From a virus (lineage: Duplodnaviria; Heunggongvirae; Uroviricota; Caudoviricetes), in the IMG/VR virus record IMGVR_UViG_2713896779_000013: a stretch of 6,499 nucleotides of DNA; one strand, written 5' to 3'. This document shows positions 1-6,499 of this stretch, in pieces. The notes beneath the pieces are model-generated. The model ran no database searches. It had not been told where the DNA came from and saw only the letters and a list, made by a program, of their open reading frames with translations. Positions within the stretch are counted from its first letter, which is position 1, and the number at the start of each line of letters is the position of its first letter. Both the position numbers and the translations under genes were made by a program.

Positions 1-298
1 TGTACTTCAGGGGACAGCTTGTCAAAATTGACGTTCATCGGATCGGATTCTGGTTCGACCGGAATAAAGGAAGCGGATTCCTCATCCCAGCAGTTTTCCT
101 GCATATATTCGGTATCCCAGGAGTCGATGGCAGGGCGGGGCATGCCGGGTTTATCCTCGCAAACAAGAAATTTATAAGCGCAGTCCTGAGCAGCCGGATA
201 TTGCTCCAGGAATTGCCAGGTAAATTNNNNNNNNNNNNNNNNNNNNNNNNNNNNNNNNNNNNNNNNNNNNNNNNNNAAATCCCTGCCATTGCTGGCAT
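1..298 (-). CDS. hypothetical prophage early-left protein, partial (C-terminus lies beyond window start; 5' part interrupted by N-run)
   Basis: Minus-strand frame is open from 226 down to position 1 with a protein-like translation (...FTWQFLEQYPAAQDCAYKFLVCEDKPGMPRPAIDSWDTEYMQENCWDEESASFIPVEPESDPMNVNFDKLSPEV, running off the window). This is a different frame from the supplied 35..298 ORF. A candidate ATG at 298..296 sits upstream of the N-run 227-276, so start and frame continuity cannot be verified. No family recognised. Confidence 0.4.
227..276. other. run of 50 N (assembly gap or masked sequence)
   Basis: Literal n characters in the sequence; breaks the minus-strand gene at the left end. 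Confidence 0.99.
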
Positions 299-321
299 AT
301 AAAAATGAAACCGGATATTAA

Positions 322-531
322 TTACGGTGCTGTTTTAAGTCCTGCCGGGATTTCGTTATTGTCCATGCGAATAACTTTATCAACCGGATAACAGTTGCCG
401 GGAATTTTCTGTTCCGCTGCGGCAGCCATGCATTCTTTCATTGAGTCATGTATACCAATAACAAGATCGACTGGCTCGCCTGTATTAAGAAAAACCGTCA
501 GAACGAGTGCAAATACTGTATTCATTGTCAT
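322..531 (-). CDS. small hypothetical protein (~69 aa) with N-terminal hydrophobic segment
   Basis: The supplied ORF is 322..579, but the ATG at 531..529 overlaps the TGA stop of the upstream gene (ATGA coupling), and an alternative ATG at 525..523 has AAGGA about 8 nt upstream. Translation MTMNTVFALVLTVFLNTGEPVDLVIGIH... starts with a 16-residue hydrophobic stretch (signal or membrane anchor). No family recognised. Confidence 0.45.
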   Translation of the reverse strand: MTMNTVFALVLTVFLNTGEPVDLVIGIHDSMKECMAAAAEQKIPGNCYPVDKVIRMDNNEIPAGLKTAP

Positions 532-710
532 CGTCCTTTTTGCATCAGGCGTAAACGGGCCAGCATTGAAACAATGCATATTTGATTTAATAGCTCCCGT
601 TCGTGTTTTCTCTTATTAATGGCATCTTCAGTAAATACAGGGTTACTGATTCTGACACCAATTTCAAAACAACCTTCAGACGTATTGACGTTTGGTAATA
701 ACGTTTCCAT
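528..710 (-). CDS. small hypothetical protein (~60 aa)
   Basis: Internal ATG (710..708) of supplied ORF 528..806, preceded by GAGGA with a 7-nt spacer; stop TGA 530..528. Translation METLLPNVNTSEGCFEIGVRISNPVFTEDAINKRKHERELLNQICIVSMLARLRLMQKGR. The longer upstream extension has no RBS. No family recognised. Confidence 0.45.
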   Translation of the reverse strand: METLLPNVNTSEGCFEIGVRISNPVFTEDAINKRKHERELLNQICIVSMLARLRLMQKGR

Positions 711-727
711 TATCGCATCCTCAACAA

Positions 728-889
728 TGAATTTTGTGATGCGGTGCCTGGTGCCTCCAGGTGACGTTAACCAGTTAATAATTAACGCCGGATACAGAGA
801 ACCCACCCATAAGAACCAATACGGAAGTCAACTGGCCTTTTTAACTGTTCCGCGTGCGCTGAGCCGCATTCACCGCATCACAAAATTCA
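728..889. repeat. pair of perfect 19-bp inverted repeats (728-746 TGAATTTTGTGATGCGGTG; 871-889 CACCGCATCACAAAATTCA) flanking a 124-bp spacer
   Basis: Exact reverse-complement match read directly from the sequence. The left copy lies 18-36 nt upstream of the 528..710 gene start; the spacer contains short palindromes (CCTGG..CCAGG, GTTAAC). Confidence 0.8.
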
Positions 890-893
890 CTTT

Positions 894-939
894 AAAAAGG
901 GCGGGTATCACAAGGGAAAACAAAAAACGGATACCCGCC
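894..939 (-). terminator. hairpin followed by T-run on the minus strand (possible intrinsic terminator for leftward transcription)
   Basis: 10-bp perfect stem GGCGGGTATC (900-909) / GATACCCGCC (930-939). On the minus strand the stem is followed by CTTTTT (plus-strand A-run 894-898). The 20-nt loop is unusually long for an intrinsic terminator, hence low confidence. Confidence 0.35.
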
Positions 940-1286
940 AAAAGGTAATCAACATGGGTTGTTGCAGCGGGGTTGTCACTTAAGCGTATGGTCAACCTGA
1001 CAACCCGGTGTCCTCAACGGGGAAGGAATAACCCCGCCATACTTACCGCCGCGCCATTTCGCGGATTGCCACAACCGGAAGCGCACAGACGAAGATGTCA
1101 GTGGTACACAACAAAGGGAGGAATGACTTCGCCGTGCGCTTTCGCGTTATGCCCTGACTTTTCAGGGATATATCCTTTCAGTAAACTGTTTGTGCCGGAT
1201 TCTTATCCGTGTCCGGCGCACGACCATGCGCTGTCACGTGTGGTCTCCATTCTCAACCAGTAACCTCAATGGAGGATAAAATTAAA

Positions 1287-1586
1287 ATGGTCAGCAAACT
1301 AAATCAGACTCGCTGGAAGATTCATTATGAAACAGCGCGTTTAAATTATATTCTTGAATGTTTTGGGGATAACCTTGCTGCTGAGGAAGGCTATCCAAAC
1401 CATGTCGATGGTTTCGAAGCGATATATCTTTATCTATCCCGTAAACATGGATGGACTATTTCACAGTGTCGTTTAATGCCACTGGATGATATTCGCCTTG
1501 CTCTTTCGTTAGAGCTATCAGGGTGGCGACTCCCTGATGATGCAAAGATTGACGACCATCATTCTCACGATGATATAAGTTGTTAA
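1287..1586 (+). CDS. hypothetical protein (~99 aa), rightward and convergent with the leftward operon
   Basis: ATG 1287 with GGAGG at 1271-1275 (spacer 11 nt); an in-frame ATG at 1269 has no RBS. Stop TAA 1584-1586. Translation MVSKLNQTRWKIHYETARLNYILECFGDNLAAEEGYPNHVDGFEAIYLYLSRKHGWTISQCRLMPLDDIRLALSLELSGWRLPDDAKIDDHHSHDDISC. Overlaps the 3' end of the minus-strand gene 1456..1845 by 131 nt, so one of the two may be shorter or spurious. Confidence 0.5.
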   Translation: MVSKLNQTRWKIHYETARLNYILECFGDNLAAEEGYPNHVDGFEAIYLYLSRKHGWTISQCRLMPLDDIRLALSLELSGWRLPDDAKIDDHHSHDDISC

Positions 1587-1845
1587 GTTCCAGTAGTTTG
1601 GCTTTTGCAATGACCTCTACAGATTTCCAGAATTTGTGGGGGTCTGTACTCTCTTCCTGTTCGTCAGGAATGTTATTGTCCTCAACAGAAACAGAATACA
1701 GTCCGGTAAACGCATCGCGCACATTACGAGCCATATTATCAATGTCTTTTTTCGTTTCAGCTTCTAATGCAACTTCGTTCAGACGTTGACGAAGTGTATG
1801 TGCTGCAATTTCTTGGATTTCTTTTGGTAACTCTTTAAATTCCAT
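1456..1845 (-). CDS. hypothetical acidic protein (~129 aa), second gene of the leftward early operon
   Basis: ATG 1845..1843 preceded by GAGG (spacer 6 nt). An upstream in-frame ATG at 1857..1855 overlaps the stop of the preceding gene (TGATG), so the start could be 1857. Stop TAG 1458..1456. Net acidic, predicted helical. No family recognised. Confidence 0.5.
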   Translation of the reverse strand: MEFKELPKEIQEIAAHTLRQRLNEVALEAETKKDIDNMARNVRDAFTGLYSVSVEDNNIPDEQEESTDPHKFWKSVEVIAKAKLLELNNLYHRENDGRQSLHHQGVATLIALTKEQGEYHPVALNDTVK

Positions 1846-1856
1846 AGTCAACCTCA

Positions 1857-2087
1857 TCAGTCAGTGTTTCTGGCTAACCAGCGATGCGCGCCAGTTTCGG
1901 TTTTAAACGTTTTGCTTTTGGTATACGTTATCGCGGTGAACGTACCGTCCTGGTTGGGAAACACGCCGCATACCAGAGATTCACTGTTGCCAAGATCGAT
2001 AGTATCCATGTTGACCTCATTTCCCCTTAACGCCGGGGGAGCGGAACAAAAACCTGCTGCATAGTTAAAGTTGAACCCTGCCGTCAT
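1857..2087 (-). CDS. hypothetical protein (~76 aa), first gene downstream of the pL-like promoter
   Basis: ATG 2087..2085 with GAGG about 9 nt upstream; alternative internal ATG 2009..2007 with GAGG 5 nt upstream would give about 50 aa. No arginine-rich N-terminus, so not an N-type antiterminator. No family recognised. Confidence 0.45.
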   Translation of the reverse strand: MTAGFNFNYAAGFCSAPPALRGNEVNMDTIDLGNSESLVCGVFPNQDGTFTAITYTKSKTFKTETGAHRWLARNTD

Positions 2088-2186
2088 GTTCTTACGCCTC
2101 GGGCTGGCTACTTAACCCCTGACCACTGCCTGGTAACTCGAAGTATTGCCCTGCGTTCTGTGGGGCGGGGTGGGTGGTATGCTGGA

Positions 2187-2215
2187 ACTATAGGTAATGC
2201 CTAATTGATTGTCAA
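2187..2215 (-). promoter_or_regulatory. pL-like sigma70 promoter for leftward early transcription
   Basis: On the minus strand: -35 TTGACA (plus coords 2210-2215), 17-nt spacer, -10 TATAGT (plus coords 2187-2192). Embedded in the ATTAGGC-type operator repeats. Confidence 0.5.
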
Positions 2216-2250
2216 TAGGCTATGCCTAATGTTTTGATCGTAACCTAATA
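2195..2250. promoter_or_regulatory. OL-like operator cluster (three GCCTAAT/ACCTAAT half-sites)
   Basis: GCCTAAT at 2199-2205 and 2224-2230, ACCTAAT at 2243-2249. The same motif (as ATTAGGC / TTAGGC) recurs in the repressor-cro intergenic region; position mirrors lambda OL. Confidence 0.45.
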
Positions 2251-2324
2251 GGTGATGGCGACAGCAGAAAGTGATGGGGGGTTAAATAACGGAATCCAGG
2301 AGTTTTCCGTCAGACCATATAAGT

Positions 2325-2801
2325 TTAAGTTCCAGTTTTTGTGATGTTCTGGCTTTTCCGTTCAGATTCTAGAGCTTTCAGATACTTACCCACTTTCATT
2401 TCCATCGCTGCTATGTAGGCGCGAACATCGTGGTCAACCCAATCTGGTTCTGTAGCATTTCCAGATAACAGGAAAGCTACAATCGCTCTTATTTCATCAG
2501 AGGCTGCTTGATAAAGGTTGTTTATATCTAAAAGTTCACTTTTTGTATCTGAATTGGTGGGGGTTGGTATGGGGTATTCGTTAAGCCCCCAATGCTCTGG
2601 ACCAACAACATCAGAAAAGAAACGCCATAATTCTGGAAGTTTATCTTTACTTATAGAGCCTTTCTTAATCCAGTCATAAATTGATGGTGGTTGGACTTTG
2701 AAGTGGCGTGCGACCTCCGCCTTTGATTTGACGGATCCCGATGCGATTTTTTTGTTAATGGCCTGCTCTATCGCTCGGCCTAAGTCTTTACCACTAAGCA
2801 T
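2325..2801 (-). CDS. racR: prophage repressor, XRE-family HTH (RacR-like, CI functional analogue), 158 aa
   Basis: ATG 2801..2799, 158 aa. N-terminal HTH-like segment (GSVKSKAEVARHFKVQPPSIYDWIKKG). Divergent from a cro-like gene, between two operator clusters. Length and context match E. coli K-12 Rac racR (from memory, not searched). Confidence 0.8.
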   Translation of the reverse strand: MLSGKDLGRAIEQAINKKIASGSVKSKAEVARHFKVQPPSIYDWIKKGSISKDKLPELWRFFSDVVGPEHWGLNEYPIPTPTNSDTKSELLDINNLYQAASDEIRAIVAFLLSGNATEPDWVDHDVRAYIAAMEMKVGKYLKALESERKSQNITKTGT

Positions 2802-2824
2802 TGCTTAATATTCTCCTATGCTCA

Positions 2825-2898
2825 TTGCATTAGGCAATCCCTACCTTTATCGCATTAGGCACAGCCTATTGACATCTGTGTTAGGCGTCGCCTAATAT
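2825..2898 (+). promoter_or_regulatory. OR-like operator region with pR-like promoter for ydaS
   Basis: ATTAGGC at 2829-2835 and 2854-2860; perfect 15-bp palindrome TTAGGCGTCGCCTAA at 2881-2895. -35 TTGACA 2869-2874, 18-nt spacer, -10 TAATAT 2893-2898, with the palindrome overlapping spacer and -10. A leftward repressor promoter on the other strand was not confidently located. Confidence 0.55.
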
Positions 2899-2924
2899 TT
2901 CTGTGTGTTTTTGGAGTTCATTCG

Positions 2925-3221
2925 ATGAAAAAAGAGAACTATTCATTCAAGCAAGCTTGTGCTGTTGTCGGTGGGCAATCAGCAATGGCTAGGCTTTTAG
3001 GTGTATCACCTCCAAGCGTAAATCAATGGATCAAAGGGGTACGTCAATTGCCTGCCGAGAGATGTCCAGCAATTGAACGTGCAACAAGAGGTGAGGTTCT
3101 GTGCGAAGAACTTCGTCCTGATATTGACTGGTCATATTTACGACGTTCGGCATGTTGTTCGCAGAATATGTCAGTGAAGCAACTAAATGACAGTAACAAA
3201 TCCTCATTTGATCATACCTGA
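2925..3221 (+). CDS. ydaS: Cro-like HTH regulator (YdaS family), 98 aa
   Basis: ATG 2925 with GGAG 8 nt upstream. HTH-like segment QSAMARLLGVSPPSVNQWIKG. First gene of the rightward operon, divergent from the repressor; 98 aa matches K-12 YdaS length (from memory). Confidence 0.8.
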   Translation: MKKENYSFKQACAVVGGQSAMARLLGVSPPSVNQWIKGVRQLPAERCPAIERATRGEVLCEELRPDIDWSYLRRSACCSQNMSVKQLNDSNKSSFDHT

Positions 3222-3243
3222 AACATCAAGAGGCAAATGATTC

Positions 3244-3669
3244 ATGAAAATCAAGCATGAACACATCCGCATGGCGATGAATGCCTGGGCGCGTCCTGAT
3301 GGCGAAAAAGTTCCAGCAGCTGGAATAACCCAGGCTTATTTTGAGTTGGGTATGACGTTTCCTGAACTGTATGACGATAGCCATCCGGAAGCCTTGGCTC
3401 GCAATACCCAGAAAATTTTCCGCTGGGTAGAGAAAGACACCCCTGATGCAGTTGAAAAAATTCAGACGTTGTTACCAGCGATCGAAAAGGCAATGCCACC
3501 TTTGCTGGTGGCCAGAATGCGCAGCCACAGTTCAGCTTATTTTCGGGAGCTGGTGGAGACGCGGGAGCGACTGGTGAGAGACGCTGATGATTTTGTCGCA
3601 GTGGCAATCGCCGGTTTCAATCAGATGAACCGTGGTGGCCCGGCAGGAAATGCTGTGGCAGTTCATTGA
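3244..3669 (+). CDS. ydaT: CII-like protein (YdaT family), ~141 aa
   Basis: ATG 3244 with AGAGG upstream. Immediately follows the cro-like gene, as ydaT does in Rac-type prophages. Length is close to K-12 YdaT (140 aa, from memory). Confidence 0.8.
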   Translation: MKIKHEHIRMAMNAWARPDGEKVPAAGITQAYFELGMTFPELYDDSHPEALARNTQKIFRWVEKDTPDAVEKIQTLLPAIEKAMPPLLVARMRSHSSAYFRELVETRERLVRDADDFVAVAIAGFNQMNRGGPAGNAVAVH

Positions 3670-3740
3670 CTGACAATAGCCATATCGAATCGCTTCCGGC
3701 AACTCGTGAGTAAAAAGATTCGGTATCAGAAGAGGTGAGT

Positions 3741-4888
3741 ATGGCTAACGCCTGGCTCAGATTATGGCATGACATGCCAAATGACCCTAAGTGGCGAACA
3801 ATTGCCAGGGTGTCAGGGCAGCCAATTGCAACAGTGATGGCAGTGTATATCCACCTCCTGGTGAGCGCGTCACGAAATGTCACGCGAGGTCACATTGATG
3901 TCACGACAGAAGATTTGGCAAGTGCGCTCGACGTGACAGAAGAGGTAATTGATTCAATTTTGCAGACGATGCAGGGGCGGGTACTTGATGGTGATTTAAT
4001 CACTGGATGGGAAAAACGCCAGGTGCTGAAAGAGGACAACGGCAATATTTCGCAAACCGCAAAATCTCCGGCAGAGCGCAAGAGGGCGCAGCGAGAGAGG
4101 GAAAGAAAGCGGGAACAAAATGGCGATTGTCACGGCGAGTCACGAAATGTCACGCACATGTCACGACGAGTCACGACAGATAAAGATACAGATAAAGATA
4201 CAGATCAAGAAGATCAAAACACTATGGACCATGGCGTAAAAAACGCCACGAACCAGGCAGGGGATGTTCAGACCGTCAATCCTGGTCAGCCAGCAGGCAC
4301 GACACCGNNNNNNNNNNNNNNNNNNNNNNNNNNNNNNNNNNNNNNNNNNNNNNNNNNAAGCCGATTCAGCGTATGCGCTGAAAGCCGATTCGGGCGCTGT
4401 GCAGCAGGTGATGACCGCAAGGCAGGAGCAATCACACCAACTTCAGCAGCCTGAAGCCGATTCCGCCATTCAGCGGGAAGCCGATCGGGTAGTCCCGGAA
4501 AACACCGGTCAGTCTGTGGGACGAGTGGATTATCCGGATGTGTTCGAACAGGTCTGGCGGGAGTACCCGTTGCGTGCTGGGGCAAACCCGAAGAAATCCG
4601 CTTTCAGTGCCTGGAAGGCCAGATTACGCGAGGGGGTGCCACCAGAGGCCATGCTGGATGGCGTGAGGCGTTACGCAAGATACTTGGCGGCTACCGGGAA
4701 AACGGGAACGGAATTTGTTCAGCGAGCGACGACGTTTTTTGGACCGGACCGGAATTTTGAGAACCCCTGGTTGCTCCCGGTAAGCGGCACGAACAACCAG
4801 CGTTGTGTGAATCATATTTCTGANNNNNNNNNNNNNNNNNNNNNNNNNNNNNNNNNNNNNNNNNNNNNNNNNNCTGGTCATGAGGTAA
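3741..4888 (+). CDS. ydaU: replication initiation protein, YdaU-like (DUF1376-type N-terminus); interrupted by two N-runs, frame changes across the first gap, 3' end uncertain
   Basis: ATG 3741 with AAGAGG and a 5-nt spacer (supplied ORF starts at GTG 3735). N-terminal MANAWLRLWHDMPNDPKWRTIARVSGQPIATVMAVYIHLL resembles the YdaU/DUF1376 family. After the 4308-4357 gap the protein-like frame is a different one and stays open 4360-4821 (contains DYPDVFEQVWREYPLRAGANPKK...). Proposed end at TAA 4886-4888 is a guess; alternatives are TGA 4881-4883 or 4944. Could be two genes or a pseudogene. Confidence 0.5.
3869..3905. repeat. four GTCACG direct repeats at 10-11 bp spacing inside the replication gene (iteron-like cluster 1)
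   Basis: GTCACG at 3869, 3879, 3900 and GTCACa at 3889; includes the 16-mer TCACGAAATGTCACGC that recurs near 4141. Confidence 0.55.
4130..4220. repeat. iteron-like cluster 2 (about five GTCACG/TCACG repeats at roughly 10-bp spacing) followed by an A+T-rich tandem repeat (GATAAAGATACA x2, GATCAAGAA, GATCAAAAC)
   Basis: Read directly: ...GTCACGgcgaGTCACGaaatGTCACGcacatGTCACGacgaGTCACGacaGATAAAGATACAGATAAAGATACAGATCAAGAAGATCAAAAC. Coordinates +/-1 because of a one-base disagreement between my reading and the ORF track in this line. Iterons plus an A+T-rich segment resemble the lambda ori inside gene O. Confidence 0.5.
4308..4357. other. run of 50 N (assembly gap or masked sequence) inside the replication gene
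   Basis: Literal n characters; lies between the A+T-rich repeat and the AAGCCGATTC repeats, and the coding frame differs on either side. Confidence 0.99.
4358..4487. repeat. AAGCCGATTC direct repeats on a 24-bp period (4358, 4382, 4454, degenerate at 4478)
   Basis: Exact 10-mers at 4358-4367, 4382-4391, 4454-4463 and AAGCCGATC at 4478-4486; spacings 24, 72 (3x24) and 24. They also encode 8-residue peptide repeats (ADSAYALK / ADSGAVQQ / ADSAIQRE / ADRVVPEN), so could be a linker repeat, DNA iterons, or both. Confidence 0.5.
4824..4873. other. run of 50 N (assembly gap or masked sequence) at the 3' end of the replication gene
   Basis: Literal n characters; prevents defining the stop of the YdaU-like gene. 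Confidence 0.99.
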
Positions 4889-4903
4889 TTTTCAGGAGGG
4901 CTT

Positions 4904-5326
4904 GTGGCAAAAGTTTTTACACAAGAAGAGCGGGAAAAAATTAAAGGGCAGGTTCTTGAACTCGTACGCCAGAGTGGGCGCGAGACGTTACGACAACTGG
5001 AAGCTAAAACTGGGGCAACAAGATATCTGATGAGCGTTCTGGCCAGAGAGCTGGTTGCCAGTGGCGATGTATACAACTCTGGTTACGGGTTATTCCCGTC
5101 TGAACAGGCGCGTAAGGACTGGCAAAATACCCGTAAAAAGCTCTCAAGGGCAAAGCTGAAGAAACCTGCAGTGGTTGATCCGGACCTTATCTGGTCGTTA
5201 CCAGACGGCGAAATACGCCGCTACGACAGGCACCAGAACATAATTTGTCGTGAGAGCAGGAGGAGCGAAGTTATGCAGCGTGTGCTGGCGTTCTATCGGG
5301 GAAACTTTCAGGAGGTGATGGAGTGA
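4904..5326 (+). CDS. hypothetical protein (~140 aa), possible winged-helix/HTH segment
   Basis: GTG 4904 with AGGAGG at 4894-4899 (spacer 4 nt); stop TGA 5324-5326 overlaps the next gene's GTG (GTGA). HTH-like stretch ETLRQLEAKTGATRYLMSVLARELVASG. Sits where K-12 Rac has ydaV but is shorter, with no Walker motifs. No family recognised. Confidence 0.55.
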   Translation: MAKVFTQEEREKIKGQVLELVRQSGRETLRQLEAKTGATRYLMSVLARELVASGDVYNSGYGLFPSEQARKDWQNTRKKLSRAKLKKPAVVDPDLIWSLPDGEIRRYDRHQNIICRESRRSEVMQRVLAFYRGNFQEVME

Positions 5327-5619
5327 GGGTGAGAGTTTATATTGCCGGTCCAATGACGGGATATGAAAATTTCAACCGTGAGGCATTTCACAAGGTGGAA
5401 GAGGAACTGAAACGGGAAGGGCATACCGTCTTAAACCCGGCAGTACTTCCGGACGGGCTGACACAGCCGCACTACATGGATATTTGCATGGCAATGATTC
5501 GTTGTGTGGATGCGATTTACATGCTGAATGGCTGGCAGCGGTCAGCGGGCGCTAAGGCAGAGCTGGCACTGGCGGAGAAACTGGGGCATGCGGTGATTTA
5601 TCAGGAGGTGGCTCAATGA
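5323..5619 (+). CDS. DUF4406 family protein (nucleoside 2-deoxyribosyltransferase-like fold), ~98 aa
   Basis: GTG 5323 (alternative GTG 5329) with GGAGG at 5311-5315; start overlaps the upstream stop (GTGA). N-terminus RVYIAGPMTGYENFNREAF..., then ...VLNPA... and ...IRCVDAIYMLNGWQRSAGAKAELALAEKLG match my recollection of the DUF4406 pattern common in phage genomes. Confidence 0.7.
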   Translation: MRVRVYIAGPMTGYENFNREAFHKVEEELKREGHTVLNPAVLPDGLTQPHYMDICMAMIRCVDAIYMLNGWQRSAGAKAELALAEKLGHAVIYQEVAQ

Positions 5620-6077
5620 GAGAGGTTAACTATGAGGCGCTTCGTGAGGCAGCACAAAACTATCAGTCGACGCTGGCGTGGTATCAGGCTACCCCGGACA
5701 GCCCAAATGCTGAACGGGATTGTGATGCGGCTCTTGCTGCGTTTAAGCGTCATATCCGTCATCGGGAAGCGGATATTATCGCTGGTTTGCTGGATGGACT
5801 GGAAGAAGCAAAATCACAACTCAACGAGCAGCGTGAGTATTACGAAGGCGTTATCTCTGATGGGAGCAAGCGTATTGCTGAACTGGATGCGCGGGAAGTT
5901 CAATTACCGACTCGCTACGACCTTCGATATGGACACCCGATAAATGCAGATGAGCGACATGTCATGATACCTAAAGAAAATGGCAGTTGGCTTTACCTGA
6001 TTGACCTAGAACACGCATTACGCGTCGCTGGCATTCGCATCAAAGGAGAGGAGCATGGAAATAAAACCAGAGGATGA
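5616..6077 (+). CDS. hypothetical protein (~153 aa), possibly Ead/Ea22-like
   Basis: ATG 5616 overlaps the upstream stop (ATGA). N-terminus MREVNYEALREAAQNYQ... resembles what I recall of the conserved N-terminus of Ead/Ea22-like prophage proteins; the family call is tentative. Confidence 0.6.
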   Translation: MREVNYEALREAAQNYQSTLAWYQATPDSPNAERDCDAALAAFKRHIRHREADIIAGLLDGLEEAKSQLNEQREYYEGVISDGSKRIAELDAREVQLPTRYDLRYGHPINADERHVMIPKENGSWLYLIDLEHALRVAGIRIKGEEHGNKTRG

Positions 6078-6411
6078 GTTAAGCAATATCGTTTTATTTC
6101 CGGTAAAAGAGGATGACCCTCGTAATCAGGTTAATTTTCTTTATGAGCCATCGGAAAGACCATATTGTCATCACGCCTCTGTCCGGGTTGACGAAAAAGA
6201 GCGTCAGGTCCGCTGTAAAATCTGCGGTGCAGTTGTGGAGCCATTTGACTGGATGCTCTCTGTGGCGAAAAGAGAAACTAGGCTGGCAGATGATGTAAAG
6301 CTATTGCGCCAGGAGGAACAGGAAAGGCGGAAAAATATAGAAAAGTTAATTCAGATTGAGCGTAACGCGAAAGCGCGGATACGCAGGGTGACAAAATCCA
6401 GAACTGAATAA
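6055..6411 (+). CDS. hypothetical zinc-ribbon protein with basic, probably coiled-coil C-terminus (~118 aa)
   Basis: ATG 6055 with GGAGAGGAG immediately upstream; overlaps the previous gene by 23 nt. Putative metal ligands C-H-H ...(13 aa)... C-K-I-C (YCHHASVRVDEKERQVRCKICG), followed by a charged segment LRQEEQERRKNIEKLIQIERNAKARIRR. Stop TAA 6409-6411. Confidence 0.6.
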   Translation: MEIKPEDELSNIVLFPVKEDDPRNQVNFLYEPSERPYCHHASVRVDEKERQVRCKICGAVVEPFDWMLSVAKRETRLADDVKLLRQEEQERRKNIEKLIQIERNAKARIRRVTKSRTE

Positions 6412-6461
6412 ATAAATTTAGCGCTGTAAATAAAATCTAATCCTTAACTGGAGGTATATTT

Positions 6462-6499
6462 ATGTTAAATACACAGAAAGCCATTAATGCGGAAAAATA
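6462..6499 (+). CDS. start of a further rightward gene (partial, runs off window end)
   Basis: ATG 6462 preceded by GGAGG at 6450-6454 (spacer 7 nt); translation MLNTQKAINAEK... with only 12 codons visible. Confidence 0.3.
   Translation, partial: MLNTQKAINAEK

Follow-up and report, generated by a model that had tools for sequence, protein, structure and literature searches.

The stretch of DNA considered here (the window, 6,499 nucleotides of a tailed-phage genome of the class Caudoviricetes, IMG/VR record IMGVR_UViG_2713896779_000013) represents the immunity and early region of a lambdoid prophage that resembles Qin and Rac. Between a terminator-like hairpin and the cell-division inhibitor gene dicB, it contains the sequence TGAATTTTGTGATGCGGTG at positions 728–746 and its exact reverse complement at positions 871–889, with 124 nt enclosed. 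The question raised by this locus is what such a repeat is doing immediately in front of dicB. A first-pass annotation of the sequence had offered three answers, namely the ends of a miniature mobile element, paired binding sites for a looping regulator, or a long-range RNA stem acting on leftward read-through transcripts. The same genes are annotated in related phages, with the dicB homologues named as cell division inhibition protein, and in one related phage record DicF is annotated in the region of the hairpin. In the leftward direction, the order of elements is the hairpin with its U-run, the repeat-bracketed unit and dicB. The features to which we refer are listed below by window coordinates, with motifs written as minus-strand RNA.

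2325–2801, minus strand: repressor-like gene
2215–2187, leftward: strong promoter-like site
1857–2087, minus strand: YdfA-type DUF1391 gene
1456–1857, minus strand: gene for a protein of 133 aa
894–939, minus strand: DicF/KilS-type terminator hairpin (939–900) with U-run (898–894), in the position held by DicF in Qin and by KilS in Rac; its body is unlike DicF
871–891, minus strand: 5' arm of the closing helix, AGUGAAUUUUGUGAUGCGGUG, containing the right-hand repeat (871–889); probable RNase III cut at 880/879
852–867, minus strand: inner hairpin 1, GCGGC-UCAGC-GC-A-CGC, following the invariant junction AAU (870–868); signature of the 'dic-type' subgroup
790–851, minus strand: three-pair helix GGA/UCC (851–849 with 792–790), enclosing the junction CAGUUAA (847–841) and a length-variable segment (840–793)
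763–789, minus strand: inner hairpin 4, with the loop UUAACUG (778–772) complementary to the junction CAGUUAA (847–841), a predicted pseudoknot
747–761, minus strand: inner hairpin 5, CCUGG-AGGCA-CCAGG, within the near-invariant UCACCnGGAGGCACnnGGCACC block and abutting the 3' arm
726–746, minus strand: 3' arm of the closing helix, CACCGCAUCACAAAAUUCAUU, containing the left-hand repeat (728–746); predicted partner cut at 736/735 if the 3' overhang is 2 nt
711–725, minus strand: dicB leader, with the ribosome-binding site GAGGA (722–718)
528–710, minus strand: dicB, 60 aa, cell-division inhibitor directly downstream of the unit (Pfam DicB, 127.5 bits, 1.5e-37)
579–322, minus strand: DUF1482 gene

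The 728–746/871–889 pair was found to be the longest inverted repeat of the window (loops of up to 300 nt). In 60 first-order Markov simulations of the window the longest repeats measured 9–12 bp, compared with 19 bp in the real sequence, and the analytic expectation for a perfect inverted repeat of 19 bp or more in the window is approximately 7e-6. The perfect 19-bp pair around 124 bp is thus indeed far beyond chance, as had been claimed. The surroundings had also been described correctly: the minus-strand hairpin with a T-run at 894–939 is present (GGCGGGUAUC...GAUACCCGCC at 939–900, followed by CUUUUU at 899–894), the next leftward gene, starting at 710, has its ribosome-binding site (GAGGA at 722–718, ATG at 710), and the 'palindrome-rich' 124-bp spacer corresponds to four inner helices. 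On the minus-strand RNA, the helix formed by the two repeats lengthens to 21 bp (871–891 with 726–746) by the addition of a G·U and an A-U pair.

Several hundred copies of the unit were gathered from viral, genome and metagenome collections. For the covariation alignment, we used 26 diverse copies from the subgroup that has the window's first inner hairpin (dic-type copies) and folded them with RNAalifold, which recovered the 21-bp closing helix and the four inner helices. In these 26 homologues, pairing in the closing helix stands at 98.2%, and neither the covariation score nor the percentage paired was matched by any of 500 shuffles; when the 3' partners were slid by 1–3 columns as a control, pairing went down to 33–42%. 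The first-pass annotation had named compensatory changes in the stem as the sign of an RNA structure rather than of a mobile element, and double compensatory changes occur in 13 of the 21 pairs. In the same 26 copies, helix 2 (inner hairpin 1) is 100% paired but almost invariant, helix 3 (the three-pair GGA/UCC) has double changes in one pair and helix 4 (inner hairpin 4) in 5 of its 11 pairs.

Long arms were compared in 137 distinct copies, which contain 33 distinct long arm pairs, all retaining 20–30 pairs. At least six clearly different sequences are represented among them, e.g. the unrelated CAACAGACCUUGCAAUGCAGUG, AGCAGGCUUUAAGGUGCGGUG and UUAAUCAGGAUUUGCAAUGCGGUG. Arm positions that are not Watson-Crick pairs, read on the strand that is sense for the downstream gene, are G·U in 46 cases and A·C in 7, and the molecule under selection is therefore the leftward RNA. 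For the helix on the minus-strand RNA, the minimum free energy is −92.7 kcal/mol (z = −5.5). The repeat is an RNA helix, conserved as a structure on the leftward strand. Of the three answers proposed at the outset, the third (a long-range stem in leftward read-through RNA) is hence right in kind, as the helix shows covariation and its wobble pairs function on that strand alone. The contiguous closing stem has a median of 21 bp in dic-type copies, and of 8 bp (6–9 bp) in 151 other members of the family; the 21-bp helix is a lineage-specific extension of the 6–9 bp closing stem of this wider family.

The identity of the enclosed RNA was approached through Rfam, in which the only meaningful match was STnc100 (RF02076) at 733–887 on the minus strand, with 33.5 bits (E = 1.5e-4 for the whole window), below the gathering score of 47 bits for that family. 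The copies in E. coli K-12 are also sub-threshold, at 34.4 and 28 bits. The outer stem of the match coincides with the repeat arms. A joint alignment of dic-type copies with 33 canonical STnc100 members gave one common order of elements: closing stem, GGUGAAU, hairpin 1, junction, variable region, a hairpin before UCACC, and a CCnGG-AGGCA-CCnGG hairpin abutting the 3' strand. The window possesses this architecture and the conserved blocks (GGUGAAU, UCACCnGGAGGCACnnGGCACC and the closing stem). The 124 nt between the arms represent a divergent, sub-threshold relative of STnc100/PasD, a prophage sRNA family.

This core is conserved across Enterobacterales prophages and includes a near-invariant block of 22 nt. 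It also contains a predicted pseudoknot, in which the junction CAGUUAA (847–841) pairs with UUAACUG (778–772) in the loop of the hairpin before UCACC. In 161 copies, the longest complementary run between junction and loop averages 5.63 nt, compared with 3.94 ± 0.07 nt when loops and junctions were permuted between copies (200 permutations, maximum 4.15), and dozens of different matched junction-loop sequences were observed. This covariation leads us to predict a compact pseudoknotted fold for the core. None of 42 dic-type copies has its own promoter or its own terminator (terminator within 90 nt; consensus scan only). Among 150 canonical copies, 29 have a well-placed sigma-70-like promoter (shuffled sequences: 4 of 150) and 64 a terminator at a distance of no more than 90 nt, so that canonical STnc100-like members partly resemble stand-alone genes.

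A recent preprint (10.64898/2026.05.13.724894) relates STnc100 to the abundant Hfq-bound PasD sRNAs of pathogenic E. coli prophages and places PasD in the late regions of Stx-type prophages; dicB, dicF and kil are unmentioned in it. The window copy is like STnc100/PasD in its order of elements, its junction-loop pseudoknot and its residence in a prophage. It differs in the sequence of hairpin 1 (AAUGCGGCU...), in its closing helix of 21 bp as opposed to 6–9 bp, and in being embedded in an operon without a promoter or terminator of its own. The location is likewise different, the window copy lying in the early-left operon before dicB/kil and STnc100/PasD in the late region near stx, an esterase gene and lysis genes. 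Since many family members sit just after promoters, the HK022-type put antiterminator RNA (~70 nt, two stem-loops) was also considered and found to be unrelated; the HK022 genome contains no match to the core block with three or fewer mismatches and no STnc100 match. The idea that short closing stems mark promoter-proximal copies was likewise given up, as a consensus scan revealed no promoter upstream of the L245-type copy.

Two copies in E. coli K-12 link the window to characterised loci. In the Qin prophage, dicF and dicB are separated by a spacer of 174 nt that is taken up by the unit. This spacer is orthologous to that of the window, with ~87% identity over the unit, an equal position between the terminator hairpin and dicB and an equal 21-bp helix, in which there are three G·U pairs as against one in the window. 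In the Rac prophage, the unit fills the spacer between KilS and kilR, and the architecture is alike: an Hfq-bound sRNA ending in CCGCCCUUUUU is followed by the structured unit and then by a small FtsZ-directed division inhibitor. The Rac copy has one bulged A in its helix, and its conserved block reads GACAC in place of GGCAC. KilS is a validated Hfq-bound sRNA of the K-12 Rac prophage (Bar et al. 2021, PMC8175672), and the KilS-kilR spacer itself is without description in that paper. The Rho-dependent terminator t_rac upstream of kilR was discarded as a candidate, being located inside racR and not in the unit.

The small RNA upstream of the unit is Rfam DicF in K-12 Qin, and that of the window is not recognised as such. 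No match to Rfam DicF (RF00039) was obtained in the window between 700 and 1300 even at E ≤ 10, and the same model scored 76.7 bits in K-12, which served as the positive control, and a weak 39.1 bits at KilS. What the window hairpin has in common with DicF is limited to the frame ...GGCGG-hairpin-CCGCCCUUUUUAAAG together with the upstream flank. By position the hairpin at 894–939 is therefore analogous to DicF/KilS, but it is not DicF.

Our preferred reading, to which we assign a probability of roughly three in four, is that the unit serves as a module through which RNase III processes read-through transcripts, with the evidence for cleavage coming from the K-12 literature. The arms pair in the leftward transcript of the early-left (dicB) operon and produce a 21-bp helix, closing a folded RNA of ~165 nt that separates the DicF/KilS-type small RNA from dicB. 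Perfect helices as long as this one are substrates of the host's double-strand-specific RNase III. Antitermination is established biology in lambdoid phages, and read-through transcripts in an induced prophage would by extension be expected to ignore the terminator of the small RNA. Once transcription had passed this terminator, RNase III would cut both arms, by homology to K-12 at 880/879 and 736/735. Three consequences may be envisaged. The upstream small RNA would gain a free 3' end 19 nt beyond its terminator hairpin, and its maturation would still be possible; a pseudoknotted, STnc100/PasD-like core RNA of ~144 nt would be excised; and the dicB message would be split off, with a new 5'-monophosphate end 25 nt ahead of the start codon. 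For the window, we infer the exact cut sites, the stable release of the core and an effect on dicB expression; as for the direction of this effect, our guess is that cleavage limits expression through the 5'-monophosphate and the unstructured 25-nt leader.

In K-12, RNase III is described as processing the full-length dicBF RNA to a 72-nt DicF (PMC5069750 and PMC9438474, reviews citing Faubladier, Cam & Bouche 1990), and the dicA-dicF-dicB intergenic regions are among the RNase III substrates listed in another review (PMC2777011). The 3' end of K-12 DicF extended by 19 nt gives ...UUUUUAAAGUGAAUUUUGU, and the end point lies 12 nt into the 21-nt 5' arm. As the 72-nt DicF equals 53 + 19 nt, the cut would therefore fall inside the 5' arm, which in the window corresponds to 880/879. 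It is from this arithmetic (53 + 19 nt), together with two reviews, that we infer the tie between the 72-nt species and the closing helix. The partner cut at 736/735 is predicted from the double-cleavage rule of RNase III with a 2-nt 3' overhang. The equivalent cuts predicted for K-12 fall at 1649453/54 and 1649583/84. RNase III is described as acting on ~22 bp of double-stranded RNA and leaving 2-nt overhangs, and in vivo the two pairs between the cuts are paired, usually with at least one G-C. Those between the putative cuts of the window, G11-C and U12-A, fit this rule, and the intramolecular helix of 21 bp (871–891 with 726–746) is within the ~20–22 bp expected of a substrate.

Genome-wide data from an rnc mutant include position 1649470 (dicF-dicB) with 0 reads in the wild type and 26 in the mutant, flagged as known (Table S1 of PMC5371410); this position falls inside the K-12 unit, the read counts being low and similar to the values at many unrelated positions. 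The kilR-sieB entry of the same data (1418510) was dropped as support, as it is upstream of KilS and outside the unit. In a 2023 study, the RNase III site that makes a 190-nt species was placed upstream of dicF, with no mention of a downstream site. The window is comparable with classical RNase III sites (T7 early mRNA, lambda N leader and sib, rpsO-pnp, metY-nusA) in having a helix of ~20 bp or longer in a polycistronic transcript. At classical intercistronic sites both strands are cut, by which upstream and downstream RNAs are separated and their stability or translation is changed. In contrast to these sites, the helix of the window encloses a conserved pseudoknotted domain of ~125 nt, which elsewhere occurs as stand-alone genes.

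Variation among the lineages bears on the role of the long helix. In an L245-type arrangement, an unrelated helix of ~25 bp begins 2 nt past the U-run of a DicF-like terminator, and the inner domain that it encloses is a different one. Together with the stem lengths (21 bp versus 6–9 bp), this suggests that helix length is tied to processing. Four types (L032, L085, L126 and L430) have the long helix without a preceding terminator hairpin, and 3'-end formation of the small RNA is therefore not its sole role. In dic-type copies of P7/D6 and of the L245 type the closing stem is only 9 bp, so that the long helix is dispensable for the core. Our literature search found no report of an RNA species matching the excised core.

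The occurrence of the unit is informative with regard to the readings in which the repeats act as DNA. It was detected in 4641 of 5426 complete E. coli genomes (~85%), 2 places per genome being the median and 9 the maximum, and it is present in each of the 20 phage records that encode a DicB homologue, the most distant of these homologues being 67% identical. Wherever a downstream gene was called in a set of 178 copies, it was in the sense orientation with its start codon 33–67 nt from the core; the genes in this position are dicB (two types), kilR, terB (P7/D6), a gene for a 283-aa putative regulator and genes for hydrophobic peptides of 35–78 aa. All copies examined are located in prophage operons. 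A miniature mobile element, inserted between the terminator and dicB with the arms as its terminal inverted repeats, would be in keeping with the 1–9 copies per E. coli genome, with the presence on P1-like plasmid prophages and with the abrupt end of homology at the arms that some phage comparisons show. The unit is also like MITEs and ERIC/REP-type elements in being short, multicopy and intergenic with terminal inverted symmetry. Unlike them, however, it has no target-site duplication (the flanks of the window, ...CCTCAACAA and CTTTAAAAAGG..., are without a direct repeat), its orientation and its register to the next gene are constant or nearly so, and it is confined to prophages; no empty sites were found, with the unit in every one of the 20 dicB phage records, and the arm sequences vary by lineage and yet stay complementary, with strand-specific G·U pairs. 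An origin from a mobile element thus appears very improbable. The other DNA-based proposal, that a regulator binds the arms as paired sites and loops the 124-bp spacer, draws its sole support from the symmetry of the two sites. It is the complementarity of the arms that is conserved across lineages and not their sequence, a pattern that speaks against the arms being recognised by a transposase or a DNA-binding regulator. Furthermore, the G·U asymmetry would be meaningless for DNA binding, and the operator-like repeats on either side of the repressor gene (2210–2231 and 2853–2874) bear no relation to the arms. Looping can hardly be entertained as an explanation.

Two further explanations accept the RNA helix and ascribe another function to it. 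The helix may represent a translational switch, in which its base and the U-run of the terminator hide the dicB ribosome-binding site until cleavage or melting exposes it. In the window UUUUUAA (898–892) can pair with UUGAGGA (724–718), which would extend the helix to ~28 pairs with one bulge, and in copies of the kil type the partner of the U-run is an A5 run abutting the GGAG site. The extension in the window is weak, however, and is made up mostly of G·U and A-U pairs, and there are long-helix copies without an upstream U-run. We calculated the accessibility of the site by partition function before and after the presumed cut in 11 lineages. The predicted unpaired probability of the dicB site rises from 0.42 to 0.58 in the window and from 0.44 to 0.67 in K-12; a rise was also predicted for Stx 75/02 (0.24 to 0.51). 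Against this, the values fall in K-12 Rac (0.72 to 0.40) and P7 (0.39 to 0.26) and are flat in L032, L085, L073, L430, L126 and L078, i.e. the effect is small and not conserved among the nine other lineages. The suggestion of the first-pass annotation that the stem controls translation downstream is consequently not upheld as a conserved feature, the dicB rise being modest and inconsistent elsewhere. According to these calculations translational masking would at best be minor or lineage-specific, and we regard a switch as the main function as rather unlikely. Another possible explanation is that the long helix is a folding clamp, insulating a pseudoknotted core that acts in cis or in trans, with cleavage by RNase III being incidental. 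The strong conservation of the core, with its near-invariant 22-nt block and covarying pseudoknot, would agree with this, as would the restriction of long helices to operon-embedded copies that lack their own promoter and terminator, and the abundance of the PasD relatives as Hfq-bound sRNAs (10.64898/2026.05.13.724894). On the other hand, embedded copies with a stem of only 9 bp exist (P7/D6 and the L245 type), and an equally long helix closes an unrelated inner domain after a DicF-like terminator, which ties length to processing. A perfect 21-bp helix is, moreover, unlikely to escape RNase III in E. coli, and we consider incidental cleavage around a clamped core to be unlikely. Processing of read-through transcripts by RNase III is the reading that we favour.

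The stem is the counterpart of the dicBF RNase III site of K-12 reported in 1990 and, as such, is largely explained already; the window adds one allele, and the repeat as such matters little. What may be new is a subgroup of STnc100/PasD embedded in operons before division-inhibitor and other small genes. The lineage-specific 21-bp closing helix and the covarying pseudoknot of the core may also be new, albeit modestly so. The two copies of K-12 (dicF-dicB and kilS-kilR), like thousands of others, are unannotated and score just below the Rfam STnc100 threshold, and current 'prophage sRNA' surveys therefore miss the operon-embedded subgroup that precedes toxic genes (dicB, kilR).

We tentatively suggest, as a possibility well short of the processing reading itself, that the core belongs to a very widespread class of pseudoknotted, STnc100/PasD-like prophage RNAs, present in many Enterobacterales besides E. 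coli, and that in dic-type copies excision by RNase III has replaced promoter and terminator in its biogenesis. One and the same cleavage would then mature the DicF/KilS-type sRNA, free another functional RNA and decide what becomes of the division-inhibitor mRNA, and the 22-nt block might be a conserved contact for a host factor. The covarying pseudoknot and the 22-nt block argue that the core adopts a defined three-dimensional fold and engages a specific partner; they also provide a handle on the role of STnc100/PasD-type RNAs.

In the window, on the minus strand, the junction 3' of hairpin 1 in the core (847-841) and the loop of the hairpin that precedes the UCACC motif (778-772) are complementary in sequence. 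Because this junction/loop complementarity covaries throughout the family of STnc100-like prophage RNAs (loci L005-L244), with matched pairs such as CCAGUC/GACUGG, AAUGACUG/UGGUCAUU and GAGCCACAA/UUGUGGCUU, the sequence comparison indicates a pseudoknot, of which we found no mention in the literature examined.

Several copies depart from the usual form of the element. In the conserved block of the K-12 Rac copy (locus L443, about 470-480, minus strand), the otherwise invariant GGCAC is replaced by GACAC, and one metagenomic copy (L268) keeps the 21-bp helix but has no variable region or hairpin 4 at all. An alternative arrangement, represented by locus L245 and present in 27 of the copies fetched, is as follows:

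3330-3660, minus strand: short-stem core of the operon-embedded (dic) type, then a DicF-like terminator hairpin, a helix of approximately 25 bp and an HD-domain-like gene.

The helix of this arrangement (ACAAAACAGAGAAGA.../...UCUUCUCUGUUUUGU) is unrelated and closes a small domain of a different kind.

Units of the E. coli type, with 85-88% identity, were also detected in the records of Aeromonas phage AP1 (MT713136, 249972-250133) and Actinobacillus phage vB_Apl-pPE4 (PP818812, 5840-5995), both attributed to distant hosts; these may represent chimeric or mis-assigned sequence. In phage P7 (AF503408), ARAGORN predicted a tRNA-Ser (UGA) at 3226-3312 of locus L004 on the minus strand, without annotation in the P7 record. 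It lies approximately 110 nt upstream of the element's copy in the P7 ban operon. A tRNA-like sequence lies approximately 12 nt or less 3' of some canonical family members (L200 and L210).

Upstream of the DicF/KilS-type sRNA hairpin, a segment of the window (960-1010, minus strand; GGGUUGUCAGGUUGACCAUACGCUUAAGUGACAACCC) is nearly identical to the sequence upstream of K-12 dicF and forms a hairpin of approximately 10 bp. A published RNase III site upstream of dicF yields the 190-nt DicF precursor. On the plus strand, an ORF of 99 aa with a good ribosome-binding site (1287-1586), for which zero matches were found in Pfam or PHROG, lies in convergent orientation to the leftward operon and overlaps a 133-aa minus-strand gene at that gene's 3' end; the ORF corresponds in position to sieB of Rac.

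Elsewhere in the window, three runs of exactly 50 N each (227-276, 4308-4357 and 4824-4873), masked or unassembled, break ORFs to either side of the region studied. A repressor-like gene is flanked by a 22-nt inverted repeat (95%), both arms of which (2210-2231 and 2853-2874) overlap strong promoter-like sites (2215-2187, minus strand, and 2869-2898, plus strand) and probably mark a left and a right operator-promoter region that match each other. Within a replication-initiator-like ORF (3735-4454), GTCACG-containing repeats are clustered at 3869-3907 and 4129-4177, where they recur approximately every 10 nt and look like the iterons of an origin.

Follow-up and report, generated by a model that had tools for sequence, protein, structure and literature searches.

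The untranslated spacer upstream of the DicF-position sRNA in an Escherichia coli O121 prophage contains a conserved four-way-junction RNA and is probably an sRNA processing cassette

DicF is among the oldest known bacterial sRNAs and the founding example of an sRNA derived from a 3'UTR; the operon to which it belongs governs division of the host cell and metabolism as well as resistance to phages and EHEC virulence. In the Qin prophage of E. coli K-12 the layout of this operon is ydfA-ydfB-ydfC, a gap of 340 nt, dicF, dicB and ydfD. dicF lies within a long untranslated region (PMC5069750) and DicF has been described as an sRNA derived from the ydfC 3'UTR (PMC9438474). In K-12 there is no internal promoter; a 190-nt DicF species receives its 5' end from RNase III, the 53-nt DicF is produced by RNase E, and read-through ydfABC-dicF-dicB-ydfD transcripts are made (PMC10448788).

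In P1/P7 the leader of the ban operon includes a 'dicF-like region' (NC_005856 68791-68892), for which a literature search revealed no characterisation. The put RNAs of HK022 are cis-encoded structured RNAs of ~70 nt with two stem-loops, which lie early in the repressor-controlled pL and pR operons of an N-less phage, upstream of terminators (PMC9378689). tRNAs serve as 'punctuation' in polycistronic precursors, where an A/U-rich trailer for the RNase E cut comes after the compact RNA with its several helices; sRNAs that lie within operons or derive from 3'UTRs are likewise made by RNase E. The plan of the Rfam family STnc100 (RF02076) consists of a closing helix with internal hairpins.

We analysed a stretch of 6,499 nt of phage DNA (the window), in which a first-pass annotation had singled out positions 950-1286 as a GC-rich, hairpin-dense region, possibly a structured RNA, a long leader or a processing or antitermination signal. 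The window is the DNA of a Rac/Qin-like E. coli O121 prophage, and the 451 bases around this region are 100% identical to O121 chromosomes. Alignment of the minus strand of 961-1222 with the K-12 Qin ydfC-dicF spacer showed ~86% identity, and in the core described below 124/125 positions are identical. The region is the homolog of the untranslated ydfC-dicF spacer of the K-12 dicBF operon, and the locus as such is already known. Both copies have the same operon position, strand logic and length (~340 nt), a long hairpin before the core and a terminator context after it. In contrast to the K-12 spacer, the window has a different sRNA body and a different allele of the hairpin apex; its upstream gene is a 129-aa ORF and not ydfC, and an opposite-strand cargo gene abuts the spacer. 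What is known is the DicF precursor spacer; new here are the different sRNA body in this copy and, apparently, a core fold that is worth following up.

The spacer is located between small early-left ORFs of the DUF1391/YdfA type and dicB, on the strand of a promoter controlled by a DicA/RacR-type repressor. From the pL-like promoter at 2187-2215 the operon runs through the DUF1391 gene, the 129-aa gene, the spacer, the sRNA, dicB and the DUF1482 gene to an exonuclease gene (Table 1), and RefSeq leaves 746 bp between the hypothetical protein gene and dicB without annotation. Operator-like sites occur five times against 0.22 expected, two of them at the pL-like promoter and three in the divergent promoter region. 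The leftward promoter, its flanking operators and the repressor gene place 950-1286 within a repressor-controlled leftward early operon. No terminator-like site was found on the minus strand from pL to 950-1286, no promoter-like site was found on the plus strand, and Pfam and PHROG searches of the operon ORFs gave no match to an N-like protein.

Table 1. Positions of features in and around the spacer, by descending position in the window
Feature	Position	Strand	Basis or remark
RacR-type repressor gene	2325-2801	minus	RefSeq annotation
15-bp operator palindrome ATAGGCTATGCCTAA	2215-2229		overlaps pL-like promoter
pL-like sigma-70 promoter, TTGACA-17-TATAGT	2187-2215	minus	11/12 promoter match
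15-bp operator palindrome ATAGGTAATGCCTAA	2190-2204		overlaps pL-like promoter
DUF1391 gene	1857-2009	minus	RefSeq and Pfam
129-aa hypothetical protein gene	1456-1845	minus	RefSeq
5'UTR and Shine-Dalgarno cassette GGTCTCCATTCTCAACC...CTCAATGGAGGATAAAAT	1223-1286	plus	conserved; heads opposite-strand ORF 1287-1586
Small-hairpin module of the leftward transcript	1133-1222	minus	fold, moderate conservation
Interrupted hairpin, ~27 bp	1066-1155	minus	MFE -34.9 kcal/mol
Core RNA, ~125 nt, four-way junction and pseudoknot	956-1085	minus	covariance model and covariation
Core closing helix	1068-1075 / 961-968		
Core H1, 5-bp hairpin	1060-1064 / 1049-1053		
Core P2a	1045-1048 / 1006-1009		
Core loop-loop pseudoknot, GUAUGG:CCAUAC	1037-1042 : 986-991		
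Core H2, CU-rich loop of variable length	1032-1036 / 1018-1022		
Core H3, near-invariant loop	995-1005 / 971-985		
sRNA in DicF position and intrinsic terminator	894-955	minus	alignment with K-12 Qin and Tritos
Terminator stem, 10 bp, GC-rich, GGCGGGUAUC / GAUACCCGCC	930-939 / 900-909	minus	U-tract UUUUU at 894-898
Structured 5' leader of dicB	733-887	minus	STnc100 (RF02076)-related; conserved with K-12
dicB	528-710	minus	RefSeq and PF05358
DUF1482 gene	322-525	minus	RefSeq and Pfam
Exonuclease gene	past DUF1482 gene	minus	RefSeq

The composition of the region agrees with its initial description. GC content is 0.54 at 900-1199 compared to 0.38-0.46 on either side, and a 401-nt stretch folded better than its shuffles irrespective of strand (minus, z = -3.4; plus, z = -4.0; shuffles as good, 0/100 each). 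The stems and ORFs named in the first-pass annotation are all present: gggttgtca (970-978) pairs over 9 bp with tgacaaccc (998-1006), CGGGG (1018-1022) with CCCCG (1032-1036) and CCCTG (1152-1156) with CAGGG (1163-1167). The stems are more than chance pairings: three of them belong, as helices, to a conserved RNA fold in which relatives show compensatory changes. A plus-strand ORF of 96 aa with a TTG start occupies 973-1263 and contains a sub-ORF of 46 codons that begins with ATG at 1123 and ends with the TAA at 1263. Neither Pfam nor PHROG gave a match for the longer ORF. The longest plus-strand ORF in 118 distinct homologs varied from 53 to 111 codons, and tblastn alignments of the 973-1263 ORF broke at residues ~41-52, in a multi-allelic patch whose length differs between alleles by 1-5 nt, non-multiples of 3 included. 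As had been proposed, 950-1286 is non-coding, which argues against the 'hypothetical protein' calls that some phage records place over the homologous stretch.

Conservation was determined as mean pairwise identity in 118 distinct sequences, anchored outside the region on the dicB leader. It amounted to 0.53 for 1223-1286, 0.78 for 1133-1222, 0.68 for 1093-1130 and 0.955 for the core (963-1085), so that the core surpasses both its flanks and the sRNA body (0.909).

Comparison of relatives, which the first-pass annotation had suggested as a check, revealed compensatory base changes that support a fold of the core on the minus strand, and the idea of a structured RNA is thereby confirmed. The core of the window scored 153 bits (E = 2e-45) with a covariance model, R1. 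In an unfitted MAFFT alignment of 20 sequences 94.5% of the cells were paired, compared to 31-55% with slid partners, and double changes were found in 7 pairs (shuffles as good, 23/500). When 46 distinct homologs, with metagenomic relatives added, were aligned with the covariance model, 97.6% of the cells were paired and double-sided changes were detected in 15 pairs (64 cells), against 2-5 pairs in slid controls (shuffles as good, 0/500); these numbers are somewhat inflated by the fitting of the alignment to the model. One variant among the homologs has four changed pairs in H3, and the pseudoknot pairing GUAUGG:CCAUAC is GCAUGG:CCAUGC in P1. Several positions are G.U in many sequences, which identifies the minus strand as the RNA strand of the core. 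Freed from the long hairpin, the core gave an MFE structure with exactly the same four-way junction. Loops of variable length sit exactly at the helix tips, with indels in non-multiples of 3. Despite differences in length and sequence, the H2 loop always keeps a UCCU/CUCC tract resembling an anti-Shine-Dalgarno sequence. Other loop and junction sequences, CAGGUUGRCCAURCGC and CGGYAAGYAUGG, are near-invariant and common to lambdoid phages and P1.

The Rfam scan that had been proposed for the region was run over the whole window and then over 700-1300 at E <= 10. It revealed no family in 950-1286, and none for the core; DicF (RF00039 at 700-1300), tRNA, ribozyme and riboswitch models found no match, and the sole match was a sub-threshold STnc100 outside the region. 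With a four-helix junction and a terminal helix of 7-8 bp the core resembles a tRNA in topology only: it has longer arms, and its tertiary contact is formed between the P2 internal loop and the H3 loop instead of between a D-loop and a T-loop. ARAGORN predicted no tRNA on the core. The conserved sequence strings of the core were not found in the literature, and the fold appears to be undescribed as a family.

Homologs of the ~340-nt spacer were found in 4,315/5,426 complete E. coli genomes. Core homologs with 77-92% identity, always in sense orientation in an early operon and as a single copy per locus, are located ~300 nt downstream of pL in the lambdoid phages cdtI, Ayreon and 2H10, and others occur in a Salmonella phage and in Citrobacter, Trabulsiella and Erwinia genomes. 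The element in the 'dicF-like region' of P1/P7, ~30 nt downstream of the C1-controlled ban promoter, displays H1, P2a, H2, H3 and the pseudoknot at 77-82% identity, in sense orientation and followed by a hairpin with a U-tract. It differs in having a 3' hairpin in place of the closing helix and tRNA genes downstream instead of dicB. Its closeness to the promoter indicates that an RNase III hairpin is not needed there. About 10% of the prophages bearing the dicB leader have no core; they keep the sRNA and terminator, with the closing helix left as a small hairpin, so the core is not required for an sRNA at the locus.

Upstream in the leftward transcript the core adjoins the long interrupted hairpin at 1066-1155, whose 3' arm (GUGCGCUUCCGGUUGUGG, ~1068-1086) overlaps the 5' end of the core. 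The apex of this hairpin (1093-1130) is multi-allelic. All apex alleles retain the base stem, and in one type both sides have been replaced in a compensatory manner (GCGCAUUUCCG / UGGGAGUGCGC). By analogy with K-12, the long hairpin is a probable RNase III substrate. The 3' arm includes a motif (GUGCGCUUCC in the window, UGCUCUUUCC or UGCUCUUACC in relatives) that resembles the boxA consensus (C/U)GCUCUU(U)A. The inverted complement of the motif is present ~52 nt upstream in 55/105 loci (control, 0/105). The motif therefore appears to be mainly the 3' arm of a conserved long hairpin, and its reading as boxA is weakened. In other phages, genuine tRNAs or different closed RNAs with several helices lie between the corresponding 5' motif GUGCUCUUUCCGUUGUG and a 3' hairpin, AAUCACG...CGUGAU. 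A general association of the 5' motif with tRNAs was rejected, as a tRNA follows directly after only 2/126 motifs. One copy of the motif in other phages adjoins a match to isrJ.

Further upstream, the 1133-1222 module displays the hairpins GCCGGA/UCCGGC (1194-1217) and CCCUG/CAGGG (1152-1167) and a CGC-GAAA-GCG tetraloop, and it is kept in an N-encoding phage without the core. The hairpin at 1152-1167 had been compared to lambda boxB. It has a 4-6 nt AAAAG(U) loop and not a GNRA-like pentaloop on a 5-bp stem, there is no N-like protein in the operon and the hairpin lies ~1 kb from the promoter, all of which speaks against a boxB/nut function. In the remaining 1223-1286, a conserved cassette provides the translation start of a cargo gene on the opposite strand; in the window this is ORF 1287-1586, which has a 64%-identical homolog in Cronobacter. 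In related prophages small ORFs of at least four unrelated kinds (64, 69, 80 and 99 aa) are headed by this cassette (GGTCTCCATT..CTCAATGGAGGATAAAATG), whose Shine-Dalgarno sequence is able to pair with an upstream CTCCATT. The suggestion of a long leader for the 1287 gene holds for these about 60 nt and fails for the rest of the region.

Downstream of the core, the terminator-like hairpin that had been noted to the left of the region was located at 900-939. It has its T-run only on the minus strand, so it is leftward transcription that is terminated. In the record of phage Tritos DicF is annotated exactly at the position of the 900-950 hairpin, and dicB and ydfD follow it. In the place of K-12 DicF the window carries UUGAUUACCUUUUGGCGGGUAUCCGUUUUUUGUUUUCCCUUGUGAUACCCGCCCUUUUU, which shares with DicF only the UUGGCGG stem start and the terminator tail. 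From its sequence the sRNA body of the window is a rare non-DicF allele; it was found in 2/83 anchored sequences, and other alleles exist. The multiple sRNA and apex alleles indicate that the core stays fixed and that seed region and hairpin apex are exchanged around it in the manner of cassettes. RNAduplex was applied to pairing of the window allele with ftsZ, a method by which genuine DicF itself scored no better than shuffles. The structured dicB leader that follows has a closing helix (GAUGCGGUG / CACCGCAUC) and a plan similar to that of STnc100, with a score of 33.5 bits (E = 1.4e-5) that stays below the GA of 47. Its 5' part resembles the 5' part of the core, which itself has no STnc100 match.

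These features make it probable that 950-1286 is an untranslated minus-strand RNA of the leftward operon that works as an sRNA processing cassette. By analogy with K-12, RNase III would cut the ~27-bp interrupted hairpin on its 3' arm. The RNA could then refold into the four-way junction with its loop-loop pseudoknot, since GUUGUGG has two possible partners, one upstream within the long hairpin and one downstream within the closing helix, and RNase III cleavage would allow this exchange. The refolded core would form the body of a stable intermediate of ~180-190 nt. RNase E, again by analogy, would cut the A/U-rich single strand just 3' of the core (~945-957) and free an Hfq-type sRNA of ~55 nt that ends at the intrinsic terminator (894-939). 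The core may thus correspond to the tRNA of a polycistronic precursor, as an autonomous 'punctuation' domain resistant to nucleases; it would insulate the fold of the sRNA and its terminator from the upstream mRNA and present the RNase E site.

Among the functions considered in the first-pass annotation, a processing signal for the leftward transcript fits best, as the region is homologous to the K-12 spacer processed by RNase III as well as RNase E. The proposal builds on homology, strand, fold, covariation and non-coding status as observed in the window, and takes the dependence on RNase III and RNase E and the 190- and 53-nt species from K-12, where they have been shown. The cleavage sites given for the window derive from fragment sizes in K-12: a point 137 nt (190-53) upstream of DicF lies in GUGCGCUUCC, in the first bases of the K-12 core match, and we infer the RNase III cut from this meeting of the arithmetic with the core start. 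Both the ~27-bp hairpin and the A/U-rich linker are found at the places expected from K-12 processing. As the 5' motif GUGCUCUUUCCGUUGUG and the 3' hairpin flank tRNAs in other phages, the core is in a position that a tRNA takes elsewhere. The near-invariant loop and junction sequences common to lambdoids and P1 are not readily accounted for by a passive precursor or scaffold, and the core may have a specific partner or a trans-acting role.

Tentatively, the core may be viewed as an undescribed class of structured RNA with a function of its own, by binding of a host factor or by acting in trans, which is common to lambdoid prophages of most E. coli genomes and to P1-type phage-plasmids and forms one cargo of a wider cassette system. 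Candidate host factors may include an RNase, RNA polymerase/Nus, the ribosome or a chaperone. In phage early operons a unit of this system may consist of a long hairpin with GUGCUCUUUCCGUUGUG at its end and a closed RNA as cargo (tRNA, STnc100-like or core), after which the next unit follows.

A rather unlikely explanation is processive antitermination or anti-Rho action in cis by the core, as an RNA similar to put or nut. It would modify RNA polymerase, which could then pass the sRNA terminator and ~600 nt of untranslated RNA and transcribe dicB, the DUF1482 gene and the exonuclease gene. Wherever the core occurs, it is oriented in the sense of a repressor-controlled early operon and precedes an intrinsic terminator that is followed by further operon genes. 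Its distance from pL in cdtI, Ayreon and 2H10 would suit this function, as would its place in P1, just after Pban and ahead of tRNAs, tci and ban. Core-bearing operons have no N-like protein, one N-encoding phage has the core precisely deleted, and the read-through transcripts of K-12 (PMC10448788) point in the same direction. The 5' flank is boxA-like; it reads UGCGCUUCC in the window, whereas Trabulsiella and a second element of P1 have UGCUCUUU. However, this motif is better explained as hairpin arm, and the boxA core of the E. coli-type copies has G for U. Clustering of upstream ORFs revealed coreless loci with the same terminator and dicB that have YdfA-type genes and no recognisable N, so that a rule by which the core is present only where N is absent had to be rejected. 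Searches with the core model found no second copy in the rightward operon. The core, ~125 nt long with a four-way junction and a pseudoknot and single-copy, also differs from put in size, fold and number; identity with HK022 put, which counters termination by way of the beta' zinc-binding domain of RNA polymerase, was rejected, as the core model has no match in the HK022 genome and no similarity to putL/putR was found.

Unlikely as well is an action of the core in trans as a ~135-nt fragment released by the RNase III and RNase E cuts, which would attach to a host protein or, by its CU-rich H2 loop, base-pair with mRNAs. Loop and junction sequences that are nearly invariant from lambdoids to P1 would be expected of a binding surface, the UCCU/CUCC tract is kept in an otherwise variable loop and the core is more conserved than the adjoining sRNA. 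In P1, promoter, core and terminator would make up a self-contained transcription unit of ~175 nt. Against this, a CU-rich loop is a weak and generic signal and a ~135-nt species is unreported experimentally, although DicF probes would miss it.

Conservation at the DNA level or recent spread, with the core as an anchor for homologous recombination between mosaic modules and an incidental RNA fold, is very improbable. It would fit the multi-allelic segments that abut the core on both sides (1093-1130 and 903-962) and the breaks of homology at its edges, which are typical of lambdoid mosaic joints, but not the compensatory double changes that keep the helices across 46 distinct sequences, the four-pair H3 variant included, the tolerance of G.U pairs on one strand only or the variable-length loops exactly at helix tips. 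A plus-strand protein (973-1263 or 1123-1263), or a leader or promoter of the 1287 gene, is hardly credible, and the protein reading of 973-1263 is largely refuted: open frames exist, some records annotate them and 1223-1286 is a true Shine-Dalgarno cassette for opposite-strand cargo genes, yet family matches, a conserved ORF length, an unbroken frame at the variable patch, loop indels in multiples of 3, a RefSeq annotation and a plus-strand promoter-like site are all missing.

The RNA upstream of DicF has so far been treated as plain precursor. Its core is better conserved than DicF, is found in ~80% of complete E. coli genomes and is shared with P1, which points to a missing step in the expression or processing of the prophage operon. 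The exchange of sRNA body and hairpin apex around a fixed scaffold suggests a natural system for swapping sRNA seeds. For annotation, the spacer explains a recurrent unannotated gap of ~750 bp in E. coli prophages.

The sRNA at the position where K-12 Qin carries DicF is not DicF: its body differs from that of DicF, and the Rfam DicF model (RF00039) gave no match to it. This sRNA allele is rare (2/83 in the IMG/VR sample) and was also found adjoining L177, a variant deleted for the core, the conserved folded RNA domain upstream of the sRNA. Such core-deletion variants occur in nature in phage phiSTEC1589-Stx1c (L132 1560-1760), L156, L162, L174, L177, L180 and others. All three internal arms of the core are gone, the closing helix survives in a small hairpin whose sequence is GGUUGUGAAUAACAAC or GUUGUGGCAAUCAGCUACAAC, and the sRNA, the terminator and the dicB leader are all intact.

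The 5' leader of dicB, an RNA with multiple helices, has a sub-threshold match to Rfam STnc100 (33.5 vs 47 bits). Its 5' part (GAUGCGGUGAAUGCGGCUCAGCGCACGCGG) is found again upstream of tciA in phage P1 (L127 3830-3968) and is similar to the 5' part of the core; by this resemblance, leader and core may be paralogous modules.

Features of the window and their coordinates
Feature	Position	Strand
dicB 5' leader	733-887	-
sRNA at the DicF position	894-955	-
Opposite-strand 'cargo slot'	1223-1586	+
99-aa ORF	1287-1586	+
TTAGGC-N3-GCCTAA palindromes	2190-2229, 2830-2895	
Replication-initiator-like ORF	3741 onward	
GTCACG/TCACGA clusters	~3870-3910, 4130-4175	+
50-N runs	227-276, 4308-4357, 4824-4873	

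On the opposite strand, a conserved SD cassette, whose SD is able to pair with CUCCAUU upstream, stands at the head of small ORFs that are unrelated from one prophage to the next. The 99-aa ORF of the window is without RefSeq annotation, has a Cronobacter homolog with 64% identity and overlaps the convergent 129-aa gene by ~130 nt.

A 15-bp palindrome occurs five times: two copies overlie the leftward promoter, and the other three lie in the repressor/cro-like divergent region. All five are probably operators of the RacR-type repressor. The replication-initiator-like ORF holds clusters of short repeats similar to the origin iterons of lambdoid O-type genes. The window sequence is partly masked, and one of its three 50-N runs falls within the replication-protein gene region.

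The motif GTGCTCTT(T/A)CCGTTG(T/C)G is common across viral contigs (IMG/VR loci L218-L336, e.g. L315, L290, L279) and, paired with CAACAGGTAAGAGCA upstream of it, makes up the 3' arm of a long hairpin. An isrJ match adjoins one copy. Downstream of the motif lie varied RNAs closed by GUUGUG../..CCACAAC, including true tRNAs, STnc100-like modules and the core. The long hairpin and the varied closed RNAs together look like a modular RNA-cassette system.

Follow-up and report, generated by a model that had tools for sequence, protein, structure and literature searches.

A conserved convergent gene pair with antisense overlap beside racR in an Escherichia coli O121 prophage

In a prophage of Escherichia coli O121, two genes run toward each other beside the repressor gene racR and share 131 nt at their 3′ ends. 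This arrangement raises the question of whether both genes are real, whether their overlap is more than an accident of descent, and what such a pair may do at this site. Prophages are known to carry exclusion and defence functions at this repressor-adjacent position, termed the "sieB slot." The window—the whole stretch of DNA that was analyzed—comprises 6,499 nt, and its features are listed in Table 1. The reading frames, the extent of their overlap, the GGAGG in front of ORF99, and the pL-like promoter described in an earlier note on this DNA were all found as claimed. The two convergent genes form a conserved, mobile cassette that occupies the sieB slot of an early-left operon of the Rac/Qin type (dicBF-type).

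Table 1. Features of the locus, with positions in the window
Feature	Positions	Strand	Remarks
dicB	528-710		125 bits
sRNA variant at the DicF position	893-965	-	terminator hairpin; downstream in the same pL/dicBF-type operon
Dyad/promoter-like remnant upstream of ORF99	1194-1217	+	GCCGGA...TCCGGC
ORF99	1287-1586	+	99 aa; SD GGAGG at 1271-1275
Antisense 3′ overlap ORF99/ORF129	1456-1586	both	131 nt
ORF129 (WP_000394568.1)	1456-1845	-	129 aa, or 133 aa with start at 1857; second gene of the pL operon
FW module of ORF129	1456-1650	-	residues ~66-129; core motif, second helix, and tail antisense through ORF99
Putative dual-coding core	1500-1529	both	ORF99 codons 72-81 opposite ORF129 residues ~106-116 (second helix)
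Weak terminator-like hairpin	1654-1670	+	TTCCTG-ttcgt-CAGGAA followed by TGTTATTG; ~70 nt beyond the stop of ORF99; where the two ORF129 domains join
N-domain of ORF129	1681-1845	-	residues 1-55; prophage N-domain
DUF1391 (YdfA/YdaF family) gene	1857-2087	-	first gene after pL; 76 aa in the long form; RefSeq start gives 50 aa (1857-2009)
pL-like sigma-70 promoter	2215-2187	-	TTGACA-17-TATAGT, 11/12 matches; downstream of racR
racR repressor	2325-2801	-	NF049929, 244.6 bits, and PGAP; defines the immunity region

The genes of the locus and their families

The DUF1391 gene at the head of the operon scores 93 bits against PF07151, with a gathering score of 27.3, and also matches phrog_751; its short form is named "DUF1391 family protein" by PGAP. 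The RNA at the DicF position has flanks almost identical to those of K-12 dicF around a different body, as judged by alignment, and its hairpin has a folding energy of -21.7 kcal/mol (z -5.55). No Rfam match to DicF was obtained in the window, and its assignment as true DicF was rejected in favor of the variant given by the alignment. Since this DicF-like RNA and dicB lie downstream in the same operon, transcripts from pL must run antisense across ORF99. The earlier note had described the region as an A+T-richer island with unrecognised proteins. The compositional difference is marginal, with a GC content of 0.433 against 0.474 for the whole window and 0.421 for racR alone. The description of the proteins holds for ORF99, which has no match to Pfam or PHROGs at E ≤ 0.1, but not for the 76-aa protein, an ordinary early-left DUF1391 member.

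ORF99 is a genuine but unannotated gene for a small helical protein, directed against the early operon. ORF129 is annotated in RefSeq/PGAP and ORF99 is absent there, likely because gene callers suppress long antisense overlaps. An exhaustive HMMER search yields an ORF99 family of 160 clusters at E ≤ 1e-3, counted as representative clusters at 50% identity. The members are mostly 90-100 aa long and range from Enterobacterales to Bradyrhizobium and Thiovibrio, with annotated homologues in Cronobacter and Enterobacter, and tandemly duplicated family proteins exist. A family of this size is missing from Pfam, PHROGs, and the RefSeq annotation of E. coli. The SD is kept in all homologues. Codons 9-56 show variabilities of 0.31/0.18/0.58 at the three codon positions, and 56 of the 99 codons are free of any other gene.

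Structure prediction, which the earlier note had suggested, gives a confident AF2 model of ORF99 (pLDDT 83.7 from 3 sequences): a predicted soluble four-helix protein with an acidic C-tail and, judged by eye, no hydrophobic segment. A fold search with this model returned no solved or viral relative, and no DNA-binding or enzymatic signature was found in the protein. PADLOC-DB 2.0 was searched with 10 window proteins, none of which matched any component model. The closest named family is NF033230 (ECs1072) of NCBIfam, against which ORF99 scores 30.6 bits (E 3e-7), below the curated cut-off of 70. The true member ECs_5703 of Sakai Sp4 scores 105.7 bits; it was located by its position in Sp4, no member above the cut-off being present among the longer HMMER matches. 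In hhalign, residues 40-91 of ORF99 align with residues 60-111 of ECs1072 at a probability of 88% (E 2.9e-6), and all of 50 tested members of the ORF99 family match NF033230 weakly. By these comparisons, the ORF99 family is a sister of the hypothetical ECs1072 family, with homology at the level of the C-terminal domain (superfamily).

The partner ORF129 is a fusion of a common prophage N-domain and the FW module. It matches phrog_1363 at 3e-38, phrog_2151/9419 with its N-terminal half, and phrog_25397 with its C-terminal half, and its 128 homologues cover it in a modular fashion. The AF2 model is poor (pLDDT 48.6), with helices at residues 8-25, 32-51, 69-83, and 102-115; a fold search with this model was dropped because of the low pLDDT. 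The core motif of the FW module reads (L/M)TPxEFWxxVKxxAExxLxEL and contains F72-W73, with the F codon at 1632. This F codon is always found 31-61 nt beyond the stop of ORF99. The core, outside ORF99, carries a codon-position signature of 0.48/0.40/0.62. The tails that follow FW vary widely (45-102 aa), the FW helix is also found with other C-termini, a free-standing FW protein has 56 aa, and one lineage has the module joined to a DNA-binding domain of the AlpA type.

Conservation and dual coding of the overlap

The overlap is phased such that plus-strand codon positions 1, 2, and 3 face minus-strand positions 1, 3, and 2, respectively. Among the homologous loci, retrieved with a 6-sequence alignment, 27 of 32 distinct ORF99 variants have an ORF with the FW module that runs over the stop of ORF99, always in the same phase, with overlaps of 83-257 nt. 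The six genera that carry the overlapping pair are E. coli's own, Cronobacter, Enterobacter, Symbiopectobacterium, Morganella, and Vibrio. Neither gene of the overlapping pair is spurious, and their overlap is kept far outside E. coli; the outcome the earlier note had allowed for, that one of the frames would prove unconserved in homologues, did not arise, as both belong to conserved families. The 188-aa overlapping partner at locus L065 was rejected as the same cassette, being in another phase and devoid of an FW module. Randomization of synonymous codons gives null median overlaps of 17-119 nt versus the observed 83-257 nt, with 18 of 19 variants above their null median and one equal to it. 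The membership of both ORFs in conserved families, the recurrence in the same phase, and the randomization together place the arrangement beyond chance.

Variability at four-fold sites is 0.49 inside the overlap versus 0.65 outside. In lineages with the partner, the variability of codon position 3 drops to 0.26 at ORF99 codons 72-81 versus 0.57-0.58 elsewhere; in 7 partner-less homologues, the same codons show 0.68 versus 0.64-0.70 elsewhere. This near-freezing of synonymous sites solely where the partner is present indicates true dual coding, and it constitutes an internal control that is rarely available for claimed overlapping genes. Two marks of dual coding were found: ORF99 and FW are each conserved as proteins outside the shared segment, and synonymous change is suppressed in the overlap specifically in lineages with the second gene. 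As judged by these patterns of variation, approximately 30-45 nt of the overlap appear to encode conserved residues of both proteins. Apart from codons 72-81, constraint within the overlap follows mainly the frame of ORF99.

Mobility, expression signals, and possible functions

The cassette moves between contexts as a unit, standing in the pL operon in the window and in the nin region in phiSTEC1589-Stx1c. The pair also occurs in prophages related to that of the window, as the earlier note had proposed to check for Rac-like elements, but K-12 Rac itself has sieB in that slot. In 7 of 12 contexts of the ORF99 family, a lone gene opposes an early operon. One family member follows rexA and a RexB-like membrane ORF and precedes Imm_superinfect; this 144-aa ORF of Thiovibrio has no Pfam match, so "RexB-like" is here an inferred label. 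Another member stands after a HigB/HTH pair on the repressor side. A functional tie of ORF99 to exclusion genes may be suggested by synteny and these one or two neighbourhoods. The distant members of Thiovibrio, Luteimonas, and Bradyrhizobium lack the partner, which shows that the two proteins are not obligate partners. Approximately 40% of near-identical IMG/VR copies carry nonsense mutations in ORF99 (E15* and Q7* in L002 and L028-L032) beside an intact partner, and Salmonella and Stx2a-type phages retain mere ORF99 remnants beside an intact partner. ORF99 is dispensable.

Relatives of the window feature a conserved promoter-like dyad approximately 30 nt 5′ of the ORF99 start, with a -35 element TTAACC and an extended -10 element TGgTATCTT. 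The dyad covaries: it is 90% paired, 4 of 9 pairs are changed on both sides, and only 1-3 of 500 shuffles equal this. It could be taken for a plus-strand terminator in L003 alone, where the dyad precedes a T-rich tail, and this interpretation was not generalized. A plus-strand terminator lies just past the partner's start in six variants and in one from Vibrio, and in the six variants the 3′UTR of ORF99 spans the ribosome-binding site and start of the partner. Given the promoter-like dyad and the terminator beyond the partner's start, the ORF99 mRNA of relatives would be antisense to the whole partner gene. In the window, the dyad is followed by extra sequence absent from relatives and no consensus -10 element remains; no promoter for ORF99 was found at ≥9/12 matches, and the weak hairpin of Table 1 stands where relatives have a strong plus-strand terminator. 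The window has the pL-like promoter but weak or absent signals of ORF99's own, which are degraded in this copy; relatives have both.

The reading preferred here, to which we assign a probability of roughly 0.45, is that of an accessory gene on the lysogen side that antisense couples to a partner of the early lytic phase. ORF99 would be a moron-type gene with a promoter of its own that is active during repression of pL, and its transcript in lysogens would end at the AAGCGTCC...GGGCGCTT terminator. In relatives, this mRNA would extend over all of the partner gene, ribosome-binding site included, and leave little leaky partner expression in the lysogen. Upon induction, strong transcription from pL would cross ORF99 toward the DicF-like RNA and dicB. 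It would collide with the transcript of ORF99 and pair with it, silencing ORF99 during synthesis of the partner protein. The outcome would be mutually exclusive lysogenic and lytic expression, as in P22 sieB/sas. Expression of ORF99 in the lysogen and a role in exclusion or abortive infection are conceivable in this light. Its likeliest job—the most speculative part of this reading—may be to bind a protein and so interfere with superinfecting phages or with a target in the host, as the protein is soluble and acidic and carries no DNA-binding or enzymatic signature. ORF99 is a new conserved occupant of the sieB slot, with a putative antisense-coupled early partner. The common phase and overlap could, however, be simple inheritance from one ancestor.

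A possible, if somewhat unlikely, explanation is a frozen accident involving two unrelated real genes: an early-operon gene lost its stop and overprinted the 3′ end of ORF99, and the overlap became stuck once both tails were useful, with independent products and no regulation. Its distant partner-less members mark the ORF99 family as older and wider than the partner, and either gene persists without the other. The dominance of the ORF99 frame outside codons 72-81, the variable and poorly modelled tails after FW, and the occurrence of the FW helix with other C-termini point the same way. However, the movement of the cassette as a unit between operons speaks against it; the promoter-like element of relatives and a terminator placed exactly past the partner's start are hard to explain without function, and where more than 100 nt are transcribed convergently, physical effects follow, selected or not.

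A lysis-lysogeny device that works mainly through RNA is unlikely. In it, the main task of the ORF99 transcript would be to regulate the first early-left gene or genes in cis as an antisense RNA, similar to lambda OOP/cII or to the face-to-face promoters in phage 186, and the protein would be secondary or autoregulatory. The 3′UTR over the partner's start region in six variants would suit such a device, the dyad, which lies across the promoter-like element, might serve as an operator, and the fusion of FW to an AlpA-type domain in one lineage hints at a regulatory partner. However, ORF99 is strongly conserved as a protein throughout its family, even without the partner, and the nin region, where the cassette is also found, is remote from the switch.

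Likewise doubtful is an unrecognised mobile exclusion or abortive-infection cassette with built-in self-immunity, in which ORF99 would block incoming phages in the lysogen, induced pL would silence it, and the FW protein would neutralize the residue; the dual-coded segment would lock effector and antidote together and make them inseparable by recombination. An effector/antidote pair (toxin-antitoxin or self-immunity), with ORF99 harming phage development and the early FW protein neutralizing it so that the prophage can induce, seems decidedly improbable. The tight linkage, an orientation that implies opposite timing, and the tandem duplicates, which suggest a dimer or binder, fit such a pair, and conceptual precedents exist in P22 SieB/Esc and in self-immunity of the BstA type (PMC12197685). 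Set against this, each gene occurs and persists without the other, and nonsense alleles of ORF99 beside an intact partner are the reverse of the expected order of decay. A type II toxin-antitoxin pair was rejected, as the genes are convergent and each is also found alone.

That ORF99 is a spurious frame antisense to a real gene, rightly omitted by RefSeq, can hardly hold: the missing PGAP and PHROGs entries and the ability of chance to yield long antisense ORFs favor it, but it is already contradicted by the codons outside other genes and their positional signature, the 160-cluster family with mostly 90-100 aa, the confident model from 3 sequences, the conserved SD, and the annotated homologues.

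Comparison with known systems

The sieB gene of lambda, Rac, and P22 occupies the same slot in the same orientation as ORF99, against the pL operon near the first early-left genes, which agrees with the lambdoid parallel drawn in the earlier note. In lambda, sieB abuts N and is convergent to it; in K-12 Rac, racR-ydaG-ydaF(DUF1391) is followed by a convergent sieB that overlaps ydaF by 4 nt. P22 sieB is under the control of the antisense RNA sas (PMC12197685, PMC7067206). ORF99 and SieB share no kinship in sequence or fold: ORF99 is predicted to be soluble, and Pfam and PHROG models give no SieB match at E ≤ 0.1, in line with the lack of a Pfam match of any kind. In addition, the overlap of ORF99 and ORF129 comprises 131 nt with dual coding, compared with 0-4 nt for sieB.

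The C-terminal ~50 residues of ECs1072 (NF033230; Sakai Sp4 ECs_5703) are homologous to ORF99 and share the pattern G-[FI]-[ED]-A ... MS..DL...L...P. ECs1072 also faces an early operon, but on the pR side, between ydaT and a replication gene; its 142-151 aa proteins differ from ORF99 in N-terminus and locus and are likewise hypothetical.

The dicBF operon of K-12 is a single polycistronic transcript (PMC5069750). The Qin version (ydfA-ydfB-ydfC-dicF-dicB-ydfD) has a backbone in common with the window, namely DUF1391, the DicF-position RNA, dicB, and DUF1482/ydfD. In the window, ORF129 replaces ydfB and ydfC, ORF99 has been inserted in convergent orientation, RacR takes the place of DicA as the repressor, and the DicF body is a divergent variant.

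In Pseudomonas phage Fc02, olg1(sie1)/olg2 are antisense to the early-lytic gene 10 and the strand switches on induction; exclusion by both genes and their transcription were shown experimentally (PMC9936078). Like ORF99, the olg genes are lysogen-side, repressor-adjacent, and antisense to a gene of the early-lytic operon. Unlike the present case, Fc02 is Mu-like and features unrelated proteins and a complete overlap.

The antisense overlapping genes of EHEC (ano, asa, pop, and others) are likewise ORFs discarded by annotation pipelines (PMC5960689, PMC9927249). These are mostly embedded, young, strain-restricted, and supported by ribosome profiling, whereas ORF99 and ORF129 are two old and widely conserved genes that overlap 3′ to 3′, with comparative support.

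Conserved overlap and dual coding

The earlier note is exact in its description of the three ORFs, of the GGAGG, and of the 131-nt overlap (1456–1586). Its convergent pair of ORF99 (plus strand) and ORF129 (minus strand) is confirmed and strengthened: the two genes, located in the sieB slot, are conserved and mobile as a pair and show real dual coding. The conserved overlap is the main new result. The proposed A+T-richer island shrinks to a mild dip (GC of 0.433 versus 0.474 for the window and 0.421 for racR).

In prophages of Cronobacter, Enterobacter hormaechei, and Vibrio navarrensis, an ORF99 homologue adjoins the repressor, converges on the early-left genes, and is overlapped at its 3′ end by a small minus-strand ORF. 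A further 41 loci were collected and all analyzed, yielding 32 distinct ORF99 variants. An ORF with the FW motif (the partner; in the window, ORF129) crosses the ORF99 stop by 83 to 257 nt in 27 of the 32, always in the one antisense phase that sets codon position 1 of the two frames against each other. Two settings were found for the cassette, the pL operon (window, Cronobacter, Enterobacter, Vibrio) and the nin region (phiSTEC1589-Stx1c); it therefore moves as a unit.

Inside the overlap, the variability of ORF99 is 0.46 versus 0.58 at codon position 3, rises at position 2, and falls from 0.65 to 0.49 at four-fold sites. The drop in synonymous variability is centred on codons 72 to 81 (nt 1500–1529), opposite the second helix of the partner: position-3 variability is 0.26 there versus 0.57 to 0.58 elsewhere in 17 lineages with a partner, and 0.68 versus 0.64 to 0.70 in seven homologues without one. 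When the synonymous codons of each ORF99 are randomized, the median null overlap is 17 to 119 nt; the observed overlap exceeds this median in 18 of 19 variants and equals it in one (approximately 12 lineages). The Phe codon of the FW motif always lies 31 to 61 nt past the ORF99 stop; hence, conservation of this motif is not a by-product of ORF99, and the FW core carries a separate coding signature (0.48/0.40/0.62). The distant family members of Thiovibrio, Luteimonas, Bradyrhizobium, and metagenomic phages lack a partner. Of the two genes, ORF99 is the older, and the tail of the partner, therefore, most likely arose by overprinting. A distant homologue (37% identity, locus L065) shares 127 nt with a called minus-strand gene of 188 aa, which was rejected as an FW partner because it has a different phase and no FW module; this overlap either arose independently or reflects an erroneous gene call.

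The encoded proteins and their relatives

ORF99 is a real gene. Variability at codon positions 1/2/3 is 0.31/0.18/0.58 (22 aligned homologues, 48 codons outside any other gene), and every homologue is preceded by a Shine–Dalgarno sequence. RefSeq annotates ORF129 (WP_000394568.1) without ORF99, here and in other listed E. coli carriers; the pair includes one unannotated protein family. A word-indexed search matched a 98-aa Cronobacter protein (64% identical) and tblastn a copy in phage phiSTEC1589-Stx1c (65%), and exhaustive HMMER with a profile built from three sequences retrieved 160 representative clusters at E ≤ 1e-3, of which 49 reach E ≤ 1e-10. Members are mostly 90 to 100 aa long, some being tandem duplications, and feature the motif FGDxLA...G.EA...YL..KH.W...MS..DL...L.EEM.GW..P with an invariant W56. 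The AlphaFold2 model reaches a pLDDT of 83.7 from only three sequences, with predicted helices at 4–34, 42–54, 58–63, and 66–77. No Pfam family, PHROG, PADLOC model, solved relative, or significant fold match was found for this family. The 76-aa ORF is DUF1391 of the YdfA/YdaF family (93 bits). The start of the latter is ambiguous: RefSeq calls the 50-aa form, coinciding with the start of the Pfam model, phrog_751 spans the 76-aa form, and GAGG precedes both.

The ORF99 family has a single named relative, NCBIfam NF033230 ("ECs1072 family phage-associated protein"), which is in turn a hypothetical equivalog and for which ORF99 scores below the cut-off (30.6 versus 70 bits). The true member ECs_5703 of Sakai scores 105.7 bits and has only the C-terminal ~50 residues in common with ORF99 (hhalign 88%). 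ECs1072 opposes the pR operon and is tabulated among the genes whose expression in Sakai cultures shifts significantly at growth transitions (PMC2241611). An unannotated 186-aa ORF runs antisense to ECs_5703 in the phase of the ORF99/FW pair.

ORF129 is a fusion protein. Residues 1 to 55 constitute an N-domain that is widespread among E. coli prophages (phrog_2151/9419; "Ybl81" proteins), and residues ~66 to 129, the FW module, match the C terminus of phrog_25397; the model is poor (pLDDT of 48.6), with helices predicted at 69–83 and 102–115. The module, with the motif (L/M)TPxEFWxxVKxxAExxLxEL, occurs as a free-standing gene of ~55 to 110 aa starting 10 to 15 codons ahead of the motif, or forms the C-terminal domain of a larger protein, as in ORF129, a 166-aa protein of phiSTEC1589, a 147-aa protein of Stx2a-type phages, and a fusion with an AlpA-type HTH.

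Features of the window and of related loci (L handles; locus-own coordinates)
Feature	Locus	Coordinates	Strand	Remark
ORF99	window	1287–1586	+	99 aa
ORF129	window	1456–1845	-	129 aa
DUF1391 gene	window	1857–2087	-	two candidate starts: 76 aa (ATG 2087), 50 aa (ATG 2009)
pL-like promoter	window	2215–2187	-	TTGACA-17-TATAGT
racR	window	2325–2801	-	
ydaS	window	2925–3221	+	
ydaT	window	3244–3669	+	
sRNA variant at DicF position	window	893–965	-	flanks almost identical to K-12 Qin dicF flanks
DicF-like RNA/dicB spacer	window	733–887	-	sub-threshold STnc100 match
Masked N runs, 50 nt each	window	227–276; 4308–4357; 4824–4873		interrupt ORFs elsewhere in window
Upstream dyad element	window; L003; L010	1194–1217; 4925–4985; 3882–3942		also 12 other loci
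Intrinsic terminators past free-standing FW start	L003; L010; L019; L040/L042; L043	5407–5426; 4428–4449; 3402–3424; 3410–3431; 3420–3437	+	
Distant ORF99 homologue with overlap	L065	4001–4737		
ECs_5703	L060 (Sakai Sp4)	19361–19816	-	true ECs1072-family gene; between ydaT-like and replication genes
Unannotated 186-aa ORF	L060	19117–19677	+	
ECs_1061/ECs_1063	L060	16121–16882		
FW + AlpA-type excisionase/regulator HTH fusion	L051	1766–2236	-	PF05930, 64 bits; one IMG/VR lineage
Thiovibrio run, co-directional	L013	2645–4647		RexA (PF15969), 144-aa multi-TM ORF, ORF99 homologue, Imm_superinfect (PF14373)
ORF99 pseudogene	L002; L028–L032	3188–3487; ~3001–3300		

Operon and transcription signals

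The window is 100% identical to an E. coli O121:H19 prophage (e.g., NZ_CP028110) integrated beside tusE/yccA, which is also the site of prophage Sp4 of O157 Sakai. Its layout joins a Rac-type immunity region to a Qin-type dicBF early-left operon, the order after the pL-like promoter being DUF1391, ORF129, DicF-position RNA, dicB, and DUF1482. The K-12 dicBF transcript is polycistronic (PMC5069750); by this homology, transcription from pL has to pass through ORF99 before it arrives at the DicF-position RNA and dicB. The ~53-nt body of this RNA differs from K-12 dicF (…TTTTGGCGGGTATCCGTTTTTTGTTTTCCCTTGTGATACCCGCCCTTTTT) and may have a different target set; its terminator hairpin is strong (-21.7 kcal/mol, z of -5.55), and the Rfam DicF model does not detect it. 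The adjacent spacer matches the Salmonella sRNA STnc100 below threshold (33.5 bits versus a gathering score of 47, E of 1.5e-4).

Most ORF99 relatives carry, ~30 nt upstream, the element GCCTG-n-CTTTTAACCAC-n-TCAGGC-nn-GGTGGTATCTT. As judged by sequence, it reads as a putative -35 (TTAACC) spaced by 16 nt from an extended -10, both of them overlapped by two interleaved dyads, GCCTG/CAGGC and CCAC/GTGG. In these dyads, 90% of cells are paired, both sides have changed in 4 of 9 pairs (1–3 of 500 shuffles match), and compensatory changes were found in both; the element may be an operator or a nucleic-acid structure. Downstream, six distinct variants feature, 35 to 70 nt beyond the partner start codon, a strong terminator on the plus strand with the structure (G)AAGCGTCC-loop-GGGCGCTT(T) followed by a T-run, and Vibrio has a 12-bp bidirectional terminator at the equivalent place. 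In these relatives, the ORF99 mRNA would, therefore, run antisense to all of the partner gene, its RBS included. The window retains only degraded versions of these signals: dyad A persists, but extra sequence absent from relatives follows it; a consensus promoter for ORF99 was not found, and the hairpin after ORF99 (1654–1670) is weak.

Neighbourhoods, dispensability, and proposed role

A lone gene opposing the early operon is found in 7 of 12 ORF99-family contexts. In Thiovibrio, the homologue stands in a run with RexA and Imm_superinfect; the 144-aa ORF of this run is RexB-like by size and hydrophobicity only since it has no Pfam match. In a metagenomic element, a HigB/HTH pair precedes the family gene on the repressor side. 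Together, these contexts, the sieB slot, and the ECs1072 data suggest a possible lysogen-side accessory role. In the corresponding position, Sp4 carries the 61-aa plus-strand ECs_1061 and the 129-aa ORF129-family ECs_1063 without overlap; opposing genes of more than one kind seem to fit this slot.

Few complete E. coli genomes carry the cassette (55 of 5,426). Nonsense codons interrupt ORF99 in 5 of 12 near-identical IMG/VR copies (E15* in L002; Q7* and E15* in L029), and in Salmonella and Stx2a-type phages, the partner gene persists beside no more than a remnant of ORF99—all evidence for dispensability. In a subgroup of ~98 to 99% identical E. coli prophages, ORF99 is a pseudogene opposite an intact ORF129.

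As the main reading, to which we assign a confidence of roughly 0.45, we infer mutually exclusive, antisense-coupled expression: the accessory protein ORF99 would be expressed lysogenically and the early partner lytically, each excluding the other via antisense coupling. The main rival, a frozen accident in which the overlap has no regulatory role, is considered less likely.

The repressor-adjacent position stressed in the earlier note is borne out, as sieB of K-12 Rac occupies exactly the same slot, converging on ydaF (DUF1391) and overlapping it by 4 nt, and in lambda sieB abuts N. Precedents for an antisense-coupled exclusion gene are sieB/sas of P22 (PMC12197685, PMC7067206) and olg1/gene 10 of Fc02 (PMC9936078).

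Follow-up and report, generated by a model that had tools for sequence, protein, structure and literature searches.

The initiator gene and its protein

The stretch of viral DNA analysed here (6,499 nucleotides, referred to throughout as the window) carries on its plus strand, at 3741-4873, a replication initiator gene of the "phage replisome organizer" type, the name given by NCBI to the family and its N-terminal domain. The reading frame and its translation were taken from an identical complete genome, in which the intact gene is a single open reading frame of 356 codons encoding the 356-aa protein WP_001262384. The stop codon lies under the third of three N-runs in the window (4824-4873), all of which are 50-N placeholders. 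Where the scaffold placeholder 4308-4357 stands, complete genomes of 100% identity have just one G, and 1644 complete genomes span this point without additional sequence. Since the run replaces one base, no sequence is hidden there, and the frame change that the window appears to contain is an artefact of the placeholder; the repeat-induced assembly collapse that had been suspected at this run is not borne out.

The protein matches PHROG 3729 ("replication initiation protein") with an E-value of 4e-256, and no Pfam family reaches threshold. An AlphaFold2 model predicts an N-terminal winged-helix-like domain (aa 1-93, encoded at 3741-4019 on the plus strand) with helices at residues 2-14, 16-25, 29-49, 56-63 and 67-77 and a beta hairpin at 78-87. 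The pLDDT is 80-91 across most of this domain, and the mean for the whole protein is 62, which corresponds to medium confidence. The domain is presumed to be the part that binds the repeats described below. Its Foldseek matches to MarR, Rex and CAP are weak (E about 1, TM 0.2-0.5, over about 50 residues). The profile PF09681 (Phage_rep_org_N) aligns with the protein from end to end (aa 5-123 on profile positions 1-119) at 12.8-15 bits (E 0.03-0.12), which is so far under the curated cut-off of 23.3 that homology to Phage_rep_org_N is unproven; TIGR01714 likewise scores 15.5 bits with a cut-off of 49.8. The lambda O N-terminal domain, Phage_rep_O, has no Pfam match in the protein or its family. 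Some phage records carry the name "DNA replication protein O", which is an annotation label only.

The linker between the domains is predicted to be disordered. The C-terminal domain (4500-4823, plus strand) is also found in the replication proteins of ST64B (Sb42) and of Stx phage 75/02. Its last part, a DnaT-like ...IPPGFRG tail, is covered by the third N-run, and the domain presumably recruits the host replisome. The similarity to the DnaT C-terminus is confined to the last 24 residues (NCBIfam E 7e-4, 19.2 bits versus a cut-off of 201). The DnaT-like domain PF17948 has no match in the initiator of the window, and it is present in sister variants that share its N-terminal domain.

The gene occupies the same slot as the replication gene of the K-12 Rac prophage, in the order racR - ydaS - ydaT - replication gene, and its product shares the C-terminal ...IPPGFRG tail of K-12 YdaU. 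The description of the gene as YdaU-like in the initial annotation nevertheless has to be abandoned: no DUF1376 match was obtained for the protein even at E <= 10, nor in 26 members of its family, and in a BLASTP comparison with K-12 YdaU the alignment is limited to the final ~19 residues. The gene is an analogue of ydaU by position, and its N-terminal domain is unrelated. It differs from ydaU also in what follows it, since the DnaC-like ydaV stands behind ydaU, while the genes directly 3' of the initiator gene encode DUF977 and DUF4406 proteins. No P-like or DnaC-like helicase-loader gene is found next to the initiator gene in the window, although DnaB-like or DnaC-like neighbours do occur beside homologues elsewhere. 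The prophage copy represented in the window may be defective.

The N-terminal part of the initiator is present in 2220 of 5426 complete E. coli genomes, in up to four copies per genome, and also in Pseudomonas, Aeromonas and Ralstonia phages. The family numbers ~1300 members, and no well-studied phage that carries the N-terminal part was found. The plasmids that carry it yielded no natural minimal replicon, but only large prophage-bearing plasmids, mislabelled chromosomes and two 51-kb circular Pseudomonas phage genomes.

Two iteron arrays and an A+T-rich run

The hexamer GTCACG occurs 10 times in the window, compared to an expected count of 2.23 +/- 1.48 (none of 200 shuffles reaches 10), and nine of the 10 copies lie within 3869-4175. 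They form two arrays with a spacing of about one helical turn, as had been noticed at the outset, and the exact word common to both, first given as a 16-mer, is the 17-mer GTCACGAAATGTCACGC, found at 3869 and 4139. Array A (3869-3905, plus strand) consists of GTCACG at 3869, 3879 and 3900 and GTCACA at 3889, with spacings of 10, 10 and 11 nt. Its bases fall within codons 43-55 of the DNA-binding domain and so serve as coding sequence and as a DNA element at once. A single inverted GTCACG (3932-3937, minus strand; CGTGAC on the plus strand) falls in codons 64-66, where the putative recognition helix begins, and shows 12-nt inverted matches to units of array B. Array B (4129-4175, plus strand) lies in the inter-domain linker and contains five copies, at 4129, 4139, 4149, 4160 and 4170, spaced by 10, 10, 11 and 10 nt. 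An interpretation of GTCACG as a repressor operator was considered and rejected, since the sites flanking racR have a different motif, ATTAGGC. An Rfam scan of the window gave no RNA family, and the idea that the inverted GTCACG copies act as structured RNA therefore has no support.

Array B is followed directly by an A+T-rich, purine-strand-biased run (4176-4222, plus strand), which can be written as (ACAGATAAAGAT)x3 then CAAGAAGATCAAAAC. Tandem repeat analysis with TRF assigns 2.9 copies of the unit ACAGATAAAGAT to 4176-4210, confirming the A+T-rich tandem repeat seen earlier after the second cluster. The least stable 40-mer of the gene is the one at 4180, whose nearest-neighbour dG is -43.4 versus a gene mean of -57.2 +/- 3.6. 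Compared by eye with the DnaA-box and the oriC 13-mer, the A-rich run shows 2-3 mismatches, and a resemblance to them is therefore not asserted.

Conservation of the arrays across homologous loci

Two arrays of one short motif, repeated with a period of 10-11 nt, are present in about 40 homologous loci of gamma-, beta- and alpha-proteobacteria and their phages, including Escherichia, Pseudomonas, Aeromonas, Bordetella, Serratia, Acidovorax and others. The arrays were located by a search for periodic chains, in place of an automatic "top hexamer" search in which ties and the GATA run caused noise. Across homologues they lie at the same positions of the gene, at nt ~116-160 and ~376-450, and a Ralstonia phage homologue with 38% identity carries both of them. 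One locus (L040) has array B only, and L032, L034, L044, L047, L050, L051 and L055 are homologues without clear arrays.

In array B, which has 2-5 copies over 42 loci with a spacing of 10 nt in 92 cases and 11 nt in 12, the cores fall in all three reading frames (28/34/33). In array A the synonymous sites of the cores are almost invariant: over 22 homologues the major codon makes up a fraction of 0.98 at core codons and of 0.51 at the 46 other conserved codons compared (p = 1.3e-6 by Mann-Whitney test), and the third base of R49, which lies between cores, varies freely. Codon 65, in the inverted copy, is GTG in all 19 homologues that have Val there. The comparison of homologues shows the repeats to be under selection at the DNA level, and the check proposed in the initial annotation, namely whether homologues keep the repeats at synonymous sites and as DNA, gives a clearly positive answer.

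The motif itself differs between homologues, and it does so in both arrays together. The motif groups are GTCACG, CGAACGC, GTAACGC/GTAACG and GCAACGC, and in no locus are the two arrays discordant. L037 represents the CGAACGC class, L038 the GTAACGC class and phage Firinga the GCAACGC class. The number of 7-mers shared between a locus's own arrays A and B is 425, compared to 179 +/- 23 in shuffles (0 of 10000 shuffles reach 425); since the iteron groups coincide with clades, the independent switches behind this concordance number no more than about 3-4. Some of it could also stem from gene conversion between the arrays: those of E. coli share the 17-mer and those of L045 a 29-mer.

The sole constant partner of the arrays is the N-terminal domain. 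The other partners vary, and clustering gives at least 16 groups of C-terminal parts, at least 25 of downstream ORFs and at least 26 of upstream ORFs. The GTCAC and GAACG groups are told apart by residues at aa 45-56 and 65-67, in or beside the helix-turn-helix. Since iteron DNA encodes these very residues, the comparison does not allow cause to be told from effect.

The composition of the DNA behind array B is conserved as well. Over the 40 nt that follow the array, all 42 loci are enriched in A+T (0.69 versus 0.45 gene-wide) and in purines (0.76 versus 0.57 gene-wide).

A probable replication origin and its proposed mechanism

Taken together, the arrays and the adjoining run are best read as an origin. 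It is likely that the segment 3869-4222 is the replication origin of a Rac-like lambdoid prophage and that it lies inside the prophage's own initiator gene. Iterons with an adjoining A+T-rich segment inside an initiator gene, the lambda-ori layout that had been recognised from the start, are thus retained, with the gene no longer assigned to the YdaU family. The binding, unwinding, helicase recruitment and origin activity that are ascribed to the locus are inferred by analogy with lambda O and ori-lambda and with gp38 and oriL of SPP1.

According to this model, the N-terminal winged-helix-like domain would bind the GTCACG iterons, which are arranged as five sites in the linker (array B) and four direct sites plus one inverted site ~260 bp upstream (array A). 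Because the iterons recur once per helical turn, all sites would be presented on one face of the DNA. Array B is the proposed origin core and the run at 4176-4222 the proposed DNA-unwinding element, which an initiator oligomer assembled on array B would strain and open. The C-terminal domain with its DnaT-like tail would then recruit a host helicase or primosome, a step that is proposed because the prophage has no helicase or loader next to the gene. Array A would probably act as an auxiliary or control array, through looping, a higher local concentration of the initiator, or handcuffing.

The literature searched on ydaU, oriJ, GTCACG iterons and replisome-organizer origins yielded no description of an origin for the initiator family of the window. 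The lambda-type layout as such is already known.

Comparison with known systems

Iteron-based origins have been described both in phages and in plasmids. In lambda iterons the units are of ~19 bp, each with internal inverted symmetry, and follow one another with a longer period than the 6-7 bp cores of the window, which recur every 10-11 bp. In lambda and the Stx phages, ori-lambda lies within gene O and consists of iterons followed by an A+T-rich tract, with four iterons in lambda and six in Stx phages, where the extra copies add residues to O (PMC7466680). The locus in the window resembles ori-lambda in that an array in the middle of the initiator gene is made of direct repeats, with an A+T-rich tract of purine/pyrimidine strand bias downstream, in that the number of iterons varies between relatives, and in that the gene follows cro/cII-like genes in the early-right operon. 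It differs in that the protein is not homologous to O, in that a second array and one inverted copy lie inside the sequence encoding the binding domain, and in that no P-like or DnaC-like gene comes after.

A similar arrangement exists in the Bacillus phage SPP1, whose gp38 binds direct repeats in its own gene 38 (oriL), beside an A+T-rich unwinding element (PMC6316719). The window's initiator gene likewise contains direct repeats and an A+T-rich segment, but the second origin of SPP1 is 13 kb away, while the second array here is in the same gene, and SPP1 encodes its own loader and helicase, of which the window has none next to the gene.

A counterpart by position is Rac, which has been reported to have an active origin, oriJ (PMC3945230); no sequence-level placement of oriJ was found in the literature searched. 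The K-12 ydaU gene too has short repeats, TGTTCAAAC, at 2012 and 2045 of the ydaU locus (L005) and inverted at 2069, followed by AATAAAGATACAGATAAAGATC.

In iteron plasmids such as P1, F, R6K and pPS10, a winged-helix Rep protein binds short direct repeats beside an A+T-rich region, more than one array is present near rep, and the specificities of iterons and Rep co-evolve. Plasmid iterons are usually 17-22 bp long, two helical turns apart and outside the rep ORF. The arrays of the window differ in being inside the ORF, where they are also translated.

A possible basis of initiator specificity and its consequences

A more far-reaching proposal, which we regard as speculative and rather unlikely, is that aa 45-56, encoded by array A, and aa 65-67, encoded at the inverted copy, set the iteron specificity, making initiator and origin a self-referential pair. 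If this were so, a DNA site and the residues that read it would share the same nucleotides, a single gene conversion between the arrays would be enough to change origin specificity, and the ease with which mutually incompatible replication specificities arise in mosaic prophages would be explained.

An origin defined by sequence, of which nature provides at least four specificity classes, would be a test bed for the co-evolution of initiators and origins, a route to the study of how co-resident prophages avoid or exploit one another's replication, and a way to ask how a DNA-binding site is overlaid on a protein-coding domain. The proposed origin also marks a predicted replication start for prophages in Shiga-toxin-producing lineages, for example O121, O111 and O157, and offers an explanation for the recurrent assembly breaks in the initiator gene. 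For annotation, the signature would be two arrays with a 10-11 nt period, then a run of the GATAAAGAT type.

Alternative explanations

The arrays could instead bind the initiator or another protein of the module for a regulatory purpose (possibly autorepression, a transcription roadblock in the early-right operon, or copy-number control), with the real origin lying elsewhere. The constraint on the DNA and the covariation of the arrays prove the sites functional but leave their role unspecified, array A is far from melting-prone DNA, and iteron plasmids have control arrays, which two separated arrays resemble. A pure operator, however, would not need to be followed by the least stable DNA of the gene, as array B is in 42/42 loci, and the sites are 128-430 nt inside the ORF, away from a promoter. 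A promoter and terminator scan of 3600-4950 gave nothing above chance, and its one weak promoter-like match is on the strand opposite the gene. The window showed no second repeat cluster accompanied by an A+T-rich run. A purely regulatory role is for these reasons considered unlikely.

The four AAGCCGAT(T/C) repeats at 4358-4487 on the plus strand (4358, 4382, 4454 and 4478), which the initial annotation had included in the origin, raise a related question, that of whether they are further protein-binding sites of the origin. There are four exact 8-mer copies of AAGCCGAT, found nowhere else, the AAGCCGATTC unit is a partial palindrome, and in Stx phage 75/02 a 1-nt indel reframes the last copy and yet leaves the DNA, GGGAAGCCGAT, unchanged. 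All four copies are, on the other hand, in a common frame (EADS/KADS/EADS/EADR) with spacings of 24, 72 and 24, phage 75/02 lacks one of them, and the entire spacer of ~85 residues that contains them, which is predicted to be disordered, is missing from L023, L025 and ST64B, of which L023 has the same N-terminal domain, arrays and C-terminal domain family. A scan of viral contigs with the C-terminal half returned only relatives at least 99% identical, which are uninformative on this point, and the AAGCCGATTC repeats were judged instead from L023, L025, ST64B and Stx 75/02; the sole diverged comparison is 81% identical, so conservation of the repeats says little. Because the spacer is missing in relatives, the AAGCCGATTC repeats are not a conserved component of the origin. 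The AAGCCGAT repeats probably lie outside it, and a role as additional binding sites is judged distinctly improbable.

A further explanation would make the repeats and the A-rich run mainly a recombination joint between exchangeable N-terminal and C-terminal modules, a short conserved segment retained for its help in shuffling prophage mosaics and without part in initiation. Similarity to variants with other C-terminal domains does break at about 4198-4216, right after or at the A-rich run, runs of the GATAAAGAT type recur at the corresponding position of initiator genes that are unrelated (K-12 ydaU and Stx 75/02), and a genome may hold up to four copies of the module. A joint would leave unexplained array A, the frozen synonymous sites, the helical-turn period and the concerted switching of the motif, and use as a joint could be a by-product of a conserved origin element, so that this explanation is very unlikely to account for the locus.

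Finally, the idea that the repeats have no function as DNA and simply result from a repetitive peptide (SRNVT / VT motifs, with a DKDT linker) or from replication slippage in a disordered linker might appeal to the 17-mer being read in the same frame (SRNVT) in both clusters and to the predicted disorder of the linker, low-complexity linkers often growing by slippage, but it is hardly credible and is largely refuted by the nearly equal distribution of array B cores over the three frames and by core synonymous sites that are invariant where their neighbours vary, what is kept between the arrays and across homologues being the motif and not the peptide.

Iteron arrays and A-rich run in the initiator gene

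The hexamer GTCACG occurs 10 times in the window against 2.2 expected, a count reached in 0/200 shuffles, and nine of the 10 copies lie within 3869-4175, inside the initiator gene. Array A, within the coding sequence of the N-terminal domain (N-domain), has cores at 3869, 3879, 3889 (as GTCACA) and 3900, with an inverted GTCACG copy at 3932-3937; array B, in the linker between the domains, has cores at 4129, 4139, 4149, 4160 and 4170. The two arrays have a 17-mer in common. The last array B core is adjoined by (ACAGATAAAGAT)x2.9, a tandem repeat in the A+T- and purine-rich stretch at 4176-4222 (the A-rich run) that contains the gene's least stable 40-mer (3.8 SD from the mean of the gene). Further downstream, AAGCCGAT is present in four copies, at 4358-4485 only. 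The initial annotation had described these GTCACG clusters, the A-rich tandem repeat and the AAGCCGAT repeats accurately.

The A-rich run also holds two GATC (Dam) sites (4203-4216), and K-12 ydaU and several homologues have GATCTAAAA-type sequences at the same position; a link of the run with Dam/SeqA control, or with oriC-like 13-mers, was weighed by eye alone.

Conservation and selection at the DNA level

Homologues of the N-domain were found at 52 loci in gamma-, beta- and alpha-proteobacteria by a scan of one genome per species, and phage records from Pseudomonas, Aeromonas, Ralstonia and uncultured phages were added. GTCACG is kept at both sites in the gene (nt ~116-160 and ~376-450) in homologues down to ~58% identity, and is nearly missing from their 4-5 kb flanks. 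It is not present in the more distant homologues below ~58% identity, which have CGAACGC, GTAACGC/GAAACGC or GTAACG at the same two sites instead; in Ralstonia phage Firinga (38% identity) the motif is GCAACGC. Among these loci none was found with different motifs in its two arrays, and regions A and B of the same gene have 425 7-mers in common, versus 179 +/- 23 when the regions are shuffled among loci (0/10000).

Across 42 loci array B consists of 2-5 copies, spaced by 10 nt (92 cases) or 11 nt (12 cases), and its cores fall almost equally often in each of the three frames, so the array is a DNA repeat and not a peptide repeat. The 40 nt that follow it are richer than the whole gene in A+T (0.69 vs 0.45) and in coding-strand purines (0.76 vs 0.57), in 42/42 loci in each case. 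The synonymous-site comparison for which the initial annotation had called favours constraint on the DNA, most clearly in array A, where the protein is conserved: for the codons with a synonymous base inside a core (A43 GCG, S44 TCA, V47 GTC, T48 ACG, G50 GGT, H51 CAC, V54 GTC, T55 ACG and V65 GTG) one codon is used in 91-100% of 22 homologues, against a mean of 51% for 46 other conserved codons (p = 1.3e-6), and the third base of R49, which lies between cores, is free (41%).

The AAGCCGATTC repeats of the spacer, which had been proposed as a component of the origin, are not conserved as part of the element: a locus with the same N-domain, arrays and C-domain family (L023) lacks the whole spacer, as do L025 and ST64B. 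The four copies are in one frame (EADS/KADS/EADS/EADR) in a spacer predicted to be disordered. In Stx phage 75/02, compared at 81% identity, one copy is missing and another is in a different frame with its DNA unchanged, a weak hint of DNA-level constraint.

In a Sphingomonas sp. locus (L045, 1494-2381) a near-identical 29-nt piece of the linker array (GAAACGACYGGTAACGCAGGTGTAACGCA) is also found in the N-domain coding sequence, where it adds ~13 residues to the protein, and this duplicate appears to be a direct record of transfer between the arrays. Loci from Serratia and Pantoea (L047, L055) do without the usual arrays and have ACTACGTA-type repeats at nt ~330-560 of the gene instead; their proteins, of 396 and 434 aa, have an extra segment inserted after the N-domain.

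The initiator protein

The earlier naming of the gene as YdaU/DUF1376-like could not be upheld, as no DUF1376 Pfam match was obtained at any threshold and K-12 YdaU aligns at the last 19 residues only. PHROGs assigns the protein to phrog_3729, replication initiation protein, and its NCBI family name is 'phage replisome organizer'. The model of the N-terminal ~93 residues has helices, then a helix-turn-helix (56-63, 67-77) and a beta hairpin, and disorder is modelled at residues 93-107 and 128-189; this domain resembles solved winged-helix proteins and PF09681 weakly. The N-domain is fused to many different C-terminal parts, some with PF17948 (DnaT-like). Stx phage 75/02 and ST64B have replication proteins with the same C-domain as the window protein; this C-domain ends ...IPPGFRG, much as in DnaT and YdaU, and NCBIfam gives a match of the tail to the C-terminal end of DnaT, a host primosomal protein (E 7e-4).

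The tail ...SEPDNEIPPGFRG (under the N-run at 4824-4873; 5540-5609 in the identical genome L001) is also present in K-12 YdaU, Stx 75/02 and, as QIPTGFRG, ST64B Sb42, in proteins that are otherwise unrelated. A host replication factor may dock on this short motif.

In homologous systems a loader or helicase gene stands beside the initiator gene: a DnaB-like gene is next in Pseudomonas and Ralstonia phages, and a DnaC-like gene in an Aeromonas phage and Stx 75/02. In the window, by contrast, no helicase or helicase-loader gene is found after the initiator (4904-6411 holds DUF977, DUF4406 and others); this copy must use host loading factors or be replication-defective.

The likely binder of the arrays

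Sequence clustering of 40 array-bearing loci gives at least 16 groups of C-terminal parts, at least 25 of the ORF directly downstream and at least 26 of the upstream ORF; the N-domain is the sole constant companion of the arrays. Similarity to variants with other C-domains and to the 75/02 gene starts or stops at the A-rich run, so the N-domain, the arrays and the run form one heritable module. Motif type is independent of host, Pseudomonas having both GTCAC and GAACG types, and the two classes differ at aa 45-56, 65-67 and 31, the remaining domain being common to both. The model places residues 45-56 and 65-67 immediately ahead of helix 2 and where the putative recognition helix begins. Array A and the inverted copy encode precisely these residues, which may either read the DNA or simply tolerate it. 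The close pair L030 (GTCACG) and L025 (GTAACG, with mixed cores), in which the V-T dipeptides are unchanged, argues against a simple one-to-one code.

Interpretation as a probable replication origin

In ori-lambda, iterons and an adjoining A+T-rich run lie inside the initiator gene, gene O (PMC7466680), and the layout of SPP1 oriL in gene 38 is alike (PMC6316719). The lambda-like layout proposed in the initial annotation is borne out here: the iterons are on one face of the helix, the adjoining run is melting-prone and purine-biased, the element is positioned at an initiator domain boundary, and the gene belongs to an early-right operon, after cro- and cII-like genes. Because the layout is the same, 4129-4222 is read as a probable origin core and 3869-3937 as its probable auxiliary array. 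Binding, unwinding and firing would then proceed with the N-domain bound to the iterons, all on one helix face, the adjoining purine-biased run melting, and the C-domain and tail recruiting host helicase or primosome components. The main rival to an origin is that the same sites serve regulation; a role as a recombination joint may also apply, possibly alongside that of an origin.

Origins that lie within a phage initiator gene are already known. What is new is the use of very short iterons at one-turn spacing, a second array that doubles as coding sequence for part of the binding domain under clear synonymous-site constraint, and a division into at least four specificity classes, with both arrays changing motif together. 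The initiator family is new as well: it has no curated domain model, and neither a studied phage nor a paper on it was found in the phage records and literature searched.

Initiator genes whose N-domains are unrelated follow the same plan, which suggests that origins in this lambdoid prophage slot could be located by a general rule. Each has short repeats of its own in the linker and/or the N-domain coding sequence, after which comes a purine-rich GATAAAGAT- or GAACAG-type run. Stx 75/02 (L004 2079-2100, 2334-2356) has AAGGGGCT twice in the N-domain coding sequence and, inverted, twice directly ahead of a GA-rich run, K-12 ydaU (L005 2012-2140) has TGTTCAAAC-type repeats and then AATAAAGATACAGATAAAGATC, and ST64B sb42 (L138 1285-1430) has its own ~21-nt repeats and three GAACCAGTCA copies in the linker.

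Source prophage and N-runs

The window matches, at 100% identity, a Rac-like lambdoid prophage carried by E. coli O121 and related strains (NZ_CP028110 among others), with the order exonuclease, DUF1482, dicB ... racR (2325-2801, minus), ydaS (2925-3221), a ydaT-family gene (3244-3669), the initiator gene (from 3741), DUF977, DUF4406 and more. The N-runs at 227-276 (within the exonuclease gene), 4308-4357 and 4824-4873 (covering the initiator stop codon) are each exactly 50 N yet represent 150 bases, 1 base (G) and 47 bases in the identical complete genome, and are therefore scaffold placeholders at contig ends. The second conceals nothing, since it stands for one G, and it yields a false frame change; the intact initiator gene is a single ORF of 356 codons. 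The repeat-induced assembly collapse suspected at this point is contradicted by the replacement of one base and by 1644 complete genomes that cross it at equal length. A better explanation of the contig ends is the multi-copy, mosaic nature of the module, which reaches up to 4 copies per genome; large database-entry clusters of the initiator family carry the label 'partial'.

Between dicB (528-710, minus) and the next annotated gene, 711-1455 has no annotated CDS in the reference genome; an Rfam scan of this stretch gave no match, with no DicF-like family at the gathering threshold. GTCACG was also considered as a repressor operator and rejected, the repressor operators that flank racR being different (ATTAGGC). 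ATTAGGC occurs 5 times in the window (0.64 expected), on both sides of racR (2199-2230, 2829-2896); these sites, including the set downstream of racR, are likely RacR/YdaS operators, and one pair forms the palindrome TTAGGCGTCGCCTAA at ~2882-2896.

Follow-up and report, generated by a model that had tools for sequence, protein, structure and literature searches.

The nin region of phage lambda, which extends from ren to Q, consists of small, overlapping, dispensable early genes located between the replication genes and Q. Ren provides the phage with resistance to Rex exclusion. Lambda Ea22, another protein relevant here, is prolysogenic (PMC7093339, PMC10834534), and swapping of C-terminal modules among Ea22 proteins has already been described (PMC8614690). 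In the nucleoside 2-deoxyribosyltransferase (NDT) superfamily, DmtZ, a phage enzyme, acts both as a dAMP N-glycosidase and as a deoxyribose-5-phosphate transferase, and its triad is Tyr6/Asn77/Glu103 (PMC12884076).

Here we analyze four small genes, denoted g1 to g4, that follow the replication gene in a window of 6,499 nucleotides (the whole stretch of DNA under study). The window belongs to a Rac-like prophage adjoining yccA in Escherichia coli O121:H19 and is 100% identical to the record NZ_CP028110.1. We put at about 70% the probability that g1 to g4 are ordinary mosaic accessory genes of a lambda-like E. coli prophage, of the nin type, that is, routine lambdoid prophage anatomy.

Organization of the locus

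The genes relevant to the analysis are as follows.

3741-4863, + strand: replication initiator gene (encoding 356 aa in the identical record; annotated at 10890-11960 of locus L001)
4904-5326, + strand: g1, DUF977 protein, homolog of lambda Ren (PF06163, phrog_142)
5323-5619, + strand: g2, DUF4406 protein (PF14359, predicted structure)
5616-6077, + strand: g3, Ea22 homolog (PF13935, phrog_250, BLASTP)
6055-6411, + strand: g4, CHCC zinc-ribbon protein (phrog_1621, invariant Cys and His residues)
6462-6499, + strand: start of the next gene of the operon (70 aa, continuing past the end of the window; phrog_4659, 3.4e-50; L001 13559-13771)

The replication gene is split by two 50-N masks into apparent open reading frames 3735-4454 and 4264-4944, and its end coordinate is taken from the identical record, as the stop codon falls within an N run. 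The four genes downstream encode proteins of 140, 98, 153 and 118 aa and start with GTG, GTG, ATG and ATG, respectively. The earlier note had described them as four small overlapping genes, on which the open reading frames, the sequence, the family matches and the NCBI PGAP annotation of NZ_CP028110.1 in RefSeq, where the same four coding sequences are already present, all agree. The first two junctions are 4-nt overlaps, GTGA at 5323-5326 (g1/g2) and ATGA at 5616-5619 (g2/g3), and the third is a 23-nt overlap at 6055-6077 (g3/g4). The overlap of 4 nt upstream of the DUF4406 gene is retained in 78 of the 79 related loci. Strong Shine-Dalgarno sites, AGGAGG, are located 4-7 nt before the starts of the first three genes, at 4894-4899 (4 nt ahead of the GTG of g1), 5310-5315 (g2) and 5603-5608 (g3), whereas that of g4, AAGGAGAGGAG at 6043-6053, ends 1 nt short of the ATG. 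Because each gene combines a Shine-Dalgarno site with a stop-start overlap, coupled initiation of g1 to g4, as the earlier note had proposed, is plausible. A sequence scan found no promoter-like or terminator-like sites in 4400-6499, which is consistent with a single transcript. An Rfam search of the window gave zero matches, as did NCBIfam for the g1-g4 proteins.

We also considered a programmed frameshift fusing g3 and g4 but rejected it: g4 lies in the +1 frame, the overlap contains no slippery heptamer, and g4 starts with an ATG behind a strong Shine-Dalgarno site of its own. The databases do contain fused g3-g4 forms (P0270, P0306); these are recombinant genes in their own right.

A mosaic block with homologs of Ren and Ea22

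The first gene starts 40 nt past the replication gene, that is, in the ren position, and its product matches DUF977 in Pfam (3.1e-29; 102 bits, cut-off 22.1) and the 'Ren-like exclusion protein' family phrog_142 (1.3e-45; lambda Ren itself, 1.6e-41). In a direct BLASTP comparison, g1 and lambda Ren match in the C-terminal motif CRxSxxMxRVLAxY (4e-5). The N-terminal part of g1 is probably a winged helix-turn-helix. A role of g1 against Rex would be carried over from lambda by analogy, at low sequence identity. A relationship between g1 and K-12 YdaW was rejected, there being no similarity between the two proteins, and YdaW belongs to DUF1627. The literature yielded incidental mentions only of DUF977 and DUF4406, three in the case of DUF4406, and nothing on a prophage protein under the name 'LygF'.

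The third protein, g3, scores above the cut-off for Ead_Ea22 (PF13935; 6.2e-11, 43.5 bits against 27), matches phrog_250 (1.5e-41), and is 40% identical to lambda Ea22 over the N-terminal and coiled-coil parts (BLASTP, 5e-17, residues 1-108); past residue 108, BLASTP detected no similarity to lambda Ea22. The function of g3 might be that of lambda Ea22, to judge by this homology at low sequence identity, and the PGAP label 'RseB domain-containing' on g3 is probably wrong.

The identification of g4 as a zinc-ribbon protein, made in the earlier note, is borne out by C38, H40, C54 and C57, which are invariant in 35 sequences and form a CHCC ribbon. In the AlphaFold2 model (pLDDT 74, with the helix above 90), a disordered N-terminus, in which an ELSNVVxFP motif is conserved, precedes a small ribbon at about 38-61 and one long basic helix that spans 63-117. 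The protein matches phrog_1621 (1.4e-55), and the sole match in the fold search was a TFIIB zinc ribbon, a generic one at E 0.14. We rejected g4 as a relative of lambda Ea8.5, given that BLASTP produced no meaningful alignment and that the two proteins belong to different PHROGs (1621 and 6325).

The last ~64 codons of g3 together with g4 are 96-98% identical to DNA of Stx2a phage. In Stx phages, g4 follows Ea22-like genes, and the 70-aa gene travels with g4. In phage ArgO145, an Ea22-like gene is followed by the g4 homolog with the same 23-nt overlap, and a phrog_4659 gene again comes directly after the g4 homolog, but in a different genomic region, the early-left region, where the g3 C-terminus, g4 and the 70-aa gene are all located. 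The g3-g4 part is an exo-xis-type module shifted into the rightward operon. More generally, block architectures vary among related loci: some part of the block is matched in 4355 of the 5426 E. coli genomes, and at least 80% of it in 538. In Enterobacter prophages, the gene order is O-P-(wHTH)-DUF4406-Ea22-...-NinB-NinE-NinG-Q.

The DUF4406 protein and its candidate active site

The assignment of g2 to DUF4406, suggested from the sequence in the earlier note, holds across the whole domain (1.9e-37; 128 bits, cut-off 22; residues 4-93 on profile positions 2-91 of 91). The score against the Pfam NDT family (PF05014) is 15.2 bits (E 0.024), under the gathering threshold of 28.8, and neither g1-g4 nor the DUF4406 profile found more than chance-level matches among PDB sequences. 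In agreement with the fold relationship that the note had pointed to, the confidently predicted structure of g2 is an alpha/beta fold of the NDT type, and according to this model g2 is a minimal, four-stranded, shortened member of the NDT/DNPH1/MilB/TIR fold group. The closest structural neighbors of the model are nucleoside monophosphate hydrolases (MilB) and NDTs rather than TIRs, with a TM-score of ~0.5 when normalized to the targets.

Conservation was assessed in 146 family-wide DUF4406 representatives. G9, F22, Y51, S74 (139/139), G76 and E80 (137/139) are conserved throughout the family, and in 138/139 the position of Y6 is occupied by Tyr or Phe. The residue that lines up with the catalytic nucleophile is Glu80. 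Using hhalign and a human DNPH1 sequence checked against the PDB, we found that Y6, S74, G76 and E80 align colinearly with DNPH1 Y24, S98, G100 and E104, although not significantly (E 0.21); this is the broader alignment (A4), the narrow one (A1) having been discarded as misaligned. From these sequence comparisons, Tyr6, Ser74, Gly76 and Glu80 are the candidate catalytic residues. The third triad position, D53, is invariant in 43 enterobacterial sequences but is found in 68 of the 146 family representatives, and in hhalign the position equivalent to DNPH1 D80 is fixed no more closely than to plus or minus 2 residues. With regard to the catalytic residues, most are kept, the position of the Glu nucleophile among them, whereas the third triad position, family-wide, and the C-terminal segment are not.

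By analogy to the characterized enzymes, the likeliest of the roles considered for g2 is that of a (deoxy)nucleoside 5'-monophosphate N-glycosidase, which we suggest tentatively, at slightly below even odds. The protein stops at residue 98, just past strand 4, and lacks the C-terminal segment that, in NDT, DNPH1 and DmtZ, completes the active site of the partner subunit. Together with the incomplete family-wide conservation of the triad and the score below the Pfam NDT threshold, this absence could indicate that g2 is what remains of an NDT fold that has lost catalysis or purely binds a ligand, and that its role is regulatory or structural. We consider this unlikely because the near-invariance of Ser74, Gly76 and Glu80 across the family is a pattern typical of a preserved active site.

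Distribution of DUF4406 and possible roles in counter-defense or DNA modification

DUF4406 is a very large phage family (~17,500 clusters at 50% identity) that is represented in 545 isolated phages and in 1207 of the 5426 complete E. coli genomes (22%). Several phage records call DUF4406 genes dCMP deaminase or MazG-like pyrophosphatase where Pfam sees DUF4406 only; likewise, the actinophage genes annotated as 'deoxycytidylate deaminase' or 'MazG-like pyrophosphatase' were rejected as DUF4406 fusions, given that they contain the DUF4406 domain only.

The earlier note had raised, as speculation from the fold relationship, the possibility that the DUF4406 protein is involved in counter-defense or DNA modification; we found no support for either. 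A counter-defense island could work by g2 destroying or sequestering a nucleotide- or NAD-derived signal, as an enzyme or as a sponge, with g1 blocking Rex-type abortive infection; this appears quite unlikely. None of the PADLOC-DB 2.0 families matched g1-g4 at E values up to 0.01, neither fusions nor neighborhoods across phages link DUF4406 to known anti-defense genes, and the nearest folds of g2 are MilB and NDTs as opposed to TIRs. The 46 long DUF4406 representatives contain no informative fused domain; the only additional domains were DUF551 in one case and a ClpX zinc finger in another. Furthermore, the family is spread over lytic and temperate phages from many phyla, in which the usual context, as also seen in prophages, is that of replication, recombination and nucleotide genes (exonuclease/Erf/SSB; DnaQ/clamp/RusA/MazG; methyltransferase genes). 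A more specific variant, in which DUF4406 would be a minimal, open-pocket relative of NDT and TIR by which phages cleave or capture a nucleotide-derived immune signal of the host, or remove a toxic modified nucleotide that a defense system produces, with Ren and DUF4406 forming a small anti-exclusion module at the start of the nin region, strikes us as distinctly improbable.

Some of the neighborhoods could suggest that g2 acts in DNA base modification or exchange with a phage methyltransferase. In N15, the DUF4406 gene gp57 and the cytosine methyltransferase gene gp58 overlap by 20 nt, and DNA methyltransferase genes are located a few kb at most from DUF4406 in L001, Yersinia phage P840 and Arthrobacter phage TaylorSipht. 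Such adjacency is not general, however, being missing in the other phages and prophages examined and in the window; methyltransferases are common in such regions regardless, and the 98-aa g2 lacks any DNA-binding feature, so that we regard this role as highly improbable.

Replication genes and the ydaV position

According to the earlier note, the block sits where K-12 Rac carries the helicase-loader-like gene ydaV, and no ATPase is encoded. The latter is confirmed: neither the window nor its 25-kb context contains an ATPase gene, and g1-g4 do not match AAA+ ATPase families, whereas K-12 YdaV matches IstB_IS21 at 9e-20. The former is contradicted by synteny. K-12 Rac ends after ydaW, and in the related locus L013, the same DUF977-DUF4406-Ea22-Zn block comes after K-12-type ydaU (99.6%), ydaV (99%) and ydaW (96%); a ydaV-like ATPase is encoded upstream of the block in 23 of the 66 related loci; and in Enterobacter prophages, DUF4406 comes after lambda-type O and P. 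In both kinds of relatives, the block thus stands downstream of the replication genes, where the nin region begins. The replication protein of the window matches phrog_3729 over its full length (3.9e-256), and its C-terminal half matches phrog_1701, 'DnaD-like helicase loader' (5.5e-62). The proposal that the block takes on the role of the missing YdaV/DnaC-like loader, which its location directly after the replication gene and the lack of an ATPase gene could suggest, is therefore largely refuted and retains next to no probability, given this synteny, the lack of ATPase or helicase-binding family matches in g1-g4 and the loader-type half of the replication protein itself.

Discussion

The observations on this locus are best accommodated by the nin-type reading, in which the block would be the first part of a nin-type segment in the early-right operon of a Rac-like lambdoid prophage and no stand-in for the YdaV loader. 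On induction, a transcript started at the rightward early promoter would cross the cro-like gene ydaS, the CII-like gene ydaT and the replication genes before entering g1-g4, which would be translated by coupled initiation. The block would be an assembly of independently shuffling modules, not a single machine, with g1 contributing a Ren homolog, g3 an Ea22 homolog, and g4, a companion of Ea22-type genes, a zinc ribbon with a long helix. The structure of the genes, their families, the fold, the conserved residues, and the distribution and synteny are results of the analysis, whereas the reaction of g2, its substrates and all phenotypes are inferred. In g2, Glu80 would act as the nucleophile, positioned by Tyr6 by analogy to DNPH1, MilB and DmtZ, while Ser74 and the GPMTG loop would bind the 5'-phosphate. 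Cleavage of the N-glycosidic bond of a (deoxy)nucleoside monophosphate could then adjust or clean the nucleotide pool during phage DNA replication. The earlier note had set ordinary nin-region housekeeping against its own proposal; the position and distribution of the block largely agree with housekeeping, although g2 keeps most of the catalytic residues. Having retained the NDT nucleophile and lost a third of the fold, DUF4406 is a candidate enzyme in about one-fifth of the complete E. coli genomes.

Compared to DNPH1/Rcl, MilB/BcmB and DmtZ, the fold targets of 130-160 residues, g2 is short (98 residues) and lacks strand 5 and helix 5, hence the residues that DNPH1, MilB and DmtZ lend to the neighboring subunit; unlike the triad of these enzymes, the Asp/Asn position is not kept across the DUF4406 family. 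There is no Pfam model for DmtZ, nor has it been reported to belong to DUF4406. DUF1937 (PDB 1t1j, a hypothetical protein of Pseudomonas aeruginosa) is a separate Pfam family, against which g2 scores under the gathering threshold, at 19% identity.

Like lambda Ren, g1 belongs to PHROG 142 and directly follows the replication genes, but it is longer (140 aa compared to 96), the pairwise similarity is confined to ~20 residues, and lambda Ren lacks the Pfam match that places g1 in DUF977. Similarly, g3 and lambda Ea22 share both Ead_Ea22 and phrog_250, whereas the C-terminal domain of g3 is unrelated to the NMR-solved domain of lambda Ea22, and g3 forms part of the rightward operon, behind the replication gene, in contrast to lambda ea22, which lies between exo and xis. 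As a whole, the block resembles the lambda nin region, which itself contains neither a DUF4406 nor a zinc-ribbon gene; in the Enterobacter relatives, the DUF4406-Ea22 pair lies directly upstream of ninB-ninE-ninG-Q.

Four overlapping genes of known phage families

The four genes downstream of the replication gene are real but ordinary: all are members of known phage families with existing annotation, and their place at the start of the nin region is the normal one. In the following list, L001 denotes the matching annotated prophage record.

about 3741-4863 (L001 10890-11960): replication protein gene; its product combines a replisome-organiser-like N-terminal half with a loader-like C-terminal half
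4904-5326, + strand: g1, 140 aa ORF, DUF977
5323-5619, + strand: g2, 98 aa ORF, DUF4406
5616-6077, + strand: g3, 153 aa ORF, Ea22-like
6055-6411, + strand: g4, 118 aa ORF, putative zinc-ribbon protein

The overlapping arrangement described in the earlier note is confirmed by the ORF list, the sequence and the family matches: g1 and g2 join at GTGA (5323-5326), g2 and g3 at ATGA (5616-5619), and g3 and g4 share 23 nt (6055-6077). Each of the four proteins has Pfam or PHROGs matches far above chance, and the remaining ORFs of the stretch are short and lie either antisense or in alternate frames. Inspection of the sequence reveals a strong Shine-Dalgarno site before all four starts, AGGAGG at 4 nt from the start of g1 and 7 nt from those of g2 and g3, and AAGGAGAGGAG for g4, with its last base 1 nt ahead of the ATG. 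A scan of positions 4400-6499 found no promoter-like or terminator-like sites, and an Rfam search of the window returned no match. The best-supported reading is that g1-g4 are ordinary delayed-early accessory genes, which would be transcribed by read-through from the rightward promoter and whose translation would be coupled.

Source prophage

The block (1508 bases) matches E. coli O121:H19 chromosomes (e.g. NZ_CP028110.1) at 100% identity, and the annotated context there is a Rac-like lambdoid prophage adjoining yccA (L001). It begins with integrase, DUF4224, exonuclease, dicB and racR on one strand; these are followed by ydaS, a ydaT-like (CII-like) gene, the 356-aa replication protein, g1-g4, small genes, hokD, DUF968, RusA, DNA methyltransferase and lysis genes. 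PGAP names g1 'DUF977 family protein', g2 'DUF4406 domain-containing protein', g3 'sigma-E factor regulatory protein RseB domain-containing protein' and g4 'hypothetical protein'. The immunity region (window 2325-3669) is intact, with racR on the - strand followed by ydaS and the ydaT-like gene; PHROGs classes the YdaT-like protein as a CII-like activator and YdaS as a Cro/repressor-type regulator, and Pfam names both 'toxin'.

The three 50-N runs in the window (227-276, 4308-4357 and 4824-4873) do not preserve length: relative to the identical record, positions 2325-4300 are offset by 7149 and those from 4874 onward by 7097. As a result, the 356-aa replication gene, intact in L001, looks 52 nt longer in the window and has its frame shifted, giving the apparent ORFs 3735-4454 and 4264-4944.

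The block follows diverse replication modules and is itself mosaic

The earlier note had placed the cassette in the slot of ydaV, an assignment that proved wrong. The order in K-12 Rac is ydaU (DUF1376), ydaV (IstB-type ATPase) and ydaW (DUF1627), followed by a jump to rzpR. Among 80 IMG/VR loci with close DUF4406 homologues, the cassette is found after several different replication modules, and a ydaV-like gene lies upstream of it in 23 of the 66 loci with enough upstream sequence; 18 of these 66 encode the 356-aa replication protein and have no ydaV-like gene. One relative (L013) carries K-12-type ydaU (99.6%), ydaV (99%) and ydaW (96%) and then the DUF977-DUF4406-Ea22-zinc ribbon series, with g3 and g4 100% identical to those of the window. 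Prophages of Enterobacter hormaechei carry lambda-type O and P, then a small wHTH gene, DUF4406 and an Ea22-like gene, and after these NinB, NinE, NinG and Q. Thus, whatever replication module comes first, the block follows it and opens the nin region, and K-12 Rac has simply lost it. Given that the C-terminal half of the replication protein matches 'DnaD-like helicase loader' PHROGs (5.5e-62), there is no need to seek a loader function in the cassette.

K-12 YdaU, although otherwise unrelated, also has the last 19 residues of the replication protein (RCVNHISEPDNEIPPGFRG). This tail weakly resembles the C-terminus of the primosomal protein DnaT, at 19 bits, far below the cut-off, and may serve both proteins for docking to primosome proteins of the host.

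The composition of the block is variable. Upstream of DUF4406, the 80 loci encode DUF977 (60) or an HTH regulator-like ORF (19), joined by a -4 overlap in 78 of 79 loci; an Ea22-type ORF follows in 66 of 75. Some of the block is matched in 4355 of 5426 complete E. coli genomes, and at least 80% of it in only 538; DUF4406 alone is present in 1207, in up to four copies. Stx2a phages share the last 64 codons of g3 together with g4 at 96-98% identity; in ArgO145, this segment closes a 344-aa Ea22-like gene and makes up the next gene, in the leftward early region, with the 23-nt overlap and the 70-aa gene that comes after g4 both retained. Three database proteins (P0270, P0306 and P0307) are natural fusions among these neighbouring genes, which shows recombination between them; P0270 joins an Ea22 N-terminus to the whole of g4, and P0307 joins the g4 zinc ribbon to DUF977. 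Taken together, the variable neighbours, partial genome matches, Stx-phage segment and fusions indicate that g1-g4 are at least two or three shuffling modules and no conserved four-part system.

The proteins flanking DUF4406

g1 matches DUF977 (PF06163, 3.1e-29) and the 'Ren-like exclusion protein' family (phrog_142, 1.3e-45), which full-length lambda Ren also matches (1.6e-41); g1 and Ren share a C-terminal motif (BLASTP 4e-5). The lambda ren gene overlaps the end of P, so that g1 occupies the ren position. An N-terminal winged helix in g1 is suggested by MarR/HTH-type matches of lambda Ren and of the 114-aa protein at the corresponding position in an Enterobacter prophage, as well as by a match of g1 itself to a DNA-binding PHROG (7e-6). 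Ren reportedly confers resistance to Rex exclusion (Toothman and Herskowitz, 1980). g1 is unrelated to K-12 YdaW, which was rejected as a homologue.

By sequence comparison, g3 is a homologue of lambda Ea22 (40% identity over residues 1-108, E 5e-17; PF13935 above threshold), with a C-terminal 45 residues that do not align. Published descriptions divide Ea22 into a short N-terminus, a coiled coil that forms a tetramer and a C-terminal domain that varies, and report that it favours lysogeny (PMC10834534, PMC7093339, PMC8614690). The RseB name of g3 is doubtful and probably wrong because the underlying MucB_RseB match is marginal (23.3 vs 22.3 bits) and covers residues 65-116, a stretch that takes in the segment conserved with Ea22.

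g4 belongs to phrog_1621 (1.4e-55) and has no Pfam family above threshold; its homologues form only about 150 clusters, every named one from Enterobacterales. C38, H40, C54 and C57 are invariant, and the basic C-terminal stretch LRxEExxRRxNIEKLIQIERNAKARIRR is almost so. In the model (pLDDT 74), a disordered N-terminus leads into a small ribbon, which is followed by a single helix of 55 residues (helix pLDDT >90); the sole structural match of the model is the TFIIB zinc ribbon (E 0.14). The predicted disordered residues 1-35 (window 6055-6160) contain a nearly invariant short motif, E-x-ELSNVVxFP, resembling the linear peptide motifs through which proteins bind their partners. Lambda Ea8.5 was considered as a relative of g4 and rejected as unrelated.

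DUF4406 in other phages

An exhaustive profile search collected 17,519 DUF4406 clusters (50% identity, E up to 1e-3), and tblastn detected the family in 545 isolated phage genomes, among them Arthrobacter, Vibrio, Gordonia, Mycobacterium and Pseudomonas phages and N15 (gp57). The sampled neighbourhoods are early DNA-metabolism regions.

Examples of DUF4406 gene contexts
C130_2: exonuclease VIII, Erf, SSB, endonuclease
Gordonia phage RemRem: DnaQ, sliding clamp, RusA, MazG
A mycobacteriophage: WhiB, DnaQ
N15 and Yersinia P840: behind lysis genes, beside methyltransferases
Edwardsiella: leftward early region with RdgC, Ead, Eai
A Vibrio genome: adjoining an integrase
Contig with a Vibrio parahaemolyticus-type homologue: among unannotated small early genes

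A counter-defence role, raised in the earlier note, is conceivable but unsupported: PADLOC models do not match the g1-g4 proteins, no informative DUF4406 fusions were found, and the neighbours are DNA-metabolism genes. In N15, gp57 (L087, 3501-3833) overlaps the cytosine-5 DNA methyltransferase gene gp58 (L087, 3814-4809) by 20 nt, a link that is absent from most other contexts. In the sampled neighbourhoods outside Enterobacterales, neither DUF977 nor g4 lies beside DUF4406. One Enterobacter prophage carries an Abi_alpha (abortive infection) gene (L096, 5045-5779, - strand) two genes downstream of the DUF4406-Ea22 pair and on the strand opposite to it, which identifies this part of the prophage as a place where morons insert. 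Two Arthrobacter phage proteins (L085, 2980-3354; L086, 3004-3372) are named 'deoxycytidylate deaminase' and 'MazG-like pyrophosphatase'; Pfam shows only DUF4406 in both, and these annotations are likely errors spread via PHROG-style naming.

A truncated NDT fold with a putative catalytic glutamate

g2 matches DUF4406 (PF14359, 1.9e-37) and falls below the threshold of the nucleoside 2-deoxyribosyltransferase (NDT) family PF05014 (15.2 vs 28.8 bits). The relationship to the NDT fold that the earlier note proposed is right: with the confident AlphaFold2 model (43-sequence alignment; pLDDT 91.3; four strands and four helices), Foldseek ranks NDTs first in the PDB (2a0k, 8pqt, 6qai), followed by human DNPH1 and the CMP N-glycosidases MilB and BcmB. 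The TM-score is 0.73-0.78 on the query and only about 0.5 on the targets, so that g2, as modelled, amounts to two thirds of the fold, counted from the N-terminus. The protein stops behind strand 4, without the C-terminal strand and helix that, in NDT, DNPH1 and DmtZ, give residues to the active site of the partner subunit.

Across 146 DUF4406 representatives, G9, N18, F22, N38-P39-A40, P43, G45, Y51, M58, S74, G76 and E80 are near-invariant (S74 139/139, E80 137/139), and position 6 is Tyr or Phe in 138/139. The expected catalytic residues are conserved in part: Y6, S74 and E80 are, whereas D53 is found in only 68/146, yet is invariant within the enterobacterial subfamily, and the C-terminal segment is absent. 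A colinear profile alignment to human DNPH1 (sequence checked against PDB chains), not significant alone (E 0.21) and used only jointly with the fold match, pairs Y6/Y24, the GPMTG loop/GSIRG, S74/S98, G76/G100 and E80/E104, where E104 is the DNPH1 nucleophile. The Rcl/DNPH1 serine matching S74 touches the 5'-phosphate, and nucleoside-specific NDTs have Asp at this position, which would favour a nucleotide over a nucleoside as the likely substrate.

By analogy, we tentatively suggest, at slightly less than even odds, that g2 is a Glu80-dependent N-glycosidase, possibly with transferase activity, acting on a (deoxy)nucleoside 5'-monophosphate; such an enzyme would serve nucleotide-pool management while the phage replicates. 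Three weak points, namely the absent C-terminal segment, a third triad position that varies and the proximity of TIR folds, mean that g2 might act on another substrate or only bind a ligand. A precedent for the N-glycosidase assignment is the phage enzyme DmtZ which, unlike g2, is not reported as a DUF4406 protein; this member of the NDT superfamily is a dAMP hydrolase and deoxyribose-5-phosphate transferase with the triad Tyr6/Asn77/Glu103 (PMC12884076).
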